Shown piece after piece: positions 1 through 64,000 of a stretch of DNA of 64,000 nt (positions are counted from its first letter, which is position 1; every line of letters begins with the position of its first letter). A model generated the notes under the pieces. It saw only the letters and a program-made list of their open reading frames with translations. It was not told where the DNA came from and searched no databases. The DNA comes from Candidatus Eiseniibacteriota bacterium. Lineage in GTDB: Bacteria; Eisenbacteria; RBG-16-71-46; CAIMUX01; VGJL01. The translations under genes and the position numbers were made by a program. The stretch spans positions 1-64,000 of the forward strand of contig JBHGAY010000018.1 in NCBI GenBank assembly GCA_041946735.1. The letters run 5' to 3'.

Positions 1-59
1 CCCCCAGCGTCAGGCCTCCCGTCGTGCCCATGCACAACCCTAAGTAGAAGGGAGATCGT

Positions 60-527
60 ATGTTGAAGCAGAAGGAGTTCAGCGTCAGCGACCTAGCAGA
101 GCTCCTCGAGATGGATCGGCGCACCGTTCTGCGCCGGATTCATGCGGTGAAACCGACCCGGACGCACGGCCGCACCCGGCTCTGGACGCTCCCCCCGATC
201 CTGCAAGCGATCTACGGCGGATCGGGCGATCCCCGCGCCCGGCTGGCGGAGGCGCGGGCGCGGAAGGTGGAGATCGAGGTGGAGCAGCTCGAGGAGCGCC
301 TGGTCGATGCCCACGCGGTGGCGCGCCGGGTGGAGGAGCTCGGCCGCCGGCTGCAACGGCGTCTCCTCGAGATCCCCGCGCGTGTGGCGCCGCAGATCGC
401 CGGCATGAGCGACGTCGGAGCGATCGAGAGGCTGCTGCGAGACGAAATCACGCGCGTGCTGAATGAGCACTGCGCCGACGACTTCTTCGATTCGCCGGCT
501 CGTGAGAAGAAGGAGGCTACCCGATGA
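60..527 (+). CDS. Terminase small subunit-like protein (lambda Nu1/DUF1441-like)
   Basis: N-terminal wHTH (FSVSDLAELLEMDRRTV), coiled-coil RARLAEARARKVEIEVEQLEERLV, then LLEIPARVAPQI; RBS-like AAGGGAG upstream. Confidence 0.75.
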   Translation: MLKQKEFSVSDLAELLEMDRRTVLRRIHAVKPTRTHGRTRLWTLPPILQAIYGGSGDPRARLAEARARKVEIEVEQLEERLVDAHAVARRVEELGRRLQRRLLEIPARVAPQIAGMSDVGAIERLLRDEITRVLNEHCADDFFDSPAREKKEATR

Positions 528-919
528 TCGAGAACCCGACCCCAACGCCGGCGATGCCGACCCGCGCGCCGCTGGTCTGCCCGTCCTGCCAGAACCAGCC
601 GCACCATGAGCTCGACCCGGGCGGCGTGAGCTTCTACTGCCCGCACGTCGCGGGCGGCGTGTGGGCGATCCGGCTTCCGAACGGGAAGTGGAACGTCGTC
701 ACGGGTCTCTCGATCGAGAGGTACAACCGGATGGTCGGCGCGACTGCGCGCGCAGCGTCGCTGCTGACCGCCGCGCAGATCGCAGCGGCGAAGATGGTGG
801 ATCGCGTGGAGGCCGAGCAGCTCGTGCGCAACGCGAAGCGGGTGGCGGTGGCGATCCGGGATCGTGCTCTTCTCGGCCTTGACACGAAGGACGATCAGCG
901 CGAAGGTGAATCGAGTTGA
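524..919 (+). CDS. Hypothetical protein with putative Zn-binding motif (CPSC...CPH)
   Basis: ATGA overlap with terS stop, AAGGAGG RBS upstream, Cys/His cluster in the N-terminal half. Confidence 0.65.
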   Translation: MIENPTPTPAMPTRAPLVCPSCQNQPHHELDPGGVSFYCPHVAGGVWAIRLPNGKWNVVTGLSIERYNRMVGATARAASLLTAAQIAAAKMVDRVEAEQLVRNAKRVAVAIRDRALLGLDTKDDQREGESS

Positions 920-1125
920 CGCCCCGACGCGCGGAACGCGAAGAGGCGCAACGCAGATCTGAACCGCAGTCCAACCGCCGTGGAACGGCGGCCATGAGAC
1001 GCGAGGGGCAGGAACCCCAAGCGCCCGGACGACGCGGGAACGAGAGGAGCACGCAGGTGCTCTCCGATCCTGTCTCGCCCGGGCGCTCTGCTTTTTGCCC
1101 GGCGAGACGCCAGAAGGAGGCGTCT

Positions 1126-2979
1126 ATGCCACCGCTAGGATCCGTGATCGGCCAGCGTGAGCGCCGGACGATCCACCTACTCGGGGAGCGGGTTGACGCG
1201 AAGCAGCGCACCGTCCCCGCATCTCTCTCGAGCGAGAATCCGGTGCTCCGTTTCTGGGGCCGGGAGATCCTCTCTCACGCGCCCGGCGCCGTCGACCTCA
1301 GCCGGGCGACTCCATCGCTCCCCCTGCTCGCCTCTCACAACGCCGACGAGCTCCCCCCGATCGGTCGCGTGGAGAACGTCCACCTCGACGGCAAGAAGCT
1401 CCGCGGCGTGCTCCGCTTCGCGCGGACGGCCCGCGGCGACGAGCTGCTCCAGGCGGTCGAGGACGGCGATCTGAGGAGCCTCTCGATCGGCTACAGCATC
1501 GACGAGGTGGAGCAGGCGGAGAAGGGCGCGGACGGCATCCCTACGTTTCGGGTGACGAAGTGGACACTACTCGAGGCGAGTCTCGCGAATGTCCCGGCTG
1601 ATGCGTCAGTCGGCATCGGCCGCTCGCTCGCAGGAGGAAAGAAGACCATGAAGCTCAAGCACGGACAGAACCAGGAGCCGGCCGGCAACGTCTCGGTCGG
1701 CGAGGACGGGGCGGTGAGGAAGGAGCGCCACCGGGTCGAGGAGATTCTCTCGATCGGTGAGAAGTGGAACTGCCGCGAGCTCGCGCAGCAGTACATCTCC
1801 GAAGGCAAGCCCCTCGACGCGTTCCGCAAGGCCCTCGTGGACGAGCTCGGCACGCGCCAGGCGCCGTTGAACCCCGACGTGCCGTTCTCGAGCGGGACGC
1901 CCGATGCGAGCCTCGACGGAGGCATCGGGCTCTCGAGCCGCGACTTCCGCCGCTACTCCCTCTTCGGTGCGATCAGCGCGCTCATCAACGGCGACCGGCG
2001 AAGCGCGGGGTACGAGTTCGAAATCTCGCAGGCCCTCGAGCGGGCCTCGAATCGTCGGAGCGAAGGACTCATCGTGCCGCTTGGAGTTTTCGCTTCGCGC
2101 GTGTCGCCGCAGAGGCAGGTTCGCCAGATCACAACGACGACGGGCGCGGCGCTCGTGGGCACCGACCACATGGACAGCGAGTTCGTCGACGTCCTGCGCG
2201 CTGCTTCCGTCGTCGCCGCCGCTGGAGCGCGGACGCTCACGGGGTTGCGTGGCAATGTCTCGATCCCGCGAAAGACCGAGGCCGGCGCGCTTCTGTGGCT
2301 GGACGAAGACGATGCGGCCTCTGAAGACAATAGCGTGTACGACGCGGTCACGATGACGCCTCACACAGTTTCGGGACTTCAACATTGGACGCGGCGGACG
2401 ATGTTGCAGACCAGCCCGGCGATCGAAGATCTGTGCAGGCAGGACTTGCTCGACAGTGTCGCGGGCGAGATCGACAGAGTCGCGCTCAACGGGCTGACCG
2501 CCAACAAGGAGCCGGTCGGCGTGTTGAACACCGGCGGCATCGGCGACGTGACGACGGGCGGAGCGCTGACCTGGCAGGCGGTCACCGAGCTGATCGGCGA
2601 CGTCGCAAGCGCGAACGCCTTGACCGACTCGTGCGCGTTCATCTGCTCGCCGGGCGTCTATGCCGCGGCGCTGCGCACTCCAAAGGACCCGGGCAGCGGC
2701 GCCTTCATTTGGGATGCGCAGAACAAGATCGGTCCGCACCAGGCGTTCGTGACGTCTCATGTGCCGTCGACGCTCGGCGCGGGCACCCTCAGCGCCCTGA
2801 TCTTCGGCGCCTGGGATTCGCTTCTGATCGGCTTCTGGTCCCAAGCGGAGATCCTTGTCGATCCATTTACCGGATTCACACAAGGCAGGGTGCGGGTGCG
2901 CTGCATGCTCGATTGCGACGTGGCGATCAGGCACGCGGACGCCTTCTCCGCGGCGCAGGACATCGACCCGACCGCGTAG
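1126..2979 (+). CDS. HK97-family prohead protease fused to major capsid protein (617 aa)
   Basis: Protease motifs LLASHN, LRSLSIGY, EASLANVPAD; HK97 capsid motifs GLRGNVSIPRKT, IDRVALNG..EPVGVLNT, IFGAW, DVAIRH; AAGGAGG RBS at 1114-1120 supports ATG 1126 over the ORF-track start at 916. Confidence 0.9.
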   Translation: MPPLGSVIGQRERRTIHLLGERVDAKQRTVPASLSSENPVLRFWGREILSHAPGAVDLSRATPSLPLLASHNADELPPIGRVENVHLDGKKLRGVLRFARTARGDELLQAVEDGDLRSLSIGYSIDEVEQAEKGADGIPTFRVTKWTLLEASLANVPADASVGIGRSLAGGKKTMKLKHGQNQEPAGNVSVGEDGAVRKERHRVEEILSIGEKWNCRELAQQYISEGKPLDAFRKALVDELGTRQAPLNPDVPFSSGTPDASLDGGIGLSSRDFRRYSLFGAISALINGDRRSAGYEFEISQALERASNRRSEGLIVPLGVFASRVSPQRQVRQITTTTGAALVGTDHMDSEFVDVLRAASVVAAAGARTLTGLRGNVSIPRKTEAGALLWLDEDDAASEDNSVYDAVTMTPHTVSGLQHWTRRTMLQTSPAIEDLCRQDLLDSVAGEIDRVALNGLTANKEPVGVLNTGGIGDVTTGGALTWQAVTELIGDVASANALTDSCAFICSPGVYAAALRTPKDPGSGAFIWDAQNKIGPHQAFVTSHVPSTLGAGTLSALIFGAWDSLLIGFWSQAEILVDPFTGFTQGRVRVRCMLDCDVAIRHADAFSAAQDIDPTA

Positions 2980-3033
2980 CAACGACGCGGGGCCCCGCGG
3001 CGGGCTCCCCCCGGTGGTATCCCAGTCCCACCG

Positions 3034-3426
3034 GTGCCGCTCGCGCGGACCCCAAGCTGGGTGCCCGACATTCTCGAGAGAGAAGATCCTCCTCCTCGAT
3101 CGGTCGGACCCCGGCACCCTCGGGATCCCGGGCGGTGCGATGGCTCTCGCCGCCCGGCCCCGGGGGTAGCAGATCAGGAGCGGCGGCGTGCGGAGGCTAT
3201 CGCGGTGCTCACTTCCCGTCGACGCATCGGCCGCCGCCACGCTCCTCTCCTCCTCGAGCACCAGGTGCACTTCCAGCACGATTCGCAGCAGATCGACCTC
3301 CTCGAGCGGATCGGCGCCGAGAACCGACGCGCTACGGAGCCGTCTGCCGGGCGATCGCAGGCGCTAGGTGCGCGGGCCAGGACCCCCCGGAGAAAACGCC
3401 GTGTGCGTGCGCGCGTGCGGTCGTAG
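3034..3426 (+). CDS. Hypothetical protein (element accessory gene; start uncertain)
   Basis: Fills the gap between capsid and HTH genes on the same strand; no recognisable motif. Confidence 0.35.
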   Translation: MPLARTPSWVPDILEREDPPPRSVGPRHPRDPGRCDGSRRPAPGVADQERRRAEAIAVLTSRRRIGRRHAPLLLEHQVHFQHDSQQIDLLERIGAENRRATEPSAGRSQALGARARTPRRKRRVRARVRS

Positions 3427-3435
3427 CATGCACTC

Positions 3436-3645
3436 GTGACCGACACCCCACCGCAACGCCGCTATCTCCGCGCGCGCGAAGTGGCCGCTCGCATCCGCGT
3501 GAGTGCCGCCACGCTCCGACGCTGGCGAGCAACCGAGCACGCCGGGCCGGACTGGTCGCGCATCGGCGGCAGGATCCTCTACCGCTCCGACTGGCTCGAG
3601 GAGTGGGAAGCGAAGCGGATCCGACGCGCAGCGCCGCGGGCGTGA
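3436..3645 (+). CDS. AlpA/excisionase-like HTH protein (HTH_17 type)
   Basis: YLRAREVAARIRVSAATLRRWR...GP...IGGRILYRSDWLEEW is the typical pattern. Confidence 0.85.
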   Translation: MTDTPPQRRYLRAREVAARIRVSAATLRRWRATEHAGPDWSRIGGRILYRSDWLEEWEAKRIRRAAPRA

Positions 3646-3756
3646 CGCATCGCCGGCGCGTCTCATCTCGAGGCGTGAGAAACCACCTTCACCACGGCGA
3701 GAAGACGGCCGCTCCCGAGAACCCCGCTCTGCTAGCCGCCACGCTATCCATGCCGT

Positions 3757-3789
3757 AAAAAGAGATCCCGCTCGGCTAGCGAGCGGGAC
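3757..3789 (-). terminator. Rho-independent terminator downstream of tRNA-Ala
   Basis: Minus strand TCCCGCTCG-CTAGC-CGAGCGGGA stem-loop followed by TCTCTTTTT. Confidence 0.7.
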
Positions 3790-3810
3790 CTAAGTTGTTG
3801 TCTCTCAATG

Positions 3811-3883
3811 TGGAGCTGATCGGGATCGAACCGACGACCTCATGACTGCCAGTCATGCGCTCTCCCAACTGAGCTACAGCCCC
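3811..3883 (-). tRNA. tRNA-Ala(GGC), CCA not encoded
   Basis: GGGGCTGTAGCTCAGTTGGGAGAGCGCATGACT-GGC-AGTCATGAGGTCGTCGGTTCGATCCCGATCAGCTCCA; G3:U70 pair present. Confidence 0.97.
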
Positions 3884-3917
3884 GAACGATCCGCGCAGGG
3901 CGCAAGACCTGGAACGG

Positions 3918-3947
3918 ATCGTATCGGCCGGGATCGCGGGGCGTCAA
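3918..3947 (-). promoter_or_regulatory. Sigma70-like promoter for tRNA-Ala
   Basis: TTGACG-18 nt-TACGAT on the minus strand. Confidence 0.6.
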
Positions 3948-4004
3948 CCGAAAAGCCGCTTGCCTAGCGCGCCGGGGCGGCGTGTATCCTGTCCTGCGCA
4001 ACGC

Positions 4005-4091
4005 GCCGGAGTGGTGAAACTGGCAGACACGCGGGACTCAAAATTCCGTGAGGGCAACCTCGTGTGGGTTCAAATCCCACCTCCGGCACCA
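4005..4091 (+). tRNA. tRNA-Leu(CAA)
   Basis: GCCGGAGTGGTGAAACTGGCAGACACGCGGGACT-CAA-AATTCCG, long variable arm, GGTTCAAATCCC, 3' CCA. Confidence 0.96.
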
Positions 4092-4204
4092 TCGCTTCCA
4101 CCGCCCCGTCCCGGCCGACTGTCTCGCCCGGCCTGCTCTCTCGCTCGCCCGCGGCATGTGTTAGGCTGCCACGGGCGCCGTGCTCGCCTGGAGGAAAGAG
4201 CCTT

Positions 4205-5200
4205 TTGCAGGATCTCGGGCTGTGGATCGGCTTTTGCGTGGGAGCGACCACGCTGTTGGCCCTCGATCTCGCCGTCGTCAACCGGAAGGCGCACGTCGTC
4301 CGTCCTCGCGAAGCGGCGATCTGGAGCGCCGTCTGGGTTGGATGCGCCCTGCTCTTCAACCTCGGGATCCTGGTCTTCGACGGTCCCAAGCGCGGCCTCG
4401 AGTTCCTGACCGGCTACCTGATCGAGCTGTCCCTCTCAGTCGACAACATCTTCGTCTTCGTCCTGATCTTCACCTACTTCCGCGTCCCTCCCGCCTTCCA
4501 GCACCGGGTGCTCTTCTGGGGGATCGTGGGGGCGGTCCTGCTTCGCGGCGCGTTCATCGCCGGCGGGATCGTCCTGCTTCACTACTTCCACTGGCTCGTC
4601 TACATCCTCGGCGCGATGCTCGTCTACGGCGGACTGCAGCTCTTCCGCAAGCAGGAGAACGCCGGGGTCGACCCCGGCAAGAACCGCCTCGTGCGCGTCT
4701 TCCGCCGGTTCGTTCCGATCCTTCCCGAATACGACGGAGCCCGTTTCTTCGTGCGGCGCGACGCCCGCCTGCTCGCGACTCCGCTGATGGTCGTCCTGCT
4801 CGTCGTCGAGACGACCGACATCGTCTTCGCGCTCGATTCGATTCCCGCGATCCTGGCGATCACCCGCGATCCGTTCCTCGTCTTCACCTCGAACATCTGC
4901 GCAATCCTGGGGCTGCGTTCGCTCTACTTCCTCTTCGCGCATCTCGTGAACCGGCTGCGGTTCCTCCATTACGGACTGGCGGCCGTCCTCTGCTTCGTCG
5001 GCCTGAAGATGATCACCTCCCGCTGGATCGAGGTGCCGATCGGCATCTCCCTCGGGGTCGTCGGCGCGGTCCTCGCAACGTCGGTCCTCGCCTCGCTCCT
5101 CGGCAGCCGCGAGGCGGACGTCGCCGGGCTGCCGGGCGATGTGGAAGCAGACCGTGTCGCCGCGCTCCCGGGCGAAGTGGAAGCGGACCGTCAGGAATGA
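4205..5200 (+). CDS. TerC/Alx family membrane protein
   Basis: EFLTGYLIELSLSVDNIFVF, QHRVLFWGIVGA, ETTDIVFALDSIPAI, FTSNICAILGLRSLYF; TTG start after a GGAGG RBS. Confidence 0.92.
   Translation: MQDLGLWIGFCVGATTLLALDLAVVNRKAHVVRPREAAIWSAVWVGCALLFNLGILVFDGPKRGLEFLTGYLIELSLSVDNIFVFVLIFTYFRVPPAFQHRVLFWGIVGAVLLRGAFIAGGIVLLHYFHWLVYILGAMLVYGGLQLFRKQENAGVDPGKNRLVRVFRRFVPILPEYDGARFFVRRDARLLATPLMVVLLVVETTDIVFALDSIPAILAITRDPFLVFTSNICAILGLRSLYFLFAHLVNRLRFLHYGLAAVLCFVGLKMITSRWIEVPIGISLGVVGAVLATSVLASLLGSREADVAGLPGDVEADRVAALPGEVEADRQE
5120..5191 (+). repeat. Imperfect 36-bp tandem duplication in the TerC C-terminal tail
   Basis: Encodes VAGLPGDVEADR / VAALPGEVEADR. Confidence 0.8.
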
Positions 5201-6087
5201 GCCCTCCCGGCGCACGCTGGTCGGAATCGGTCCCGCTCGCGCCGCTGACCACATGGAGAATCGGAGGACCGGCGCGCGCTCTCGCCGAGCCCTCGACGCC
5301 CGAGGAGGCGGCCGAGGCCCGGCGCGCGGCGGATCTGCGCGGCTGGCCGGTCTGGATCCTGGGAGGCGGCAGCAACGTGCTCGTCGCCGATCAGGGGTTT
5401 CCCGGCCTCGTGATCCGCTATGCCGACCGCCGCCGCGCCATCGAAACGCGCGGCGAGGAGGCGCTCGTGCAGGTGGGATCGCGCGCCCCCCTCGCCGGCC
5501 TCGCTCGCGCCACCGCTCGCGCCGGCTTGCGCGGCCTTCAGTGGGCCGAAGGAATTCCCGGGACGGTCGGAGGCGCGATCGTCGGCAACGCGGGAGCCTA
5601 TGGCGGGGAGATCGCGGAAGCGCTCGCGGAGGTGACGATCGTCACGCCGGACGGCCGCATCGAACAGCGCGACGCGGCCTGGCTCGCGTATGGGTATCGC
5701 ACGTCACGGTTGAAGTCGCTGGACCCCTCCTCTCTCGTCGTCAGCGCCCGGTTCCGCCTCACGCGCGACGACCCGGCGGCACTGGCGGCCGAGGTCTCCC
5801 GCATCGGCGCGGAGCGGCGCGCTCGCACCCCGGTCGGAGCCAGCTGCGGCTCGGTGTTTCGCAACCCTCCGGGGACGAGCGCAGGACGGCTGATCGATCT
5901 GGCGGGATGCAAGGGACTGCGGCGCGGCGGCGCCGTCGTGAGCGAGCTTCACGCGAACTACATCCTCAACACAGGCGGAGCCACGGCGCGCGACGTTCGA
6001 GAGCTGATCGAGGAGATCCGCGCCCGCGTCGGGGCCGCCTTCGGCATCACGCTCGAGCTCGAGATCCGCACGATCGGCTTCTCCTGA
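5197..6087 (+). CDS. murB: UDP-N-acetylenolpyruvoylglucosamine reductase
   Basis: TTWRIGGPA, ILGGGSNVLV, GIPGTVGGAIVGNAGAYG, SCGSVFRNP, HANYILN, LELEI; ATGA overlap with the TerC gene. Confidence 0.95.
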   Translation: MSPPGARWSESVPLAPLTTWRIGGPARALAEPSTPEEAAEARRAADLRGWPVWILGGGSNVLVADQGFPGLVIRYADRRRAIETRGEEALVQVGSRAPLAGLARATARAGLRGLQWAEGIPGTVGGAIVGNAGAYGGEIAEALAEVTIVTPDGRIEQRDAAWLAYGYRTSRLKSLDPSSLVVSARFRLTRDDPAALAAEVSRIGAERRARTPVGASCGSVFRNPPGTSAGRLIDLAGCKGLRRGGAVVSELHANYILNTGGATARDVRELIEEIRARVGAAFGITLELEIRTIGFS

Positions 6088-6227
6088 GCCCGTCCGCTAC
6101 CCCAGGCGCACTTTTGACCATGGGAACGTGGAACGGGAAGGGAGCAGCCTCTCTCTTCCCGTTCCACACGCACGCCCTGCAAACGTCTTGTTCGCCGGGG
6201 ATGGGGTGTCCGGCCCGTCCTGGCGCG

Positions 6228-6617
6228 CTACCGATAGATGGCGCGGACCTGTCCCCAGGTGGTCGACTCGGTCGCGGTCTCCGCCTCGACCTCGATCTCT
6301 CCCTCCATCATCGGGCAGTGCAAGGAGCAGAAGTAGTAGTAGTCCCCGGCGCCGCTGGCGACCCACACGAACGTATCGCCCTGATTCAACGTTCCGGAAT
6401 CCCAGAGGCCGTCGCTCGTGCAGTCGACGCCGCTGGTCGAGGTGTGGGGAATCGCGTCGAGATTCGTCCAACGGACACTGTCACCGGGCGCGATCGTCAG
6501 CGTCGAAGGGTTGAACGCGAAGTTCTGAATCTGAACGTCGTAGACGTCGGCATGGGCAAAGCCGGCCACGAGGGCCGACGCGGCCAGCGCCGCGAGCACG
6601 AGGAGCGATCTCTTCAT
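6228..6617 (-). CDS. Secreted cupredoxin (plastocyanin/amicyanin-like) with C-terminal TWGQVRAIYR tail
   Basis: Signal peptide; FAFNPSTLTIAPGDSVRWTN, H..., YFCSLH..MMEG type-1 copper ligands; AAGGAGG RBS. Confidence 0.85.
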   Translation of the reverse strand: MKRSLLVLAALAASALVAGFAHADVYDVQIQNFAFNPSTLTIAPGDSVRWTNLDAIPHTSTSGVDCTSDGLWDSGTLNQGDTFVWVASGAGDYYYFCSLHCPMMEGEIEVEAETATESTTWGQVRAIYR

Positions 6618-6886
6618 CGAAGCCTCCTTCACTGAAGCATGAGATGGGAAAAGTGAAACTCACGGGCGCACCTCCACGCTAGCAGCGTCGCGGCCGGGAC
6701 GGAACCGATACGGATGAGCGCCGGCTCAAGAATGAGACCGTGGCGACGCGGCCGCCGCCGCGGCGTTCGCCGAACAAGTCGCGGGCGCGCGATGCGAGCG
6801 CGGTTCGGGCGCGCCGAGCGCGCGCTGCGGCGGCGTCCACCGGATGCGAACGGAGGTCCTCCAGCGATCAGCGCGACGGCGGTCGG

Positions 6887-8452
6887 TCAGCGCCGCTCAT
6901 CCGCCGGCATCGCGAGGAACTGGCCGATCCACGCCTCTTCCGCCTTGCGAAGGTCGGCGATCGACAGGTTCGCCGATGGGGAAGCCTGCTGCAGGATGGC
7001 GAACGCCCATCTCGTTCCATCGGGATGGTCGAGATAGCCGGCGATCGAGCTGACTCCCGAATCCCCCAGCGTTCCGGTCTTCGCGCGCAGGGATGGCGCG
7101 CGACCTTCGCGGAAGCGACGCTCCAGCGTCCCTTCGTCTCCTGGACGAGGGAGCGAGGCGTAGAGATCGGGAAAGACCCTTTCCTTGGCAGCCGCCCACT
7201 GCAGCAGAGCGACGAGCTGCGCGGCGGAGATGCGATTCTCGACCGAGAGGCCGCTCCCGTCGACAAGCCGCGGCGCCGGTGAGGCGGGCACGGCTTCGGC
7301 GAACCACGCGGCCACGCGTGCGCTCCCCGCCGCTGCGCTCCCCTGCTCTCCGATGTCGACGAGCAGCAGATCGGCCATGAGGTTGTTGCTGTATCCGTTG
7401 ACCGACCGGACGATTTCGCCGAGCGGCAAGGACGACATCTCCGCCAACACGCGCGCGTCGACCGGAGGAGCGCCCCCGCGGATGCTTCCCGAGCTCGACA
7501 CCCCGTTCTGCGCGAGAAGCCCGCGCAGGATGCCGCCGGCGAGCATCGCCGGATCGGAGCAGGACCGATACACCCCGCCCCCGGGCGGTCCCGCCATCCC
7601 GACGGAGCCACGCACCACCCACACCTCGCCCCCGGCTGGATCGCGGCGCCGCGACACAGCGACCGGCTCGCCTCGTCCCGAGCCGCTCGTCGTCACCGCG
7701 GCGTCCACGGCCACGCCGGGGATCGGGAACGGATCGAGGAAGACTTCGGCCGGCGCGCCGTCGCGGGAGCCGGCCCGGATGCGGAGGAAGAGGTTGTTGA
7801 AGTCGACGGCGAGGATCGAGACGGGGGCGGCGTAAGGGCTGTCGGTGTTCTCGGCCGATCGTCCTTCTTGCAGATCGAGGACGATCGGAGCGTGCACGAC
7901 GAGGTCGCCCGCCACCTCTCGCAAGCCGGTCGCGGCAGCCGCCTCGTGAGCGAGGAGCCATAGGCGCTCGTGGACGAGGAATGGATCCCCCTCGCCCGAC
8001 AGGTAGAGATTCCCCTCGAGGCGTCCATCCTGAAGAGGGCCGTCGGCCCAGAGGCGCGTGACGAACCGGTGGCCGGGCCCGAGCAGATCGAGCGCGGCGG
8101 CCGTGGTGACGATCTTCGCGACGCTGGCGGGAGGCAGAAGGCGGTTCTCGTCGAGCGCGATCGCCGGCGATCCGCCGGCGATCGGAGCGAACGCCACGCT
8201 GGCGGCGACGCCGGGCGCCGGCCGGGCGAGCGTCGCCGCGGCAGCGCCTACGCTGCCGGCCGGAAGCAGAAACGCCAGCGCGAGAAACGATGCGGGTAGG
8301 AGCCGGCGCCGCGCGAAGAAGCGCACGCGGCGAACGTTCCGGGCAGCGAGCCGGCGGTCGGTCCGCAGTGGCAGCGGCGGCGGCGGCGCGATCCTCTTCG
8401 GCTCTCTCTTCGTCTTCGTCTCCTCCTTCCCCTTCGCCGGAGCTTCGCTCAA
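6887..8452 (-). CDS. dacB: D-alanyl-D-alanine carboxypeptidase/endopeptidase (PBP4, peptidase S13)
   Basis: PASVAK (SxxK), GEGDP, SNN, DGSGLS, AKTGTL; start uncertain (TTG overlapping the pheT stop). Confidence 0.9.
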   Translation of the reverse strand: MSEAPAKGKEETKTKREPKRIAPPPPLPLRTDRRLAARNVRRVRFFARRRLLPASFLALAFLLPAGSVGAAAATLARPAPGVAASVAFAPIAGGSPAIALDENRLLPPASVAKIVTTAAALDLLGPGHRFVTRLWADGPLQDGRLEGNLYLSGEGDPFLVHERLWLLAHEAAAATGLREVAGDLVVHAPIVLDLQEGRSAENTDSPYAAPVSILAVDFNNLFLRIRAGSRDGAPAEVFLDPFPIPGVAVDAAVTTSGSGRGEPVAVSRRRDPAGGEVWVVRGSVGMAGPPGGGVYRSCSDPAMLAGGILRGLLAQNGVSSSGSIRGGAPPVDARVLAEMSSLPLGEIVRSVNGYSNNLMADLLLVDIGEQGSAAAGSARVAAWFAEAVPASPAPRLVDGSGLSVENRISAAQLVALLQWAAAKERVFPDLYASLPRPGDEGTLERRFREGRAPSLRAKTGTLGDSGVSSIAGYLDHPDGTRWAFAILQQASPSANLSIADLRKAEEAWIGQFLAMPADERR

Positions 8453-10341
8453 TCCTCGAGCGAGAAGCGAAGCCGCGGAGGCATGCCGCCGAGCGTCTCG
8501 ATCGAGATCTCTGCGAGCACCGCGGGATTCTCGAGACCGAAGGCGGCCAGCCGCTCGGGGTCCACCTCGCCGAGGATGCCGGCCGGCGTCCCGTCCTCGG
8601 TCTTCACCGACGCGCATCGTCCCGCCAGGAACGGAGGCGCTGCGGCCGGCTCCCAGACGAGCGAGCGGCCGAACTCGCGCGCGACCGCTTCGACGATGGC
8701 GCGCACTTCGGTGAATCCCGCCTTCGGCCCGATCATGCCGATGCCGAGCATGCGATGCTCGCGCGCGCCCGTCTCGGCCCCCTCGTCGAGCCAGGTGACG
8801 TCACCGACCTCGAAGACGCGCTGCGGCAGCGGCTGGTGCCGGTTGTGCTCGAAGAGGGCGAGGAGTCCCGGGAGCAGGCTCGTCCGCACGCGCGTCTGCT
8901 CGCCGGAGATCGGGTTCTCGATCCGGACGGCGCGGGGATCCGGCGCGCGGCCGAGAGCCGCGTCGTGCGCCTCGTCGGAGGTGAGGACGATCGAGAGCGT
9001 CTCGAAGAATCCGAGGCCGGTCATCGCCCGCCGCGCGGCGGCGCTGCGCGTCTCGAGGGGCCGGGGGAGGCCGACCGTCCGCGCGGGAAGCAGCGACGGC
9101 AGGATGTTGTGGTAGCCGTAGCCGATCGCCACGTCCTCCATCAGGTCTCGCTCGTGCAGGATGTCGTTGCGGTAGGCGGGAACTTCGACCTCGATGCGTT
9201 CCTCGGAGAGAATGCGCGCCCCGTGACGCATGCGAAGAAGCTGGCGCCGCGTCTCGGCCGCATCCAGCGGCACGCCGAGGAGCTTCGCGGTGGCGGCGAC
9301 GCCGATCGTGACCGGTTGCGGGGCGAGATCGGGCGTGGCGACCGGCCCGGGCCGCGCGGCCTTCCCTTCCGGATCGCTCGCCCCCTCGATCGTGACGGCC
9401 CGCAAGCGGACGCCGGGAAGGCTCTCGAGGAGCGACGTCACGAGGACGTTCAGCGTCCTCTGCACGATCCGCTCCCCCGTTCCGGTCACGTCGGCGAAGA
9501 GCCGGCGCGAGCCGGCGTGCACCCGCGTCCCCTCGCTGTTGATCACCGGCGGCATCGAGAGCACGCGCCCTTCCGCGTCCCGCAGGATCGGATAGCGGGC
9601 GAGCGGGGCGAGCAGATGGCGGTACGCCCGTCCCTTCGGGTGCTCCTCGAGGATCTCGCGAAGCGTCCGCGCCGCCTCCGGGCGGCCGGCCGCGCCGACG
9701 GCGCCGAGCGGCACGAAGCGGTAGCGGTCTGGATCCTCCGTCGTGTATTCGAGGTCGTTGGCGATCGTGTCGAAGTCGTAGACCCCGATCGAGGCGAGCT
9801 TGCGGTTGCGGCCGAGCGCCCAGTGCAGGTTCTCCTGCAGCTTCATCAGGATCTTGATCGAGTCGCCGTCGAGCCGCACGTCCTCGAGGACCGCACAGGC
9901 GAGAAACGGCCTCGACGACCGGGCGTCGCGAACCGACGGATCGACCCGCACGCGCGCCGCGGGCGGACCGACATCGTAGGCGACGGGACCGACCTCCACG
10001 TCGAGATATCCACGGAGAGCGCGCGCGAGCCCGCCCGGATCGAACATGTCGGGGCGTACGGCGAGCAGCTCCATCCGCACGACCTCGAGATCGGGGATCT
10101 CCTCGAGCGTCTCCGGCTCGGCGCGATGATCGGCGTCGCAGGAGGGACAGCGCGCGGGCAGCGCTTCGGTCTGCGTCCGCTCCTCGATCCATCCGCACCT
10201 GCGGCAACGCGTGCGCGGCAGCCGCGCATAGCCCTCGACGTCGCAACCGATCTCCTCGAGGACGCGAAGCAGACGCTCGGCCGGGATTTCGGTCCCGAGG
10301 CGCGCGCGCAGGGCATCGACCGGAATGCCGATCACCGGCAT
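8449..10341 (-). CDS. pheT: Phenylalanyl-tRNA synthetase beta subunit, short archaeal/eukaryotic type
   Basis: MPVIGI start, AVRPDMF, LQENLHWALGRNRKLASIGVYD, SMPPVINSE, YRNDILHERDLMEDVAIGYGY, RTSLLPGLL; 630 aa with no B2 or B8 domain. Confidence 0.93.
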   Translation of the reverse strand: MPVIGIPVDALRARLGTEIPAERLLRVLEEIGCDVEGYARLPRTRCRRCGWIEERTQTEALPARCPSCDADHRAEPETLEEIPDLEVVRMELLAVRPDMFDPGGLARALRGYLDVEVGPVAYDVGPPAARVRVDPSVRDARSSRPFLACAVLEDVRLDGDSIKILMKLQENLHWALGRNRKLASIGVYDFDTIANDLEYTTEDPDRYRFVPLGAVGAAGRPEAARTLREILEEHPKGRAYRHLLAPLARYPILRDAEGRVLSMPPVINSEGTRVHAGSRRLFADVTGTGERIVQRTLNVLVTSLLESLPGVRLRAVTIEGASDPEGKAARPGPVATPDLAPQPVTIGVAATAKLLGVPLDAAETRRQLLRMRHGARILSEERIEVEVPAYRNDILHERDLMEDVAIGYGYHNILPSLLPARTVGLPRPLETRSAAARRAMTGLGFFETLSIVLTSDEAHDAALGRAPDPRAVRIENPISGEQTRVRTSLLPGLLALFEHNRHQPLPQRVFEVGDVTWLDEGAETGAREHRMLGIGMIGPKAGFTEVRAIVEAVAREFGRSLVWEPAAAPPFLAGRCASVKTEDGTPAGILGEVDPERLAAFGLENPAVLAEISIETLGGMPPRLRFSLED

Positions 10342-11855
10342 AGAGGCACCCCTTTCAGCCATTCCGTGTCGGGAAGGTAGAGGTCGCGAATGTCGTTCAG
10401 GTCGTAGCGCATCATCGCGAGCCGCTCGAGCCCGAGGCCCCACGCGAGCACCGGCGCGCGGCAGCCGACCGGCTCGGTCACTTCGGGCCGGAAGACGCCG
10501 GCCCCTCCCATCTCGACCCAATCCTTCCTCTTGTCGAACCAGATGTAGACCTCGACGCTCGGCTCGGTATACGGGAAGAAGCCGGGGCGGAAGCGGAACT
10601 GCTCGAACCCCATCTTGCGGTAGAAGGCAGCCAGCGTCCCGAGCAGGTTCGCGAAGGACGCTTCCGGGTCCACCACGATCCCGTCGACCTGATAGAAGAC
10701 CGGCAGGTGCTTGTAGTCGATCGTCTCGCGACGGAAGACCCTCCCGACCGTGAAGACGCGGCGCGGGCCGATCGGGTCGGCGGCAAGGGCGCGCATCGTC
10801 GTCGCCGTCGTGTGCGTGCGCAGGACCGTCCGCCGCGCCTTCTCGGGATCCCAGCGATAGCGCCACCCGATCGAGCCGGTCTCCCCTCCGTCCTCGTGCG
10901 TCCGCATCACGCGCTCCACGAGAGCGGGATCGCCCGGCAGCGGGGCCGATGCGGGCGCGGAGAGGTAGAAGGTGTCCTGCATCTCGCGCGCCGGATGGTC
11001 CTGTGGCTGGAAGAGCGCGTCGAAGTCCCAGAAGGCGGACTCGACGATCGAGGAGCCGATCTCCTGAAAGCCCATCTCCAGGAAGACGTGGCGCGTCTCG
11101 TCGAGGATGCGCTGAAGCGGATGCTCCTTGCCGGGAACGACCGGCTCGGTCGCGAGCGTCACGTCGTAGGGACGGAGGCGGACCTCGCGCCACTTGCCGC
11201 TCGCGAGCAGCTCGGGGGTGAGCTGGGTCACCTCGATCGCCGCCTCGATCCCCGCGTCGAGACGGGAGCGCCCCTCCGGCGTCAGCCGCGCGACGCGGCG
11301 CGCCTTCTCGCGCACCTCGCACCACGACGGCCGTCCCTTCAGCTGCGCGAGCGCGTCGCCGAGCGCGACGCCGGCCGCTTCCAGCTCCGTCTCGGTCGCC
11401 TTGCCGCCCGCCGCATCGAGGGTACGCAGGAGCCGCTCGTCGTCGGTCGGAGGCGGCTCGGCGCCGATCAGCGCCTCCAGGCGCGGGCCGTCCTTCCTCG
11501 CCCAGCCTCGCCCGGTCAGCCAGCGCAGGCTGCTTCCCGCCTCCTTCGGATCGAGGCCGGACCTCGGGGCCACCTCAGCCATCGCGAGCGATCCGCCCGC
11601 CTCGCGCAGCGCGCGCAGCACGCGCCGTTCCGGCAGGCCTTCCTCGATCCAGCGCCGTCCGTCGGGACGAAGGACGATCTCTCGGTACGGTTGCTCCTCC
11701 ACCGCGACCCATCCCTCAGCCTGCAGCAGCACGGCCGCCGCCGCCACTCGCGCCTGGTCGATCCCCAGCGCTGCCGCCGCCTCGTCGATCCGCTCCCCCT
11801 CGGGCCGCGCGCCGAGGCGCTCGAGCAGGCGGACCTGCTCCTCAGGCAACCGCAT
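10332..11855 (-). CDS. pheS: Phenylalanyl-tRNA synthetase alpha subunit, archaeal/eukaryotic type
   Basis: 507 aa with long N-terminal extension; FWDFDALFQPQDHPAREMQDTFY, HEDGGETGSIGWRYRW, LRTHTT, FFPYTEPSVE, AWGLGLERLAM. Confidence 0.95.
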   Translation of the reverse strand: MRLPEEQVRLLERLGARPEGERIDEAAAALGIDQARVAAAAVLLQAEGWVAVEEQPYREIVLRPDGRRWIEEGLPERRVLRALREAGGSLAMAEVAPRSGLDPKEAGSSLRWLTGRGWARKDGPRLEALIGAEPPPTDDERLLRTLDAAGGKATETELEAAGVALGDALAQLKGRPSWCEVREKARRVARLTPEGRSRLDAGIEAAIEVTQLTPELLASGKWREVRLRPYDVTLATEPVVPGKEHPLQRILDETRHVFLEMGFQEIGSSIVESAFWDFDALFQPQDHPAREMQDTFYLSAPASAPLPGDPALVERVMRTHEDGGETGSIGWRYRWDPEKARRTVLRTHTTATTMRALAADPIGPRRVFTVGRVFRRETIDYKHLPVFYQVDGIVVDPEASFANLLGTLAAFYRKMGFEQFRFRPGFFPYTEPSVEVYIWFDKRKDWVEMGGAGVFRPEVTEPVGCRAPVLAWGLGLERLAMMRYDLNDIRDLYLPDTEWLKGVPLCR

Positions 11856-12651
11856 CGGTCGTTCCCCTTTCTCGTTGATCGTCGTCCACTCCGCCGGCGC
11901 CGCCGCCGGGGCCGTCCCCGCGACGCAACTCCTGCCGGAGATGATGCAGCCCCACGATGGCGGCGGTCTCCGCGCGAAGGCGCGTCGGCCCGAGGCTCCA
12001 GAAAATCGCCCCCGCCACGCGCAGCCTCTCCCTCTCCTCGGGCGAAGCCCCGCCTTCGGGGCCGATCAGCAGGCGCACCGGCGAACCGCGCGCAGCGCCC
12101 GCGGCGCCCGCAGCGCCCGCCATCGGCGGGAGCGCCGCTTCCCCCTCGGGATCGGCAAGGATCACACGCGCCTCGCCTCCCGGCAACTCCGGCGGCTCGG
12201 CGTCGCGGAGATCGGGCAGCCAGCTCCGCTCCGACTGCTTCATCGCCTCGCGCACCATGCGCTCCCAGCGGCGCCGGGCGGCCGGCGTCATCTCTCCGAC
12301 GTTCCGCCTCCAGAGGATCGGCACCAGCGCATCCGCCCCGACCTCGACCGCCTTCTCGAGCATCCACTCCATCCGGGCCCGGTTGTGGAGCAGGGGGAAT
12401 CCCAGCTCGATCTCCGGCGCCGGGCGGCTCTCGTGGCGGGCTTCGAGGCGGATGCCGTCGAGGGCTTCCAGCGTCCCTTGAAGTCGCACGACGTAGATCC
12501 CACCCATTCCGTCTGTTACGCGGCACGTGTCGCCGGCTCGCAGACGAATCACCCGCAGCAGGTGCCGCGCTTCTTCCTCCGGAAAGCGGACGCTCCCATC
12601 GGGGCGGAACGATTCGGGCGGGATGTAGAAAGGGTGCGGATCGCGCGCCAT
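11842..12651 (-). CDS. rsmE: 16S rRNA m3U1498 methyltransferase
   Basis: HLLRVIRL, EKAVEVG, EAMKQSER, IGPEGG, LGPTRLRAETA. Confidence 0.92.
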   Translation of the reverse strand: MARDPHPFYIPPESFRPDGSVRFPEEEARHLLRVIRLRAGDTCRVTDGMGGIYVVRLQGTLEALDGIRLEARHESRPAPEIELGFPLLHNRARMEWMLEKAVEVGADALVPILWRRNVGEMTPAARRRWERMVREAMKQSERSWLPDLRDAEPPELPGGEARVILADPEGEAALPPMAGAAGAAGAARGSPVRLLIGPEGGASPEERERLRVAGAIFWSLGPTRLRAETAAIVGLHHLRQELRRGDGPGGGAGGVDDDQRERGTTDAVA

Positions 12652-12668
12652 CGGATCGCCGGGTCGGG

Positions 12669-13826
12669 TTAGGAGAAGGTGTCCCGCACCCGGTCGAAGA
12701 ATCCCTTCTCGGCCTTCGGCGCGTGGTCGCCCTCGAGACGGCGGAGCTGCTCGTACAGATCCTTCTCTCGCGCGGAGAGCTTGTCGGGGATCCGGATCTC
12801 GACGCGGATCAGCTCGTCCCCCGGCTGCTTCGATCGCAGCGAGCGGATCCCCTTGCCGCGCAGCCGCAGCACCTTCCCCGACTGGATGCCGGCCGGCACG
12901 TCGACCAGCACGCGCCCGGTCAGCGTAGGCACCTCGACCTTGGTGCCGAGCGCGGCGAGCGGCGGCGTGAGCGTGATTCGGGTCAGGATGTCGTCGCCAT
13001 GGCGCTCGAACACCTCGTGCGGCTTCTCCTGGAAGATGACGATCAGGTCGCCGGGTGGCGCGCCGCGCAGGCCCTGGTGCCCGTGGCCACGCATCGTCAT
13101 GTAGTTGCCTTCCATCACTCCCGCCGGGATGTTGACGCTCACCGTCTCGCTCCCGTCGATCCGCCCTTCGCCGCCGCACTGGGTGCAGGGATTCTTCACC
13201 ATCTGCCCCTCGCCGCGGCAGCGCGGGCAGGTGGTGACGTTGACGATCTGCCCGAAGAACGAGCGCTGCACCTGGCGGATCTGTCCGGACCCCTCGCATT
13301 GCGGGCAACGCGTCACCGACCCGCCCGGCTCCGAGCCGCTGCCGTTGCACCGAGGGCAGAGGACCTTCTTCTTCACGCGGATCTTCTTCTCGGCGCCGGC
13401 CGCGACCTCCTCCAGCGTGAGCTTCAGACGAATCTGGATGTCGCCGCCGCGCATCTCGCGCCGCGCGAAACCTTCCCCTTCGTCCTCGAAGCCGAACCCG
13501 CCGCCGAAGCCGCCGAACTCCCGCATGAACGCCCGTAGCGCGTCGGAGAGATCGAACCCGGGGGCGGTGCCGCCGCGCGTGCCGCCTGCCGCGTAGCTTT
13601 GATCGACCCCCGCGTGCCCGAAGCGGTCGTAGGCCGACCGCTTCTCGCTGTTCGTCAGGATCTCGTAGGCCTCCGTGGCCTCCTTGAACTTCTCCTCCGC
13701 CTCCTTGTTGCCGGGATTGCGGTCGGGATGGTACTGCAGGGCCAGCTTGCGGTACGCCTTCTTGATCTCGTCAGCCGCGGCGGAGCGTTCCACGCCCAGC
13801 ACCTCGTAGTAGTCCCGTTTCGCCAA
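12669..13826 (-). CDS. dnaJ: Chaperone DnaJ
   Basis: J-domain HPD motif, G/F region, four CxxCxGxG repeats. Confidence 0.97.
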
Positions 13827-13958
13827 GCTCGAAGCCTCCTTCCACCCGTGCGTCCCTTCGCTCGCGTCCTGGGAATCCGCCGGAGGCGAGGGGACCGCCC
13901 GATCCTATCCCATCCCGCGAGCCCTGCGCACCCGCGGCCGTTCGGATCGCTCGAGCGT

Positions 13959-14900
13959 CTACTCCGCGCCCTCCGCGGATCGCCGCCGCCCGCGGAGCGC
14001 CCGATGCACCTTCGAGGGAAGCGCGTGGCCGAGGCGCGGCTCGATTGCGGCCGCCGCCTCGACGACGGCGTCGAGGTCAACGCCGGTCTCGATGCCGATC
14101 CCGCGGAGGAAGTAGACGAGATCCTCCGTCGCCAGGTTGCCGCCCGCTCCGGGGGCGTAGGGGCAGCCGCCGAGACCGCCGGCCGAGCTGTCGAACGTCG
14201 CGGCTCCCTCGTCGAGCGCCGTCGCGACGTTGACGATCCCCATGCCGTAGGTGTCGTGGAAGTGGAACGCGAGCTTCTCGATCGGAAGCAGCGCGCGCGC
14301 GGCGGCGAGGAACGCTTCCACCTCGCGCGGCGTCGCGGCTCCGATCGTGTCGCCGACGGACACTTCGTCGCAGCCGAGGGCGAGGAGCGACGCCGCGATC
14401 GAGACCGCCTTCGCCGGATCGATCCCCCCTTCGTAGGGACAGACGAACGCGGTCGATAGATAGCCGCGCGTCCGAAGCCCTTCCACCCGCGCCCTCTCGA
14501 GGACGGGACGGAAGCGGTCGAGCGACTCGGCAATCGAAGCGTTCGTGTTGCGCCGGTTGAACGTCTCACTCGCCGCGGTGAAGACGGCGATCGAGCGGAT
14601 GCCGCAGGCGAGCGCGCGCTCGAGCCCCTTCTCGTTCGGAACGAGCGCCGTGTAGACCGTCCCTTCGCGAGGGACGAGGGCCCGCGCGACCTCCTCGGTC
14701 GCCGCCATCTGCGGCACCCAACGCGGGCTCACGAACGCGCCGACCTCCACTTCGGGCAGGCCGGCGGCGGCGAGGCGCGCAACCAGGCGCACGCGCTCCT
14801 CGACCGGGATCGGCTCCGCCTCGTTCTGCAGGCCGTCGCGCGGCCCGACTTCGACGATCCGCACGCGCTTCGGCGTTCGGGCGGATCCCGCGCCGGTCAC
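13959..14900 (-). CDS. Hydroxymethylglutaryl-CoA lyase (LiuE)
   Basis: [36 protein letters not shown]. Confidence 0.93.
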
Positions 14901-15478
14901 GTTGCGGAATCCTCTTCACGCGCGTCCGCGGAATCGTCCGGTGTGCCGCCGGCCTCCGGAAGCGGATCGAGGACGAGAAGCACGTCCCCCTGCTGGACCG
15001 GACGGCCCGCCGCGCAGGCGAGCCGCGAGACCGTGCCGGCGAGGGCCGCGCGGATCTCCGTCTCCATCTTCATCGCCTCGAGCACCAGGAGCGTCTGCCC
15101 CGCTTCGACGCGCTCCCCCTCGCTCACGCGCACCTCGCGGACCGTCCCCGTCATCGGGGAGCAGACCGGCCCGTGCCCCTTTGCCGCGCCGCCCGCTACG
15201 CCCCCATCCGCTCCGGCGCCGCGGCCGCGGCTGCGGCGGCAGAGCTCGTAGCGGTGGGTCCGGCCATCCACGTGCACCCAGACCTGCGAGCCGCGGCGGG
15301 CGGCGTAGGCGAGGCGCATCGCGTGCCCGTCGTGCAGGAGGAAGCCTCCTCCGGGCAGACGCGAGATCGAGTAGGAGACGTTCCGCCCGCCGACCGAGAG
15401 CAGGAGCGTGTCGCCGCGCAGCTCCGCGGCGACTTCGCTCTCGAAGCCGTCGCAGCCGTAGATCCGCTCGATGCGCAC
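14897..15478 (-). CDS. BT-like plus biotin carboxyl carrier subunit of acyl-CoA carboxylase
   Basis: SPMTGTV and EAMKME biotinylation motif. Confidence 0.88.
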
Positions 15479-15481
15479 CGG

Positions 15482-16990
15482 CTAGATTCCTCCCCTCCAC
15501 GGCGAGTACGGATCGCCGCCGGAGCCTCCGAGCGCCGCTCCGGCGCCCGGCGCGCCGCCCGCCCCTCTTCCCGGCGCTTCGAAAAGCTCGGCCATCGCCG
15601 CGGCCGCGAGGCGCTGATCCGGCGCTTCCGGCTCGCAGCCGGTCCATCCGCCGAATGCCTCCTCCACGAAACGCGTCGTCTCCTGGCCGGCGGCGAAGCG
15701 CGGGTGCGCCAGCACGTCCTGCAGGAACGGGAGGTTCGTCGCGACGCCGAGGACGACCATCTGCGAGAGCGCGCCGCAGAGGCGGCGGCGCGCGAGGTCC
15801 CGCTCCCCATGGTGCGCGATGACCTTCGCGAGGATCGGGTCGTAATGGACGGTCACCTCGCTGCCCGCGAGAATCCCCGAGTCGACGCGGATCCCCGGTC
15901 CCGACGGCTCGCGATAGAGCAGGACCGTGCCGGCGGCCGGCAGGAAGCCGTTCTTCGGATCCTCCGCGTAGACGCGCGCCTCGATCGCGTGTCCTCGAAG
16001 AACCACGTCGCCCTGCGTGACCGGGAGCGGCTCGCCGGAGGCGATGCGGAGCATCGCATGGACGATGTCGATCCCCGTGACGGCTTCGGTGACCGGATGT
16101 TCCACCTGAAGCCTCGTGTTCACCTCGAGGAAGTAGAAGCTGCCGTCGGGGGCGAGCAGGAACTCCACGGTCCCCGCGTTGCGGTAGCCCGACTCGCGCG
16201 CGAGGGCGATCGCCGCCTCCCCCATGCGCGCGCGCAGGCGATCCCCGACCGCCGGCGAGGGGGACTGCTCCACGATCTTCTGATGGCGGCGCTGGACCGA
16301 GCAGTCCCGCTCGCCGAGATGGATCGCGCGCCCGCCCGCGTCGCAGAGGATCTGGATCTCCACGTGACGGACGTCTTCGAGAAGCCGCTCGAGGAGAAGC
16401 CGGCCGTCCCCGAAGGCCGCCTCCGCTTCGCGGCCCGCGGCGGCGAGCGCAGCAGGCAGATCCTCGAGCCGGTCGACGCGCCGCATCCCTTTCCCGCCGC
16501 CGCCCGCCGAAGCTTTCACGAGCAGGGGGAAGCCGATCTTGCGCGCTTCCTCGAGCATGCGGGCCGGATCGTCCGCATCCCCCTCGTAGCCGGGGACGAC
16601 CGGCACCCCCGCGCGCATCGCGAGGCTCCGCGCCCTCCGCTTGTCGCCCAGCGCCTGCATCGCCTCGGCCGGGGGACCGACGAAGCGGAGGCCCGCCTCC
16701 TCGCAAGCGGCGGCGAAGGCGGGCGATTCCGCGAGGAAGCCGTAGCCTGGGTGGATCGCGTCGGCCCCGGCGCGTCGCGCGGCCTCGAGCAGCGCCGGGA
16801 TCGAGAGGTAGCTCTCGAGCGCGGGTGCGGGACCGATCCGCTCCGCGCGGCCGGCCTCGGTGAGGTGCCGCGCTGCAGCGTCCGCGTCGGAGTAGACCGC
16901 GACCGTGTCGATCGAAAGCTCCCGCGCGGCCCGCAGGATTCGGATCGCGATCTCGCCTCGATTGGCGACGAGGAGACGGCGAATCGTCAT
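15482..16990 (-). CDS. Biotin carboxylase subunit (methylcrotonyl-CoA carboxylase alpha, BC part)
   Basis: LLVANRGEIA, HPGYGFLAE, KASAGGGGKGMR, ERDCSVQRRHQK, EVNTRLQVEHPVTE. Confidence 0.94.
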   Translation of the reverse strand: MTIRRLLVANRGEIAIRILRAARELSIDTVAVYSDADAAARHLTEAGRAERIGPAPALESYLSIPALLEAARRAGADAIHPGYGFLAESPAFAAACEEAGLRFVGPPAEAMQALGDKRRARSLAMRAGVPVVPGYEGDADDPARMLEEARKIGFPLLVKASAGGGGKGMRRVDRLEDLPAALAAAGREAEAAFGDGRLLLERLLEDVRHVEIQILCDAGGRAIHLGERDCSVQRRHQKIVEQSPSPAVGDRLRARMGEAAIALARESGYRNAGTVEFLLAPDGSFYFLEVNTRLQVEHPVTEAVTGIDIVHAMLRIASGEPLPVTQGDVVLRGHAIEARVYAEDPKNGFLPAAGTVLLYREPSGPGIRVDSGILAGSEVTVHYDPILAKVIAHHGERDLARRRLCGALSQMVVLGVATNLPFLQDVLAHPRFAAGQETTRFVEEAFGGWTGCEPEAPDQRLAAAAMAELFEAPGRGAGGAPGAGAALGGSGGDPYSPWRGGI

Positions 16991-17793
16991 CGCTTCGCCT
17001 CCGGGTGCTCCGGGTGCCAGGATGGCTTGCGCTTCTCGAGGAACGCCGCGAGCCCCTCGCTGCCCTCCTCCGACGCTCGCAGGCGCGCGGTCCAGGCCGA
17101 GGTGAGCGCCGCGCGATCGTCCGGGGAGGTGGCCGGCAGCACTTCGAGAAGCCGCTTCACTTCGGCCTGCGCGCGCGGTCCGCCGGCGAGCAACGCGGCG
17201 CCGACGAAGGCCGCGACCGCGGCGTCCAGCCCTTCGTCTCCCGCCACCACCTGCACGAGGCCGATCCGCATCGCCTCGCGCGCGTCGAACGGCTCGCCGG
17301 TGAGGAAGTAGCGGCGCGCGCTCGCCGGGTCGACCTTTCGCAGGACGAACGGCGAGATCACCGCCGGGATGATCCCGAGCCGGACTTCGGTGAAGCCGAA
17401 GAGCGCGCCGGGATCGGCGATCGCCACGTCGCACGCGGCGACGATCCCCGCGCCGCCCCCGAGGGCCGCGCCGTGCGCCCGCGCGACGACCGGATGCGGG
17501 CAGGCGGCGATCGACGCGAACATCTGCGCCATCCGGAGCGAGTCGGCGCGATTCTCCTCCTCGCTCCACGCGGCCGCGCGTCGCATCCAGCCGGCGTCGG
17601 CGCCGGCGCAGAAGTGCTCCCCCGCACCCTCCACGACGACGACGCGGGTCGCGTCCCCGCGAACGTCGTCCGACTCGAACGCGGCCATGAGCTCGGCGAT
17701 CAACGCCTCGTCGAACGCGTTGCGTCGCTCGGGCCGGTTCAGGCGCACCCGCGCGACCGCCCCTTCGCGAAGAACCTCCACGCTCGCCGCCAT
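16987..17793 (-). CDS. Enoyl-CoA hydratase family, probable methylglutaconyl-CoA hydratase (LiuC)
   Basis: LNRPERRNAF, FCAGAD, ALGGGAG, FTEVRLGIIPAVISP; liu gene context. Confidence 0.9.
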   Translation of the reverse strand: MAASVEVLREGAVARVRLNRPERRNAFDEALIAELMAAFESDDVRGDATRVVVVEGAGEHFCAGADAGWMRRAAAWSEEENRADSLRMAQMFASIAACPHPVVARAHGAALGGGAGIVAACDVAIADPGALFGFTEVRLGIIPAVISPFVLRKVDPASARRYFLTGEPFDAREAMRIGLVQVVAGDEGLDAAVAAFVGAALLAGGPRAQAEVKRLLEVLPATSPDDRAALTSAWTARLRASEEGSEGLAAFLEKRKPSWHPEHPEAKR

Positions 17794-17825
17794 CGCAGTG
17801 TCTCCTCTCCTGAGCGCGGCTGGAA

Positions 17826-19433
<1,608 letters not shown>

Positions 19434-19666
19434 CGCGCCTCCGTCGAGCGGCCTTCGCGCCGCCGGCCGGCCGCCGGCGGGCCGCCGGGCCCGTCGTGCC
19501 GCTTCCACGCAGCCGGTGCGGCGCAAGATCGTCTCATCCTACGGAACGAAGGAAGGGCAGGCAACGGGCGGCGGGGACCAAGGGTCAAGCGAGGCCGCGC
19601 CGGCGTCGCTGCGGCGTCCGCGTCCGCGGCGCCGTCCGGCGCGTCCCCGGCGCGCCGCTTCGCGCC

Positions 19667-21073
19667 TCAGCTTCCGCGGTGCGTCACGACGGCTCGCGCC
19701 GTCATCAGCAGGATCCGCACGTCGAACCAGAGCGACCAGTTCTCGATGTAGTAGAGGTCGTAGGCGGTCCTCTCCTCGATCGGAACGTTGCCGCGCAGGC
19801 CGTTCACCTGCGCCCAGCCGGTCAGACCCGACTTGATCCGGTGGCGGCCGTGGTAGAGCGGCACTTCCGCGTAGAAGCGCTCGACGAAGTGCGGCCGCTC
19901 GGGGCGCGGCCCGACCAGGCTCATGTCGCCGCGGAAGACGTTCCAGAGCTGCGGGAGCTCATCCAGGCTCCACGTGCGCAGGAAGCGGCCGACGCGCGTG
20001 CGGCGCGGGTCTTCCGCGCTCGCCCACACCGGCCCCGATCCTGCTTCGGCATCGCTCCGCATCGAGCGGAACTTCAGCATTCGGAAGACGCGCCGGTCGC
20101 GACCCATCCGCTCCTGCCCGTAGAGGACCGGCCCCGGCGAGTCGAGCCGCACCGCGATCGCGCACGCGGCGAGCGCCGGCGAGACGAGGACGAGCAGCAG
20201 GCCGGAGATCACGAGATCGAAGGTTCGCTTGACCACCCCGTTCCAGCCGGCGAGAGGCAGCCGGCGGGGCCGGACGACCGGCAGTCCCGCCACTTCTTCG
20301 ACCTGGATCCCGCCGCCGAACGGGAACGCCATCTCCGGAACGACGTCGACCTCGAGATCGAGCCGCCGGCACGCGGCGATCCACCGCTCGAGGTCGGCCT
20401 GGCGGGACGCGGGCAGCGCGAAGAGGATCCGGTCGAGCGAGAGCCGCTGGGCCTGCTCCTCGATCTCCGCGGGCGCGCCGAGGTCCGCGATCCCTTCGGG
20501 CGCCGGAGGATCGTCCGACTCCCGGAAGAGGCCGCAGAGCCGGTGAGGAACGACGCCCGCCCGCGGCAGGCCGAGGGCGAGCTTGAGCCCCGCCTCCGAC
20601 GGGCCGACCAGGGCGAAGCGGATCGGCGGCACCGCGCCGGCGCGCACGAGAAGCGCGAGCGAGGCGCGTCGCAAGGTCCGGAGGAGCAGGAACGTCGCGA
20701 GCCAGATGATCGGCGCGGCGAGCCGCGAGAACGACGCTTCGCGGTAGAAGAACGCGACGCCGGCGTTGAGCAGCATCCCGAGGCCGGTGGCGCGCAGCAG
20801 GACCGGGGTGCGCAGGCCGCGCCGCGTCCCCTCGGCGCGATAGAGTCCCAGGAGATGAAAGAGGACGATCCAGACGACGGCCGCGACGAGGCCCGCGCGC
20901 AGGTAGAGCGAGATCGACGGCACCTCCGACGGCGCGGGGAACCAGCGCAGCACGAGCGGAGAGAAGCGCACCGCGTAGCCGAGGAGGAAGCCGCCGGCGA
21001 TCGAGACGGCGTCGGCCAGGTGCCAGACCGCCTCGATCCGAATGACCCGCTTGCGCCGCTCGATCTGTCCCAC
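19667..21073 (-). CDS. Undecaprenyl-phosphate glucose phosphotransferase (WcaJ-like)
   Basis: N-terminal TM helices; [55 protein letters not shown]. Confidence 0.92.
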
Positions 21074-21123
21074 GCCTCACCTTCCCGGAACGGGGATGGC
21101 TTCGAGCGCCCCCGCCATCCCCG

Positions 21124-22266
21124 CTAGAACGGCAGCCGGGATTGCGCGGGCGCGGAAGCCGGAGCGAGAGCGGGCGGCCGGCCGGCTTCGGCCAGCCAGG
21201 CGTCGATCGCGCTCTCGAAACGGTCGCGCCCGAAGCGGAGCGCGTGCTCGCGGATCGCGAGCGGATCCCAAGGCGTCCGCGCCATCCTCTCGACAGCCGC
21301 CGCGAGGGCGTCGGCCGACGGCTCGTCGAAGAAGACGCCGGTCATGCCGTCGACGATCGTTTCTCGCGCCCCGCCGCGCCCGAGCGCCACGACCGGCTTG
21401 CCGCAGGCCATCGCCTCGACCGGCACAATCCCGAAATCCTCTTCTCCCGGGAAGATCAGCGCCCGGCATCCCTGCATCAGACGTACCGCCTCGGAGGTCT
21501 CGAGCCAGCCGAGGAAGCGCGCGTTCGCCGGCGCGATCCGGATCAGCCTCTCCCGCTCGACTCCCGTCCCCGCGATCACCAGAGGCTCTCCGCTGCGCGC
21601 GTACGCCTCGAGCGCGATCTCGATCCTCTTGTAGGGGACGAGGGCGGAGAGGATCAGGTCGTAGCGCCCGGGGTGCGCGTGCGCCGGCGCCGTGAAGCGT
21701 TCCACGTCGACCCATGGATGGATCACGCGAGCCGTCCGGCCGTACCAGCGGCGGATTCGCGCCGCGACGTGCTCGCTGTTCGCCGCGAAGGAGTCGACAC
21801 GCACGCACGAGGCGACGTCCCACGCGCGCAGCCAGGAGGCGGTGACCGGCAGCAGCCACGAGGCGGGGGCGCCGATCCGGCCGTCGCCGAAATACTCGTC
21901 GTAGGCCGCCCAGACGTAGCGCATCGGCGTGTGGCAATAGCAGAGGTGCAGCGTCCCGGGATGGACCCTCGCTCCCTTCGCTACGCAGTGGCTGGTCGAG
22001 AGGACGAGGTCGTACCCGCGCAGATCGAACCGCTCGATCGCCGCGGGCAGCAGCGGCAGGTAGCGCTGGTAGGACTCCGCGCCGCGCGGCAGCCGCTGGA
22101 CGAAGGAGGTGTGGATCGGGTGGGATTCGATCGTCTCGCTCACCGTGCCCGGGCGATGGACGATGGTATAGATCGGCGCGTCGGGGAAGCGCTCGCAAAA
22201 GGCTTCGAGCACCTTCTCCCCGCCCCGCATCCCGGTCAGCCAGTCATGGACCAGAGCGACCCGCAA
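21124..22266 (-). CDS. Glycosyltransferase family 4
   Basis: VHDWLTGMRGGEKV, YCHTPMRY, EDFGIVPVEAMACGKPV. Confidence 0.93.
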   Translation of the reverse strand: MRVALVHDWLTGMRGGEKVLEAFCERFPDAPIYTIVHRPGTVSETIESHPIHTSFVQRLPRGAESYQRYLPLLPAAIERFDLRGYDLVLSTSHCVAKGARVHPGTLHLCYCHTPMRYVWAAYDEYFGDGRIGAPASWLLPVTASWLRAWDVASCVRVDSFAANSEHVAARIRRWYGRTARVIHPWVDVERFTAPAHAHPGRYDLILSALVPYKRIEIALEAYARSGEPLVIAGTGVERERLIRIAPANARFLGWLETSEAVRLMQGCRALIFPGEEDFGIVPVEAMACGKPVVALGRGGARETIVDGMTGVFFDEPSADALAAAVERMARTPWDPLAIREHALRFGRDRFESAIDAWLAEAGRPPALAPASAPAQSRLPF

Positions 22267-23608
22267 CGCTCCCCGCGCCTCCCCTTCCGTCGGTCCGATG
22301 CGCCGCCGCGTCCTCGCCGCCGGCCGGACGTGCCGGTCCGCGAGCGAGAGCGGCGGCCGGGCCCGCCGGCTCGCGAGCCTCGGCGGCTTCGAGAAGCTCG
22401 GCGACCAGGGCGTTCATGACGAAGAGCCCTTCCGCCGCGACCCGGAACCGGCCCCCGCCCGATTCGAGCAGCCCCGCATCGACCCAGCGAGCCGCATGCT
22501 GGCGCAAGCGCGCGGTCCGCTCAAGCCCGAACTCCGCCTCGACCGTCCTCCAGGAGATTCCCTCGTGGAGCCGCAGCCCCAGAAGGAGGAGCTCCTCGCG
22601 CCTTCCGACCTCGTCGACCGGCTGCGTCTCGTGCGGCGGGTCCTCCCCCGCTTCGACCGCCGCGAGGTAGGCGGCCAGGTCGGGCCGGTTGGCGCGCCGC
22701 GTCTCCCCCGCGTAGCCGTGCGCCCCAGGTCCGAGCCCCAGATAGCGGCCGCCGCGCCAGACGTGGAGGTTGTGGCGGCATGCCCGCCCCGGACGCGCCC
22801 AGTTCGAGATCTCGTAGCGCTCGTAGCCCGCGCCGGCGAGGGTCGCTCGCGCCGTCTCGTACTGCGCGCGCGCCTGCTCGTCATCCGGCAGGACGATCCG
22901 GCCCGCATCCCTGGCCCGCCCCATCGCCGTCCGCGCCTCGAGCGTGAGGAGATAGGCGGAGAGATGCTCCGGCGCGAGATCGATCGCCGCGCGAAGGGAA
23001 TCCTCCCAGCGGGCCGCGCGCTCCTCGGCCCGCCCGCCGCCGCCGGGCGGCGCCGGCAACCCGTAGATCAGGTCGAGGTTCACGTTCTCGAAGCCGGCCG
23101 CCCGCGCGCGCGCCACCGCGAGCCGGGCCTGGTCGGCATCGTGGAGGCGGTCGAGCATCGCCAGCTCCGCCGGATCGAACGACTGCGCCCCGAGCGAGAG
23201 GCGGTTCACACCGCCCGCGAGCGCGGCATCGAGCAGCTCCGCGTTCGCCGACTCGGGATTCGCCTCCATCGTCCACTCGGCATCCGCGCCGATCGGGAGC
23301 CGCTCGCGCAGACCGCGCAACAGCCGCTCGAGCCGTTCGGGACCGAGCAGCGACGGCGTGCCGCCGCCGAGGAAGACGCTGTCGAAGCAGCCGTGGGGCC
23401 ACGAGCCGGCGCGCCGTTCCGCCTCCTCGAGAATCGCCTCGACCGTCCGCGCGCGGATGGCGTCGTCGCGGATCTCGACGTAGAAATCGCAGTAGCCGCA
23501 GCGGCGCCGGCAGAACGGAACGTGGACGTAGAGGCCGGGACCGGTCCGGATGCGCGCGGTCCCGTCGCCCGCGCCCGGCGGCCCTTCCCGCACGTCGGGA
23601 GCCGGCAT
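22244..23608 (-). CDS. hemW: Radical SAM heme chaperone HemW
   Basis: LYVHVPFCRRRCGYCDF, GGGTPS, YEISNW, YLGLGPGAH; follows lepA-lepB. Confidence 0.88.
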   Translation of the reverse strand: MPAPDVREGPPGAGDGTARIRTGPGLYVHVPFCRRRCGYCDFYVEIRDDAIRARTVEAILEEAERRAGSWPHGCFDSVFLGGGTPSLLGPERLERLLRGLRERLPIGADAEWTMEANPESANAELLDAALAGGVNRLSLGAQSFDPAELAMLDRLHDADQARLAVARARAAGFENVNLDLIYGLPAPPGGGGRAEERAARWEDSLRAAIDLAPEHLSAYLLTLEARTAMGRARDAGRIVLPDDEQARAQYETARATLAGAGYERYEISNWARPGRACRHNLHVWRGGRYLGLGPGAHGYAGETRRANRPDLAAYLAAVEAGEDPPHETQPVDEVGRREELLLLGLRLHEGISWRTVEAEFGLERTARLRQHAARWVDAGLLESGGGRFRVAAEGLFVMNALVAELLEAAEAREPAGPAAALARGPARPAGGEDAAAHRTDGRGGAGSVAGRSGP

Positions 23609-24246
23609 CAGTGGATCAGGCGCAGCATGCGGTTGAAGCGCGGAAGATGCTTCTTCGCGTCCCACGAGAAGTAGATGACCTCCGCCTTCCCGCGAATCAG
23701 ACGAACGTCGAGCGGTCCCCAGAAGCGGCTGTCTTCGCTGTTGTCGCGGTTGTCCCCCATCATGAAGATGTTCCCCTTCGGCACGCGGTAGGGGCCGAAG
23801 TTGTCCCGGTAGGGCCGGAGGGTTGGGTCGATGTGCTTTACGTAGGGTTCATCCCTCCGCACCCCGTCCACGTAGAGCACCTTGTTCTTGTACTCCACCG
23901 TCTGGCCGCCGACCGCCACGCACCGCTTGATGTAGTCCTGCTTCGGGTTCTTCGGATTCTGGAAGACGATCACGTCCCCCACGCGCGGTTGGCGAAGGCC
24001 GGGGAGCCGCGTGTGGGTGAAGGGAATGTTCGGCCCGTACGTCAGCTTGCTGATGAACAGGAAGTCGTGGACGAGGAGGGTGTCCTCCATGGACGGCGAC
24101 GGGATCCGGAACGCCTGGAACGCCAGGGAGCGGATCACGGCGAAGAGGACGAACGCCCAGAGCAGCGAACGCATCCATTCGCGCGCCTGCTGCTTCAGCG
24201 TGCCCTCCTCCGCGCGAGGCATCGCCATCTGCTGGCTCTTCCCCAT
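23608..24246 (-). CDS. lepB: Signal peptidase I
   Basis: IPSPSMEDTL, DYIKRC, GDNRDNSEDSRFWG. Confidence 0.95.
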   Translation of the reverse strand: MGKSQQMAMPRAEEGTLKQQAREWMRSLLWAFVLFAVIRSLAFQAFRIPSPSMEDTLLVHDFLFISKLTYGPNIPFTHTRLPGLRQPRVGDVIVFQNPKNPKQDYIKRCVAVGGQTVEYKNKVLYVDGVRRDEPYVKHIDPTLRPYRDNFGPYRVPKGNIFMMGDNRDNSEDSRFWGPLDVRLIRGKAEVIYFSWDAKKHLPRFNRMLRLIH

Positions 24247-24249
24247 CGT

Positions 24250-26052
24250 TCACTCCGTCGTCTTCAGGAGCGCCAGGAACGCCTCCTGAGGGATCTGCAC
24301 CGTCCCGATCTGCTTCATCCTCCTCTTTCCTTCCCGCTGCTTCTCCAGCAGCTTGCGCTTGCGCGAAATGTCCCCCCCATAGCACTTCGCCAAAACGTCC
24401 TTGCGAAGCGGCGAGATCGTGGAGCGCGCAATCACACGCCCGCCGATCGCCGCCTGCACCGCAATCTTGAACAACTGCCGCGGGATGAGCTCCCGCAGGC
24501 GGTCGACGAGATCGCGCCCCCGCTCGTAGGCTTTCTCCTCGTGGACGATCATCGACAGCGCGTCGACCGACTCCCCGTTGAGCATCACGTCGAGCTTCAC
24601 GAGCTTCGTCTCGACGTAGTCGTACATCTCGTAATCGAGCGTCGCATAGCCGCGGCTGCACGACTTGAGCCGGTCGTAGAAGTCGTAGATCAGCTCGCCG
24701 AGCGGGATGAAATAGGTCAGCTTCGCCCGGGTGGGGTCGAGGTACTGCATCTCCTGGAAGTCGCCCCGCTTCTCCTGGCACAGCTTCATCACGTTGCCGA
24801 CGTAGTCGGTCGGCGTGAGAATCGTCGCCAGGACGAACGGCTCCTGGATCGACTCGATTCCGCCGGCGTCCGGCAGCTGGGCGGGACTGTCGACCTCGAG
24901 CTTCGTCCCGTCGATCTGCGTGACGATGTAGGGGACCGTCGGCGTCGTCGCGATCAGGTCGAGATCGAACTCCCTTCGCAGGCGTTCCGCGACGATCTCC
25001 AGGTGCAGCGGACCGAGGAAGCCGGCGCGGAAGCCGAAGCCGAGCGCCAGCGAGGTCTCCGGCTCGTAGACGAGCGCCGCGTCGTTCAGCTGGAACTTCG
25101 CGAGCGCTTCCTTGAGCTTCAGGTAGTCGTCGGCGTCGACCGGGAAGATCCCCGAGTAGACCATCGGCTTCATCGGCTTGTAGCCGGGAAGCGGCGGCAC
25201 GTCGGAATCGAGGTGCGCGACGGTGTCGCCCACCTTCGCGTCGGCGACGTTCTTGATCCCGGCGACGACGTAGCCGACATCGCCCGCCTCCAGGCTCTCG
25301 ACCGGGACCATCCGGAGCTGGAAGATCCCGACCTCCTGAACCTCGTACTCCTTGCCGGTCGAGAGCAGCCGGATCTTCTCGCCGGCCCGGATCGTCCCGT
25401 CCACGACGCGCACGTACGCGACGGCGCCGCGATAGGGATCGAACGCCGAGTCGAAGATCAGCGCGCGCAGCGGATCGAACGGCTTTCCCTTCGGAGGCGG
25501 CACCTCGCGCACGACCGCCTCGAGGATCTCCCGCACTCCGATCCCTTCGCGGGCGCTCGTGAGCAGGATCTCCTCCTCCTTCGCCCCGAGCAGGCTCTGC
25601 AGCTGCGCCCGCACGTCGTCGACGCGCGCCGCGGGGAGATCGATCTTGTTCAGCGCGGTCAGGATCGTCAGGTCGTGATCGAGCGCCATGTGAAGGTTCG
25701 ACAGCGTCTGCGCTTCGACGCCCTGGGAGGCGTCGACCAGCAGCAGGGCTCCATCGCAGGCAGCGAGGCTGCGCGAGACCTCGTAGGAGAAATCGACGTG
25801 GCCGGGGGTGTCGATCAGGTTGATCTCGTAGGTCTTCCCGTCCGCCGCGTCGTAGAACATGGTGATCGCGTGGGCCTTGATGGTGATGCCGCGCTCGCGC
25901 TCGAGATCCATGTCGTCGAGGACCTGCTCGCGCATCTGCTTCTTCGACAGCGTTCCGGTGATCTCGAGGAGCCGGTCGGCCAGCGTCGACTTGCCGTGGT
26001 CGATGTGCGCGATGATGCAGAAGTTGCGGACGAGGGAGCGATCGACCGTCAA
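24250..26052 (-). CDS. lepA: Elongation factor 4
   Basis: [47 protein letters not shown] start. Confidence 0.97.
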
Positions 26053-26573
26053 AGGCGCACCTCGAACGAGAGGAGGATCGCTTCGTCCTCCTGGCGGAAC
26101 TCGGCGTCGAAGCCTTTCAGGTGCGCATCCACGTAAGCGTCTCCCAAGCTGAGGAGGAGCGTGAACGCCCCCCACCAGAGATAGTCCCGTTTCAATCCCG
26201 CGTGCTCGTCGGCATCGTCGTATCGCCCCTCGTTCCACGCTTTCCAGCGCAGGTCGTCCTCGCGCACGATGCCGTAGAGGAAGGCGCTCTCGGCCCCGCC
26301 GAAGAGGACCGCCTTGAGCCACTGCCCATTGTGCGCCTGGCCCCACCCCGGGATCACGGCGGAACGCATCATCACCCAGAACGGCCGGTCGAACCCCTTC
26401 CCGCGTCCGATGCTCGTCGAGTCCACGCCGTCGCCGTTCGGCGCTTCGGCCCCGGTCGCCGGCTCGGCCGCGACGGCCGGAGCGGCGATTCCGGCGCAGA
26501 CGGCGAACGCCAGCGCCGCGGCGATGGCGACCCGTCCGATCCCGAGGCTTCGCCGGGGGACGGTCCGCCGCAA
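26049..26573 (-). CDS. DUF5683-like secreted/membrane protein
   Basis: [19 protein letters not shown] and [11 protein letters not shown] at 26573 gives a signal peptide, whereas the longer track ORF runs through tRNA-Sec. Confidence 0.75.
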
Positions 26574-26580
26574 GACGGCT

Positions 26581-26670
26581 CGCCCGCGAGCGACCCGCCC
26601 GAGGACGATCCGCCCTAGGACGATCCGCCCGAGCGCGACCCGCCCGTGGGCGGCCCGCCCAAGCGCGATC
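26581..26670. repeat. About 6 imperfect 15-bp tandem repeats (CGCCC-N5-CGA[T/C]C)
   Basis: cgcccgcgagcgacc/cgcccgaggacgatc/cgccctaggacgatc/cgcccgagcgcgacc/cgcccgtgggcggcc/cgcccaagcgcgatc. Confidence 0.8.
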
Positions 26671-26694
26671 CCGAGGAACTCAAGCGCAGGGGAA

Positions 26695-26790
26695 TGGCGG
26701 GAACGTGTGGGAATCGAACCCACCTCGGACACGGAGATGCCCGACAGAGGATTTGAAGTCCTTGGGGCCCACCAGAACCCATTCGTTCCC
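26695..26790 (-). tRNA. selC: tRNA-Sec(TCA)
   Basis: 96 nt; anticodon loop CT-TCA-AA, 6-bp D stem with TGGT loop, long variable arm, G73 discriminator plus CCA. Confidence 0.92.
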
Positions 26791-26863
26791 GCGCCCTTCG
26801 ACGCCACCGAGCGAGGATACGGAACAGCCGAACACCGGGTCAACGCAGCCGGATCCGCGAGGA

Positions 26864-27271
26864 TCAAGAACTCCGCGGCCGCACCGAGGCGATGACGTCG
26901 AGCTCGATGCGCGCGCCCTTCGGCAGCGCGGCCGCCGCGATCGTGCTGCGGGCCGGCAGCGGAGCGCCGACCTTCTCCGCGTAGAGCGAGTTGACCAGGC
27001 CGAAGTCCGCCATGTCGACGAGGTAAAGGGTCGAGCGGACGATCCGGTCCATCCCCGAGCCGGCCGCTTCGAGAATCGCCTCCACGTTCTGCAGGACCCG
27101 GCGCGCCTGGGCCTCGATCCCTCCGGCCACCAGCTCGCCGGTCCCCGGGTCGAGGCCGATCTGGCCCGACGTGAAGACGAGCCCCAGTTCGGGGATCGCT
27201 ACCCCCTGGCTGTACGGCCCGATCGCCTGCGGAGCGCCGGCCGTCTCGATCCTTCGGTGCGTCAGATCCAT
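26864..27271 (-). CDS. ridA: RidA/YjgF/UK114 enamine deaminase
   Basis: APQAIGPYSQG, FTSGQI, PARST, LPKGARIE. Confidence 0.9.
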   Translation of the reverse strand: MDLTHRRIETAGAPQAIGPYSQGVAIPELGLVFTSGQIGLDPGTGELVAGGIEAQARRVLQNVEAILEAAGSGMDRIVRSTLYLVDMADFGLVNSLYAEKVGAPLPARSTIAAAALPKGARIELDVIASVRPRSS

Positions 27272-27296
27272 TCGTTTCCTCCTTCCGGCTCCCGGC

Positions 27297-27325
27297 ATCT
27301 TTCCGGGCCGGACCAGGCGCGTCAA
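27297..27325 (-). promoter_or_regulatory. Possible sigma70 promoter for the ridA-selC-lepA run
   Basis: TTGACG-17 nt-AAAGAT. Confidence 0.4.
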
Positions 27326-27344
27326 GTCCGGGGACCGCCAGCGC

Positions 27345-27379
27345 CGAGCCCCGGCCGGCTCGGCGCCGGCCGGGGCTCG
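27345..27379. terminator. Strong GC hairpin downstream of the matrixin gene
   Basis: CGAGCCCCGGCCGGC-TCGGC-GCCGGCCGGGGCTCG, 15-bp perfect stem; no clear U-tract. Confidence 0.45.
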
Positions 27380-27458
27380 CGCGGGTCTCGAAGCGAGGGC
27401 TCGCGTCACGGAGCGGCTTTCCCCGCTCCGGCTCGGGCTCCTTGTTCCCCCGTCCTGC

Positions 27459-29273
27459 TCACTCGAGGACGAGAAGCTTGCGCTCTTGCTGCCCCTCCTT
27501 GGTCTGGAGACGGTAGAAGTACACCCCGGGAGCCACGCGGCGGCCGAGATCGTTCCGGCCGTCCCACGCCACCTCGTAGCTCTCCTTGGTCAGCTCGCGA
27601 TCGACGAGGAGCCGCACGAGGCGCCCCGAAGCGTCGTACACCTCGAGCCGCGCCGGACCGGGACGCAGCATCGAGAAGCCGATCCGCGTCTCGCCCCGGA
27701 ACGGATTGGGACGGTTCTGCCCGAGGAGCAGCCGCGGCGAGATCCCGGCGTCTTGCGCGGTCGACGGATCGTCGGGGAAGTCGCGAACGAGGATCCACTT
27801 GGACTTGGCCCGCTCCGCGGACGCGCGCAGGTCGTCGTGCGACCCGGCGCCGAGGATCGCGAATCCGGCGTGGATGGTCTGCCCCGGATCGAGCGTGAAC
27901 GGGCCGGTCACGATGAGCATGCCGATGTCGCTGTCAGGAATCTCGGTCCGCTCGAACCCCGAGAAGAACCAGGCCTTCTTGTTGCTCTCCGTGTAGCTCT
28001 CGGCGGTCGCATACAGGGCGCGATAGGTCGACACCCCTTCGGGATTCAGCACGCAGACGCCGGTCTGCACGGCGGTCGACGGGTCGGAGACCCAGCCGAG
28101 CTGCACGTCGGCGTCGTAGTGCACCCCGTTGTGCTCGTAGAAGGTCTGGAGATCCCAGTCCATGAACAGTCCGACGTGCAGCCCTTCGATCCTCGCCTGC
28201 GAATCGTTGCGCACCCTGTACAGGAGGACCGAGTAGTTGCCGTCCGCCCCCGATGGCCAGAGGAAGGAGCGCTGCGTCACGAACACGCCGTAGGTCGACT
28301 CTCCGCGCGAGTCGTCGTAGGTCGTCGTCGTCACCTGCAAGGGATCGGTCCCGTCGTAGACCTCGATCCCGCTGCGCTGGAGGAAGTCGCCGTCCTGCCC
28401 GGCTGCGACCCGCCGGAAGTCGTCGGACAGCCCGGCGCCGGCGGCGGTGCCGAGCGCGAGCCCCCCTTCGAAGAGGTTCGTCGTGCCGATCGGGTACTCG
28501 AACGAGCGGCCCCAGCGTCCGCCTTGCCCCGTGTAACCGAAGTTGCCCGAGTTGTTCACCGTGAACCCGATCTGGCCGTTCGTCTGATCGAAGTAGAGGT
28601 ACTCCTCGGAAGCGAGCGAGTAGAGCTGCTGCAGCCCGTTGATGTCGTCGACGTAGAGCGACTCTTCCAGGCGGCTGCACGGGGCGATCGTCGCTTCCAT
28701 CGTCGCCAGCGGGTCCGGCGAGTGCCCGAGGCCGAGCAGGTGGCCGATCTCGTGGGTCGCGACACCGATGACCGAGAACTGGTTTCCGGTGCAGTTGCCT
28801 TCCGACGGGCTCCAGAAGTTCGTCGTCGGGTTGAACAGGATGTCGGCGTCCCGCTTCGCGATGGCGTTGACGAACCCGTCGGGACCGAGCTGCCACATCT
28901 GCTCTCCCTGGGGATCGACGATCGAGCGCGTCACGGCGAGGCAGCTGCCGGTGCAATTGTTGCCGCAGTCGTCGAACGAGACCTCGTTCAGCCCGTTGTC
29001 GACGAAGTTGCAGTTGGTTGTCGCCGGCCCTTCGTAGAACGCGAGCCGGGTTCCGATGTCCTGCCAGGCCTGGAACGAGGTCCGCAGGTCGTCGAACTCT
29101 GCGTCGCCGGGAATGCTGGATTCGTTGCGTCCCAGGTTCAGCCGGTACTCTACCGGCTCGTCGGGATCCCCCCACTTGTGATTCGGACTCAACAGGACGT
29201 AGCCCGCGGCCGCCGCGAGCGGCAGCACCGTGAACAGGAGCGCCGCGCCGAGGAGCAGTTTCGGGTGCCTCAT
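27459..29273 (-). CDS. Secreted matrixin (M10/MMP-like) metalloprotease with C-terminal FlgD-type Ig domain
   Basis: Signal peptide; HEIGHLLGLGHS zinc motif, ATM Met-turn, LYVDDINGLQQLY; C-terminal QNRPNPF...VYDASGRLVR...WDGRN...GVYFYRL. Confidence 0.9.
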   Translation of the reverse strand: MRHPKLLLGAALLFTVLPLAAAAGYVLLSPNHKWGDPDEPVEYRLNLGRNESSIPGDAEFDDLRTSFQAWQDIGTRLAFYEGPATTNCNFVDNGLNEVSFDDCGNNCTGSCLAVTRSIVDPQGEQMWQLGPDGFVNAIAKRDADILFNPTTNFWSPSEGNCTGNQFSVIGVATHEIGHLLGLGHSPDPLATMEATIAPCSRLEESLYVDDINGLQQLYSLASEEYLYFDQTNGQIGFTVNNSGNFGYTGQGGRWGRSFEYPIGTTNLFEGGLALGTAAGAGLSDDFRRVAAGQDGDFLQRSGIEVYDGTDPLQVTTTTYDDSRGESTYGVFVTQRSFLWPSGADGNYSVLLYRVRNDSQARIEGLHVGLFMDWDLQTFYEHNGVHYDADVQLGWVSDPSTAVQTGVCVLNPEGVSTYRALYATAESYTESNKKAWFFSGFERTEIPDSDIGMLIVTGPFTLDPGQTIHAGFAILGAGSHDDLRASAERAKSKWILVRDFPDDPSTAQDAGISPRLLLGQNRPNPFRGETRIGFSMLRPGPARLEVYDASGRLVRLLVDRELTKESYEVAWDGRNDLGRRVAPGVYFYRLQTKEGQQERKLLVLE

Positions 29274-29275
29274 GG

Positions 29276-29884
29276 CTAGCGCCTCCCTTCCGCCTGGTAG
29301 TGGTGCGCGATCGCGTCGACGAACGGATCGAGAGCGAATCTCCCATCAGGTCCCGGCGGGACGATGTCCGCGCCGAGCCCGGCCTCGACCGCCGTGGTCC
29401 CTTCCGGCGTGGAAGGCCGGATCAGACGCGCGCCGGCCCCATCGCGCAGAACCGGCAGCGCGCCGAGAAACATCCCGAAGGTCTTGTAGTGGCCGTCCGG
29501 CCGGCGCTCGACGAAGACGAGGACCTCCTCGCCCACGAAGAAGCGAGGAACGCCGTCGACGATCGAGACGACGGAACCGGCCTGCCCGCCGATCTCCTCG
29601 AGGGTCAGGAACGGCTCGGCGCCCGCCCATCCCCACGAGTCGATCACGTCGAGGGTCGTGTAGGTGTAGATCTCGCGGTCTTCCCCGGCGTAGCGGGCAT
29701 CGTGAAAGTCCGCTTCGTCGGCGACGACCTTGCCCAGGATCACGAAGTCGCAGTCGGCGAGGAGCTTCTCCGTCCCGTAGTAGACGAGGCTCGTCGCCTG
29801 TGTCGTGGAGACCGGACCGGCGATCGCGAGCAAGCCGAGGAGAACGGCCGCCGCGGGGATCGCCCGTCGTAGCGATGGATTCAT
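29276..29884 (-). CDS. Secreted hypothetical protein, possible NTR/TIMP-like OB fold
   Basis: Signal peptide; DFVILGKVV..IYTYTTLDV..EIGGQAG..DGVPRFFVGEEVLVFV; stop 2 nt before the matrixin ATG; GGAGG RBS. Confidence 0.75.
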   Translation of the reverse strand: MNPSLRRAIPAAAVLLGLLAIAGPVSTTQATSLVYYGTEKLLADCDFVILGKVVADEADFHDARYAGEDREIYTYTTLDVIDSWGWAGAEPFLTLEEIGGQAGSVVSIVDGVPRFFVGEEVLVFVERRPDGHYKTFGMFLGALPVLRDGAGARLIRPSTPEGTTAVEAGLGADIVPPGPDGRFALDPFVDAIAHHYQAEGRR

Positions 29885-30159
29885 GGAAGCCTCCGTTTCT
29901 GTCGGCCCGTGACGCCGGCGCACACCGGAGCGGGGCCGGGAAGAGAGACAGAAAAGGGATTTCGCGTGCAGCAATTGAACACATTTCCGTGGCCGGCGGC
30001 AAGAGCGGAAGGCCGATCTGCGGAAGACCGATCGGCTCGATCGGGGGCGGCGGGGCGAGCGCGCACCGGCGCGCCGTCCGGGACCGTAGACCCCGCCGGC
30101 CTGGGGCTGCGAGCTGCGACGGGGCTGGAGCTTGGCCTGGGAGAACTGCTTGGCGGCTG

Positions 30160-31986
30160 CTACTCGACCGTGACGCTCTTCGCCAGGTTGCGGGGCTGAT
30201 CGACGTCGCATCCTCGCAGCACCGCCATATGATAGGCGAGCAGCTGCAGCGGGATCACCGAGAGTAGCGGCGTCAGCGGGTCGCAGGTCCGCGGAATGTG
30301 GATCACGTGGTCGGCCCGCTTCTCGATCGATGTGTCTCCCTCGGTCGCGATCGCGATGATCCGGCCCTTGCGGCTCCGCACCTCCTCCATGTTCGAGACG
30401 ATCTTCTCGTAGGCGGAATCGCGCGTGCAGATGAAGACGACCGGCATGTTCTCGTCGATCAACGCGATCGGCCCGTGCTTCATCTCCGCTGCCGGATACC
30501 CCTCCGCATGGATGTAGGAGATCTCCTTCAGCTTGAGCGCCCCCTCGAGCGCCACCGGGAAGTTGTAGCCGCGGCCGAGGTAGAGGAAGTTGTTGTGCCT
30601 CGCGTACACTCTCGCGATCGGCAGAATCGCGTCGCTCTGCTCAAGGCAACGCTGGGCGAGAGCCGGGATCTCGAGGAGCGCGTCGGCAAGGACGCTCGCC
30701 CCCGTCACCGGCCGCCCCCGCTGATCGGCCAGGTGAAGCGTCAGGATCATCAGCACGGCGACCTGCGTGGTGAACGCCTTCGTCGACGCCACGCCGATCT
30801 CCGGCCCCGCGTGCGTGTAGATGCCGCCGTGCGCCTCGCGCGCGATTGGCGAACCGACGACGTTGCAGATTCCGAGGACCGTCGCCCCGGCGCGCTTCGC
30901 CTCCCGCACCGCGGCCAGCGTGTCGGCGGTCTCTCCGCTTTGGCTGATCGCGATGACGAGCGTCCTCTCGTCGATGACCGGGTTGCGGTAGCGGAACTCC
31001 GAGGCGTACTCGACCTCGACCGGGATCCGGCACAGCTCCTCGAGCATGTATTCGCCGATGATCGCGGCGTGCCAGGAGGTGCCGCACGCCGTCATCACGA
31101 TCCGGTCGAAGGATCGGATCCTCTCGGGCGTGAGATTCAGACCGCCCAGGCGCGTCTCGCCGGTCGCCGCCGTGAGCCGGCCCCGCATCGCGTCCCGCAG
31201 GGCGCGCGGCTGCTCGAAGATCTCCTTGAGCATGAAATGCGGAAAGCCGCCCTTCTCGATCTCCGACAGCTCCCAGGTGATCTCCTCCACCGTCTTCTCC
31301 ACCGCCACCTCGTCGAGCGTCTGCGTGTGGTAACCCTCCTTCGTGAGGACCGCCATCTCGTCGTCGTCGAGGTAGATCACCTGCTTGGTGTGCTGCAGGA
31401 TCGCCGAGACGTCGGAGGCAAGGAAGTACTCGTTCGTGCCGATTCCGACCAGGAGCGGGCTGCCGCGCCTCGCCCCGATCACCTTGCCGGGATCGAGATC
31501 GCTGACGACCGCGATCCCGAACGTTCCGCGGACGGTCTGCAGCGCGGTCGCCACCGTTTCCTCGAGCTTGCCTGTCCAGGATTCCTCGAGCAGGTGCGCG
31601 AGAACCTCGGTATCGGTGTCCGTCGTGAAGACGTGGCCGATCCGCTGGAGGCGCTCCTTGATCGCCTCGTAGTTCTCGATGATCCCGTTGTGCGCGACGG
31701 CGAAGTGCCCGCGGCAATCCATGTGGGGGTGCGCGTTGCGGCGGCTCGGCTCCCCGTGGGTGGCCCAGCGGGTGTGGGCGATCCCGACGCATCCGGTGAA
31801 CCGTTCCTCTTGGAGGAGCGTCTCGAGGGCGGCGATCTTTCCGACGTCCTTGACCACCGTCAGGTGTCCGTCCTCGATCATGGCGATCCCGGCGGAATCG
31901 TATCCCCGGTACTCGAGCCGCCTGAGTCCTTCGATCAGGATCTGCTGGCAGGAGCGAGATCCCACGTATCCGAGGATGCCGCACAT
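30160..31986 (-). CDS. glmS: Glutamine-fructose-6-phosphate aminotransferase
   Basis: MCGILG, LEYRGYDSAG, HTRWATHG, SQSGETADT, PRNLAKSVTVE. Confidence 0.98.
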   Translation of the reverse strand: MCGILGYVGSRSCQQILIEGLRRLEYRGYDSAGIAMIEDGHLTVVKDVGKIAALETLLQEERFTGCVGIAHTRWATHGEPSRRNAHPHMDCRGHFAVAHNGIIENYEAIKERLQRIGHVFTTDTDTEVLAHLLEESWTGKLEETVATALQTVRGTFGIAVVSDLDPGKVIGARRGSPLLVGIGTNEYFLASDVSAILQHTKQVIYLDDDEMAVLTKEGYHTQTLDEVAVEKTVEEITWELSEIEKGGFPHFMLKEIFEQPRALRDAMRGRLTAATGETRLGGLNLTPERIRSFDRIVMTACGTSWHAAIIGEYMLEELCRIPVEVEYASEFRYRNPVIDERTLVIAISQSGETADTLAAVREAKRAGATVLGICNVVGSPIAREAHGGIYTHAGPEIGVASTKAFTTQVAVLMILTLHLADQRGRPVTGASVLADALLEIPALAQRCLEQSDAILPIARVYARHNNFLYLGRGYNFPVALEGALKLKEISYIHAEGYPAAEMKHGPIALIDENMPVVFICTRDSAYEKIVSNMEEVRSRKGRIIAIATEGDTSIEKRADHVIHIPRTCDPLTPLLSVIPLQLLAYHMAVLRGCDVDQPRNLAKSVTVE

Positions 31987-31989
31987 CGC

Positions 31990-33417
31990 TTACCCCCTGT
32001 CGCTCGACGGAACCTTCTCGAGAAGCGCCTGCATGAGAGTCTCGACCCGCTCTCTCGTCGACGACTCGGCGACGATACGAACGATCGGCTCGGTCGCCGA
32101 GGCGCGCAGGTGGACGAATCCGTCGGGGAACGACCACCGCAGACCATCCCTGCGGTCTTCAGCCGCGCCGAGCACCGGCTCGAAGGCGGCCGCGAGCGTC
32201 TCCAGGGATACCTCCGGGGCGAGATCGAGTTTCCGTTTCCCAACGTAGCGTTCCGGAATCGCGGACGCCAGCCCCCTCAATCCATTCGCCGATTTTGCTT
32301 CGGCCTCGAGCAGCCAGGCGGCCGCGACCGCGGCGTCGCGCCCGAAATGCACCTCCGGATCGATCACCCCTCCGTTGCCTTCGCCGCCGAGCACGGCGCC
32401 CGCCTTCCGCATGCCCGCGACCACGTTCGCCTCCCCGACCGGCGTTCGCTCCACCCGCGATCCGTGCGCCTCGGCGACCGCCTCGAGGCGCGTCGAGGTG
32501 CTGAGGTTGGTCACGACCGGACCGCGCCGGCGGGTCAGCAGATGGGCCGCGACGAGGGGAAGGGTCCACTCCTCCCCGACGATCGAGGTGCCGGGAATCG
32601 CGAGGGCGCAGCGATCCGCGTCGGGATCGACGGCAATCGCGAAGGAGACGCCGCGCCTGCCCGCCTCCTCCGCGAGAAGATCGAGAACCTCCCCGCTCGG
32701 CTCCGGGTGCGGCGGCAACTTGCCGGTCGGCTCGGCGCGCAGCGTCTCCACGCGGGCCCCGAGGTCCTCCAGCAGCTTCGGGATCAGCACGCCGCCCGCC
32801 CCGTGCACGCATTCGACGAGAACGCGCGGGGCGGCGGCGCGGATCGCGGCGGCGTCGATCCCCGCCCGCACCAGGGAGGCGTGGAGGGCGAGCGATTCCG
32901 CCCCGCGAGCGAGGGCGGCGCCCCATTCGGGGTAGGCGAGGAACGACCCGGACGGGTCTCCCGCGTCGGCGAGCGCGCGCAGCCGCTCGAACTCCGGGCC
33001 GACGAGGAAGGAGCCGGACGGGCCGACGAACTTCATCGCGTTCCAGTCGCCCGGGTTGTGGCTCGCCGTGAGGATCAGGCCCCCCGCCGCGCTCCAGCGC
33101 TCGACCGCTACCTGGACGGTCGGCGTCGGCACGATCCCCAGCTCCCAGACGGTGCGGCCCAGGCTCCCGAGCACCTCGGAGGCTATGGAGGCGAACAGGG
33201 CGCCGCTCGGGCGCGAGTCGCGGCCGAGGACGATCGGGCCTGGCCCGAGGAACCGGGAGAAGGCGGCGGTCCAGCGGGCGACGAGCAAAGGATGGAAGTC
33301 GGGACCGACCGTCCCGCGAACGCCGGAGACGCTGACCATCAGAGGGGGCAAGGGGGACCTCCCGCGTGTCGATCGGATTCCGCCCGCCTGCGGCTCGCCG
33401 GAGCCCGTCGCGCGCAC
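31990..33417 (-). CDS. glmM: Phosphoglucosamine mutase (start uncertain, 33339-33417)
   Basis: SVSGVRG, TASHNP, DPDADR, GGEGNGG, RASATEP; adjacent to glmS. Confidence 0.85.
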   Translation of the reverse strand: MRATGSGEPQAGGIRSTRGRSPLPPLMVSVSGVRGTVGPDFHPLLVARWTAAFSRFLGPGPIVLGRDSRPSGALFASIASEVLGSLGRTVWELGIVPTPTVQVAVERWSAAGGLILTASHNPGDWNAMKFVGPSGSFLVGPEFERLRALADAGDPSGSFLAYPEWGAALARGAESLALHASLVRAGIDAAAIRAAAPRVLVECVHGAGGVLIPKLLEDLGARVETLRAEPTGKLPPHPEPSGEVLDLLAEEAGRRGVSFAIAVDPDADRCALAIPGTSIVGEEWTLPLVAAHLLTRRRGPVVTNLSTSTRLEAVAEAHGSRVERTPVGEANVVAGMRKAGAVLGGEGNGGVIDPEVHFGRDAAVAAAWLLEAEAKSANGLRGLASAIPERYVGKRKLDLAPEVSLETLAAAFEPVLGAAEDRRDGLRWSFPDGFVHLRASATEPIVRIVAESSTRERVETLMQALLEKVPSSDRG

Positions 33418-33463
33418 GGGCGCCGGGACGCGGGCGGCGGCCGAGTCCCAAGGAAACGACGAA

Positions 33464-33486
33464 GCCCTTCCCCGGAAGGGAAGGGC
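33464..33486 (-). terminator. Hairpin downstream of the tRNA-Phe/tRNA-Thr pair
   Basis: 9-bp stem GCCCTTCCC/GGGAAGGGC followed on the minus strand by TTCGTCGTTT. Confidence 0.5.
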
Positions 33487-33580
33487 CCGCTTCGATTCCG
33501 AGCGCGGAGCCTGCGCTGCGTGCTTTTGCGATGCGCTCCGCTCCGGCGCCGATCGCGGTCCGGAGGGAGATGGAGAAGGA

Positions 33581-33656
33581 TGGAGCTGGTGAGCGGAATC
33601 GAACCGCTGACCTGCTCATTACGAATGAGCTGCTCTACCGGCTGAGCTACACCAGC
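33581..33656 (-). tRNA. tRNA-Thr(CGT)
   Basis: GCTGGTGTAGCTCAGCCGGTAGAGCAGCTCATT-CGT-AATGAGCAGGTCAGCGGTTCGATTCCGCTCACCAGCTCCA. Confidence 0.97.
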
Positions 33657-33751
33657 ATCCTGTCCATCGAAGCGCGTCGCGGCCGCCTCCCGGCTTCCGC
33701 CCCGCGGCGCCTCCAGCGATGCCGGAGACGCGTCGGATCGATCAAATCATT

Positions 33752-33827
33752 TGGTGCGGCCTCGCAGAGTCGAACTGCGGACTTCCAGATTTTCAGTCTA
33801 GCGCTCTACCAGCTGAGCTAAGGCCGC
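33752..33827 (-). tRNA. tRNA-Phe(GAA)
   Basis: GCGGCCTTAGCTCAGCTGGTAGAGCGCTAGACT-GAA-AATCTGGAAGTCCGCAGTTCGACTCTGCGAGGCCGCACCA. Confidence 0.97.
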
Positions 33828-33866
33828 ACCTCGGTCCGATAGTCTTCCCGAGCGGCGGCCAAAGGG

Positions 33867-34418
33867 TCAAGCCGTTTTTCGCGCGGGCGGATCCCCGCGA
33901 CGGCGTCCCTCTCTCGCGCGCCCGAGTGCGTCGCGCACCGCCCCCTTCAGTTCGCTCAGGTCCGAGGACTTCACGACGTAGCGGTCGGCGGCCCAGGAGC
34001 CGAAATCGGAGCGATATCCTCCGTAGGCCGAGTTGAGGATCACCTTCGTGGCCGGGCGCAGGGCCAGCACCTGGCGCATGACGTCCAGCCCGTTCATGCC
34101 GGAGAGACGGACGTCCAGCACGAGGGCGTCCGTCGGCGCGTGGGCGAACCGGCGGATCGCCTCTTCCCCGCTCGCGGCCGTCGAGACCTCGTAGCCTTCC
34201 TCGGCAAGCTCCTCGAGATAGAGCCGCCGCAGGTGCGGATCGTCGTCGACGACGAGCAGCGTCGGACGTTTCGGCGCTCTTGCGGCCTGGCCCCCGATCT
34301 CCATCCATCGCTCGATCCGGATCGGCGAGCGTCCCTCGCGTTCCCCCGCGCCGCCCTCCGTCGCCTCCCCTCCGCGCCGGCGCTCCCAGTCCTGCTTCTC
34401 TGGCTGCGGCCTCGGCAT
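33867..34418 (-). CDS. Single-domain response regulator (start uncertain; alternative at 34304)
   Basis: LLVVDDD, LVLDVRL.GMNG, ILNSAY, YVVKSSD. Confidence 0.85.
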   Translation of the reverse strand: MPRPQPEKQDWERRRGGEATEGGAGEREGRSPIRIERWMEIGGQAARAPKRPTLLVVDDDPHLRRLYLEELAEEGYEVSTAASGEEAIRRFAHAPTDALVLDVRLSGMNGLDVMRQVLALRPATKVILNSAYGGYRSDFGSWAADRYVVKSSDLSELKGAVRDALGRAREGRRRGDPPARKTA

Positions 34419-34480
34419 CGTCCTGCCCTCCCGGGACGCGCAGCCGCCGCGCGGCCGCCGCCCCTTCGCGATCCCGCCGG

Positions 34481-36001
34481 TCACGCGGCTCGATCGCGGT
34501 TGCGACGCCTGCGGTCCTGTCCCCTCCGCCGCTCGGCGTTCGAGCGGATCGGAAGGCTGACCGTGAAGATCACGCTCCAGCTCGGGTCGGTCCGCACCCG
34601 GATCTCGCCGCCGTGCTCCCGCACGATCTGATCGGCGATCGCGAGCCCCAGCCCGCTCCCCGCGCTTCGCCCGCTGGCGAACGGGATGAACAGCCTTTCG
34701 AGCGCTTCGGCCTCGAGCCGTTCCCCGTTGTTCGCCACGTCGATCTGCGCCCATCCCTCGGTCGCGCGGGTCATCACGGCGATCCGCTGCCCCTCGCGCG
34801 TGCTCTGCATCGCGTTGCGGACGATGTTGAGCAGCACCTGCTCGAGCCGGTCCGGGGCGAGGAGCATCGGCGGGATCCCCCCTTGGTACTGCTCCCGCAG
34901 ATCGATCCCTCTGCCCTCGGCCTCCTCGCGCGCGATCTGCACGGCCGCGCGCACGACCTCGTTGAGATCGACCATCGCCACGCGGGGCGCGATCGGCTTC
35001 GCGAACTGCAGTTGCTCGGCCACCATCGCCTCGAGGCGCTCGATCTCGCGGACGATGATCGACGCGTAGTCCCCGTTGGGATCGTTCGCCGGCAGCCCCT
35101 TCTGGATCCGCCGCGCGAACCCCCCGATTGCAGAGAGAGGGTTGCGGATCTCGTGGGCGAGCTTCGCGCTGATCTCTCCGAGCGCCGCCAGCTTCTCGCA
35201 ACGCAGCCGGTCGGTCTCCGCGTCGCGCAGCCGCGCCTCGGCCTGCGCGAGCTTCTGCTGCACGCGGGCGAGATGGATCGCCATCGCGAGTTGCCCGGCG
35301 ATCACCGTGAGAAGCCCCTCCCCCGCCGGACCACACCACGACTCCGCCGGAGCCGCCTCCGCATCGGGCGCTGCATGGCCGTCCTCGCGGGCGCCGGCCT
35401 GCCCCGTCCCGCGCCGCCCGCTCTGGTGGATCGCCGCGGACCGAGGACCGAGGAGCGCCATCGCGCCGAGAACCGTGTCATAGGCCTGCAACGGGACGAT
35501 CAACGCCTCGACCGGCGGGGCGGCGGGAGCACCCGCAGCAATCCGGTCGTGGACGAGGCACCGGCGGCGCACCGCGCGCTCGGCCGCCTCCATGCCGGGA
35601 GGCCACGGGGAGACGGACCCGCTCTCCGCTCCCAGCCGGACGGCCGGCCGCAGCTTGCCCCCCTCGCCGTCGATCAGCCAGATCATTCCCTCCGGCGAAT
35701 CGAGGGCCTGTGCCGCTCGCCGCAACGCGAGCGCGAGGACCTCGTCGAGGCAGCAGGCGGTCAGGAGCCTCTCCTGCGTCGCGCGGACAGCGTCGAACCA
35801 GGCCGGATCGACCGAGGGATGCGCGACGGTCGCGCCGCGAGCGCCTCCGTCCCCGTCGATTCCTTCGATTCCTTCGATTCCTTCCGCTTCCCGGGACTGC
35901 CCGGCCGGCCGGCCCGTGGACGGGTCGAAGAGGCTGGGAGCCTGGGAGTTTTGCGATGCCTCGCTTTCGGAGGCTCGGATATACTTCGGTTTGCTGTTCA
36001 T
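34481..36001 (-). CDS. GAF-domain sensor histidine kinase (NtrB-like HisKA/HATPase; start uncertain)
   Basis: LAHEIRNPL H-box, QVLLNIVRNA N-box, GSGLGLAI G-box. Confidence 0.88.
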   Translation of the reverse strand: MNSKPKYIRASESEASQNSQAPSLFDPSTGRPAGQSREAEGIEGIEGIDGDGGARGATVAHPSVDPAWFDAVRATQERLLTACCLDEVLALALRRAAQALDSPEGMIWLIDGEGGKLRPAVRLGAESGSVSPWPPGMEAAERAVRRRCLVHDRIAAGAPAAPPVEALIVPLQAYDTVLGAMALLGPRSAAIHQSGRRGTGQAGAREDGHAAPDAEAAPAESWCGPAGEGLLTVIAGQLAMAIHLARVQQKLAQAEARLRDAETDRLRCEKLAALGEISAKLAHEIRNPLSAIGGFARRIQKGLPANDPNGDYASIIVREIERLEAMVAEQLQFAKPIAPRVAMVDLNEVVRAAVQIAREEAEGRGIDLREQYQGGIPPMLLAPDRLEQVLLNIVRNAMQSTREGQRIAVMTRATEGWAQIDVANNGERLEAEALERLFIPFASGRSAGSGLGLAIADQIVREHGGEIRVRTDPSWSVIFTVSLPIRSNAERRRGQDRRRRNRDRAA

Positions 36002-36204
36002 CTTCTCTGGGCGCCGGCGGGGTGGCGCGCGTTCGGGCATCGGCCCGAACGAACGCGTGGCGCCGGGGTCGGGTTGGATGTCGGGGTCGAGGGTCGAAGA
36101 GCTTCCGCGGCAGGACTCCCGCCGTGCCGCGAGACCGAGGTGCCATGGTGGAGATGCGCTGGCTTCGGCGAGGGAAGGCCGTGGATGCTTCGGGGAGGGA
36201 ACTG

Positions 36205-36537
36205 ATGGACAAACCGGCGCCGCCGCAGCCAACGCCCCCGCCTCCAGGTTCGATCCAGGTGCAGATCGAGCCGACCGAGGCGGAGGGGATCTACGCGAAT
36301 CTCGTCCTTCTTGCCCATTCCCCTTCGGAGTTCATCCTGGATTTCGCCCGCATGATGCCCGGCGCTCCCAGGGCGAAGGTCTATTCGCGCATCATCCTCA
36401 CGCCGCAAAATGCCCGCTCCTTGCTCCGCGCGCTCGAGCAGCGGATCGAACAGTACGAGGCGCAGTTCGGCAAGATCCGGGTCCAGGGGGAGACTCCCCC
36501 TGCCCGTGATATCGGGTTCAAGCCCGAGACTCCTTAG
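36205..36537 (+). CDS. DUF3467 family protein
   Basis: EGIYANLVLLAHSPSEFILDF...SRIILTPQNARSLLRAL...YEAQFG; GGGGAGG RBS. Confidence 0.85.
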   Translation: MDKPAPPQPTPPPPGSIQVQIEPTEAEGIYANLVLLAHSPSEFILDFARMMPGAPRAKVYSRIILTPQNARSLLRALEQRIEQYEAQFGKIRVQGETPPARDIGFKPETP

Positions 36538-36605
36538 CGCAATCTTCGCGCGATGCCGTCCGTTACGGCGCGCGCGAGACGGAACGGCCGATTTCGAGGG
36601 ATCGC

Positions 36606-37826
36606 ATGGGAGGTGCCGTGATGGGTGGTCTGACGATCTCGAGGCGAGGGGAGTCGGTTCCCCCCTCGCCGATCCGCAAGCTGGTGCCCCTGGCCGACGA
36701 GACTCGGCGCCGGGGCGTGCACGTCCATGGGCTGAACATCGGGCAGCCCGATATTCCGACCCCCGACTGCATGTGGGAGGCTCTCCGCCGCGACCTCCCC
36801 CGCACGCTCGCCTACTCCCCTTCGGGCGGGATTCCGGAGCTGCGCGAGGCGTTCTCCGGCTACTACGCCCGGCACGGGATCGGGCTTTCGTCGAACGAGA
36901 TCCTCGTCACCTCCGGCGGGAGCGAGGCGATCCTCTTCGCGATCGGCGCCATCGCCGATCCCGGCGAGGAGGTGCTGATCCCCGAGCCGCTCTACGCGAA
37001 CTATCTCGGGTTCTCGCGTTTCCTCGGCGTGCAGGTCGCCCCGATCACCTGCGATGCGGCCAACGGCTACCATCTGCCCCCCGCCGAGGAATGGGAGAAG
37101 CGGATCACGCCTAAGACCCGGGCGATCCTGCTCTGCAATCCGGGCAATCCGACCGGGACGGTCTACGAGGAGTCCGAGGTGGCGATGGTGCGGGAGCTCG
37201 CGCTGCGCCACGATCTCTACCTCGTCGTGGACGAGGTCTACCGGGAGTTCTGCTACGACGGCCGCAAGCACCGCTCGATGCTGACCCTTCCCGGGATCGA
37301 AGACCGGGTCATCCTCGTCGACTCGATCTCGAAGCGGTTCAGCGCCTGCGGCGCGCGGATCGGCTGCCTCGCCACGCGCGCGAAGCCGGTCTTCGACACC
37401 GCGATGAAGTTCGCGCAGGCGCGGCTCTCCCCGCCCGGGCTCGGCCAGATCGCGGCCGTGCCGGCCCTCTCGCTGCCCGAAAGCTACTACCAGGGGTTCG
37501 TGCGGGAATTCGAGGCGCGGCGCAACCGGGTGATGGAGATCCTGGAGCGGGAGCCTTCGATTCGCTGCCGGCGCCCGCGCGGAGCGTTCTACGTCATGGC
37601 CACGCTGCCGGTCGATGACGCGGAGTCGTACGTCCGCTGGATGCTCACCGAGTATCAGAAGGACGGCGAGACGGTCATGGTCGCTCCGGGCGACGGGTTC
37701 TACGCGACGCCGGGGATGGGGAAGCAAGAGATCCGGCTCGCCTACGTGTTCGAGGAGAAGGTGCTCTCCCGCGCGGTTTCGATCCTTGTGGAGAGCCTCG
37801 CGCACTATCCCGGCCGCCGCCGCTGA
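36606..37826 (+). CDS. PLP-dependent class I/II (aspartate-type) aminotransferase
   Basis: SPIRKL, LNIGQPD, CNPGNPTG, DEVYREF, DSISKRFSACGARIG. Confidence 0.92.
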   Translation: MGGAVMGGLTISRRGESVPPSPIRKLVPLADETRRRGVHVHGLNIGQPDIPTPDCMWEALRRDLPRTLAYSPSGGIPELREAFSGYYARHGIGLSSNEILVTSGGSEAILFAIGAIADPGEEVLIPEPLYANYLGFSRFLGVQVAPITCDAANGYHLPPAEEWEKRITPKTRAILLCNPGNPTGTVYEESEVAMVRELALRHDLYLVVDEVYREFCYDGRKHRSMLTLPGIEDRVILVDSISKRFSACGARIGCLATRAKPVFDTAMKFAQARLSPPGLGQIAAVPALSLPESYYQGFVREFEARRNRVMEILEREPSIRCRRPRGAFYVMATLPVDDAESYVRWMLTEYQKDGETVMVAPGDGFYATPGMGKQEIRLAYVFEEKVLSRAVSILVESLAHYPGRRR

Positions 37827-37858
37827 TCCAGCGCTCGATCGCGAAACGGGAGGAGCCG

Positions 37859-40396
37859 ATGGCGACGAAGACCGCTCTGACGCAACCCGAGGGGGGGGCC
37901 GCCGCCGGCCCCCCTTCCCCGTATCGGCCGTACATTCCGGCCGAGGTCCGGATCCCCGAGCTGACGTTCCTGCCGCTGCTGGCGGGGACCCTCCTCGGCA
38001 TGGTCTTCGGCGCCTCGTCGCTCTACCTGGTGTTGAAGGTCGGGCTCACCGTCTCGGCGTCGATCCCCGTCGCCGTCCTCTCGATCACGCTCTTCCGCAT
38101 CCTCTCGAAGTTCGGGGCGCGCAACGCGACGATCCTCGAGAACAACATCGTGCAAACGGCGGGATCGGCGGGCGAGTCGATCGCCTTCGGTATCGGGGTG
38201 ACGATGCCGGCGATCATGATCCTCGGGTTCGACCTCGCCTTCACCCGCGTGATGCTCGTCGCCGTGCTGGGCGGCCTGCTCGGCATCCTGATGATGATCC
38301 CGCTGCGGCGGGCGCTGATCGTCCAGCAGCACGGAGTCCTGAAGTATCCCGAAGGGACCGCCTGCGCGGAGGTCCTGAAGGCGGGCGCGTCGGAAGAATC
38401 GCGGGAGATCGCCGCCCGATACGGGACCGACGAGGCGGCGGCGAGCGGGTCGCAGATCGGCGCGAGGACGATCTTCACCGGGTTCGGCATCGGCTTCCTC
38501 TACCAGGTGGCGATGGCCGCCTTCCGCTTCTGGCGGGACATCCCGGAGAAGGTGTTCGGGGCGCCCTACAAGGCGGCATCGATCGGAGCGGAGATCTCCC
38601 CCGCCCTGCTCGGCGTCGGCTACATCATCGGGCCGCGCATCTCCTCGATCATGTGCGCGGGAGGGGTGCTCGCCTATCTCGTCCTGATCCCTGCGATCAA
38701 GTTCTTCGGCGAAGGGATGACGACCGCGCTGCCGCCGGGGACGATCCCGATACGCGAGATGAACCCCAACCAGATCCGGGGCGCCTACGTCCTGTACATT
38801 GGCGCCGGCGCCGTCGCTGCGGGCGGAATCATCAGCCTGGTGCGGTCGTTCCCGATCATCTGGCACGGCATCCGCGAAGGGATCCGCGACGTGCGGAGCG
38901 GCCGGGCGAACGGGTCCGCCGAGGTGCTTCGTACCGAGCACGACATTTCGATGAAGTACGTGATCGGCGGGATCCTGCTGCTCATGGCCCTGATCATGGC
39001 GTTCCGGACGCTTCACATGCACCTGGCCGGCGCGATCATGATCGTCGCCTTCGGCTTCCTGTTCGTGACCGTCTCGTCGCGGCTGACCGGAGAGATCGGA
39101 TCGTCTTCGAACCCGATCTCCGGCATGACGGTCGCGACCCTGTTGTTGACCTGCCTGATCTTCCTCGTCGTCGGCTGGACCGGCCCCTCCTACTACGTGA
39201 CCGCGTTGTCGGTCGGCGCGATCGTCTGTATCGCGGCAAGCAACGGCGGGACGACCTCGCAGGACCTGAAGACCGGCTTCCTCGTCGGCGCGACGCCGCG
39301 GCTGCAGCAGATCTCCATTCTGGTCGGCGCGCTCGCTTCGGCGGTCGTCCTCGGCCCGATCCTCCTGCGGCTGAACGACGCGGCGACGGTGTACGTGCCG
39401 CCGACATCCTTCGAGCAGGTCGACGCCTCGACGGCCCGCGACGTCGCGATCGACCGGCAGGTCCTGGACGGGCTGCCGGTCTACCGGCCGGCCGGGGAGA
39501 GCGGCGCGCCCGCGGCGATCGCCGGCGGCAACTACCGGCGGCTCGAGGTCGGATCGGACGCGGCGCTCGGCGGGATCGCGGCGGGGACGTATCTGGTCGA
39601 CGAGGCGACGGGACATCTCGCCTGGCGGGAGGAGGCGAACTTCCCGGCCGAACTGCGCGCGCCGGCCGGGGAAATCGGGACGAAGGAGGAGCGGGTGCGC
39701 GGGCCGCAGGCGGCGAGCGATTCGCGCGCCTATCGCTCGTGGCAGAAGACCGACGAGATCGGCGGACCGAGCGGCAAGTACCTCGTGGACGAGACGGGGC
39801 GGCCGGCCTACCTCGTCGATCCCGGCATCAACGGCGTGCACCGCGTCCGCCCGGACGGCTCGACCGTGACGAAGTACGATGCGCCGAAGGCGACGCTCAT
39901 GTCGTACATCATAAAGGGGATCCTGAATCGCCAGCTCCCCTGGGGGCTCGTGCTGATCGGGGTCATGATCGCGATCGTCCTGGAGATGGCGAGCATCCCC
40001 TCACTCGCGTTCGCGGTGGGCGTCTACCTGCCGCTCTCCTCCTCGACGCCGATCCTGGTCGGCGGCGCCATTCGCTGGCTCATCGACCGGCGACTGCGGC
40101 GACGCATGGCGGGAATGAGCGAGGAGCAGATCCAAGCCGAAGGCGACAAGAGCCCCGGCGTGCTCATGGCTTCCGGCTACATCGCCGGCGGCGCGATCGC
40201 GGGAATCGTGATCGCCTTCATGGCCGGCGTCCTGACCGACGTCAACCGCTCGATCGAGGAGTGGTCTGCGGCGAACAATCCGTTCTTCGGCGGCGCGCAT
40301 GCCGACGCCCTGTCGATGCTCCCCTTCCTCGGGCTCGCTCTGCTGCTCTGGCTGACCGGGCGCGAGACGATCCTCGCCGGGAAGCGGAAGGCCTGA
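37859..40396 (+). CDS. OPT family oligopeptide transporter
   Basis: LKVGLTVSASIP, ENNIVQT.GSAGES, LKYPEGTACAEVL, GSSSNPISGM, SQDLKTGFLVGATP. Confidence 0.94.
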   Translation: MATKTALTQPEGGAAAGPPSPYRPYIPAEVRIPELTFLPLLAGTLLGMVFGASSLYLVLKVGLTVSASIPVAVLSITLFRILSKFGARNATILENNIVQTAGSAGESIAFGIGVTMPAIMILGFDLAFTRVMLVAVLGGLLGILMMIPLRRALIVQQHGVLKYPEGTACAEVLKAGASEESREIAARYGTDEAAASGSQIGARTIFTGFGIGFLYQVAMAAFRFWRDIPEKVFGAPYKAASIGAEISPALLGVGYIIGPRISSIMCAGGVLAYLVLIPAIKFFGEGMTTALPPGTIPIREMNPNQIRGAYVLYIGAGAVAAGGIISLVRSFPIIWHGIREGIRDVRSGRANGSAEVLRTEHDISMKYVIGGILLLMALIMAFRTLHMHLAGAIMIVAFGFLFVTVSSRLTGEIGSSSNPISGMTVATLLLTCLIFLVVGWTGPSYYVTALSVGAIVCIAASNGGTTSQDLKTGFLVGATPRLQQISILVGALASAVVLGPILLRLNDAATVYVPPTSFEQVDASTARDVAIDRQVLDGLPVYRPAGESGAPAAIAGGNYRRLEVGSDAALGGIAAGTYLVDEATGHLAWREEANFPAELRAPAGEIGTKEERVRGPQAASDSRAYRSWQKTDEIGGPSGKYLVDETGRPAYLVDPGINGVHRVRPDGSTVTKYDAPKATLMSYIIKGILNRQLPWGLVLIGVMIAIVLEMASIPSLAFAVGVYLPLSSSTPILVGGAIRWLIDRRLRRRMAGMSEEQIQAEGDKSPGVLMASGYIAGGAIAGIVIAFMAGVLTDVNRSIEEWSAANNPFFGGAHADALSMLPFLGLALLLWLTGRETILAGKRKA

Positions 40397-40431
40397 GGCC
40401 GGAAGGCAAAGGTCCCACCGAGGCGTAAGGG

Positions 40432-40465
40432 GAGCCGGCGCGAGCCGGCGAGCCGGCGAGCCGGC
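40432..40465. repeat. Four GAGCCGGC octamer copies
   Basis: gagccggc-gc-gagccggc-gagccggc-gagccggc. Confidence 0.7.
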
Positions 40466-40665
40466 GCGCCGCTGCCGCCGTATCCCGGCTCTCACAGTCC
40501 TGTATGCCGGGGTGGACCATGTGATCCCGCCGGACCTGTGAGAGCATCCGCCGCCGGTAGTTCTATCCGCCGGCCGAACAGCTCGTTGCCATCGCGCCCA
40601 GGACACGCCCCACCATGGCACCTTCCCTGCTCTCTCCGATGCATCGAGGGAGGGAGGGCAAGGTC

Positions 40666-41520
40666 ATGGACAGGTCGGCCCGGTCGCACGCCTCACGATC
40701 CACCCGCGTTCCGGCACGCAGTTCGACGGCGGGTCTTCGGCGGCCCGGAGCCGCCGTTCTCGTTCTTCTGCTCGCTCCATGGATGTCGCCGATGCTCCTC
40801 GCGTCTCCGGCCGAGGCACTCAGGCCCGATACCTTGTCCGACCACGTCCGTTTGAGCCCGGAGCGCGACCGCCTCCCGTTCGCGGGAAATCCGCTCCCCG
40901 CCCGCTACCCTTCGTTCGGCATCGGTTACGGCGTCGGGCTGGACCTCTCGTCGCTCGACGGCGTCGAGAAGTCGTTCCAGCGCATCGAGGACCGGCACCG
41001 GGCGGAGGGCTGGGTCATCCAGGATCCCCCCGATATTGCGCTCGACCCCATGCAGCTCTGGACGGTCGCGATCCGCGTGGAAGAGCGGCTGGAGTTCGCC
41101 TGGCAGATCGGGCGTTCCGGCGGAGACGAGAATCAGCTGAACCTGAAGGGGCTTCTCGTCACGGGACACTACACGCCCGGCCGAGATCCGGCGTTTCAGT
41201 TCTCCGCCTCGATCGGCGCCGGCTGGTACGGCTTTCACTTTCGCAAGACCTACGGCGACAAGATCTCGATCGTCGATTCGGGCGGGCACTACACCTCGCT
41301 CGACCACGTCACGCTCGACGGTGGCGGCAACTACTTCTCGGCCGGCGCCGGCATGACGGCGCACCCGACGCTCTATTCCGCCATTGATTTCTATGCTCAG
41401 TATCTGCGCGCGCCCGACGAGTCGACCAGCGCCGGGGACGACTCCCCCCGGCTGTCGGTCAACCTGGGCGGACTCCTCGTCGGGGTGCGGCTCTCGATCT
41501 TCCATCCGCTAGGGAAGTGA
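40666..41520 (+). CDS. Hypothetical exported protein, probable outer-membrane beta-barrel (start 40615 or 40666)
   Basis: Signal peptide; alternating Gly/aromatic strands (FQFSASIGAGWYGF, IDFYAQY, LLVGVRLSIF). Confidence 0.65.
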   Translation: MDRSARSHASRSTRVPARSSTAGLRRPGAAVLVLLLAPWMSPMLLASPAEALRPDTLSDHVRLSPERDRLPFAGNPLPARYPSFGIGYGVGLDLSSLDGVEKSFQRIEDRHRAEGWVIQDPPDIALDPMQLWTVAIRVEERLEFAWQIGRSGGDENQLNLKGLLVTGHYTPGRDPAFQFSASIGAGWYGFHFRKTYGDKISIVDSGGHYTSLDHVTLDGGGNYFSAGAGMTAHPTLYSAIDFYAQYLRAPDESTSAGDDSPRLSVNLGGLLVGVRLSIFHPLGK

Positions 41521-41536
41521 GAAGGGGGATACGGTC

Positions 41537-43168
41537 ATGAGACGCGATCGCAACCTGATCCTGCTGGGGCTCATCGCCGCGCAGATGGCCGCCATCCCCG
41601 CGTGCCAGACATCACGAAAGATCACGCTGCGCAGTCAGCTCGCGGAGACGGCACGCACCAGCGGGACGGAATCGATCACCGTGTTCACGAAGGACCGGGA
41701 GAGCTACGAGCTCGTCTGGTACTCGCTCGAGGATTCCGTCCTTCAAGGGACCGGGATGGTCCGGACCGATCGCGGCGGAGCCGACTTCGCCGGCGAGATT
41801 CCTCTGTCGGACATCTACGCGATCCAGGCGAACTCGACGAGCGTCCTCAAAGGACTCGTAATGACCGGAGCCGTCGCTGCTTTCATCGCCGTCTCGGCTT
41901 CGGAACCGGAGATGGGCAACGGTCTCGACCCGATCGAGGACATCCAGCAGCACGGCCCGGGCGGCGGTGGAGGAGGCGGGACATCGTGCCCCTATATCTA
42001 CTCTTGGAATGGGAAAGGGTACGTGCTCGAGGCGGAGCCGTTCGGCGTCGCGCTCGGGAAGGCCCTGGAGAGGACGACTTATCATCTGCTCCCCTCGGCC
42101 GTCGCGCAGGACGGCATCGTCCGCCTGCGCCTCACCAACGAGAGGCAGGAGACGCACAGCGTGAACGCCGTCGGGCTCGTCGCAATCGAGACGGACGGGC
42201 CGGCCGAAGTGGTGCTCGATGCCGCCGGGACGGCGTGGCCGGTCACCAGGCCGCAAAGTCCTCGCTCCGCAGTAGACAATTCTGACCGAGACATTCTTGA
42301 TGATGTCGCAAGCGCCGACGGAAGGATGTGGGAGTGTGGCCCTGCGTCGGTGAACCCGACCTCGGAGTACGAGGACGTGCTTGAGCTGGCCTTCGCCGCT
42401 CCGTCTCGATCTGCGGATCGTTCGCCGGTCGAGGTATCGCTGATCCTGCGCGGCATCAACACGCGCTTCTCGACGGTGCTCTACTCGCAGATGTCGCGTA
42501 TGGCCGGCGATCAGGCCCTCGCGCTCGTGCACGCGATCGACACCGACCCGGAGATGATCGACCTCCTCCGCCGATACCTCGCCGACGCATCTCTGTCGAT
42601 CTCCCTCTGGAACGGCCACGCTTGGGAGCCGGCGGGAGCCTTCGAGCCCGAGGCGAACGCCGTCCCGTTCTCGCGCGCCGTTCGAATCCGCGTTCCGCAG
42701 GATGCCGGAGACGATCTTCGCATCCGCCTGCGCAGCATGGCGGACGTATGGAAGATCGACGCGCTCGCCGTCGACTGGACGCCCGCCGCCCCGCTGCCGG
42801 CGCACCCGCTGCCGATGCTCTCCGCCGAGGCCGACGACGACGGCGCCGACATGCTCCCGCTGCTCCTCGGCAGCGACGACCGCTACGCCGTCCTCCTTCC
42901 TCCCGATGCCGTGGAGCTGCGCTTCGGCGCGCAGGCGGCATCCCCGGGAAAGAAGATCGTGTACGCCGTCGCGGGAAGCGGCTATCTGCACGAGTGGATT
43001 CGCACCGGGACTGCGGGAGCGGGCGCGGACCTCGCGGCCGCCTCGCTCGCCTCGATGGTCCCCGGCGGCCAGCGCATCGCCTTCCTGAAGAAGATGCTCG
43101 CGAACCGAGCGATGGCTTTGGGGCCGGCCTACGCGGAATGGTTCGAAGCGCGCAGGCAGGAGCGGTGA
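41537..43168 (+). CDS. Hypothetical lipoprotein-like protein with GGGGGTSCPYIYSWNG motif
   Basis: Lipobox-like AIPAC; RBS GAAGGGGG; follows the barrel gene by 16 nt. Confidence 0.75.
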   Translation: MRRDRNLILLGLIAAQMAAIPACQTSRKITLRSQLAETARTSGTESITVFTKDRESYELVWYSLEDSVLQGTGMVRTDRGGADFAGEIPLSDIYAIQANSTSVLKGLVMTGAVAAFIAVSASEPEMGNGLDPIEDIQQHGPGGGGGGGTSCPYIYSWNGKGYVLEAEPFGVALGKALERTTYHLLPSAVAQDGIVRLRLTNERQETHSVNAVGLVAIETDGPAEVVLDAAGTAWPVTRPQSPRSAVDNSDRDILDDVASADGRMWECGPASVNPTSEYEDVLELAFAAPSRSADRSPVEVSLILRGINTRFSTVLYSQMSRMAGDQALALVHAIDTDPEMIDLLRRYLADASLSISLWNGHAWEPAGAFEPEANAVPFSRAVRIRVPQDAGDDLRIRLRSMADVWKIDALAVDWTPAAPLPAHPLPMLSAEADDDGADMLPLLLGSDDRYAVLLPPDAVELRFGAQAASPGKKIVYAVAGSGYLHEWIRTGTAGAGADLAAASLASMVPGGQRIAFLKKMLANRAMALGPAYAEWFEARRQER

Positions 43169-43208
43169 TGCCCCCAACCGGCCGCTCGGCGCGCGCCGGT
43201 TCGATCGG

Positions 43209-46001
43209 TCAGAGCGCCTGGCCGCGCCAGGTCGCGCTTCCCTCCCCTGCCTTGAAGAAACGGGTCGTCCCGTCGGCGACCCGCCGCATCATCACCAGGC
43301 GGACGCCTGGATCCCCACGGAAGTCGCCCCAGCTCCACCCGGCCTTCGCACGCGGCGGCGCCGGCCAGACGACGACGTCCTCTTCGTCCGGCAATCGGAT
43401 CTCGAGCGCCAGTCCGCCCCCCTCGATCGGGGATTCCTTCACTTCCGGGATCCAGGGAGGCACCCAGCCTGGGAAGCGCGCGGCGCTCGGGGCGGCAGTC
43501 GTCTCGGCATTCGCCGTCCCTTGCCTTTCCTCGGGTCGGAACGGAATGAGCAGCGTTGCGATCGCCTCCGGCACGGCCGCGTCGCTGTCGATCAGAACGG
43601 CCGGTGCGGGCCGCTTCGCGTTGTAGCCGGCCGCTGTCCATCCCTGGATCGGATCCTCGCTCCCCTCGACGATTCGCAGACGGCTCTGCGCGCCCGGAAC
43701 GATCAGGAGGTTGCCGGCCCCCCCGCTGTCCGTGGCCGCCCACGCCCCATCCGGAGCGACCTGCGATCTGCCGGGAGAAAGGTGGAAGATCCTCGTCAGC
43801 GCGCGGCGGCCGGCAGCAGCGTGGCCCGCTCCGTCCCCGGAGCCCGCCCGCCCTTCGAGACGGTCGAGCACGATCCAGTATTCCGGACGCACGAAGAGAA
43901 CCGCCCGAACGTGGCGCACCGAGCGATCGAGGGGGAGTCTCCACCCCTTCGGGCTCAGGTAGCCCTCGTCATAGATTCCCTCGGCGTACTCGCCGCACTC
44001 CCCTTCCGCCCAGAACGGCGGCGGATCGGCTTCGAAGCGGAACGAGCGGCGATAGCGGCTGCGCGACTGCCCGCAGCCGTCGACGAGCACCGAGTTGTGC
44101 CCCGCGGTCGCGCGAAAGTAGCGATGGAAACGGTTGGCAGGATCGTACGTGTAGCTGCCGTTGTCGACGATGAGCGGCCTGCCATAGCCCCAGCAGGTCA
44201 CCGACAGCTTGTCTTCGTGCCCGTGCGGTCCGCCGAAGGCGCCGGCGTCGAACGTCAGCTCCAGGTCCTCCGGGGTCCACCCGGTCCGCATCACGATCTG
44301 GCCGGCCTGCGGAAAGCAACGCGACGACCAGCGCGGGCGCGTCCCCTCGCGCCCCGCCGTGCCCGCGTAGATGAAGTCCGGGCGATCGAACAGCCCGCCG
44401 ACCCGGACCAGATCGTCATCGACCTTCGCCACCGCGCCGTCGTTCAGGCTCGGCACGATCCCGTCGGGCTGCACGACCGACGCCAGGTACTCCCACATCG
44501 CCTCGATCCTCTCGTCCAGGTCTCCCGGCAGCATCATCCCATGCGACAGGATCGCCGCACGCGCGAGCATCAGCTCCTCGAGAACGAGCCGGTGGTACGC
44601 GGGCGACAGCTCGACGTTCACGCCGTCGTCGTAGACCTGCGCGCGGACCTGCTGCTGCAGGCGCCCGAGCGCGATGTCCAGCCACTTCCCGGACCGGCGG
44701 AACTCCGGATAGTGCAACGCGGTCTCGAGCAGGCCGTTGATCTCGATCAGGAGATGGTTCGCGTCCCCGCGGAAGTGCGCGAGGAACTGCGCCTGATCGT
44801 GGACCGATCCGAGATAGTCCACCCAGAAACGATCGTCCAGCTCGGGGCGATCGCGCAGCGCCTCGCTCGTCTGCATCCAGGCGTTTCGCATCCGCAGGCC
44901 CGATTCGACGAGCCGCCAGTGGGGGCTCAGCTCGTTCTTCCAGCGGAGCGGCTCGGTGCGGGCCGTCCAGTCATGGAGCAGCGTCACCACCTCGCGCACA
45001 TACTTCGGATCCCCGGTGCGGCGCCAGGCGCGGGCCATCTCGACCCACTGGGTATGCCGATTCAATGTATAAGCCCACTCGGCGTCCTGCACCTGCGATC
45101 CGGTCCAGTCGATCTTCTTGCCCTCCTGGCGCTCGAAGCCGGTCATCCGGTAGCGATGCGCGAGCGCGGCGTCCGCGATCTCGAGCTGCGCGTCCGTCGC
45201 CGGACCCACCTCGATCCCGGGACGCATCGGCGGGACCGGCCTCGTCCGGAAATGTTCGGCGAGCGCATGGATGGCTCCCGCGCGGTCTCCGCGGCCGGCC
45301 AGGCGGAAGACCTCCTCCATCCCCGGCGCGTGACGATCGAAGAGCTCCAGGAAGCGCTCTTCCGAGAAGCGCTGGTGAGGCACGAGACGGGTCGTCGGAT
45401 GCCCCGCCAGCGCGATCAGAGACAGGACGGCCAGCGGTCCGGCGACGGCCAGCCCCACCGCATTCCAGCGAACGGCGGCGACCGCGCGATCGATCCTCGC
45501 GAAGAGCAGGAGGAACGGGGCGCCGGCGATGATCCCGACGGCGGCCGCGAAACCGGTCACAGGCAAACGGATCGTGGGGGGGAGCGGGACGCCGTAGCGA
45601 CGCGCGACCACGAACGCCGCGCCCGCCGCCGCCGCGGCGAAACATGCCGATGCGACGGGACGCCGCCACGGCCCCGCGGCGCGCAGCACCACACCGACAG
45701 AGGCGCCGCAGACCATGGCGACCGGCGCGACGCGCCAGAGCGGATAGGTGAGCAGATGCAGCCCGATGAACGGAATGTCCCCGGGGAGGTAGTGCCGGCG
45801 GACGATGTAGTAAGCCGTGAAGGCGAGGGAGGCGGCGATACCGGCGAGTCCGCCCAGGACGGCGCCGCGACCCGCGGCGGCCCCCCAGGCTCCGCTTCGC
45901 GATCGCCGAGATGGGCGTGGGTCGCCTCGCTCACCCCTCCTCCGGACGGAGCCCTCGCGTTCGCCGGCGTCCCCCACTCGCCCCACCGTCCCCCGGGTCA
46001 T
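43209..46001 (-). CDS. Heparinase II/III-like polysaccharide lyase with N-terminal TM helices
   Basis: LNRHTQW, NHLLIE, DGVNVELSPAYH, PDG..PSLNDG, HGHEDKLS, TAGHNSVLVDG. Confidence 0.85.
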   Translation of the reverse strand: MTRGTVGRVGDAGEREGSVRRRGERGDPRPSRRSRSGAWGAAAGRGAVLGGLAGIAASLAFTAYYIVRRHYLPGDIPFIGLHLLTYPLWRVAPVAMVCGASVGVVLRAAGPWRRPVASACFAAAAAGAAFVVARRYGVPLPPTIRLPVTGFAAAVGIIAGAPFLLLFARIDRAVAAVRWNAVGLAVAGPLAVLSLIALAGHPTTRLVPHQRFSEERFLELFDRHAPGMEEVFRLAGRGDRAGAIHALAEHFRTRPVPPMRPGIEVGPATDAQLEIADAALAHRYRMTGFERQEGKKIDWTGSQVQDAEWAYTLNRHTQWVEMARAWRRTGDPKYVREVVTLLHDWTARTEPLRWKNELSPHWRLVESGLRMRNAWMQTSEALRDRPELDDRFWVDYLGSVHDQAQFLAHFRGDANHLLIEINGLLETALHYPEFRRSGKWLDIALGRLQQQVRAQVYDDGVNVELSPAYHRLVLEELMLARAAILSHGMMLPGDLDERIEAMWEYLASVVQPDGIVPSLNDGAVAKVDDDLVRVGGLFDRPDFIYAGTAGREGTRPRWSSRCFPQAGQIVMRTGWTPEDLELTFDAGAFGGPHGHEDKLSVTCWGYGRPLIVDNGSYTYDPANRFHRYFRATAGHNSVLVDGCGQSRSRYRRSFRFEADPPPFWAEGECGEYAEGIYDEGYLSPKGWRLPLDRSVRHVRAVLFVRPEYWIVLDRLEGRAGSGDGAGHAAAGRRALTRIFHLSPGRSQVAPDGAWAATDSGGAGNLLIVPGAQSRLRIVEGSEDPIQGWTAAGYNAKRPAPAVLIDSDAAVPEAIATLLIPFRPEERQGTANAETTAAPSAARFPGWVPPWIPEVKESPIEGGGLALEIRLPDEEDVVVWPAPPRAKAGWSWGDFRGDPGVRLVMMRRVADGTTRFFKAGEGSATWRGQAL

Positions 46002-46129
46002 CGCCCCTCCCGTTCGCGCATCGCTTCACATCCCGCACTTGCGCGGCCGCGCACGAATCTACGCCCTCGTCTGGCGGCGATGCATACCGCAGGCGCATCC
46101 CGCGCGCGCCGCCTCGCCCCCCGCTCCCG

Positions 46130-47500
46130 CTACGGCAGCTTCAGCGGCACGACCAGACCCTCGAGGACGCGCCCGGGCAGCAGGAGGATCTCGCGGAGTC
46201 CCCCTCGCGGCTCCCCGTCGCTCGGCTGCCCGTCTGCGTTGGAGTCCCGGAACGCGAGGACGCGGTACGTCCCGGGATCGACGTCGCCGAACGTGAACGT
46301 CCCATCTCCACGATCCTCGGCGACGAGCGAGGAGTCTTCCTCGCTTCCGCCGGCCTCCTCCTTGCGAACCTCGCGGAACAGGCGCACGAGAATCGGCGCA
46401 GCGCATCGAGCCGAGTCGGCTCGCGCCACGGCCATCATCGCCTCGATCTCCACGATCCGCGCGCGGATCGCCGTCGTGTCGACCGGCGCAGGGCGCTTCT
46501 CCGCGAACGCCCGGAGCGTGTCCCACTCCGCGGCCGTCGTGTCTGCGGCGATCCTTGCCCGCAGGCTGTCGGCCTGCAGGCCGAACCGGCGCAGCGCCAC
46601 GGCGCCGCGTCCGATGCACGTCGAGTCGATCGCGGTGCCACCGATCGTCCCCGGCTCTTCCGGATAGACCAGATAGAGGTCGATCCCCGCCACCGCCCGC
46701 GTCGTGTCTCCGACCCGGACCGGCTGCTCCAGGCAACCCCAGACGTCTTCGTCCGCGTCGTAGACGCGGTCGCCGGCCCGGTCGTAGAGCGCGCAGATCT
46801 CGAGGTCGGTGTCGCGCGGGAGCCATTCCATCCGGAAGCTCCCGTCCTTGCCGGTCGGCGCGACCCGCAGGGCGGGCCGGATCTCCCCCGAGCTCGTGTC
46901 CGGCGGACCGTCGCTCCACGGCCAGGCGTAGAGGTCGACGCCGGCGAGCGGGATCCGCCCGACATGCAGCTTCCCCTCGACCACCCCATCGTCGAGCGTC
47001 GGTCCGGTCGAGAACGGGGCGACCCATGGTCCGAGCGCGTTGCCCCGGCGATCCTTCGCCGCCGCGCTGATCAGGATCGTGTAGGTCTTCGCGGTGTCGG
47101 GCGGCTCCCGCAAGGGGATCGCGAGCAGGTTCCCGCGCCATTCGGGACGGCCGAGCGAGAGCGGCGGCGTCACTCGGATCGACTCGAGAACGCTGCGGCG
47201 GTCCATCTTCTTCGAGAAGAGGATCGAGATCGTGTCGGGCCGCACCTCGACCGCGCCTGAATCGGGAGACAGGGCGAGGACGCGCGGTAGGGTCTTGTCC
47301 TCGGGACCGCCGGACGGAGCTTCGACCTGGGCGCACGAGGCGGCGAGAAGCGCGCCGAGCGTCGCGAGCATCAGGCGGAGTGTCGCGACCCGCGGGGCGG
47401 AAGTCGGGCGCACGGCGCCGGCAGAGGGCACGAAGCCGGCAGACGGCACGACGCCGGCAGAGGGCGCGAAACCGGCGCGCCCGCGACCTGGTTCTCTCAC
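46130..47500 (-). CDS. Lipoprotein with SbsA/Big_5-like Ig domain (start uncertain, possibly 47371)
   Basis: LAASCAQVEAPSGGPEDKTLPRV pattern; DRRGNAL; AFRDSNADG. Confidence 0.75.
   Translation of the reverse strand: MREPGRGRAGFAPSAGVVPSAGFVPSAGAVRPTSAPRVATLRLMLATLGALLAASCAQVEAPSGGPEDKTLPRVLALSPDSGAVEVRPDTISILFSKKMDRRSVLESIRVTPPLSLGRPEWRGNLLAIPLREPPDTAKTYTILISAAAKDRRGNALGPWVAPFSTGPTLDDGVVEGKLHVGRIPLAGVDLYAWPWSDGPPDTSSGEIRPALRVAPTGKDGSFRMEWLPRDTDLEICALYDRAGDRVYDADEDVWGCLEQPVRVGDTTRAVAGIDLYLVYPEEPGTIGGTAIDSTCIGRGAVALRRFGLQADSLRARIAADTTAAEWDTLRAFAEKRPAPVDTTAIRARIVEIEAMMAVARADSARCAAPILVRLFREVRKEEAGGSEEDSSLVAEDRGDGTFTFGDVDPGTYRVLAFRDSNADGQPSDGEPRGGLREILLLPGRVLEGLVVPLKLP
47417..47470. repeat. Three 18-bp tandem repeats (PSAG-containing hexapeptides)
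   Basis: gccggcagagggcacgaa/gccggcagacggcacgac/gccggcagagggcgcgaa. Confidence 0.8.
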
Positions 47501-47537
47501 CGCAGCCGCCCCGCGCCCCGCGCCCCTCGCCTCGCCC

Positions 47538-48476
47538 CTAGCCCCTCGCCCGGGAGGCGCCCATGCAGTGCACGAGGATCGCCTTCTGCAGATGCATCCG
47601 GTTCTCCGCCTCGTCGAAGACGATCGAGTGCGGGCCGTCCATCACTTCGTCGGTGATCTCCTCCCCCCGATGGGCCGGCAGGCAGTGCATCACGAGAACG
47701 TCGGGCGCCGCCTTGGAGAGCATCTTCGCGTCGACCTGGAATCCGGCGAAGGCCGCGCGGCGCTTCGCCGCCTCGGCTTCCTGCCCCATGCTCGTCCATG
47801 TGTCCGTGTAGATCACCCTGGCCCCGCGGACCGCCTCGTCCGGACGCCGCACGACCGTCACCTTTCCGCGCCCGCGCGCCTTGACCGCCTCGATCGCCTT
47901 CGGATCGGGGTCGTATCCTTCCGGGCAGGCGAGGCGCAGATCGATCGCGTAGGAAAGAGCCGCGTCGATCCAGCTCTTCGCGACGTTGTTGCCGTCGCCG
48001 ATCCAGGCGAGCGACAGCCCATCGAGCGCCACCCCCTTCTCGCGAAGCGTGAACATGTCGGCGAGGATCTGGCAGGGGTGATCGGAGTCGGTAAGGCCGT
48101 TGATCACCGGCACGCGCGCGTACCGCGCGAGATCCTCGACGTCCGACTGGTGGAAGGTCCGGATCATGATCCCATCGACGAAGCGGGAGATGACGTTCGC
48201 GATGTCGTGGATCGACTCGCGCTTCCCGAAGCCGATCTCCGCATCGGTGATGTAAAGCGAGTGGCCGCCGAGCTGGTTCATTCCGACGTCGAAGGAGACG
48301 CGCGTCCGCAGGGACGGCTTGTGGAAGATCAGCGCGAGGGACCGCCCCGCGAGCCGCGGCTCCGGGCGCCCCGTCCTCCACGACTCCTTGAGCGTCGCAG
48401 CCAGATCGAGGATCAGATCAAGCTCCTCGCGCCCGAACTGCGCGAGGGTGAGGAAGTCCACCTTGCCTTTTGCCAT
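47538..48476 (-). CDS. argF: Ornithine carbamoyltransferase
   Basis: KPSLRTRVSF, HPCQ, GDGNNV, DTWTSMGQE, HCLPAHRGEE, EAENR. Confidence 0.95.
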   Translation of the reverse strand: MAKGKVDFLTLAQFGREELDLILDLAATLKESWRTGRPEPRLAGRSLALIFHKPSLRTRVSFDVGMNQLGGHSLYITDAEIGFGKRESIHDIANVISRFVDGIMIRTFHQSDVEDLARYARVPVINGLTDSDHPCQILADMFTLREKGVALDGLSLAWIGDGNNVAKSWIDAALSYAIDLRLACPEGYDPDPKAIEAVKARGRGKVTVVRRPDEAVRGARVIYTDTWTSMGQEAEAAKRRAAFAGFQVDAKMLSKAAPDVLVMHCLPAHRGEEITDEVMDGPHSIVFDEAENRMHLQKAILVHCMGASRARG

Positions 48477-48518
48477 CTCTCCCCTCCCGTTCCCTAGCCT
48501 CTACCGCTCAAGAGCCGG

Positions 48519-49910
48519 CTACAGGATGAACCGGCTCAAGTCCTTGTTTCCCGCGATCGGCGCGAGCCTCGCCTCCACCATCGCGACGTCGATCGTCACC
48601 GTCCCCGCGACCGTCTCCGGCGCGTCGAAGAGCAGATCTTCGAGAAGCGTCGTCAAGACGGTGTGGAGCCTCCGCGCCCCGATGTTCTCGGTCGCCTCGT
48701 TCACCTCCGCCGCGATCGCCGCGATCCGGTCGATCGCCTCGCTCAGGAAGACGACCTCCACGCCCTCGGTGCGCAAGAGAGCCTGGTACTGCTTGATCAG
48801 CGCGTTCTGCGGTTCCGTCAGGATCCGGATGAAGTCGCCCTCCGTCAACGGCGAGAGCTCCACGCGGATCGGGAACCGTCCCTGGAACTCCGGAATCATG
48901 TCGGAAGGATCGTTCTGATGAAAGGCCCCCGCTCCGATGAAAAGGATGTGGTCGGTCTTGACCACCCCGTGCTTCGTCGTGACGTTCGACCCCTCGAGGA
49001 TCGGCAGCAGGTCGCGCTGGACTCCCTCCCGGGAGACCTCCGGCCCCGCCCCCTGGTGCTTCCCGGCGATCTTGTCGATCTCGTCGATGAAGACGATCCC
49101 CCTCTCCTGCGCCCGGGCGAGTCCCTCCTGCACGATCTGGTCCATGTCGACCAGCCGGTTCGTCTCCTCCTGCACGAGGATCGCCCGCGCCTCCGCGACC
49201 CGGATCCGGCGCCGCTTGCGCCGCTTGGGAAAGACGGACTCGAACGCCTCCTGGATCGAGCCGTCGGAGTCTTCCATCCCCATCTGCGTGAGGATCGGGA
49301 TCCCCGGCGAACGGGCCTCCACGTCCACCTCGACCATCCGGTCGTCGAGGAAGCCATTGCGCAGCTGCTCGCGCAGCCTCTCGCGCGTGCGGCTCCGCGA
49401 ATCCTCCTGCGCGCCGCCGCCCTCGCCTGCCGCGCCGGCTTCGCCTTCGGTCGTCGTCTCGTCGGCGAAGGCGGCAGGACGGCGTCGCGGGCGCGGCAGC
49501 AGCAGGTCCAGGATCCTCTCCTCCGCCTGCGCCTCCGCCTTCGCCCGCACCTCCTCGGCCGCCGAGGCGCGCACCATCGAGATCGACAGCTCGACCAGGT
49601 CGCGCACCATCGACTCGACGTCCCGCCCGACGTAGCCGACCTCGGTGAACTTCGACGCCTCGACCTTGACGAACGGCGCCTCCGCCAGCCGCGCGAGCCG
49701 GCGCGCAATCTCCGTCTTGCCGACGCCGGTCGGTCCGATCATCAGGATGTTGTTCGGAAGGATCTCCTCGCGCATCTCCCCGCTCACCTGTTGCCTTCGG
49801 AACCGGTTGCGGAGCGCGATCGCGACCGCCTTCTTCGCCGCCGCCTGGCCCACCACGTAGCGGTCCAGCTCGACGACGATCTGTCGCGGGGTGAGGTGCG
49901 AGGAATCCAT
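48519..49910 (-). CDS. hslU: HslU ATPase subunit
   Basis: GPTGVGKTEIARRLA, GYVGRDVESM, FIDEIDK, GVQRDLLP, NIGARRL. Confidence 0.97.
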   Translation of the reverse strand: MDSSHLTPRQIVVELDRYVVGQAAAKKAVAIALRNRFRRQQVSGEMREEILPNNILMIGPTGVGKTEIARRLARLAEAPFVKVEASKFTEVGYVGRDVESMVRDLVELSISMVRASAAEEVRAKAEAQAEERILDLLLPRPRRRPAAFADETTTEGEAGAAGEGGGAQEDSRSRTRERLREQLRNGFLDDRMVEVDVEARSPGIPILTQMGMEDSDGSIQEAFESVFPKRRKRRRIRVAEARAILVQEETNRLVDMDQIVQEGLARAQERGIVFIDEIDKIAGKHQGAGPEVSREGVQRDLLPILEGSNVTTKHGVVKTDHILFIGAGAFHQNDPSDMIPEFQGRFPIRVELSPLTEGDFIRILTEPQNALIKQYQALLRTEGVEVVFLSEAIDRIAAIAAEVNEATENIGARRLHTVLTTLLEDLLFDAPETVAGTVTIDVAMVEARLAPIAGNKDLSRFIL

Positions 49911-50468
49911 CTAGGCCTCCGCGGGCAGGCTCTCCACCTGGATCGTCCCGCCCGTGTAGATGCAGATCTCCGCCGCGGTCTTCAAAGCCTCCTCGACGAC
50001 CTTCTCCGCCGCGAGATCGGTGTGCCGGATGAGGGCGCGGGTGGCAGCGAGCGCGTAGCCGGCCCCCGAGCCGATCGCCAGGATGCCGTCGTCGGGCTCG
50101 ATCAGGTCGCCGCTTCCCGAGAGGGCGAACCCCCGCTCGGCGTCGAGGACGATGAGTTGCGCGTGAAGATGCCGAAGCATCCGGTCCGTCCGCCAGAGCC
50201 GCGCGACCTCGACCGCCGCCCGGGTGAGGTTCCCGCGGTGCCCCTCGAGGCTCTTCTCGAACCGCTCGAAGAGGGTCAGCGCGTCCGCGGCGCCGCCGGC
50301 GAATCCCGCCAGGACGCGACCGCCGCCGAGCACGCGGATCTTGCGCGCCGTCTGCTTGACGATCGTCTCGCCCGCCGTCACCTGCCCGTCGCACGCGATC
50401 GCCGCGCGGCCACCGTGGACGAGCCCCAGGACGGTGGTTCCCCGCATCGCCGGCATGGATCGCTTCAT
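49911..50468 (-). CDS. hslV: HslV protease subunit
   Basis: G|TTVL, DGQVT, GFAGGAADA, AIGSG, ICIYT. Confidence 0.95.
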   Translation of the reverse strand: MKRSMPAMRGTTVLGLVHGGRAAIACDGQVTAGETIVKQTARKIRVLGGGRVLAGFAGGAADALTLFERFEKSLEGHRGNLTRAAVEVARLWRTDRMLRHLHAQLIVLDAERGFALSGSGDLIEPDDGILAIGSGAGYALAATRALIRHTDLAAEKVVEEALKTAAEICIYTGGTIQVESLPAEA

Positions 50469-50485
50469 CGTTCGCCCCCTCTCCC

Positions 50486-51430
50486 TCAGGATCCCCGCGG
50501 ATGGAAGCGCTCGATCGCATCGCGCAGCGCCTCGATCGAGACATGGGTGTAGACCTGCGTCGTGCCGAGGTTCGCGTGACCGAGCAGCTCCTGGATCGCC
50601 CGGATCTCGGCGCCGTGATCGAGCAGGTGGGTCGCAAAGGAGTGCCGCAGCGCGTGCGGCGAGGTGCCGCCGGCGCGCGCGAGGCGCCCGAGATGGAGCG
50701 CCACGCGCCGCTGCACCGTCCGCGGGTGGATCCGCCGGCCGTTGGGACCCGGGAATAGCGGCGCTCCCTTCCGGTCGGCTGCCGCCGCCGCGGCGAGATG
50801 CTCGCGCAGGGCGCCCGCCGCCGGCGGCCCGAAGCAGACGATCCGCTCCTTGCGTCCCTTGCCGAGCACGCGGACCGTCCCTCCCTCGAGATCGACGTCC
50901 TCGCGGTCGAGCCCCACCAGCTCGGACAGCCGAATACCGGTCGCGTAGAGCAGCTCGAGAATCGCATGGTCGCGCCGCGACCTCGGATCGTCTGCCCAAG
51001 GACCGTCGAGAAGCTTCTGCAGCTCCGGCTCGGGGATGAAGCGAGGCAAGCGATGGCCCGCGCGAGGAAGGACGAGACGCAGCGCCGGATTCTCGGAGAG
51101 CAGGCCGCGGCGCTGGCAGTAGCGGCCGAAGGCGCGCAACGCCGCCACCTTGCGGATCACGCTGCGCGGGCTGGTCCGGCGGCTCGCGAGGATGCTGAGA
51201 AAGGCACGAAGCACGGGAAGGCGGAAGGCCTCGAGCCCGCTCTGCCCGCGCGAGGCCGCCCAGGAGAGGAACTGGCGGACGTCGGAGCGATAGGCGCGGG
51301 CGGTGTGCTCGCTCTTGCCTTCGACCTCGAGCAGCTGGCGACCCGCCCAGTTCTCGACGGCAGCCGCCAGGGGCCCGCTCGGCCCCGGCATGCCGGCCCC
51401 TTCCCCGCGGCGGGCGGTAGGGCCGGACAC
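50486..51430 (-). CDS. xerC: Chromosomal tyrosine recombinase XerC
   Basis: LYATGIRLSEL, GKGRKER, HALRHSFATHLL, LLGH...TTQVY; conserved topA-xerC-hslVU context. Confidence 0.9.
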   Translation of the reverse strand: MSGPTARRGEGAGMPGPSGPLAAAVENWAGRQLLEVEGKSEHTARAYRSDVRQFLSWAASRGQSGLEAFRLPVLRAFLSILASRRTSPRSVIRKVAALRAFGRYCQRRGLLSENPALRLVLPRAGHRLPRFIPEPELQKLLDGPWADDPRSRRDHAILELLYATGIRLSELVGLDREDVDLEGGTVRVLGKGRKERIVCFGPPAAGALREHLAAAAAADRKGAPLFPGPNGRRIHPRTVQRRVALHLGRLARAGGTSPHALRHSFATHLLDHGAEIRAIQELLGHANLGTTQVYTHVSIEALRDAIERFHPRGS

Positions 51431-51431
51431 C

Positions 51432-53702
51432 TCAGTCCTCCTGTGGCCGGGCCGCCATCTCCGTCTCGAGCATCTCGACGTGGCGACACTCGCGGCGCGG
51501 GCACTGCAGGTGGAATCCCTTCGCCTTCGTCACCTTCTCGACCATCAGCGGGTGGCCGCAGGCCGGGCAGGGCCGGGCGACGGGGCGATCCCACACCGCG
51601 TAGTTGCACTTCGGATACTGATCGCAGGCGAAGAAGAGCCGCCCGCGCTTGCGCCCGCGCTTCTCGACGAGCATGCCCGGGCACCCTTCGTTGGGGCACG
51701 GGACGCCGGTCGAGACCGAGGCGGTCGTACGGCACTCCGGGTAGTTCTGGCAGGCGACGAAGCGGCCGAACCGGCCGGTCCGCATCACCATCGGCGCTCC
51801 GCACTTCGGGCAGCTGTCCCCGGTCGGGACCGGGATCTCTTCTTCCTTGAGCGGCTTGGTGAACTTGCACTCCGGATAGCGAGGGCACGCGAGGAACGGG
51901 CCGTTGCGCCCGAACTTCTTCACGAGCTTCGAGCCGCACAGCTCGCACTCCTGGTCGCTCTCCTCCTGGACCGCGCTCTTCAGCTCCTCGCGCCGCGACT
52001 CCGCCGACGTGAGGTCCTTGCGGAACGGATCGTAGAAGGAGCGAACCACCTCGCCCCACGGATCCTCTCCCGTCTCGACCTTGTCGAGCTCCTCCTCCAT
52101 CCGGGCCGTGAAGTCGACGTCGAAGACGTCCGGAAAGACCTGGACGAGCAGGCGCGTCACGGTTCGGCCGAGATCGGTCGGCTTGAAGCGTCCCTTCTCC
52201 TTGTGGACGTACTCGCGCTTGGAGATCGTCGCGACGATCGTCGCATAGGTCGACGGGCGGCCGATCCCGCGCTCCTCGAGAGCCTTGACGAGCGACGCCT
52301 CCGTATAGCGGGGCGGCGGCTGCGTGAAATGCTGCTCCGGGATGGAGGAGCGATAGCCGAGCGGCTGTCCCGCCTCGACCGCCGGAAGCTTGCCGCCTTC
52401 TTCGTCCGGCCCGAGCTTCTCGGCGTCCTCGTCGGGACGGTCCTCGTACACCTTCGTGAAGCCGTCGAAGACCGGGCGGCTGCCGGTCGCGCGCAGCAGG
52501 AACCGGCCCGCTTCAACGTCGATCGTCGTGACCTCGCTCACCGCGGGGTTCATCTGCGAGGCGACGAAACGGTTCCAGATCAGCGTGTAGAGGCGAAGCT
52601 GTTCGCTCGTCAGGTACTTCTTGAGCGACGCCGGGGTGCGCGTGACCGAAGTCGGACGGATCGCCTCGTGCGCCTCCTGCGCGCGCGCCCGCACCGCATA
52701 GGTCGGCGGCGCGTCCGGCAGGTATTCCTTGCCGTAGGCGCGCTCGATGTACGCGCGCGCCTGCTCCTGCGCCTCCCTGCTCGTTCGGGTGGAGTCTGTG
52801 CGCATGTAGGTGATGAGACCCACCACCCCTTCGTCTCCGATCTCGATCCCCTCGTACAGCTCCTGAGCGACCGACATCGTCTTCTTGGCCGGGAAGTGCA
52901 GCCGGCGATACCCCTCCTGCTGGAGGGTCGAGGTGATGAACGGAGCGAACGGATTGCGGCGCCGCGGCTGCGTCTTGACCTCGGCGACCCGGAATGCCGC
53001 CTTCTCCAGCTCCCGCAGCAGGGCATCGACCGCCTCACGGCTCGGCAGCGACGGCTTCTCGCCGTCGACCTTGACGAGCCGCACGCGCAACGACTCCTTC
53101 TGCAGCGTCGCGAGCAGGACGTCGAGCGTCCAGTATTCCTGCGAGCGGAACGCCTCGATCTCGTCCTCGCGATCGCAGATCAGCCGCAGCGCGACCGACT
53201 GCACGCGTCCCGCCGAGAGGCCGTAGCGGATCGTCGTCCAGAGGAACGGCGAAACGAGATAGCCGACCAGACGATCCATCACGCGGCGCGCCTGCTGCGC
53301 GTCCACCAGGTTCTGGTCGATCGGTCTCGGGTGCGCCAGCGCCGCCTGCACCGCGCTCTTCGTGATCTCGTGGAACTCGAGCCGCTCGATCGGCTTCTTG
53401 CCGTTCCCCAGGTAGTCGGCCAGGTGCCAGGCGATCGCCTCTCCCTCCCGATCGGGGTCCGGGGCAAGCAGGATCCGCTTCGCGCCCTTCGAGGCGTCCT
53501 TCAGCTCCTTCAGCACTTTCGCTTTCGAGCGCAGCGTCTCGTATTGGGGGGTGAATCCGTTGTCGAGGTCGACGCCGAGCCCGGACTTCGGGAGGTCCCG
53601 GATGTGCCCCATCGAGGCGAGGACCTTGAAGTCCTTGCCCAGGAAGGTCGAGATCGCCCGCGCCTTGGTCGGGGATTCGACGATGATCAGAGAGCCAGCC
53701 AT
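51432..53702 (-). CDS. topA: DNA topoisomerase I
   Basis: IVESPTKA, DPDREGEAI, SAGRVQS, ITYMRTDS, GIGRPSTY, C-terminal Zn ribbons. Confidence 0.97.
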   Translation of the reverse strand: MAGSLIIVESPTKARAISTFLGKDFKVLASMGHIRDLPKSGLGVDLDNGFTPQYETLRSKAKVLKELKDASKGAKRILLAPDPDREGEAIAWHLADYLGNGKKPIERLEFHEITKSAVQAALAHPRPIDQNLVDAQQARRVMDRLVGYLVSPFLWTTIRYGLSAGRVQSVALRLICDREDEIEAFRSQEYWTLDVLLATLQKESLRVRLVKVDGEKPSLPSREAVDALLRELEKAAFRVAEVKTQPRRRNPFAPFITSTLQQEGYRRLHFPAKKTMSVAQELYEGIEIGDEGVVGLITYMRTDSTRTSREAQEQARAYIERAYGKEYLPDAPPTYAVRARAQEAHEAIRPTSVTRTPASLKKYLTSEQLRLYTLIWNRFVASQMNPAVSEVTTIDVEAGRFLLRATGSRPVFDGFTKVYEDRPDEDAEKLGPDEEGGKLPAVEAGQPLGYRSSIPEQHFTQPPPRYTEASLVKALEERGIGRPSTYATIVATISKREYVHKEKGRFKPTDLGRTVTRLLVQVFPDVFDVDFTARMEEELDKVETGEDPWGEVVRSFYDPFRKDLTSAESRREELKSAVQEESDQECELCGSKLVKKFGRNGPFLACPRYPECKFTKPLKEEEIPVPTGDSCPKCGAPMVMRTGRFGRFVACQNYPECRTTASVSTGVPCPNEGCPGMLVEKRGRKRGRLFFACDQYPKCNYAVWDRPVARPCPACGHPLMVEKVTKAKGFHLQCPRRECRHVEMLETEMAARPQED

Positions 53703-53730
53703 CGGATCGAAAAGACCTCCTGCCTTGAGG

Positions 53731-56700
53731 CTATTCGGTCGCCCCGCAGCACTTCTTGTACTTCTTGCCGCTACCGCACGGACACGGATCGTTGCGGCCC
53801 ACTTTCGGTCCCCTGCGCACCGCCGGAGCGGCTACCGGACCCGAGGCGAGAGGCGCGGCGACAGAGCCGCCACCCCCACCGCCACCGTCCGGTTGGGCTT
53901 CCGCGCCGCCTCCCCCGAAGGACGAGACGCTCGCATGCACCGACTGCGTCGCGCCCGCCACCACCCGCCGCCTCTCCGGGATCCCCCCGGCGAGAACCGG
54001 CTCCCGAGCGGGGGCCGTGCCGCGCGAAGCGGCCGCCTGGTGCCGGGCGGCGATGGCCGCCGCTGCCTGCTGCTCCTGGGCTTGGGCTTGCGCCTGCGCC
54101 TGCGCGACCGGCATCGGGACGACCCGGAAGAGCAGCTTCACCGTCTCCTGCTCGATGCTCGTCATCATCTCTTCGAACATCCGGAACGCCTCGCCCTTGT
54201 ACTCGAGCAGCGGATCCTTCTGGGCGTAGGAGCGGAGGTAGATGCCCTCCCGCATGATGTCGATCTCGTGGAGATGGTCGCGCCACTTCTCGTCGATGAT
54301 GGCAAGCAGGACCCGGCGCTCCACCTCGCGCATCTGCGGCCCGAACATCGCCTCCCGATCGGCGTACGCCTCGCGAACCGCGTCGAGGCAGCGCTGCCGG
54401 ACCTCGTCGCGCCCCGGAGTCTGCATCTTCGTCAGAGGGACGGACGCGAGGAGCATCGCTTCCATCTCTCCCTGCAGCGCCTCGAGGTCCCAGTCCTCCG
54501 GCTTCGATCCCTCGGGGACCAGCCGTGACATCTTCTCGTCGATCAGGCTTTCGATCATCTCGAGGACGCGGCTCTGGATGTCGTGCCCGTCGAGCACCTC
54601 GTTGCGGAGGCCGTAGATCACCTCACGCTGCCGGTTCATCACGTCGTCGTATTCGAGCAGCCGCTTGCGGATGCCGAAGTTCTGCGCCTCGACCCGCTTC
54701 TGCGCCCGCTCGATCGAGCGCGTGACGAGAGGATGGGTGATCACCTCGCCTTCCTCGACTCCGAGCCGGTTCATGATCCCGGCGATCCGGTCGCTCCCGA
54801 AGAGGCGCATCAGGTCGTCCTCGAGCGACAGGAAGAACCGGCTCATTCCCGGATCCCCCTGGCGCCCGGAGCGCCCGCGCAGCTGACGGTCGATGCGACG
54901 GCTCTCGTGCCGTTCGGTCCCGATGATGACGAGACCGCACGGCATCATGTCGCGGCAGGCGGCGACCGACTTCGTCGCCTGGCAGTCGCCCACCCCGCCC
55001 GCCGAGTTGACGAGGCACTTGCGTCCCTTCACGACCCCCGGGCCGAGCTTGATGTCGGTGCCGCGGCCGGCCATGTTCGTGGCGATCGTGACGGCGCCGG
55101 GCTGCCCGGCCTTGGCGACGATCTCCGCTTCCTGCTGGTGGTACTTCGCGTTGAGAACGTGATGGGAGATCCCCTTGCGCTTGAGCATTCGCGAGAGGGT
55201 CTCGCTCACCTCGACCGACACCGTACCGACCAGCACCGGCAGGCCGAGCAGGTGCACGCGCTCGATCTCGTCGATGATCGCGTTGTACTTCTCGCGCCTC
55301 GTCCGGAAGATCCAGTCGTCGTAGTCGACGCGCCGCACCGCCTCGTTCGTTGGAATGACGACGACGTCGAGCTTGTAGATCTGGAAGAACTCGCCCGCCT
55401 CCGTCTCGGCGGTTCCGGTCATTCCGGCGAGCTTCTCGTAGAGGCGGAAGTAGTTCTGCAGCGTGATCGTCGCGAGGGTCTGGTTCTCCCCCTCGATCTT
55501 CACGCGCTCCTTCGCCTCGATCGCCTGGTGGAGGCCGTCCGAGTAGCGGCGCCCCGGCATCAAGCGGCCGGTGAACTCGTCGACGATCAGGACCTTCCCG
55601 TCCTGGACGACGTACTCCACGTCCTTCTCGAATAGGCAGTAGGCGCGCAACAGCTGCGTCACGTTTGCGAGCTGCTCGCTCTTGCGGGCGTACTCGCGGT
55701 GGAGCTTCTCCTTCGCCTCCGCCTTGTCGCGCGGGGTGAGGTCGTCGCGCCGCTCGATCCGCCCGACCTGCTCGGAAAGATCGGGAAGCACGAAGAGGTC
55801 GGGATCGTCGGGCGGGGCGAGCTTGTCGTTGCCGATGTCGGAGGTCGCGATCGTGTGCCCTCGCTCGTCGACGTAGAAGAGGAGATCCTCGTCGAGCTCG
55901 TGGAGGCGCTTGTCGCGCATGTAGTCGGTCTCGACCTGCTGGATCAGCTTCTTCAGGTCCCCCTCACTGATCAGCTTGAGGAACTTCTTGTTCTTCGGCG
56001 CGCCGCGCTGCACCTGGAGCAGCCGGATGCCGGCGCGATAGCGGGAGTCGGCATCGCCGCGAGCGAGCAGCTCCTGCGCTTCCTCGAGGAAGCGGTTGAC
56101 CAGGACGTTCTGCTCCCGGACGAGGTTCTCGACGAGGGGGCGGAGCCGGTCGAACTGCTGATTCGAGCCGACCACCGGGCCGGAGATGATGAGCGGTGTC
56201 CGCGCCTCGTCGATCAGGACCGAGTCGACCTCGTCGACGATCGCGTAGTGATGGCCGCGCTGCACCCGCTCATCCGCCTGGACGACCATGTTGTCGCGCA
56301 GGTAATCGAAGCCGAACTCGTTGTTCGTTCCGTAGGTGACGTCGCAGCGGTAGGCCTCGCGGCGCGTCGCGTTGTCCATGTCGTGGAAGACGCACCCGAC
56401 GGTGAGCCCCAGGTCTTTCAGGATCTGTCCGACCCATTCGGAGTCACGGCGCGCCAGGTAGTCGTTGACCGTGATGAGGTGGCACCCCTTGCCGCTCAAC
56501 GCGTTGAGATAGAGCGGCAGGATCGCGACGAGGGTCTTCCCTTCTCCGGTCGCCATCTCCGCGATCTTCCCCTGGTGCAGGACGATCCCACCGATCAACT
56601 GCACGTCGTAGGGGACCATCTCCCACCGGATCTCCTGCCCGACGACCAGCCAGCTCTTTCCCACCCGCCGGCGGCAGGCGTCCTTCACGACGGCGAACGC

Positions 56701-56919
56701 CTCCGGGAGGAGATCGTCGGTCGTCGCCCCCGACGCGATTCGCGCCCGGAACTCGTCGGTCTTGGCGCGCAGTTGTTCGTCGGTCAGGGAGGCGAGCTTC
56801 GCGTACTCTTCGTTGATCCTTCGGACGAGAGGGTAGAGCTGTTTGAGGTCCCGCTCCGATTTCGTGCCGAAGACCCGGGTGACCGCACGGTTCCCGGTAT
56901 TCTTCAATGCTGCCCACAT
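53731..56919 (-). CDS. secA: Preprotein translocase ATPase SecA
   Basis: [44 protein letters not shown] motif [18 protein letters not shown]. Confidence 0.98.
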
Positions 56920-57078
56920 CTTCTTTCTCGATCCTCCTGTCGGATCCCGGACTGGAAGGGTATTCCGGGAAAATCACAGCCCCGAACCCCTGACGGGTCC
57001 GGGGCGATCCGCATCCCGCGCGGAGTGTTCGTGCCCTTTACACCGGCACTGTGGCGACGGTTGCACGAGGTTCGCGGC

Positions 57079-57107
57079 ATTCTAGGCACCCTCCGGAGGA
57101 CCGTCAA
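57079..57107 (-). promoter_or_regulatory. Sigma70 promoter for secA
   Basis: TTGACG-17 nt-TAGAAT, near consensus. Confidence 0.75.
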
Positions 57108-57153
57108 GCCGGCTCCAGCGCCCCTTTCCGCGAACCTGGCCCGTTCCCGCCGC

Positions 57154-57726
57154 TCACCGTAGCAGCGTCATGGCGAAGCCGGCGCTGAGGGAGATCCTCA
57201 TATTGTCGTCGAGTGGGATCGGCACGAGCTCGAAGATCGTCGCCGCCGCAGCCCCACCGACCATCATACGCCAGGTGAACGGGTCCCCCGGATACAGGAC
57301 CGCGAGCGCGAGGCAGGAAAGGAAGCAGGCGAGGGATCCTTCCAAGGTCTTGCCGAAGATGCGGATACGGCCGATCCGGCGCCCGACGATCGCCGCCATG
57401 CCGTCGCCGACCGCGAGGAAGGCCATGGCCACGATCGCGATCGGGCGCTCGAAAGCCCAGGCGCAGAGCAGCCCCGCGATGAGGACGTAGGTCGATCCGA
57501 GCAGGTTGTGGCGCTCGTGCTCCCGCACGATCTTTCCAAAGAGGTAGTAGAAGACCGTCCGGACGCGGGGCTCGTTGAGGCGGATCACGTCGAGGACGAG
57601 GGCGACGAGGGTGAGGTAGAGGAGCAGCTCCTTGCCGATCCTCTCGGGAATCAGGTAGTAACCGATCGGGACGACCATCCCGGTGAGGTGGAACGCCTTG
57701 CGGCGCAGCTCCGAGAGCCATCTCAT
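57154..57726 (-). CDS. CTP-dependent polyprenol/diacylglycerol kinase family (SEC59/VTE5/DGK1-like) membrane protein
   Basis: ELRRKAFH, VGDGMAAIVG, GKTLEGS, DDN motifs. Confidence 0.85.
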   Translation of the reverse strand: MRWLSELRRKAFHLTGMVVPIGYYLIPERIGKELLLYLTLVALVLDVIRLNEPRVRTVFYYLFGKIVREHERHNLLGSTYVLIAGLLCAWAFERPIAIVAMAFLAVGDGMAAIVGRRIGRIRIFGKTLEGSLACFLSCLALAVLYPGDPFTWRMMVGGAAAATIFELVPIPLDDNMRISLSAGFAMTLLR

Positions 57727-60074
57727 CCCTGCGGCTCCGCTGTCCCGCCGCCCTGCTCCCCCCCGCTGCGGCCGTAGGCGTTTCTGTATGTCCAGACCGC
57801 GTCGAGCACGTGCCGGACGTACTCGCGTGTCTCCCTCCATCCGATCCGCTCGATCAGCAGGTCCGGGTCGTCGCCGAACCGCTCGACCCATTCCGAGGCT
57901 TTCGCCGATCCGGCGTTGTATGCGGCGAGCAGGGCGGGAAGCGGCCAGTCCTGCCCGTCGGCAAGGTCCCGGAAGTGGCGGATCCCGAGGGCCAGGTTGC
58001 GGTCGGCCCGCTCGAGCGGACCTGCCTCGATCCCCCACTTCGACGCGGTCTCCTGCGCGGTCGGCGCCATCATCTGAAGCAGTCCCCGGGCGCCGGCGCC
58101 GCTGACCGCGCCCGGATCGAAGAGCGACTCGCGTCGCGCAATCGCCCAGACCAGATCCGGGGAGACGGAAACCTCCCGGCAACGCTGCTCGATCCATGAC
58201 GGAAAGGGCCGTGGATAGCGGAGCGAGACGGGCGCGGCCGCGCCCCGCGCCACGGCGACACGGACCGCCAGGTCGGGCAGCCCGAGGCATAGAAACGCCT
58301 CGGCGCGGCCGCCGACGGGGAGCGCCGACTCGAGCCGCTCTTGATCGGGCGACGTCCAGTCCGCGCGTCCGAAGCGTCGCAGGAGGCGCAGGCGTGCGGC
58401 ACGCCGGGCGGCCTCCCGGTCCAGCCGATCGCAGGGACCGGCGGGAGACCCCGCGCTCGGGGACCCCGGATCGAGGAGAGCCGCTTCCGCGACCCGAGCG
58501 GGACGGAGCGCCGCTTCGCGTTCCAGCGGCCAGAAGCGATCGGGCGGGAGGGAGCGAGCGAGGAGGTCCTGCTCCGCGCGGGCGCGGTGGGCGTAGTACC
58601 CCTCCCCGGACGTCGCGGCCGCGGCGAGGGATGCTTTCGCCGCATCGAGGTCGCCGCGCCGGGACTCGAGGCGGTAGCACCAGAATCGAGCGGCGGCCAC
58701 GTCGCCGGCCGTCGCGCCGACGGCGGCCGCGGCCGCCCGGAAGTCCCCGAGCGCAGCCGCCTCATCGCCGGCGGCGTAGCGCGCAATCGCCCGGCGCAGG
58801 CGCCCCTCGACCTCCGATCCCGGCAGGGCGAGCAGAGCGGTGTAGACCGAGTCGGCGCGCGCGTCGCGCCGTGCCGACTCCGCCTCTCTCCCCCACTCCA
58901 CCAGCGCCGTGCGCCGCGTCTCGCCGCCGAGCCGGGCCGCCGCCCGGTACGCGCGCTCCATGGCGTCCCACTCGCCGGAGTTGCGCGCGGCGCGAGCCCG
59001 CACGAGGAGCCAACGCGCGCGGAGCGCCTCCGGCCAGCCGGCGTCCGGGCGCATCGGGTCGGAGAGGATCGCCTCGTACTGCCTCCCCTTCAGGAGCGCC
59101 TCCAGCCAGGCGACGCGCAGAGAGTCGGGGGAGGAAGGCATGCGGGAGAGGAGGCTGTCGGCCGTTCCGAAGAGCCGATGCTCCAGGAAGACGGGAAACA
59201 GGAGCGTCCCTTCACGGCGCGCGGCGAGAGCGGGGGCCTCGCGGAAGCGCCGGAGCGCTTCGAGGCGCGCCGTGCGCGTCCCCGGATAGCGCCGGAGGAG
59301 CGTGTCGGCGGTCGCCCGCGCGGCGGCCGGCCGCCCGAGCGCGAGGAGCGCGCGCACGCGCGCCGCCGTCTCGTCCGCGCCGGGGCCGAGCGTGCGGCGC
59401 ATCGCCAGGCTCTCGCGCAGCAGGCCCTCGGAATCCTTCGCATGCTCCCGGGCGGCGAGAACCCGGCGGGCTGCGGGCATCGTCCATTCCGCGCGCGGAT
59501 AGGAGGCGCGGATCGACTCCGCGATCGCCAGCGCGCCGGCCGAGTCGCCGAGAGCGTCGTGGATCTCGAGGGTCAGGAGGGCTCGGGGCCGCGTCTCCTC
59601 GTCGTTGGGCCGTCCCGACGCGAGCCATTCGAGCGCGCGGTCCCCGCGTCCCTGCTCGTGAAGAGCGAGCGCGGCGGCCAGCGGGAGATCGCCGTCCGGA
59701 TCGGCGGCCGCCCATTCCGACGGCGCATAGCGAGCGAACGACTCGATCGCCCCGGAGGGCGGGAAGCAGAGCAGCAGCCGGATCCAGGAGACCAGCCGCG
59801 CGTCCGCCTCCCCCGGAGGCGAGGGAAGATCTTCGGCCGCGAGCGTCCCGGCCAGGACGACGAGAAGGGAGTCCTGGGCGCGCATGGCGGCTACCGAGGC
59901 GATCTCGGGAGTCGCCTCCGGGAAGATCGGGTCGGCCGCGAAGCCGGGCCACGCGGAGCCGCCGCAGCCTTGCGGAACGCCGAGCAGGAGTCCGCCGAGG
60001 AGGACGGCCAGGCCGAGGAGGGAATCGGCGCGGCCCGCCCGGCGGCGCCGCGGCTCCGGCGCCCGCGCGTTCAC
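57723..60074 (-). CDS. Soluble lytic transglycosylase (Slt-like) with TPR-like helical region
   Basis: [37 protein letters not shown] overlap with guaA. Confidence 0.85.
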
Positions 60075-61591
60075 TCCCACTCGATCGTCGCGGGGGGTTT
60101 GCTCGTCACGTCGTAGACGACGCGGTTGACCCCTCGCACCTCGTTGACGATCCGGTTTGCGGCCGACTCGAGCAGGTCGCCCGGCAGGCGGGCCCAGTCC
60201 GCCGTCATTCCGTCGATCGAAGTGACGGCGCGCAGCGCGATCGCCATGTTGTAGGTGCGCTCGTCTCCCATCACGCCGACCGATTGCACCGGCAACAGGA
60301 CTGTGAACGCCTGCCATACGTCGTCGTACGAGCCGCTCCGCCGCAGCTCGTCGATGAAGATCGCGTCGGCCGCGCGCACGATCGCGAGCCTCTCCTCGGT
60401 CACCTCGCCGAGGATCCGCACGGCGAGGCCGGGACCGGGGAACGGGTGCCGTCCGATCAGCTCCTCCGGCGCGCCGAGGCGGCGGCCGACTTCGCGCACC
60501 TCGTCCTTGAACAGCTCGCGCAACGGCTCGACGAGCGCCAGGCGCATCCGCTCCGGAAGCCCGCCGACGTTATGGTGGCTCTTGATGCGCGCCGAAGGTC
60601 CGCCGGCTCCGCGCGACTCGATCACGTCGGGATAGAGGGTCCCCTGCACGAGGAAGTCGACCGTTCCGGCGCGCCGCGCGGCCTCCTCGAACACCTCGAT
60701 GAAGGTGCGGCCGATGCGCATCCGTTTCTCTTCGGGATCGACGACGCCGGCCAGCTCGTCGAGGAAGCGGCGCGAGGCGTCGACGACCTCCAGGCGCATG
60801 CCGAGCGGCGCTAGCCTCTCGGCTACCCACGACGCTTCTCCTTCCCGCAGGAGGCCGGTGTCGACGAAGATCCCGTGCAGGCGATCGCCGATCGCGCGAT
60901 GGCAGAGAAGGGCGGCTACGGTGGAGTCGACTCCTCCGCTCACGCCGCACACCACCTGCCCGTCTCCGACCTTGCGGCGGATCGCGGCGACGGCCGTCTC
61001 GACGAAGTCCCCCATGTCCCATCCCGGACGGATGCCCGCGATGCGGAAGAGGAAGTTCGAGAGGATCGTCGAACCCTGCGGGGTATGGCTGACCTCGGGG
61101 TGGAACTGCACGAGATGGATCCGCCGCGCGGCATCCTCGGCGACGGCGTGCGGGCAGGTCGCGGTGCGCGCGGAGGTGGTGAAGCCGGGAGGCGGGGTCT
61201 CGACGAGATCGCCGTGGCTCATCCAGACCTCGACCGGATCGCGCAGCCCTTCGAGCAGCGGCGTGTCGATCGTCTTCTCCAGAGTCTGCCGGCCGTACTC
61301 GCCGGTGCGCCCGCGCACGACGCGCCCGTTCATCAGGTGGCTGACGACCTGCATGCCGTAGCAGATTCCGAGGATCGGAAGCCCGGACTCGAGCAGCTCG
61401 CGGCGCGGCAGCAGCCGGCCGTCGAGCGCCGAGGCGGGGCCGCCGGAGAGGATCAACGCCTCGACCCCGCGCGCGCGCAGCGTCTCCATGTCCACGTCGA
61501 ACGGGAAGAGCTCGGCGTAGACGCCGAGCTGCCGGACGCGGCGGGCGATCAGCAGGTTGTACTGGCTTCCGAAATCGAGGATTCCGACCAA
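60071..61591 (-). CDS. guaA: GMP synthase
   Basis: [45 protein letters not shown]. Confidence 0.98.
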
Positions 61592-61642
61592 GCTTCTCCC
61601 TTCGTTGTGGCGCGCGCCCGCCCGGGTCCGCGCCGCCCCGGG

Positions 61643-61696
61643 CGCCTAGGCCGTCCGCGCCGCCCAGGCCGCTCGCGCCGCCCAGGCCGCCGGCGG
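61643..61696. repeat. Three imperfect 18-bp tandem repeats between purH and guaA
   Basis: cgcctaggccgtccgcgc/cgcccaggccgctcgcgc/cgcccaggccgccggcgg. Confidence 0.7.
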
Positions 61697-61708
61697 CGGA
61701 TCGCTGCA

Positions 61709-63268
61709 TCAACCGTGACGGAACGCGCGCGCCTCGTTGACGACCATTGCGAGACCGAGCCGGTCGGCCGCTTCGACCGATTCGGAGTCCCGCTTGGAGC
61801 CGCCCGGCTGGACGATCGCCGTCGCACCCGCCTTGGCCGCCTCCTCCACGCAATCCGGAAACGGGAAGAAGGCGTCGGACGCCATTACAGATCCGGCCGG
61901 ATCGTGCCCCTCGCGACGCGCCTTGTGCAGCGCGATCGTGACCGAATCGATGCGGCTCGTTTGCCCGCCGCCGATACCGATCGTGCGCCGGCCCTTCGCG
62001 AAGACGATCGCGTTGGAGCGGACCATCCGCACGATTCTCCAGGCGAAGGCGAGAGCCTGCCGCTCGGCTTCGGTCGGCGCGCGTCGCGTGACGACCTTCC
62101 ATCCCTCCTCGCCCAATCGCGGACGCATCCGATCCTGGACCAGGATCCCGTTGCCGAGATCGCGGAAGGAGAAGGGAGGCAGAACCGGATCGTCGAGCGG
62201 CGCGAGAAACTCCTCACCCTCGAGGAGCACCAGGTTCTTCTTCGCCGCGAGGATCGAGCGCGCTTCGGGGTCGAAGCGCGGCGCGACGACGAGCTCGAGG
62301 AATGTCTTCGCCAGCTCCTCCGCGCAGGCGCGGTCGACCGGCCGGTTCACGCCGACGACGCCGCCGAACGCCGACAGCGCGTCGCCGTCGCGAGCGTCGC
62401 GGTACGCTTCGGCGATCGAATCGGCGCACGCCGCCCCGCACGGCGTCGCGTGCTTGATGACGACGGCGCCCGGCTCCGGCATCAGGTCCCGCGCGAGCGT
62501 CGCGGCCGCCTCCATGTCCTGCAGATTGTTGAACGAGATCTCCTTGCCCTGGAGCTTGCGCATCCCGCCTGGATATCCCGCGGGGGGACCGTAGAAAGCG
62601 CCGCGCTGCGAGGGGTTCTCGCCGTAGCGGAGCGCCCACAGGCGGCGCTCTCCCCGCGCGAAGGCGTCCGGCAGGCTCTCCTTCGGCTGCAGGTAGGAGG
62701 CGACGCGCGCGTCATAGGCGGCGGTCGTCTCGAACACCTTCACGGCGAGCGCCTCGAGCAGCGGCTCGGCGAGCGATCCCCGCCCCTCGCGCAGGGCGTT
62801 CGCGACCGCGCCGTAGTCGGCCGGATCGCAGACGACGGCGACGGAGGCGTGGTTCTTCGCCGCGGCGCGCAGCATGGTCGGCCCGCCGATGTCGATCATC
62901 TCGATCGCCGCGGCGCGCGCCGACGGATCGCGGCGCGCCGTCTCCTCGAACGGATAGAGATCGATCGCGACGAGATCGATCGGGTCGATCCGGAGCGCTT
63001 CACGGTCCGCTTCGTCCTGGGGATCGCCCCGCCGGTAGAGGATCCCGCCGTGGATCGAGGGATGGAGCGTCTTCACCCGCCCGCCGAAGCGAGAGGGCAG
63101 GCCGTAGCGCTCCTCGAGCGAGACGGCGGCGAACCCGCGATCGAGGAGCCAGCGGTAGGTGCCGCCGGTCGAGAGGATCTCCGCGCCCGTGTCGCGCAGA
63201 GCCGCGGCAAGCTCGTCGAGCCCTTCCTTGTGGTAAGCGGACAGCAGCGCCCGGCGAATGCGGATCAT
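61709..63268 (-). CDS. purH: Bifunctional AICAR transformylase/IMP cyclohydrolase
   Basis: STGGT, GRVKTLHP, IDIGGP, LRYGENP, SDAFFPF, QPGGS, FRH. Confidence 0.97.
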   Translation of the reverse strand: MIRIRRALLSAYHKEGLDELAAALRDTGAEILSTGGTYRWLLDRGFAAVSLEERYGLPSRFGGRVKTLHPSIHGGILYRRGDPQDEADREALRIDPIDLVAIDLYPFEETARRDPSARAAAIEMIDIGGPTMLRAAAKNHASVAVVCDPADYGAVANALREGRGSLAEPLLEALAVKVFETTAAYDARVASYLQPKESLPDAFARGERRLWALRYGENPSQRGAFYGPPAGYPGGMRKLQGKEISFNNLQDMEAAATLARDLMPEPGAVVIKHATPCGAACADSIAEAYRDARDGDALSAFGGVVGVNRPVDRACAEELAKTFLELVVAPRFDPEARSILAAKKNLVLLEGEEFLAPLDDPVLPPFSFRDLGNGILVQDRMRPRLGEEGWKVVTRRAPTEAERQALAFAWRIVRMVRSNAIVFAKGRRTIGIGGGQTSRIDSVTIALHKARREGHDPAGSVMASDAFFPFPDCVEEAAKAGATAIVQPGGSKRDSESVEAADRLGLAMVVNEARAFRHG

Positions 63269-64000
63269 CGCGCGCCCCCTCCCGTCCCGCTCGCCTCGCC
63301 TCCGAGCCGCGGTGGCGGACCGCTCGCGCCGAGCCGATCGTGCACGAGCCGGTAGCGGCGATAGGTCTCGGCCACCTGCTCGGGCGGCAGCGCGGGCGCG
63401 GGCGGATTGCGATCCCAGTCGAGCGTCTTCAGCCACGCTCGCACGTACTCCTTGTCGAGCGGGTCCGGCGGCGAGGCGGACCGCGCGCCGTCCCAGTAGC
63501 GCGAGGAGTCGGGCGTGAGCGCCTCGTCGATCAGGGAGAGGCGCCCATCGATCCATCCGAACTCGAACTTCGTGTCGACGAGCAGGAGCCCACGCGCGCG
63601 AGCGTACCGCTCGGCGAGGTCGTAGACGCGCAGGCTCGCCTCGCGCAGCCGCTCCGCGAGCTCGGAGCCGACGATGTCGCTCAACTCCTCGAGCGTCACG
63701 GGCCGGTCGTGCCCGACTTCCTCCTTCGTGGTCGGCGTGAAGAGCGGGGCGGGAAGCTTGCCGTACGGCGCGATTCCCGGAGGCGCGCTCATCCCGCCGA
63801 TCGTCCCCTTCCGGGCGTACTCCTCGATCGCGGAGCCGGCCAGATAGCCGCGCACGACGCATTCGACGTCGATCCTCTTCGCCTTCCGCGCGAGCATCCA
63901 TCGCCCGCGCAGCTCGGGCAGAAGAGGCTTGAGATCGGCCGGGAAGTCGGAGTCCTGGTCGGAGAGGAAATGCGTCGGCAGGTGCGGCTCGAGACCGCGA
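63265..64000 (-). CDS. purC: SAICAR synthase (5' end outside the window)
   Basis: ECVVRGYLAGS, FTPTTK, DTKFEFG, DEALTPDSSRYW, DKEYVR. Confidence 0.95.
   Translation of the reverse strand, partial: RGLEPHLPTHFLSDQDSDFPADLKPLLPELRGRWMLARKAKRIDVECVVRGYLAGSAIEEYARKGTIGGMSAPPGIAPYGKLPAPLFTPTTKEEVGHDRPVTLEELSDIVGSELAERLREASLRVYDLAERYARARGLLLVDTKFEFGWIDGRLSLIDEALTPDSSRYWDGARSASPPDPLDKEYVRAWLKTLDWDRNPPAPALPPEQVAETYRRYRLVHDRLGASGPPPRLGGEASGTGGGAR

What the first reader, a model, noticed from the sequence alone, without database searches (positions are those of the whole stretch)
8449..11855. Archaeal/eukaryotic-type PheRS in a bacterial dnaJ-rsmE-pheST-dacB operon
Seen: alpha is 507 aa with a long N-terminal extension and the HExGG..GSxGWxYxW insert. 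Beta is 630 aa, starts MPVI and lacks the B2 OB-fold and B8 anticodon-binding domains. Known: typical bacterial alpha/beta are about 330-350 and 800 aa; the archaeal-type enzyme is known in bacteria mainly from some spirochaetes (Borrelia, Treponema). Inference: inter-domain transfer that replaced the native enzyme and has been ameliorated to host GC.
Basis: partly seen in the sequence, partly recalled or inferred. Interest (0 to 1): 0.7.

Follow-up and report, generated by a model that had tools for sequence, protein, structure and literature searches.

The report
Archaeal-type PheRS replacing the bacterial one
This Eisenbacteria genome charges tRNA-Phe with an archaeal/eukaryotic-type enzyme instead of the usual bacterial one, and the enzyme belongs to a large, little-described bacterial branch of that type marked by an extra zinc-ribbon.

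Summary
pheS (10332-11855, 507 aa) and pheT (8449-10341, 630 aa) encode an archaeal/eukaryotic-type PheRS. Beta scores 429.6 bits on TIGR00471 (cut-off 282.65) and 113.4 on bacterial TIGR00472 (cut-off 402.65). No B2 or B8 domain is detected. Alpha matches NF003210 over its full length. The genome (94.8% complete) holds no bacterial-type copy. The ancestral site infC-rpmI-rplT-[pheST]-zapA-rny-ymdB is intact but lacks pheST.

The enzyme is not a lone archaeal import. It sits in a clade whose 80 named members are all from bacterial records labelled Planctomycetota, WOR-3, Eremiobacterota, KSB1, Myxococcota and others. This "long form" carries a conserved 4-Cys rubredoxin-like insert in beta domain B1. 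The insert is in 71 of 75 long-form loci and 1 of 109 short-form representatives. The immediate donor was therefore probably another bacterium.

All 28 sampled genomes of the window's order carry the long form. Three other Eisenbacteria families carry a different, Nitrospira-like short form, which marks a second replacement. tRNA-Phe keeps the bacterial U20.

I found nothing in print beyond the spirochaete case. Interest is moderate: a new variant of a known kind.

The parts
10332..11855 (-). pheS: PheRS alpha subunit, archaeal/eukaryotic type, 507 aa
   Evidence: NF003210 554.6 bits (cut-off 350) over residues 1-505 and TIGR00468 384.7 bits. Best solved relative is human cytosolic alpha 3l4g_A, E 3e-87, aligned 10-507.
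11241..11855 (-). alpha N-terminal extension (about residues 1-205), winged-helix DNA-binding-fold domains
   Evidence: Pfam MarR_2 at residues 5-56 and HTH_IclR at 78-123. It aligns with the N-terminus of human alpha. Klipcan et al. 2010 (PMC3275996, passages read) describe three such domains as typical of the archaeal/eukaryotic type.
10353..11168 (-). alpha class II catalytic core (residues 230-501)
   Evidence: Pfam tRNA-synt_2d, E 1.5e-89. The strings GRVFRRE (residue 371) and GLGLERL (residue 473) are present; that they are class II motifs 2 and 3 is my recollection.
   Evidence: Regex match in the translation.
10332..10341 (-). 10-nt overlap ATGCCGGTGA between the pheS stop and the pheT start
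   Evidence: Read directly. Of 69 pheS-pheT pairs in related loci, 42 have the same 10-nt overlap and 8 have a 13-nt overlap.
8449..10341 (-). pheT: PheRS beta subunit, archaeal/eukaryotic type, long form, 630 aa
   Evidence: TIGR00471 429.6 bits against TIGR00472 113.4 bits. AlphaFold2 model has mean pLDDT 90.7. Foldseek: human beta 3l4g_B TMq 0.79 / TMt 0.84; P. horikoshii fragment 2cxi_A TMt 0.94.
10087..10221 (-). 4-Cys zinc-ribbon / rubredoxin-like insert in beta domain B1 (about residues 41-85; C46, C49, C65, C68)
   Evidence: The four Cys are at least 90% conserved in 30 long-form sequences. The motif is in 71 of 75 long-form loci, 29 of 31 long-form representatives, 1 of 109 short-form representatives and 0 of 120 hits of the Nitrospira-like search. 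Block pLDDT is 85-95. Weak Pfam RUBY_RBDX hit, E 0.004. Atlas structural matches to rubredoxin-like domains, TM 0.5-0.58.
9112..9309 (-). beta B5 domain (residues 345-410)
   Evidence: Pfam B5, E 1.1e-20.
8503..9087 (-). beta catalytic-like module (residues 419-613)
   Evidence: Pfam tRNA_synthFbeta, E 1.2e-41.
11842..12651 (-). rsmE (16S rRNA methyltransferase), overlaps the pheS start by 14 nt
   Evidence: Pfam Methyltrans_RNA and PUA_4; start found. Found upstream of pheS in 3 of 4 order relatives L008-L011.
12669..13826 (-). dnaJ, 17 nt upstream of rsmE
   Evidence: Pfam DnaJ, DnaJ_CXXCXGXG and DnaJ_C. Upstream of pheS in 4 of 4 loci L008-L011 and in 10 further loci, nine of which fall in the order's clade; the tenth, L069, was not in that beta tree and groups with the order in the alpha tree.
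6887..8326 (-). dacB-like S13 peptidase, 122 nt downstream of pheT; the adjacency is not conserved
   Evidence: Pfam Peptidase_S13, E 3.5e-68. Probable GTG start at 8326. No dacB hit in L008-L011.
33752..33827 (-). tRNA-Phe(GAA), the only one found in the genome and the substrate of this enzyme
   Evidence: ARAGORN. It has G34 A35 A36, A73, U20, G30-C40 and A31-U39, by my numbering of the 76-nt gene.

Best explanation
pheS and pheT encode the cell's only phenylalanyl-tRNA synthetase, an (alpha-beta)2 enzyme of the archaeal/eukaryotic architecture. Alpha carries the catalytic core plus N-terminal winged-helix domains that take over tRNA binding. Beta carries B1, the B3/4 editing domain, B5 and the catalytic-like module, without the bacterial OB-fold (B2) and anticodon-binding (B8) domains. 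The two genes are translationally coupled through a 10-nt overlap and travel as one unit. An ancestor of this Eisenbacteria order acquired the pair, most likely from another bacterium carrying the same long form with a zinc ribbon in B1. The pair landed downstream of dnaJ-rsmE. The native bacterial-type pheST was then lost from its site between rplT and zapB/zapA. The enzyme charges a tRNA-Phe that stayed bacterial in the D-loop (U20). Shown here: type, sole copy, empty ancestral site, clade membership, conservation of the Cys4 insert and of an editing-site Asn. Inferred: activity, zinc binding, direction of transfer, and any role of the insert.
For: Type: HMM scores, domain content, solved relatives, fold match and Atlas structure match to archaeal clusters, TM 0.85/0.96.

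Sole copy: in G000 (94.78% complete) no TIGR00472 match reaches the cut-off, and there is a single pheS. The same holds in 5 of 5 other long-form genomes, two of whose record titles say 'complete genome' or 'chromosome, complete genome' and a third 'chromosome'.

Replacement: of 151 sampled genomes of the phylum, 31 score over the TIGR00471 cut-off. These include 27 of the 28 own-order genomes; the 28th (G091) has a 211.6-bit fragment covering profile positions 42-226, which I read as cut by a contig end. Of the other 119, 116 have only weak matches, most in open frames of about 800 aa, which I read as bacterial-type beta. All 6 bacterial-type loci checked read infC-rpmI-rplT-pheS-pheT-...-rny-ymdB (rpmI hit in 5 of 6). 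G000 reads infC-rpmI-rplT-zapB-zapA-rny-ymdB with no pheST.

On an RpoB tree the order (SH-aLRT 99) is sister to bacterial-type family f13 (SH-aLRT 90).

Bacterial donor: the beta tree has a long-form clade of 80 rows (support 100) in which all named rows are bacterial, with the order's 15 rows (support 100) inside it. The alpha tree recovers the same main groups. pheS lies directly upstream of pheT in nearly all these loci.

Editing retained: N268 aligns with P. horikoshii Asn217, which Klipcan et al. name as an editing-site residue. N268, D284 and T286 are invariant in 30 long-form sequences.

Old event: GC 0.71 and GC3 0.89-0.90, like the neighbouring genes.
Against: No enzyme assay, expression data or metal analysis was done.

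Most genomes are metagenome bins, and NCBI labels of several loci (for example 'uncultured Enterobacterales' and 'Burkholderiales') are probably wrong, so the list of phyla is approximate.

The large trees are FastTree with local support only. The rooted tree has a very long outgroup branch (1.88 on each side), leaves the long forms as an unresolved basal set, and contains only one short-form row traceable to an archaeon (P0167, Bathyarchaeota). I could therefore not test whether some unsampled archaeal group carries the long form and was the donor.

The direction of transfer among bacterial phyla is not resolved.

The tallies include one unpublished genome (G015, bacterial-type). No sequence was taken from it.
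Confidence: 0.8

Rival explanations
1. Direct transfer from an archaeon into the Eisenbacteria ancestor, as proposed for the spirochaetes.
For: The architecture is archaeal/eukaryotic. Andam and Gogarten 2011 give the precedent (PMC3191353, passages read).
Against: The nearest relatives of both subunits are all from bacterial records. The Cys4 insert shared with them is nearly absent from short forms (1 of 109 representatives). The clade is not nested in the sampled short forms.
Confidence: 0.07
2. The long form is not a transfer from Archaea at all. It is an old bacterial lineage of the archaeal/eukaryotic-type enzyme, sister to the archaeal/eukaryotic one, kept in some phyla and passed among bacteria. 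The window's order still got it horizontally.
For: In the tree rooted on bacterial-type beta, the short forms make one clade (SH-aLRT 92) and the long forms lie outside it. The long form spans about 31 clusters at 50% identity and many phylum labels.
Against: The root rests on a very long outgroup branch. The short-form sample is the 150 representatives most like the query, not all of archaeal diversity. Distribution is patchy: 20 of 101 Planctomycetota and 32 of 151 Eisenbacteria.
Confidence: 0.2
3. Binning or assembly artefact: an archaeal contig placed in a bacterial bin.
For: The genome is a 72-contig assembly.
Against: The genes overlap bacterial rsmE and lie between dnaJ and an S13 peptidase and murB on one stretch of DNA. 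The arrangement recurs in 14 related loci. All 28 sampled genomes of the order carry the type. GC3 matches the neighbours.
Confidence: 0.01
4. The pair is an extra paralogue with another role, and the true bacterial-type PheRS lies in the unassembled 5% of the genome.
For: Completeness is 94.78%.
Against: The ancestral rplT-zapA site is assembled and empty. In one search most genomes of the order show a single pheT-like match, including those listed at 99-100% completeness; a few show two to four, which are fragments of one frame in G089 and were not examined in G140. Both subunits match their models over nearly their full length, with an editing-site residue conserved.
Confidence: 0.02

Closest known systems
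Human cytosolic and archaeal PheRS (PDB 3l4g; P. horikoshii beta fragment 2cxi)
   Same: Same domain set and fold. Alpha aligns over 10-507 with human alpha, E 3e-87. Beta to 3l4g_B has TMt 0.84 and to 2cxi_A TMt 0.94. The editing-site Asn is conserved.
   Different: Identity is 26-31%. Beta has an extra insert of about 45 residues with four Cys in B1, and is 630 aa against about 550-590 aa. The host is a bacterium, and its tRNA-Phe has U20 where yeast and A. pernix use G20 as an identity element (review PMC9976931, section 33 read).
Archaeal-type PheRS of Spirochaeta, Borrelia and Treponema (Andam and Gogarten 2011, PMC3191353)
   Same: A bacterial clade in which both subunits of the archaeal type replaced the bacterial enzyme, so the trait marks that clade.
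   Different: Spirochaete beta is given as 514-573 aa and groups with Thermococcales. Here beta is 630 aa with a zinc ribbon and groups with other bacteria. I had no named Treponema or Borrelia sequence in my trees, so their relation to the long form is untested. One record labelled Spirochaetota (L056) does carry the long form.
Short-form archaeal-type PheRS of Nitrospira and of Eisenbacteria families f12, f15 and f16
   Same: Also archaeal-type, also the only pheT-like match in those genomes (one of the four, G096, was not fully listed), and also with pheS directly upstream of pheT.
   Different: Only 30-34% (beta) and 35-38% (alpha) identical to the window's proteins. None of the 120 hits of that search has the Cys4 motif. 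It is nested among short forms beside a Bathyarchaeota-linked cluster. It has a separate origin.
Bacterial-type PheRS (T. thermophilus 1pys, E. coli 3pco)
   Same: Same reaction; homologous core, B5 and catalytic-like module.
   Different: TIGR00472 scores 113.4 bits against a cut-off of 402.65. No B2 or B8 domain is detected. Alpha is 507 aa, not about 340 aa.

Membership tests
Archaeal/eukaryotic-type PheRS (PheRS-A) | Beta subunit matches the archaeal-type model above its curated cut-off | tested here: met
   TIGR00471 429.6 bits, cut-off 282.65.
Archaeal/eukaryotic-type PheRS (PheRS-A) | Beta lacks the B2 OB-fold and the B8 anticodon-binding domain | tested here: met
   None of the six Pfam families listed for beta at E<=0.01 is a B2 or B8 domain. 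The TIGR00472 match covers only profile positions 408-691 of 798. Klipcan et al. state that B8 is missing in this type.
Archaeal/eukaryotic-type PheRS (PheRS-A) | Alpha has an N-terminal extension of DNA-binding-fold domains before the class II core | tested here: met
   NF003210 554.6 bits over residues 1-505. MarR_2 and HTH_IclR hits. Full-length alignment to human alpha.
Archaeal/eukaryotic-type PheRS (PheRS-A) | Beta fold matches solved archaeal/eukaryotic beta | tested here: met
   3l4g_B TMq 0.79 / TMt 0.84; 2cxi_A TMt 0.94, rmsd 2.5.
Archaeal/eukaryotic-type PheRS (PheRS-A) | Editing-site Asn (P. horikoshii Asn217, human Asn238) in B3/4 | tested here: met
   N268 aligns with Asn217 and is invariant in 30 long-form sequences. 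The residue is named in PMC3275996. Further editing residues (L202, S211, D234, T236) are recalled only; their aligned positions L253, S262, D284 and T286 are conserved.
Archaeal/eukaryotic-type PheRS (PheRS-A) | Phe-tRNA ligase activity as an (alpha-beta)2 tetramer | not testable with these tools
   No assay was possible. Inferred from its being the sole copy of an essential function.
Archaeal/eukaryotic-type PheRS (PheRS-A) | Cognate tRNA-Phe with G20, an identity element in yeast and A. pernix | tested here: not met
   All 41 Eisenbacteria tRNA-Phe genes read, plus 2 from other phyla, have U20 by my numbering. The rule comes from PMC9976931, section 33. This is a feature of the substrate, not of the protein family.
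Bacterial-type PheRS (PheRS-B) | Beta matches TIGR00472 above its cut-off, with B2 and B8 present | tested here: not met
   113.4 bits against 402.65. No match over the cut-off anywhere in G000.
Spirochaete lineage of archaeal-type PheRS (Thermococcales-like) | Both subunits group with Thermococcales and with Spirochaeta, Borrelia and Treponema | not tested
   No named Thermococcales, Treponema or Borrelia sequences were available to my trees. The beta length differs (630 aa against 514-573 aa).
Bacterial long-form clade (defined here) | Beta of about 600-630 aa with a CxxC...CxxC insert in B1, and grouping with the clade in both subunit trees | tested here: met
   C46, C49, C65 and C68 are present. 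Clade support is 99-100. The alpha tree agrees.

The most novel reading that the evidence does not exclude
The zinc-ribbon long form is a distinct, old, bacteria-only lineage of the 'archaeal/eukaryotic' PheRS architecture: sister to the archaeal/eukaryotic enzymes rather than derived from a modern archaeon. It has adapted to bacterial tRNA-Phe (U20), perhaps through the Cys4 insert in B1. If so, the PheRS-A / PheRS-B split would not follow the Archaea/Bacteria split, and nature would already hold A-type enzymes that cross the reported orthogonality barrier with bacterial tRNA-Phe.
Probability: 0.2. Interest if true: 0.75.

Novelty: new variant of a known kind. Interest (0 to 1): 0.5.

Why it matters
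**PheRS as a domain-split marker.** PheRS is a textbook case of an aaRS with a clean bacterial versus archaeal/eukaryotic split. The beta gene is, as I recall, a standard bacterial marker (TIGR00472) in phylogenomic marker sets. The data here show the other type is common in bacteria: 32 of 151 sampled Eisenbacteria and 20 of 101 sampled Planctomycetota, in at least two separate lineages. This affects marker-based trees and completeness estimates for those groups.

**A usable clade marker.** The replacement gives a shared derived character for an Eisenbacteria order.

**Orthogonal-pair engineering.** These are natural A-type enzymes working with U20 tRNA-Phe. [quoted passage not shown]

**An untested structural element.** The conserved Cys4 insert has not been studied experimentally.

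Tried and rejected
**1. A stand-alone tRNA-binding protein as a stand-in for B2.** G000 encodes a 144-aa OB-fold tRNA-binding-domain protein (my reading of its weak match to the B2 part of TIGR00472; Pfam was not run on it), at C12:110886-111317. I asked whether it replaces the missing B2 domain in trans.
- In Eisenbacteria, a homologue (E<=1e-12) occurs in 32 of 32 A-type genomes and 2 of 119 others.
- In Planctomycetota it occurs in 18 of 20 A-type and 69 of 81 other genomes (E<=1e-8), so there is no link there.
- The RpoB tree shows only two independent A-type events in Eisenbacteria, so the association has no statistical weight. It is not adopted and is kept only as a lead.

**2. tRNA co-adaptation.** I expected G20 in genomes with the A-type enzyme. 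All have U20.

**3. Invalid RpoB tree.** The first RpoB tree is invalid because my script picked wrong-frame ORFs in high-GC DNA. I redid it from the match coordinates. G096 rpoB was read through 4 stops as X and sits on a long branch.

**4. Naming the unnamed representatives.** Two cluster look-ups gave organism names for only 2 of 20 clusters: a 'Gemmatimonadota' MAG and Bathyarchaeota. The archaeal side of the trees is therefore almost unnamed.

**5. Promoter and terminator scan of 6700-14300.** It found 0 promoter-like and 2 terminator-like sites, no more than in shuffles. It is uninformative about operon limits.

**6. Atlas feature search with the insert alone.** No usable hit.

**8. Literature.** Seven searches found no description of archaeal-type PheRS in Eisenbacteria, Planctomycetes or Nitrospira, or of a zinc ribbon in beta. 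This covers only the held open-access library and bioRxiv.
Full report
**What is there.** On the minus strand the window carries five genes in a row:
- dnaJ (12669-13826)
- rsmE (11842-12651)
- pheS (10332-11855, 507 aa)
- pheT (8449-10341, 630 aa)
- an S13 D-Ala-D-Ala carboxypeptidase (6887 to about 8326)

The spacing is a 17-nt gap, a 14-nt overlap, a 10-nt overlap (ATGCCGGTGA) and a 122-nt gap. The pattern scan found no terminator-like site between dnaJ and dacB on that strand, but it is no better than shuffles.

**Type of enzyme.** The HMM scores are decisive.
- Beta scores 429.6 bits on TIGR00471 (archaeal type, cut-off 282.65).
- Beta scores 113.4 bits on TIGR00472 (bacterial type, cut-off 402.65), matching only profile positions 408-691.
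- Alpha scores 554.6 bits on NF003210 (cut-off 350) over residues 1-505.

Pfam finds B5 and the catalytic-like module in beta, with weak B1 and B3_4 hits, and no OB-fold or anticodon-binding domain among the six families listed. In alpha it finds winged-helix domains ahead of the class II core.

The closest solved chains are eukaryotic and archaeal:
- beta: 8s8b_C, human 3l4g_B, P. horikoshii 2cxi_A
- alpha: human 3l4g_A, E 3e-87, aligned over 10-507

An AlphaFold2 model of beta built from 30 relatives has mean pLDDT 90.7. It matches 3l4g_B at TMq 0.79 / TMt 0.84 and 2cxi_A at TMt 0.94. This fits the description of the archaeal/eukaryotic form by Klipcan et al. 2010: three N-terminal DNA-binding-fold domains in alpha, and B8 missing (PMC3275996, passages read).

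**Sole copy, and a true replacement.** G000 is 4.89 Mb in 72 contigs and 94.78% complete. It has no TIGR00472 match over the cut-off and only one pheS.

I sampled 151 genomes of the phylum; names on the best protein hits say Candidatus Eisenbacteria. Results:
- 31 genomes score over the TIGR00471 cut-off.
- Of the 28 genomes of the window's order, 27 are among these. One of them (G089) passes only when its three match fragments are summed. The 28th (G091) has a 211.6-bit fragment covering profile positions 42-226, which I read as cut by a contig end.
- Four further genomes of families f12, f15 and f16 also pass.
- Of the other 119 genomes, 116 have only weak matches, most in open frames of about 800 aa, which I read as bacterial-type beta. 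Three have no match.

Most A-type genomes show one pheT-like match, so the two types do not appear to coexist; G140 showed two and G089 four, the latter being fragments of one frame.

In 6 of 6 bacterial-type loci the genes read infC-rpmI-rplT-pheS-pheT-...-rny-ymdB (rpmI hit in 5 of 6). This context is also reported for other FCB phyla (PMC9727166, one passage read). In G000 the same site reads infC-rpmI-rplT-zapB-zapA-rny-ymdB with pheST absent. The new genes therefore arrived at a different place and the native pair was then deleted.

The arrangement dnaJ-(rsmE)-pheS-pheT recurs in 4 of 4 fetched relatives of the order. It also recurs in 10 further loci, nine of which fall in the order's clade; the tenth (L069) was not in that beta tree and groups with the order in the alpha tree. 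dacB was not adjacent in the four loci checked. GC and GC3 of pheS (0.710 / 0.898) and pheT (0.713 / 0.887) match the neighbouring genes. That fits an old event but does not date it.

**Where it came from.** A phmmer scan of 1.84 billion representatives shows a sharp step. About 31 clusters of 600-630 aa align from residue 1 at scores mostly above 400 bits. Proteins of about 550 aa then align only from about residue 86, at 340 bits or less.
- In a FastTree of 149 rows the long proteins form one clade (support 99), with the window's order inside it.
- A scan of species genomes found 588 stretches encoding relatives. Only the best 80 were returned.
- All 80 come from bacterial records, labelled Eisenbacteria, Planctomycetota (including the complete genome of Candidatus Uabimicrobium amorphum), WOR-3, Eremiobacterota/Xenobia, KSB1, Fermentibacteria, Chitinivibrionales, Myxococcota, Acidobacteriota, Nitrospinota, Gemmatimonadota and one Spirochaetota single-cell genome.
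- Some TPA labels are clearly unreliable.
- In the named tree these form a clade of 80 rows (support 100) made of lineage-specific groups, with the window's order as 15 rows (support 100).
- The alpha tree recovers the same groups and the same sister pairs.
- pheS sits directly upstream of pheT in nearly all loci. Of 69 pairs, 42 share the 10-nt overlap and 8 have a 13-nt overlap. The two genes move as a unit.
- Five of five other long-form genomes lack a bacterial-type beta.
- In Planctomycetota, 20 of 101 sampled genomes have the archaeal type. In 13 the match starts at profile position 30-42, as in long forms; in 7 it starts at position 1.

The immediate donor of the window's genes was therefore most likely a bacterium.

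**The insert.** Long forms carry about 45 extra residues inside domain B1, with C46, C49, C65 and C68 conserved in at least 90% of 30 sequences. Counts of the CxxC...CxxC motif:
- 71 of 75 long-form loci
- 29 of 31 long-form representatives
- 1 of 109 short-form representatives (in a different N-terminal setting)
- 0 of 120 hits of the Nitrospira-like search

The model is confident across the insert: block pLDDT is 85-95, with strands at 35-46, 52-54 and 79-91. Pfam gives a weak rubredoxin-like hit (RUBY_RBDX, E 0.004). The Atlas model of residues 34-93 resembles rubredoxin-like domains at TM 0.5-0.58, which is weak for so short a piece. I read it as a zinc ribbon. Metal binding and function are untested.

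**A second, independent replacement in the same phylum.** Families f12, f15 and f16 carry a short form that is only 30-34% (beta) and 35-38% (alpha) identical to the window's proteins.
- Its closest named relatives, at about 50% identity, are from Nitrospira, including Ca. N. bockiana and Ca. N. nitrificans.
- In a rooted tree, this group plus Nitrospira (SH-aLRT 100) nests among short forms beside a cluster linked to Bathyarchaeota.
- On an RpoB tree (one gene, quick search), the window's order (SH-aLRT 99) is sister to bacterial-type family f13 (SH-aLRT 90). Families f12, f15 and f16 lie at the base of a different clade (SH-aLRT 95) that holds bacterial-type families f5, f8, f9, f10, f11 and f17.

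These are two separate events.

**Ultimate origin.** In the tree rooted on bacterial-type beta, the short forms form a clade (SH-aLRT 92). The long forms lie outside it as an unresolved basal set. Three things weaken this result: the outgroup branch is very long, the short forms are a biased sample, and nearly all of them are unnamed. I leave open whether the long form is an ancient import from Archaea or an old separate lineage.

**How it works with a bacterial tRNA.** The only tRNA-Phe found in the genome lies in the window (33752-33827, minus strand). By my numbering it has G34 A35 A36 and A73, which are the universal identity set. It also has G30-C40 and A31-U39, which are recognised by the human enzyme. 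At position 20 it has U, as in E. coli, not the G20 used by yeast and A. pernix (PMC9976931, section 33 read).

All 41 Eisenbacteria tRNA-Phe genes I read have U20 and A73: 17 from long-form genomes, 4 from short-form genomes and 20 from bacterial-type genomes. So do those of a WOR-3 genome and of Uabimicrobium; the other 3 of the 5 genomes tried gave no BLAST hit. The tRNA did not shift towards the archaeal pattern. [quoted passage not shown] If that holds, these enzymes have adapted to bacterial tRNA-Phe, and the insert is one candidate for how. That last step is speculation.

Editing is probably kept. N268 aligns with P. horikoshii Asn217, which is named as an editing-site residue. N268, D284 and T286 are invariant in the long-form alignment.

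**Literature.** Andam and Gogarten 2011 describe the spirochaete case: both subunits from a Thermococcales-like source, with beta of 514-573 aa. AARS Online and a 2020 review list only the A, B and mitochondrial forms (passages read). Seven full-text searches found nothing on this type in Eisenbacteria, Planctomycetes or Nitrospira, or on the insert. The library covers open-access papers and bioRxiv only.

**Verdict.** First, the type is widespread in bacteria. Second, the window's genes came from within a bacteria-only long-form branch. Counts that include the 151-genome samples contain one unpublished genome (G015), counted as bacterial-type. No claim depends on it.

Noticed in passing
G000 contig C12:110886-111317 (-); locus L002:1435-1869: A stand-alone 144-aa OB-fold tRNA-binding-domain protein (read from its weak match to the B2 part of TIGR00472; Pfam not run). 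In the Eisenbacteria sample a homologue occurs in all 32 genomes with archaeal-type PheRS and in only 2 of 119 others. In Planctomycetota it is common whatever the PheRS type: 18 of 20 against 69 of 81.
   Followed up: partly
window 33752-33827 (-) and loci L098-L137: The tRNA-Phe acceptor stem is nearly fixed (GCGACCC) in 19 of 20 bacterial-type genomes and 4 of 4 short-form genomes. It takes 10 different sequences among the 17 long-form genomes. Six genes (74 nt as called by ARAGORN), which by my matching of handles to one search are all of family f4, also lack an encoded CCA end. Relatedness is not controlled and the cause is unknown.
   Followed up: partly
window 26695-26790 (-): ARAGORN calls a tRNA-SeC(TCA) gene of 96 nt on this contig, which suggests selenocysteine use.
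   Followed up: no
locus L046 / G152 (CP070758, labelled Gemmatimonadota): This 5.0-Mb chromosome carries the long-form pheST. Its RpoB branches outside the Eisenbacteria rows next to the outgroup, on a long branch. Its true phylum was not checked.
   Followed up: no
protein P0154 (663 aa): A representative that starts with alpha-subunit sequence and continues as beta. It is either a called ORF running across the pheS-pheT overlap or a real alpha-beta fusion. Not examined.
   Followed up: no
window 6228-6632 (-): A small protein of 134 aa with what looks like a signal peptide lies between murB and dacB. From its sequence I judged it cupredoxin-like, but I did not scan it.
   Followed up: no
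loci L047, L072, L096, L083 and protein P0148: A few long-form beta subunits have lost some or all of the four Cys while keeping the insert's length. Metal binding may therefore be dispensable in some lineages.
   Followed up: no
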